From the IMG/VR virus record IMGVR_UViG_2693429774_000015: 12,203 bases of DNA; one strand, 5' to 3'. The notes under the pieces were generated by a model. The model was not told the origin of the DNA and did no database searches. It saw only the letters and a program-made list of their open reading frames with translations. This DNA comes from a virus. Its lineage: Duplodnaviria > Heunggongvirae > Uroviricota > Caudoviricetes. Positions within the stretch are counted from its first letter, which is position 1, and every line of letters begins with the position of its first letter. Below are positions 1 to 12,203 of the stretch, piece after piece. Made by a program: the position numbers and the translations under genes.

Positions 1-5575: not shown

Positions 5576-8500
5576 TAATAACCTGCGCCTGCAGGTCATT
5601 CTTAATGCGGTTGACAAACTCACCCGCCCATTCCGTGCTGCACAGGCCAGTTCGAAAGAGCTGGCTGGCGCAATTCAGAATACCCGAAACAGTCTCAAAG
5701 AACTGAATAAGCAGGCTGGCAGAATTGATGAATTTCGCAAGACGCGCTCGCAACTAGCCATAACAGCCAACAACCTGAACGCAGCCCGCGAAGAGGCGGC
5801 AAAACTCGCCACACAATTTGCTGCCACTAACAGGCCAACCGCCGCGCAGGCAAAGTTATTCAGTCAGGCCAAAACACGAGTACAGGAACTTCAGCAGACC
5901 TATAACGGCTTGTTGGGGGCGGTCCAGAGACAACGTCAGGCACTTAAAGAATCAGGGATTGATACCAGACAACTCAGTAGTGCCCAGCGTGAACTTAAGA
6001 AAAATGCTGAAGAAACAAGGCAGGCACTGGAGGGCCAGCAAAAAGCACTTAAGCGTCTGGGTGAACAACAGGCACGGATGAACGCTGCCAGAGAACAATA
6101 CTCAAGACGGCTTGAAGTGCGCGATCGCATCGCAGGAGCCGGAGCCACTACTACGGCTGCAGGGCTGGCAATGGGTGCGCCAGTGATGGCAGCAGTAAAA
6201 AACTATACCAGCATGGAAGATGCCATGAAAGGTGTGGCAAAGCAGGTCAATGGTCTGCGTGACGATAATGGCAAGCGCACTGCACGTTTTTATGAAATGC
6301 AGGATGCCATCAAGGCTGCCAGCGAACAGCTGCCGATGGAAAACGGTGCGGTGGACTTCGCTGCACTGGTTGAAGGTGGTGCGCGCATGAACGTCGCAAA
6401 CCCTGACGACAGCTGGGAAGATCAGAAACGTGACCTGCTGGCCTTCGCCAGTACGGCAGCAAAGGCGGCAACAGCCTTTGAGCTGCCAGCGGATGAACTG
6501 TCAGAAAGTCTGGGGAAAATCGCCCAGCTCTACAAAATACCTACCCGCAATATTGAACAGCTCGGCGATGCGCTGAACTATCTGGATGATAACGCCATGT
6601 CGAAAGGGGCGGACATCATTGATGTCATGCAACGTCTGGGCGGTGTGGCTGACCGTCTGGATTATCGTAAAGCGGCGGCACTGGGTTCCACCTTTCTGAC
6701 ACTGGGCGCTGCGCCGGAGGTTGCAGCCAGTGCAGCAAACGCGATGGTGCGTGAATTGTCCATTGCCACCATGCAAAGCAAGAGTTTCTTTGAAGGGATG
6801 AATCTGCTGAAACTCAATCCTGAAGTGATTGAAAAGCAGATGACAAAGGATGCGATGGGAACTATCCAGCGTGTGCTGGAGAAGGTGAACGCACTGCCGC
6901 AGGACAAGCGTCTGTCTGCCATGACCATGTTGTTTGGTAAAGAGTTTGGTGATGACGCGGCGAAACTGGCAAACAACCTTCCGGAACTGCAGCGCCAGCT
7001 AAAACTGACAGCGGGCAATGATGCGCTCGGTTCCATGCAGAAAGAATCAGACATCAACAAAGACTCACTTTCTGCTCAGTGGTTGCTGGTCAAAACCGGA
7101 GCGCAGAACACCTTCAGCAGCCTGGGTGAAACGCTGCGCCAGCCGCTGATGGATATTCTGTACACGGTGAAAAGCATCACGGGGGCGTTGCGCCGCTGGG
7201 TGGAAACTAACCCGGAACTGACAGGCACACTGATGAAAGTAGCGGCTATTGTGGCTGCGGTTACCGTAGGCCTCGGCACCTTAGCGGTGGCGCTGGCTGC
7301 AGTGCTGGGGCCGCTGGCAGTGATCCGTCTGGGATTCTCTGTGCTGGGTATCAAAACGTTACCTTCCGTTACGGCAGCAGTAACACTAACCAGCAGCGCG
7401 TTGTCCTGGCTGGCTGGCGCACCACTGGCACTGCTGCGACGCCGGCTTACTTCATCGGGTAACGCAGCGGGTTTACTTACTGCGCCGTTGTCGTCTTTGC
7501 GTCGCACGGCATCACTGACGGGAAATGTCCTGAAAACTGTAGCAGGGGCGCCGGTTGCACTATTGCGGTCTGGATTATCCGGTTTACGTGCTGTTGCTGT
7601 GATGTTTATGAATCCTCTGGCGGTACTGCGCGGTGGACTGGCTGCCGCAGGCGCGGTGCTTCGTGTGCTTGCATCTGGTCCGCTGGCGATGCTGCGCGTT
7701 GCCCTGTATGCCATATCTGGTCTGTTAGGCGCTCTGCTCAGTCCGATAGGTCTTGTGGTTACTGCACTGGCGGGCGTGGCGCTGGTTGTCTGGAAATACT
7801 GGCAACCCATCACCGCATTTCTCGGTGGCGTGGTGGAAGGATTCAAAGCGGCGGCAGGTCCCGTCAGTGCTGCATTCGAACCACTTAAGCCTGTGTTTCA
7901 GTGGATTGGCGACAAAGTGCAGGCGCTGTGGGGCTGGTTTACTGATCTACTGACGCCCGTTAAGTCGACCTCTGCCGAACTGCAGAGTGCAGCGGCAATG
8001 GGGCGGAGATTCGGGGAGGCACTGGCGGAAGGGCTGAATATGGTCATGCATCCGCTGGACTCCCTGAAATCCGGCGTTTCTTGGTTGCTGGAGAAACTCG
8101 GCATTGTCAGTAAAGAGGCTGCAAAGGCGAAACTGCCGGAAAGCGTGACGCGTCAGCAACCTGCGACGGTGAATGCAGACGGTAAAGTGATGATTCCATC
8201 GGGTGGTTTTCCGTCATGGGGATATGGCTTTGCGGGGATGTATGACAGCGGCGGCTATATCCCGCGCGGGCAGTTTGGCATCGTCGGTGAAAACGGGCCG
8301 GAAATTGTTAACGGCCCGGCAAATGTGACCAGCCGGAGAAATACAGCTGCACTGGCTGCTGTTGTTGCCGGAATGATGGGCGTTGCTGCCGCGCCAGCAG
8401 AGCTTCCACCATTGCACCCTTTGGCACTTCCCGTGAAAGGTGGAGAAGCAATTGTGAGTCGCGCAGCCACTGTGCCGCCCGTTTACAGGATTGAGGCACC

Positions 8501-8645
8501 GACGCAGATCATCATCCAGACGCAGCCAGGACAAAGTGCGCAGGATATTGCGCGGGAGGTGGCCCGCCAGCTTGATGAACGTGAACGCAGGCTGAAGGCA
8601 AAAGCCAGGAGTAACTACAGCGATCAGGGGGGATACGACGCATGA
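5568..8645 (+). CDS. T: Tail tape measure protein (P2 gpT homologue)
   Basis: 1025-aa ORF after E/E'; coiled-coil-like Q/A/R/K-rich N-terminal half, then a long Ala/Leu/Gly-rich hydrophobic repeat segment; position and size class typical of tape measure proteins. Confidence 0.9.
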   Translation: MNDNNLRLQVILNAVDKLTRPFRAAQASSKELAGAIQNTRNSLKELNKQAGRIDEFRKTRSQLAITANNLNAAREEAAKLATQFAATNRPTAAQAKLFSQAKTRVQELQQTYNGLLGAVQRQRQALKESGIDTRQLSSAQRELKKNAEETRQALEGQQKALKRLGEQQARMNAAREQYSRRLEVRDRIAGAGATTTAAGLAMGAPVMAAVKNYTSMEDAMKGVAKQVNGLRDDNGKRTARFYEMQDAIKAASEQLPMENGAVDFAALVEGGARMNVANPDDSWEDQKRDLLAFASTAAKAATAFELPADELSESLGKIAQLYKIPTRNIEQLGDALNYLDDNAMSKGADIIDVMQRLGGVADRLDYRKAAALGSTFLTLGAAPEVAASAANAMVRELSIATMQSKSFFEGMNLLKLNPEVIEKQMTKDAMGTIQRVLEKVNALPQDKRLSAMTMLFGKEFGDDAAKLANNLPELQRQLKLTAGNDALGSMQKESDINKDSLSAQWLLVKTGAQNTFSSLGETLRQPLMDILYTVKSITGALRRWVETNPELTGTLMKVAAIVAAVTVGLGTLAVALAAVLGPLAVIRLGFSVLGIKTLPSVTAAVTLTSSALSWLAGAPLALLRRRLTSSGNAAGLLTAPLSSLRRTASLTGNVLKTVAGAPVALLRSGLSGLRAVAVMFMNPLAVLRGGLAAAGAVLRVLASGPLAMLRVALYAISGLLGALLSPIGLVVTALAGVALVVWKYWQPITAFLGGVVEGFKAAAGPVSAAFEPLKPVFQWIGDKVQALWGWFTDLLTPVKSTSAELQSAAAMGRRFGEALAEGLNMVMHPLDSLKSGVSWLLEKLGIVSKEAAKAKLPESVTRQQPATVNADGKVMIPSGGFPSWGYGFAGMYDSGGYIPRGQFGIVGENGPEIVNGPANVTSRRNTAALAAVVAGMMGVAAAPAELPPLHPLALPVKGGEAIVSRAATVPPVYRIEAPTQIIIQTQPGQSAQDIAREVARQLDERERRLKAKARSNYSDQGGYDA

Positions 8646-9127
8646 TGATGGTGCTGGGATTGTACGTGTTTATGCTGCGCACTGTGCCGTATCAGGAACT
8701 GCAGTATCAACGCAGCTGGCGACATGCGGCAAACAGCCTGGTCAACCGACGTCCGTCCACGCAGTTTCTGGGACCGGACAACGATATGCTGACGCTTTCT
8801 GGTGTTCTTATGCCGGAGATAACGGGCGGCAGGCTGTCGTTGCTGGCTCTGGAGCAGATGGCAGAACAGGGAAAAGCATGGCCCCTGATTGAAGGCAGTG
8901 GCACGATTTACGGCATGTATGTGATTGAGGGACTGAATCAGACTAAAACGGAGTTTTTCCGCGATGGTATGCCGCGCCGGCTTGAGTTCACCCTGTCGCT
9001 CAAACGGGTGGATGAATCCCTGTCCGATATGTTCGGTGATCTCAGTGCGCAGCTGAATAATTTGCAGGATACGGCAACGTCTGCCTTAAGCGATATCAGT
9101 AAAACGGTGGGAGGGCTGCTGTCGTGA
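8642..9127 (+). CDS. U: Tail protein U (P2 gpU homologue)
   Basis: 161-aa ORF; start overlaps the T stop (ATGA); sequence MMMVLGLYVFM...GKAWPLIEGSGTIYGMYVI...RVDESL matches remembered P2 gpU. Confidence 0.85.
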   Translation: MMMVLGLYVFMLRTVPYQELQYQRSWRHAANSLVNRRPSTQFLGPDNDMLTLSGVLMPEITGGRLSLLALEQMAEQGKAWPLIEGSGTIYGMYVIEGLNQTKTEFFRDGMPRRLEFTLSLKRVDESLSDMFGDLSAQLNNLQDTATSALSDISKTVGGLLS

Positions 9128-10224
9128 ATTTCAGCTCTGAACTGCTTAACAAAGGCAACAAAACTCCCGCATTCAGCATCAGTATTGAGGGGAAGGATAT
9201 AACCACTGTGCTGGATAACCGCCTGATGAGTCTGACGCTGACGGACAATCGGGGCTTTGAAGCAGACCAGCTTGATCTGGAGCTGGACGACGCCGACGGA
9301 AAAATCGTGCTGCCGCGCCGTGGTGCGGTCATCACGCTGGCGCTGGGCTGGAAGGGGCAGCCACTTTTCCCGAAAGGGGCATTCACGGTGGACGAGATTG
9401 AACACACTGGCGCACCGGATCGCCTGACTATCCGGGCGCGAAGTGCTGATTTTCGTGAAACTCTGAATACCCGCCGTGAAAAGTCGTGGCACAAGACCAC
9501 CGTCGGGGAAGTGGTGAAGGAAATAGCCGTACGTCACAAGCTGAAGATGGCACTGGGTAAAGACATGTCGGATAAGCCCGTGGAGCATATAGACCAGACT
9601 AATGAGAGTGACGGCAGTTTTCTGATGCGGCTGGCGCGCCAGTACGGTGCTATTGCGTCGGTGAAAAATGGCAATCTGTTATTCATCCGGCAGGGACAGG
9701 GTAAAAGTGCCAGCGGTAAACCACTGCCGGTGATCACTATCACACGTAAGGACGGCGACAGTCACCGCTTTACCCTGGCAGATCGCGGAGCCTATACGGG
9801 CGTAATTGCCAGTTGGTTGCATACCCGCGAACCCGCGAAGAAAGAAAGCACAACGGTGAAGCGTAAGCGCAGGACTAAGAAGCAGAAGAAAGAGCCGGAA
9901 GCGAAGCAGGGCGATTACCTGGTGGGTACGGATGAAAACGTGCTGGTACTTAATCGCACTTATGCCAACCGGAGCAACGCTGAACGGGCAGCGAAAATGC
10001 AGTGGGAACGCCTGCAACGCGGCGTTGCGTCGTTCTCGCTACAACTGGCGGAAGGTCGGGCAGATCTCTACACGGAAATGCCAGTGAAAGTCAGTGGTTT
10101 TAAACAGCCGATAGATGATGCGGAATGGACCATTACGACTCTGACACATACCGTCAGCCCGGATAACGGTTTTACAACCAGTATTGAACTCGAAGTGAAG
10201 ATTGATGATCTTGAAATGGAATAA
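9124..10224 (+). CDS. D: Tail protein D (P2 gpD homologue); GTG start overlapping the U stop
   Basis: 366-aa ORF; last gene of the tail operon before ogr; GTGA start/stop overlap seen at 9124-9127. Confidence 0.85.
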   Translation: MNFSSELLNKGNKTPAFSISIEGKDITTVLDNRLMSLTLTDNRGFEADQLDLELDDADGKIVLPRRGAVITLALGWKGQPLFPKGAFTVDEIEHTGAPDRLTIRARSADFRETLNTRREKSWHKTTVGEVVKEIAVRHKLKMALGKDMSDKPVEHIDQTNESDGSFLMRLARQYGAIASVKNGNLLFIRQGQGKSASGKPLPVITITRKDGDSHRFTLADRGAYTGVIASWLHTREPAKKESTTVKRKRRTKKQKKEPEAKQGDYLVGTDENVLVLNRTYANRSNAERAAKMQWERLQRGVASFSLQLAEGRADLYTEMPVKVSGFKQPIDDAEWTITTLTHTVSPDNGFTTSIELEVKIDDLEME

Positions 10225-10256
10225 GGTGTTCTCAATATTGATATTTTGTGTATCAT

Positions 10257-10262
10257 TACAAT
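10257..10262 (+). promoter_or_regulatory. Candidate -10 hexamer (TACAAT) for the ogr promoter
   Basis: AT-rich D-ogr intergenic region with TACAAT about 30 nt upstream of the ogr ATG; no good -35 at 17 bp spacing, so weak evidence. Confidence 0.25.
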
Positions 10263-10292
10263 GATTCTGATAGCAAAGGTAGGGATCTGGAT

Positions 10293-10511
10293 ATGATGAA
10301 TTGTCCAAAGTGTGGTCATGCGGCACACACAAGGAGCAGTTTTCAAGTAACTGAAAGCACCAAAGAGCGTTACTGCCAGTGCCAAAATATTAACTGCGGG
10401 AGCACTTTTGTTACCCATGAAACAGTGGTCCGGTTTATTGTGACACCCGCACTGATTGCTACTGCTCCTCCACATCCATTGCCAGGTGGTCAGGGGCATA
10501 TGAATTTTTGA
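10293..10511 (+). CDS. ogr: Ogr/Delta-type zinc-finger late transcription activator (start chosen at the MMNCPKCG methionine, not the upstream ATG at 10248)
   Basis: MNCPKCGHAAHTRSS...KERYCQCQNINCGSTF...HPLPGGQ matches the P2 Ogr C-x2-C...C-x4-C zinc-finger pattern and length (72 aa) from memory; AGGTAGGG RBS upstream. Confidence 0.85.
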   Translation: MMNCPKCGHAAHTRSSFQVTESTKERYCQCQNINCGSTFVTHETVVRFIVTPALIATAPPHPLPGGQGHMNF

Positions 10512-10518
10512 GAAAGAG

Positions 10519-10539
10519 AACCTGCTACGGCAGGTTTTT
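10519..10539. terminator. Rho-independent terminator shared by convergent ogr and the moron gene
   Basis: AACCTGC-TACG-GCAGGTT hairpin followed by TTTTT on the plus strand, with an A-run before it; it overlaps the stop codon of the minus-strand ORF. Confidence 0.5.
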
Positions 10540-11020
10540 ATTCATCTGGGATCTCACCCGTTTCAAGAAAATGTATAAAGCCAGGCTCATCTATGATGAT
10601 TGTGCCTTTCATCCTGGCTGCCGATACTTTTGATGGGCCTGCATTGTAACCGCAACAGAGCATCTGAAGGCTTTGGGTTACAGAGGTTCTTACCGTTAAT
10701 CCTTGTTCATTCGCCTTATCAACCAATCTTTCTTTATCTGCTTTCTTAAATCCGGTAAAACACACATCGAATGTATTTTTTTTCGGACCTGACTGCTTAG
10801 TGAGATGTGAGTAGTTTTCGGGGAGGAATGACGCGCATTCCTGAATGGCTTGTTCTGGTGAATCGTACTGTTTAAGAATGCGGTCTTTTCGGAAGGTTTT
10901 TATTCGAACGGTGTTCTTACAAATGCCCTGTATATGATTTTCGCTATAACTGATGCTCTGTATAGAGTGAACACCTATACGACCATTTGCATTGATGTAA
11001 ACAAAGTGAAGTTCTTCCAT
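10538..11020 (-). CDS. Moron: hypothetical 160-aa protein with WYL-like N-terminal region (tentative) and C-terminal BRCT domain
   Basis: Intact ORF with AAGAGG RBS 7 nt before the ATG; opposite orientation to the phage late genes; visibly AT-richer than neighbours (by eye, not computed). C-terminal DVCFTGF...GLTVRTSVTQSLQMLCCGYNAGPSKVSAARMKGTIIIDEPGFIHFL follows the BRCT pattern seen in LigA C-termini; N-terminal region ends ...RIKTFRKDRI, like the R-x-F-R-x-D-R-I signature of WYL domains. Domain calls are from memory, not searched. Confidence 0.6.
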   Translation of the reverse strand: MEELHFVYINANGRIGVHSIQSISYSENHIQGICKNTVRIKTFRKDRILKQYDSPEQAIQECASFLPENYSHLTKQSGPKKNTFDVCFTGFKKADKERLVDKANEQGLTVRTSVTQSLQMLCCGYNAGPSKVSAARMKGTIIIDEPGFIHFLETGEIPDE

Positions 11021-11042
11021 GTGAAACCTCTTTGCATGATTT

Positions 11043-11085
11043 CAAGATGGCGACAGGCAAGATGGACGCAAAAGTCTGTCGCCAT
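11043..11085. repeat. Short repeat cluster in the moron/att-proximal spacer: direct repeats CAAGATGG (11043-11050, 11058-11065) and a perfect 10-bp inverted repeat ATGGCGACAG / CTGTCGCCAT (11047-11056 / 11076-11085)
   Basis: Seen directly in sequence. Confidence 0.7.
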
Positions 11086-11100
11086 TTTGCCGCCACTACC

Positions 11101-11133
11101 AAAGAAAAAGGGGCTACGCTTTCACGTAACCCC
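11101..11133 (-). terminator. Rho-independent terminator downstream of ssrA
   Basis: On the minus strand, GGGGTTACG-TGAAAG-CGTAGCCCC hairpin (one G-U pair) followed by TTTTTCTTT, about 10 nt after the tmRNA CCA end. Confidence 0.55.
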
Positions 11134-11143
11134 TTGATTTATT

Positions 11144-11506
11144 TGGTGGAGCTGGCGGGAGTTGAACCCGCGTCCGAAATTCCTACATCCTCGGTACTAC
11201 ATGCTTAGTCAGTCTTTACATTCGCTTGCCAGCTGCGGACGGACACGCCACTAACAAACTAGCCTGATTAAGTTTTAACGCTTCAACCCCAGGCAGGGCT
11301 TCCACGCGATCTCTTTTGGGTTTGACCTCTCTTGATCCCCGTCCTAAGAGCGGAGGCTAGGGAGAGAGGGCTCTAAGCAGGTTATTAAGCTGCTAAAGCG
11401 TAGTTTTCGTCGTTTGCGACTATTTTTTGCGGCTTTTTACGAGGCCAACCGCCCCTCGGCATGCACCTTGGGTTTCGCAAATCCCGTCGAATCCAGAATC
11501 AGCCCC
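11144..11506 (-). ncRNA. ssrA: tmRNA (transfer-messenger RNA, SsrA), 363 nt
   Basis: Reverse complement runs GGGGCTGATTCTGGATTCGACGGG ... GGGTTCAACTCCCGCCAGCTCCACCA and matches the E. coli tmRNA sequence as I remember it, including the tag-template region. Confidence 0.95.
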
Positions 11507-11520
11507 AATGTGTAAAGGTA

Positions 11521-11526
11521 AGTATA
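11521..11526 (-). promoter_or_regulatory. Candidate -10 hexamer (TATACT) of the ssrA promoter
   Basis: TATACT lies 14 nt upstream of the mature tmRNA 5' end on the minus strand; -35 unclear. Confidence 0.3.
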
Positions 11527-11720
11527 CCAGATTTATGAGCGCCATGACCAGCCTCAATGGCGTTATCGTTAAAGATTTAGCACCCATGTAGCCTGATTTT
11601 TATTCGATTAAGCAATGGGATGGCAACATTTGTGTCGGATGTGATAGCCAATAAGATGTTCATTCGCGCCGCCGGAGAGGGAGGCGCGGTGAGGAACTGG
11701 TCAATAATTGGAGTGCAGGT

Positions 11721-12203
11721 TTAACGGTGGGCGTTTTTCATGATACGTGCTTTATCCACCTGCCATTCGCGCTCTTTGATATCTGAACGTTTATCGTGCT
11801 GTTTCTTACCTTTGGCGACGCCGATTTTCACTTTGCACCAGGCATTTTTCCAGTACAGGGAGAGCGCCACTACGGTATAGCCTTCTCGATTGACGCGACC
11901 GTACAATGAGTCCAGTTCGCGCTGGTTGAGAAGTAACTTGCGGGTACGGGTAGGATCGCACACCACATGCGTGGAGGCCACGGCCATTGGCGTGATGTTA
12001 GCGCCAAACAGAAATGCCTCTCCGTCACGCAGAAGGACGTAGCTGTCGCTGATATTGGCTTTTCCTGCGCGCAGGGATTTAACTTCCCAGCCTTGCAGGG
12101 CAAGTCCCGCTTCGAACTCTTCTTCGATAAAGTATTCGTGACGGGCGCGCTTGTTAAGCGCGATGGTCGCTGAACCAGGTTTATGTGCTTTTTTCTTCGT
12201 CAT
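11721..12203 (-). CDS. smpB: SsrA-binding protein SmpB (complete; start codon is the last 3 bases of the window)
   Basis: 160-aa [67 protein letters not shown]... matches E. coli SmpB from memory; conserved smpB-ssrA synteny. Confidence 0.95.

Follow-up and report, generated by a model that had tools for sequence, protein, structure and literature searches.

The window analysed here, a 12,203-nt stretch of DNA from a virus of the Caudoviricetes (IMG/VR record IMGVR_UViG_2693429774_000015), contains a gene T whose predicted tail tape measure protein (TMP) carries a tandem array of proline-initiated units. The array is located between two transmembrane-grade helices, upstream of a family-wide KYWxPIxAFxxG anchor, varies in length across the family, and occurs in natural alleles that differ in unit number. 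Taken as a whole, these observations are probably best explained by an old helical array that would constitute a length-variable module of the TMP, with a role both in the tape and at the membrane.

Gene T and its proline-initiated array

Gene T is a single ORF that follows the tail assembly chaperone pair E/E' and precedes the tail-tip genes U and D, within the sheath-tube operon (Table 1). Its product matched TIGR01760 tape_meas_TP901 over the full profile (aa 200-567, 311.1 bits, cut-off 28.8), PF10145 PhageMin_Tail (aa 246-457, 67.5 bits, cut-off 33.2) and phrog_28 (E = 7e-208), and the gene is 96.6% identical at the nucleotide level to that of the annotated TMP of Escherichia phage Cartapus. 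The ORF thus encodes a TMP of the P2 gpT type (P2/Fels-2 type). The E/E' arrangement is identical to that annotated in P2, 186 and Fels-2, and the proteins encoded by E and E' are probable binding partners of the TMP. When the entire T protein was searched against PDB sequences, no match was obtained at E ≤ 0.01. The N-terminal 190 aa showed a hydrophobicity period of 3.45 aa (power 127.8, shuffle threshold 76), and this part of the protein gave weak matches to SMC/Rad50 coiled coils. In a comparison with the TMP of Klebsiella phage 4LV2017, 79 of the 100 residues in aa 51-150 were different and aa 251-500 were identical. An antisense ORF (7076-7846, minus strand, 256 aa), a possible alternative to gene T, was dismissed as a shadow ORF, because the T frame has strong homology throughout and the third codon positions of the two frames coincide.

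As the initial annotation had supposed, the 1025-aa product is longer than the T protein of P2, which has 815 aa. About half of the 210-aa excess falls within the hydrophobic block, and the distance from the first hydrophobic helix to the KYW anchor is 192 aa in the T product versus 80 aa in P2.

Table 1 Features of the T region (nucleotide positions in the window; aa positions in the T product)
Feature	Position	Strand	Remarks
Sheath gene	3387-4559		
Tube gene	4569-5084		
Tail assembly chaperone gene E	5139-5441	+	PF10109 Phage_TAC_7 / PF06528 Phage_P2_GpE matches for the E/E' pair
Tail assembly chaperone gene E'	5456-5575	+	PF10109 Phage_TAC_7 / PF06528 Phage_P2_GpE matches for the E/E' pair
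Gene T, predicted TMP	5568-8645	+	1025 aa
N-terminal coiled-coil part of TMP	5568-6137	+	aa 1-190; hydrophobicity period 3.45 aa
First transmembrane-grade helix	7239-7310	+	aa 558-581; Hessa minimum -0.6; Kyte-Doolittle 19-mer peak 2.39
Units u0 and u0'	7311-7421	+	u0, aa 582-598, PLAVIRLGFSVLGIKTL, family-wide GP[LIM]Ax[LM][RK] unit; u0', aa 599-618, degenerate
D2 direct repeat copies	starts 7311, 7422, 7614, 7680	+	
Central expansion	7422-7679	+	aa 619-639, 640-661, 662-682, 683-704; two 43-aa double units
D6 direct repeats	7613-7646 / 7679-7712	+	76% identical, 66 nt apart
Conserved penultimate unit	7680-7742	+	aa 705-725, PLAMLRVALYAISGLLGALLS
Last unit, with second transmembrane-grade helix	7743-7805	+	aa 726-746; Hessa minimum 0.5 (aa 722-741); Kyte-Doolittle 2.42
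Anchor motif, closing the block	7794-7841	+	aa 743-758, KYWQPITAFLGGVVEG; regex [KRQ][YF]WxP[ILV]xxF
Gene U	8642-9127		
Gene D	9124-10224		

All of the peptides initially quoted as repeat units were found in the protein: GAPLALLRRRL at aa 617-627, GAPVALLRSGL at 660-670, NPLAVLRGGL at 682-691 and GPLAMLRVAL at 704-713. The periodic units are genuine, but the range first proposed for them, roughly residues 540-740, was too wide: aa 555-581 form a plain hydrophobic helix, and the repeats themselves begin at aa 582 and end near aa 746 (nt 7311-7805). Ala and Leu account for 20% and 21%, respectively, of aa 601-700. The prolines within aa 575-770 lie at 582, 599, 619, 640, 662, 683, 705, 726, 747 and 765, giving nine intervals of 17, 20, 21, 22, 21, 22, 21, 21 and 18 aa, and each proline from aa 582 to 765 starts a unit of 17-22 aa. 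The consensus unit, P-L-A-x-L-R-x-x-L-x-x-x-G..., has about 21 residues, with Pro first and Arg at position 6. The motif P[LV][AS]x[LI]R occurs six times (aa 582, 619, 640, 662, 683 and 705) and is absent from the rest of the protein; across 20000 shuffles of aa 541-745 its mean count was 0.012 and its maximum 2, none reaching six. BLOSUM62 autocorrelation of aa 575-770 peaked at lag 43 (z = 7.1-7.4, 0 of 2000 shuffles), indicating that the repeat unit is a 21 + 22-aa double, with further signals at lags 64 (z = 4.0), 21 (z = 3.2) and 22 (z = 3.0). The same analysis of control regions from the middle and C-terminal parts of the T product revealed nothing comparable.

Transmembrane propensity was scored using a hand-coded Hessa scale and Kyte-Doolittle hydropathy. 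Of the 19-residue windows of the T product, those at aa 558-581 and at 722-741 were the only ones with a Hessa sum below 1. For the units of the central expansion (aa 619-704), the sum was 8-15 kcal/mol per unit; the repeat units contain 1-3 Arg/Lys each. A membrane-inserting region had been suggested for the whole segment; on this scale the two flanking helices are hydrophobic enough, but the repeat units are far from transmembrane. Aa 551-765 contain 11 R, 5 K, 1 E and 0 D (16 R/K versus one acidic residue), and aromatic residues are rare in aa 582-725. The helical amphipathicity of aa 582-725 is marginal (power 52.8 at the 3.6-aa period, threshold 58), and no coiled-coil heptad period (~3.5 aa) was detected there, the peaks at 3.6, 7.2 and 5.35 aa all lying below the 95% shuffle threshold. 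An AF2 model of aa 529-800, built from a 25-row alignment, was helical throughout, and several of the prolines in aa 662-726 coincided with breaks between helices; its mean pLDDT of 47 and pTM of 0.22 make it uninformative on packing, and it was used for helix boundaries only.

Age of the repeat and natural unit-number alleles

TRF analysis of positions 5500-8700 with a minimum score of 30 identified no tandem array, and the third codon positions of the array showed no periodicity, placing the repeat at the protein level. The direct DNA repeats in the array (D2 and D6) are just 17-34 nt long and 76-82% identical. Nucleotide identity at lag 129 was 37.7% (z = 3.7), a value reached by 29 of 2000 codon shuffles. 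Periodicity, which the initial annotation had expected at the nucleotide or protein level, is therefore clear in the protein (lag 43) and weak in the DNA. The two 43-aa double units share 35% amino acid identity and 39% nucleotide identity; nucleotide identity of the 129-nt double units ranged from 31 to 40%, with the same codon at just 7 of 34 identical residues. The central repeat array is genuine but old.

Relatives with 82-98% identity carry in-register length changes of -86, -64, -22, +11 and +22 aa with respect to the 1025-aa form, giving an allelic series of TMP lengths of 935, 961, 1003, 1025, 1036 and 1047 aa and supporting the earlier description of the segment as recombination-prone. 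The -64, -22, +11 and +22 aa variants map to the central expansion. In the +22 allele, a 66-nt segment is duplicated exactly and in tandem; in the +11 allele (P0146), an 11-aa half-unit is duplicated. The -22 allele joins CCTCTGGCG to ATGCTGCGC inside the D6/D2 repeats, forming a microhomology junction, and a D2 copy spacing of 192 nt equals the size of the -64 aa allele. Each unit starts with a short CCNCTGGCN...CTGCG repeat, and unit number would change when these repeats slip or exchange unequally, with D6 and D2 as the likely substrates for gain and loss. The -64, -22 and +22 alleles are located in complete late operons. Some of the variants may belong to prophages with defects in other regions.

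The 1025-aa form is dominant, with clusters of 1625 and 9661 member sequences versus 1-3 for the variant clusters. Roughly one in five complete E. coli genomes contains prophages of this type. Among the ~1019 complete E. coli genomes with the region, one had the -22 junction, and the +22 junction had no full-length match among the matches listed. A count of 337 for the +22 junction in these genomes is meaningless because 85% of the query length can be aligned to the wild type at 93.5% identity, and five apparently full -64 junction matches were likewise wild type, each consisting of two pieces 192 nt apart. Unit-number variants are rare, and the block is therefore not hypervariable.

The block across the TMP family and in other systems

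Among 55 family representatives, the block ranges from 65 to 242 aa and its length correlates with that of the TMP (r = 0.79, p = 8e-13), the blocks of P2 and 186 being minimal at 80-81 aa. The anchor pattern matches in 55 full-length representatives, including P2 (KYWEPVSAFFGG) and 186. In the relatives displayed, a hydrophobic helix comparable to aa 558-581 precedes the block. The u0 motif occurs at the equivalent place in distant relatives as PLALLRFS, PMAIMRFS and PIAAMRLS, the penultimate unit occurs as PLxLLRxAL...GxLLS in Fels-2 and several 40-55% identical relatives (P0245, P0256, P0260), and the last unit has near-invariant G, L, V, A, W and K columns (alignment A1). The first unit and the last two probably represent the family ground plan, to which the central four units (aa 619-704) would have been added as an old lineage-specific expansion by duplication of a ground-plan unit. 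The block of P0315 has its own Pro-delimited units of 18-22 aa (top lags 43 and 22), that of P0284 has about five 18-aa units, and that of P0366 contains a module duplication; other lineages thus enlarged the same block independently, each with its own repeats. In the phrog_28 alignment, 251 query residues face 115 profile positions. Judged from these sequences, no other module of these TMPs contributes as much to length differences within the family as this block, with most length variation falling between the two conserved helices. In a homologue search with aa 501-811, the matches listed were all of at most 545 aa, fragments or fusions. An apparent hotspot of fusion breakpoints at TMP aa 592-716 was rejected, its range being explained by the length limit on matches and by their ranking.

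Fels-2 STM2697, a gpT-like tail protein (Felsduovirus), is 82% identical over its whole length, lies in the same operon at the same ssrA-side prophage end, and has both hydrophobic helices, the first and penultimate PLAxLR units and the KYWQPISAFLGG anchor. It differs in having 935 aa, lacking exactly aa 609-694 of the window protein; this 86-aa block is in-register, overlaps the central units and corresponds to two 43-aa double units. The DNA of SopEPhi, RE2010 and SEN8 matches from window position 7656 and not before, and the short form is apparently present here too. P2 gpT and 186 gpG (812 aa) share the gene position, the N-terminus (aa 4 to ~180) and the C-terminal half, which starts at the last hydrophobic helix and includes the anchor. 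Their block, however, has 2 R/K, no PLAxLR unit and three plain hydrophobic stretches, and their central TP901-type core is too divergent for tblastn alignment.

Variable-number 11-aa units have been described in siphophage TMPs (Belcaid et al. 2011, PMC3271669), and deletions in the TMP repeats and in a hydrophobic region of TP901-1 shorten the tail (Mahony et al. 2016, PMC5099701). The siphophage 11- and 18-aa repeats are likewise tandem helical units whose copy number varies by duplication and loss (PMC3271669, PMC5099701), but they are marked by Trp/Phe, whereas the array described here is marked by Pro/Arg, has a period of 21/22/43 aa and is located in the hydrophobic module of a contractile-tail TMP. 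Variable unit number between related phages, as in repeats of the Belcaid type, is present in this TMP; an 11-aa (or 11-11-18) period with fixed Trp/Phe was not found in the array (lag 11, z = 1.0). The array is another example of the known internal repeats of TMPs and an ordinary feature of such proteins.

Exchangeable apolipoproteins contain tandem helices of ~22 residues (2 x 11) punctuated by proline. The TMP units resemble these by analogy only, in their ~22-residue Pro-punctuated helices and in the 11-aa half-unit allele; there is no homology, and the TMP units have no acidic residues and are therefore not class-A amphipathic helices. To our knowledge, no Pro-punctuated basic repeat array has been reported for T4 gp29. 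This contractile-tail TMP is comparable in having an N-terminal coiled coil followed by a predicted TM segment; a part in forming an inner-membrane channel has been ascribed to that segment, and many TMPs contain TM segments (bioRxiv 10.64898/2026.03.06.709160). Sequence similarity to gp29 is not detectable, with no PDB sequence match for the T protein although the preprint reports deposited TMP structures (bioRxiv 10.64898/2026.03.06.709160).

Assembly, tail length and membrane entry

During assembly, the helical array would form part of the tape within the tail tube, and the E/E' chaperones would keep it soluble. Repeat number would then be expected to affect tail length, and the 86 aa by which the protein exceeds that of Fels-2 should therefore add ~13 nm, or roughly three tube/sheath rings. 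Following sheath contraction, the module would exit the tube and act at the membrane: the two hydrophobic helices would enter the inner membrane, and the basic amphipathic units may lie on the membrane or bridge to it, helping to form a conduit for DNA. For MLG42, which has the long form, a published table gives a tail of 234 nm, a head of 128 nm and a 31-kb genome, an entry that is internally inconsistent. Its tail/head ratio is 1.82, lower than the ~2.1 calculated from that table for the majority of 186-type phages, and if the figures were accepted as they stand they would speak against a longer tail. In the literature on electron microscopy of Elveevirus, Cartapus, 4LV2017, KP12 and RE-2010, no usable tail length was found.

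The block could instead be mainly a docking surface for gpE/gpE+E', with unit-bound chaperones solubilising the module and recruiting tube subunits, a role in assembly and not in length or membrane entry. E and E' lie directly upstream of T, and similar helices at regular intervals would be well suited to binding a partner repeatedly. Mahony et al. suggested that hydrophobic TMP stretches bind chaperones, because TP901-1 remained almost as infective once its second hydrophobic region had been removed (PMC5099701). However, Fels-2 (-86 aa) and P2 (80-aa block with 2 R/K) have homologous E/E' and no central units, and the extra units are therefore unnecessary for chaperone function, which leaves this reading unlikely.

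Somewhat less likely again is that the central units form a spacer that is neutral and merely tolerated. They would then have arisen as a by-product when a low-complexity helix rich in Ala, Leu and Gly underwent slippage, and would have no effect on length or at the membrane, for example by being folded back in the tube. Functional relatives lack these units, among them Fels-2, a viable phage with a TMP of 935 aa; block length varies widely across the family, and the MLG42 tail/head ratio is not raised. In contrast, all six motif positions (P, L/V, L/I, R) are retained in P0165 (~85% identical), four of the six are kept under the strict pattern in the MLG42 TMP (83% identical), and repeated residues use different codons between units, which together indicate purifying selection on each unit. 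The dominance of the 1025-aa form over the variant clusters also speaks against neutrality.

By analogy with the apolipoproteins, the Pro-punctuated, acid-free basic helices might serve as lipid-surface or periplasm-spanning elements whose copy number tunes the reach from tube tip to inner membrane and not tail length, a proposal to which we give a low probability. If true, the block would be an adaptive module answering differences in host envelope. As context, several P2-like lineages expanded this block independently, with 22-aa, 18-aa and module repeats. The view that there is no genuine repeat and that the pattern arose by chance from a composition rich in Ala, Leu, Gly and Arg, although in keeping with the negative TRF result and the 76-82% identity of the short DNA repeats, is refuted by the composition-preserving motif-count and lag-43 shuffles, disagrees with the regular proline spacing and with natural indels of whole or half units, and is extremely improbable.

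With the combined tape and membrane role remaining the preferred explanation, the practical value of the array is modest. The allelic series differs only by whole repeat units in the hydrophobic module, and provides a ready test of whether the hydrophobic part of a contractile-tail TMP counts towards tail length, and of whether the spacing of the two membrane helices matters for DNA delivery. A defined variable block is also useful for annotating and engineering P2-like tails and tailocins.

Prophage setting and identity of T

This window covers the right-hand end of a prophage of P2/Fels-2 type. Since ssrA and smpB lie just past Ogr, its insertion site is ssrA, as it is for Fels-2. The large ORF matches TIGR01760 (tape_meas_TP901) at 311 bits, together with PF10145 and phrog_28, confirming its initial annotation as a tape measure protein (TMP), and its product, T, is indeed longer than P2 gpT (1025 vs 815 aa). 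In DNA, the gene is 96.6% identical to its annotated tape measure counterpart in Escherichia phage Cartapus, and Klebsiella Elveevirus phages match 86% of its length at about 97%; of 5426 complete E. coli genomes, 1019 contain the repeat-bearing region (7300-7820). An antisense ORF over the repeat region (7076-7846, minus strand, 256 aa, TTG start) showed no evidence for a gene and was rejected as a shadow ORF, of which the observed coincidence of its third codon positions with those of T is expected in GC-rich Ala/Leu-coding DNA.

Features of the window
Feature	Coordinates	Strand	Remark
Tail-fibre-assembly ORF	40-366	+	around invertase-type genes
Tail-fibre-assembly ORF	338-766	-	around invertase-type genes
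Fibre-tip ORF	768-1103	-	around invertase-type genes
First resolvase-type gene	1125-1685		186 aa
Tail-fibre-assembly ORF	1551-2144	-	around invertase-type genes
Fibre-tip ORF	2144-2650	-	around invertase-type genes
Second invertase	2672-3244		190 aa, complete
Sheath	3387-4559		Pfam
Tube	4569-5084		Pfam
Chaperone E	5139-5441		Pfam
E'	5456-5575		Pfam
Large ORF (T)	5568-8645	+	1025 aa, follows E'
gpU	8642-9127		Pfam
gpD	9124-10224		Pfam
Ogr	about 10248-10511		Pfam
ORF between Ogr and ssrA	10538-11020	-	160 aa, 41% GC stretch
tmRNA gene ssrA	11144-11506	-	tag ANDENYALAA
smpB	11721-12203	-	

At the 5' end, the first resolvase-type gene is enclosed by a 391-nt inverted repeat (98% complementary, arms 1-391 and 1526-1916), the second arm of which overlaps the 3' end of the gene; the gene product gave no HTH_7 match. 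With its two invertase-type genes and fibre ORFs, this end resembles an invertible tail-fibre cassette, either rearranged or double. The 160-aa ORF, which had no Pfam matches and also accompanies the prophage carrying the -22 allele of T (22 aa shorter), may be a phage-borne cargo gene.

A protein-level repeat between two hydrophobic helices

All four peptides initially quoted as repeat units were located in T. The pattern P[LV][AS]x[LI]R matches six times (aa 582, 619, 640, 662, 683 and 705) and nowhere else in T, compared with a mean of 0.012 and never more than two matches in shuffles of aa 541-745. Each proline within aa 575-770 (582, 599, 619, 640, 662, 683, 705, 726, 747 and 765) starts a unit, with spacings of 17-22 aa. 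Motif-free BLOSUM62 autocorrelation of this region is highest at lag 43 (z = 7.1; 0 of 2000 shuffles), followed by lags 64, 21 and 22 (z = 3-4), and nothing comparable was seen in control regions from the middle and C-terminus of T. The periodicity is thus real, chance being excluded by both motif count and lag-43 autocorrelation, and its actual repeating element is a double unit of 43 aa (21 + 22) in three copies (aa 619-661, 662-704 and 705-747), preceded by a degenerate copy (aa 582-618).

The repeat is at the protein level. TRF found no tandem array, DNA identity between double units is 31-40%, the same codon is used at just 7 of 34 identical residues, and third codon positions of the repeat show no periodicity. 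At a lag of 129 nt, DNA identity is just marginally raised (z = 3.7; 29 of 2000 codon shuffles). The surviving DNA trace consists of D2 and D6, direct repeats of 17-34 nt where units start.

A membrane-inserting role had been suggested for the segment. Just two 19-residue windows reach transmembrane grade on the Hessa scale, both in the flanking helices (aa 558-581 and 722-741); the central units (aa 619-704) do not, with sums of 8-15 kcal/mol. These sums and the charge of aa 551-765 (11 Arg, 5 Lys, 1 Glu, 0 Asp) therefore point to a basic, weakly amphipathic linker joining two hydrophobic helices, not stacked membrane spans. The AF2 model is all-helical, with several breaks at unit prolines (aa 662-726) and a mean pLDDT of 47, too low for inferring packing. 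Coiled-coil analysis, also proposed initially, found no such period in the repeat region, and a clear one of 3.45 aa in the N-terminal 190 aa. The array is helical, Pro-punctuated and basic, inside the length-variable block of the TMP hydrophobic module.

An exhaustive search that used aa 540-800 as query and no profile returned 624 proteins, and 55 full-length representatives, P2 and 186 included, share a common ground plan: a hydrophobic helix, GP[LIM]Ax[LM][RK], a basic block of variable length, often a PLxLLRxAL...LLS unit, and a last hydrophobic helix closing with KYWxPIxAFFxG. Block length, from first helix to KYW anchor, is 65-242 aa and tracks the overall length of the TMP (r = 0.79, p = 8e-13, 55 representatives); it is 192 aa in T, with P2 and 186 minimal (80-81 aa, 2 R/K). 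In phrog_28, 115 profile positions align to 251 residues of the segment. Other lineages fill the corresponding block with their own repeats: among homologues, P0315 has Pro-delimited units of 18-22 aa (top lags 43 and 22), P0284 18-aa units and P0366 a duplicated module of ~120 aa.

Natural length alleles and mosaicism of T

Over their whole length, T and the Fels-2 gpT-like protein are 82% identical; the Fels-2 protein has 935 aa and lacks exactly aa 609-694 of T, 86 aa or two double units. DNA matches of SopEPhi, RE2010 and SEN8 start only at 7656, consistent with their carrying the Fels-2-like short form. Among 120 relatives at 84% identity or more, in-frame indels of at least 6 aa included a loss of aa 619-682 (-64), a change of +11, and changes of -22 in three proteins and of +22 in six, all of these within aa 619-708; further large indels, located elsewhere, were -28, +45, +114, +125 and -6. 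In the +22 allele, 66 nt are duplicated exactly in tandem; the -22 allele is a junction between the two D6 copies, seen in one complete E. coli genome. Unit gain and loss thus occurs at short direct repeats, bearing out the suspicion that the segment is recombination-prone. Late operons are otherwise complete around the -64, -22 and +22 alleles. Such variants are rare, the 1025-aa clusters holding 1625 and 9661 member sequences. The homologue P0165 (about 85% identical) keeps six of six motifs and MLG42 (83%) four under the strict pattern, its other two units being substituted; this retention fits purifying selection on the units.

The -28 aa allele P0149 (MEDA|IKAASE) coincides with the direct repeat D3, whose 22-nt copies (6213-6234 and 6297-6318) are 84 nt apart and 77% identical; short direct repeats therefore give rise to in-frame deletions in the core region of TP901 type as well.

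The N-terminal coiled-coil segment (aa 51-170, about 5718-6080) is mosaic: over aa 51-150, 79 of 100 positions differ from the Klebsiella 4LV2017 protein, which elsewhere is 97-100% identical, and a 4LV2017-like version also occurs in the E. coli alleles P0158 and P0239. Residues 885-935 (about 8220-8372; GMYDSGGYIPRGQFGIVGENGPEIVNGPANVTSRR...) are 55-69% identical to TMP C-termini of unrelated Vibrio, Pseudomonas and Xanthomonas siphophages; alleles of 1139 aa in E. coli and E. fergusonii contain them twice, the second copy being diverged (+114 aa). In many E. coli genomes, in-frame fusions (P0028-P0120) join 57-183 N-terminal residues of a different P2-like protein (CII, gpV, sheath, gpL, gpJ or resolvase) to the C-terminal 310-430 aa of the TMP, which fall within aa 592-1025 of T; the range of breakpoints is biased by the search tool. 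The fusions, some of them annotated 'tolA' or 'CII family', resemble what prophage deletions would leave behind when the 3' portion of T is kept along with U and D.

Tail length and use of the alleles

In other phages TMP length sets tail length, and TP901-1 tails become shorter when TMP repeats or a hydrophobic region are deleted (PMC5099701). TMP units undergo duplication and loss (PMC3271669), TMP length variation arises partly from tandem repeats (PMC13585406), and TMP transmembrane segments are widespread, one in T4 being implicated in inner-membrane channel formation (bioRxiv 10.64898/2026.03.06.709160). Because TMP length sets tail length in other phages, the 86 extra residues, as alpha-helix, would lengthen the tail by about 13 nm, roughly three rings. 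Ring rise is about 4 nm. Chaperone docking and a neutral spacer are rival roles for the array. The only long-form phage with EM figures is MLG42 (tail 234 nm, head 128 nm), compared with means of about 156 and 71 nm in 186-type phages; its figures are not trustworthy, since a genome of 31 kb would not plausibly need a 128-nm head. Its ratio of tail to head is not raised.

The Pro/Arg-marked repeat is a real further example of internal TMP repeats, ordinary in kind. Described TMP units are 11 or 18 aa and aromatic, whereas those of T are 21, 22 or 43 aa, Pro/Arg-marked, and differently located, between two predicted membrane helices of a contractile-tail TMP. Its main use is as a natural allelic series of T.
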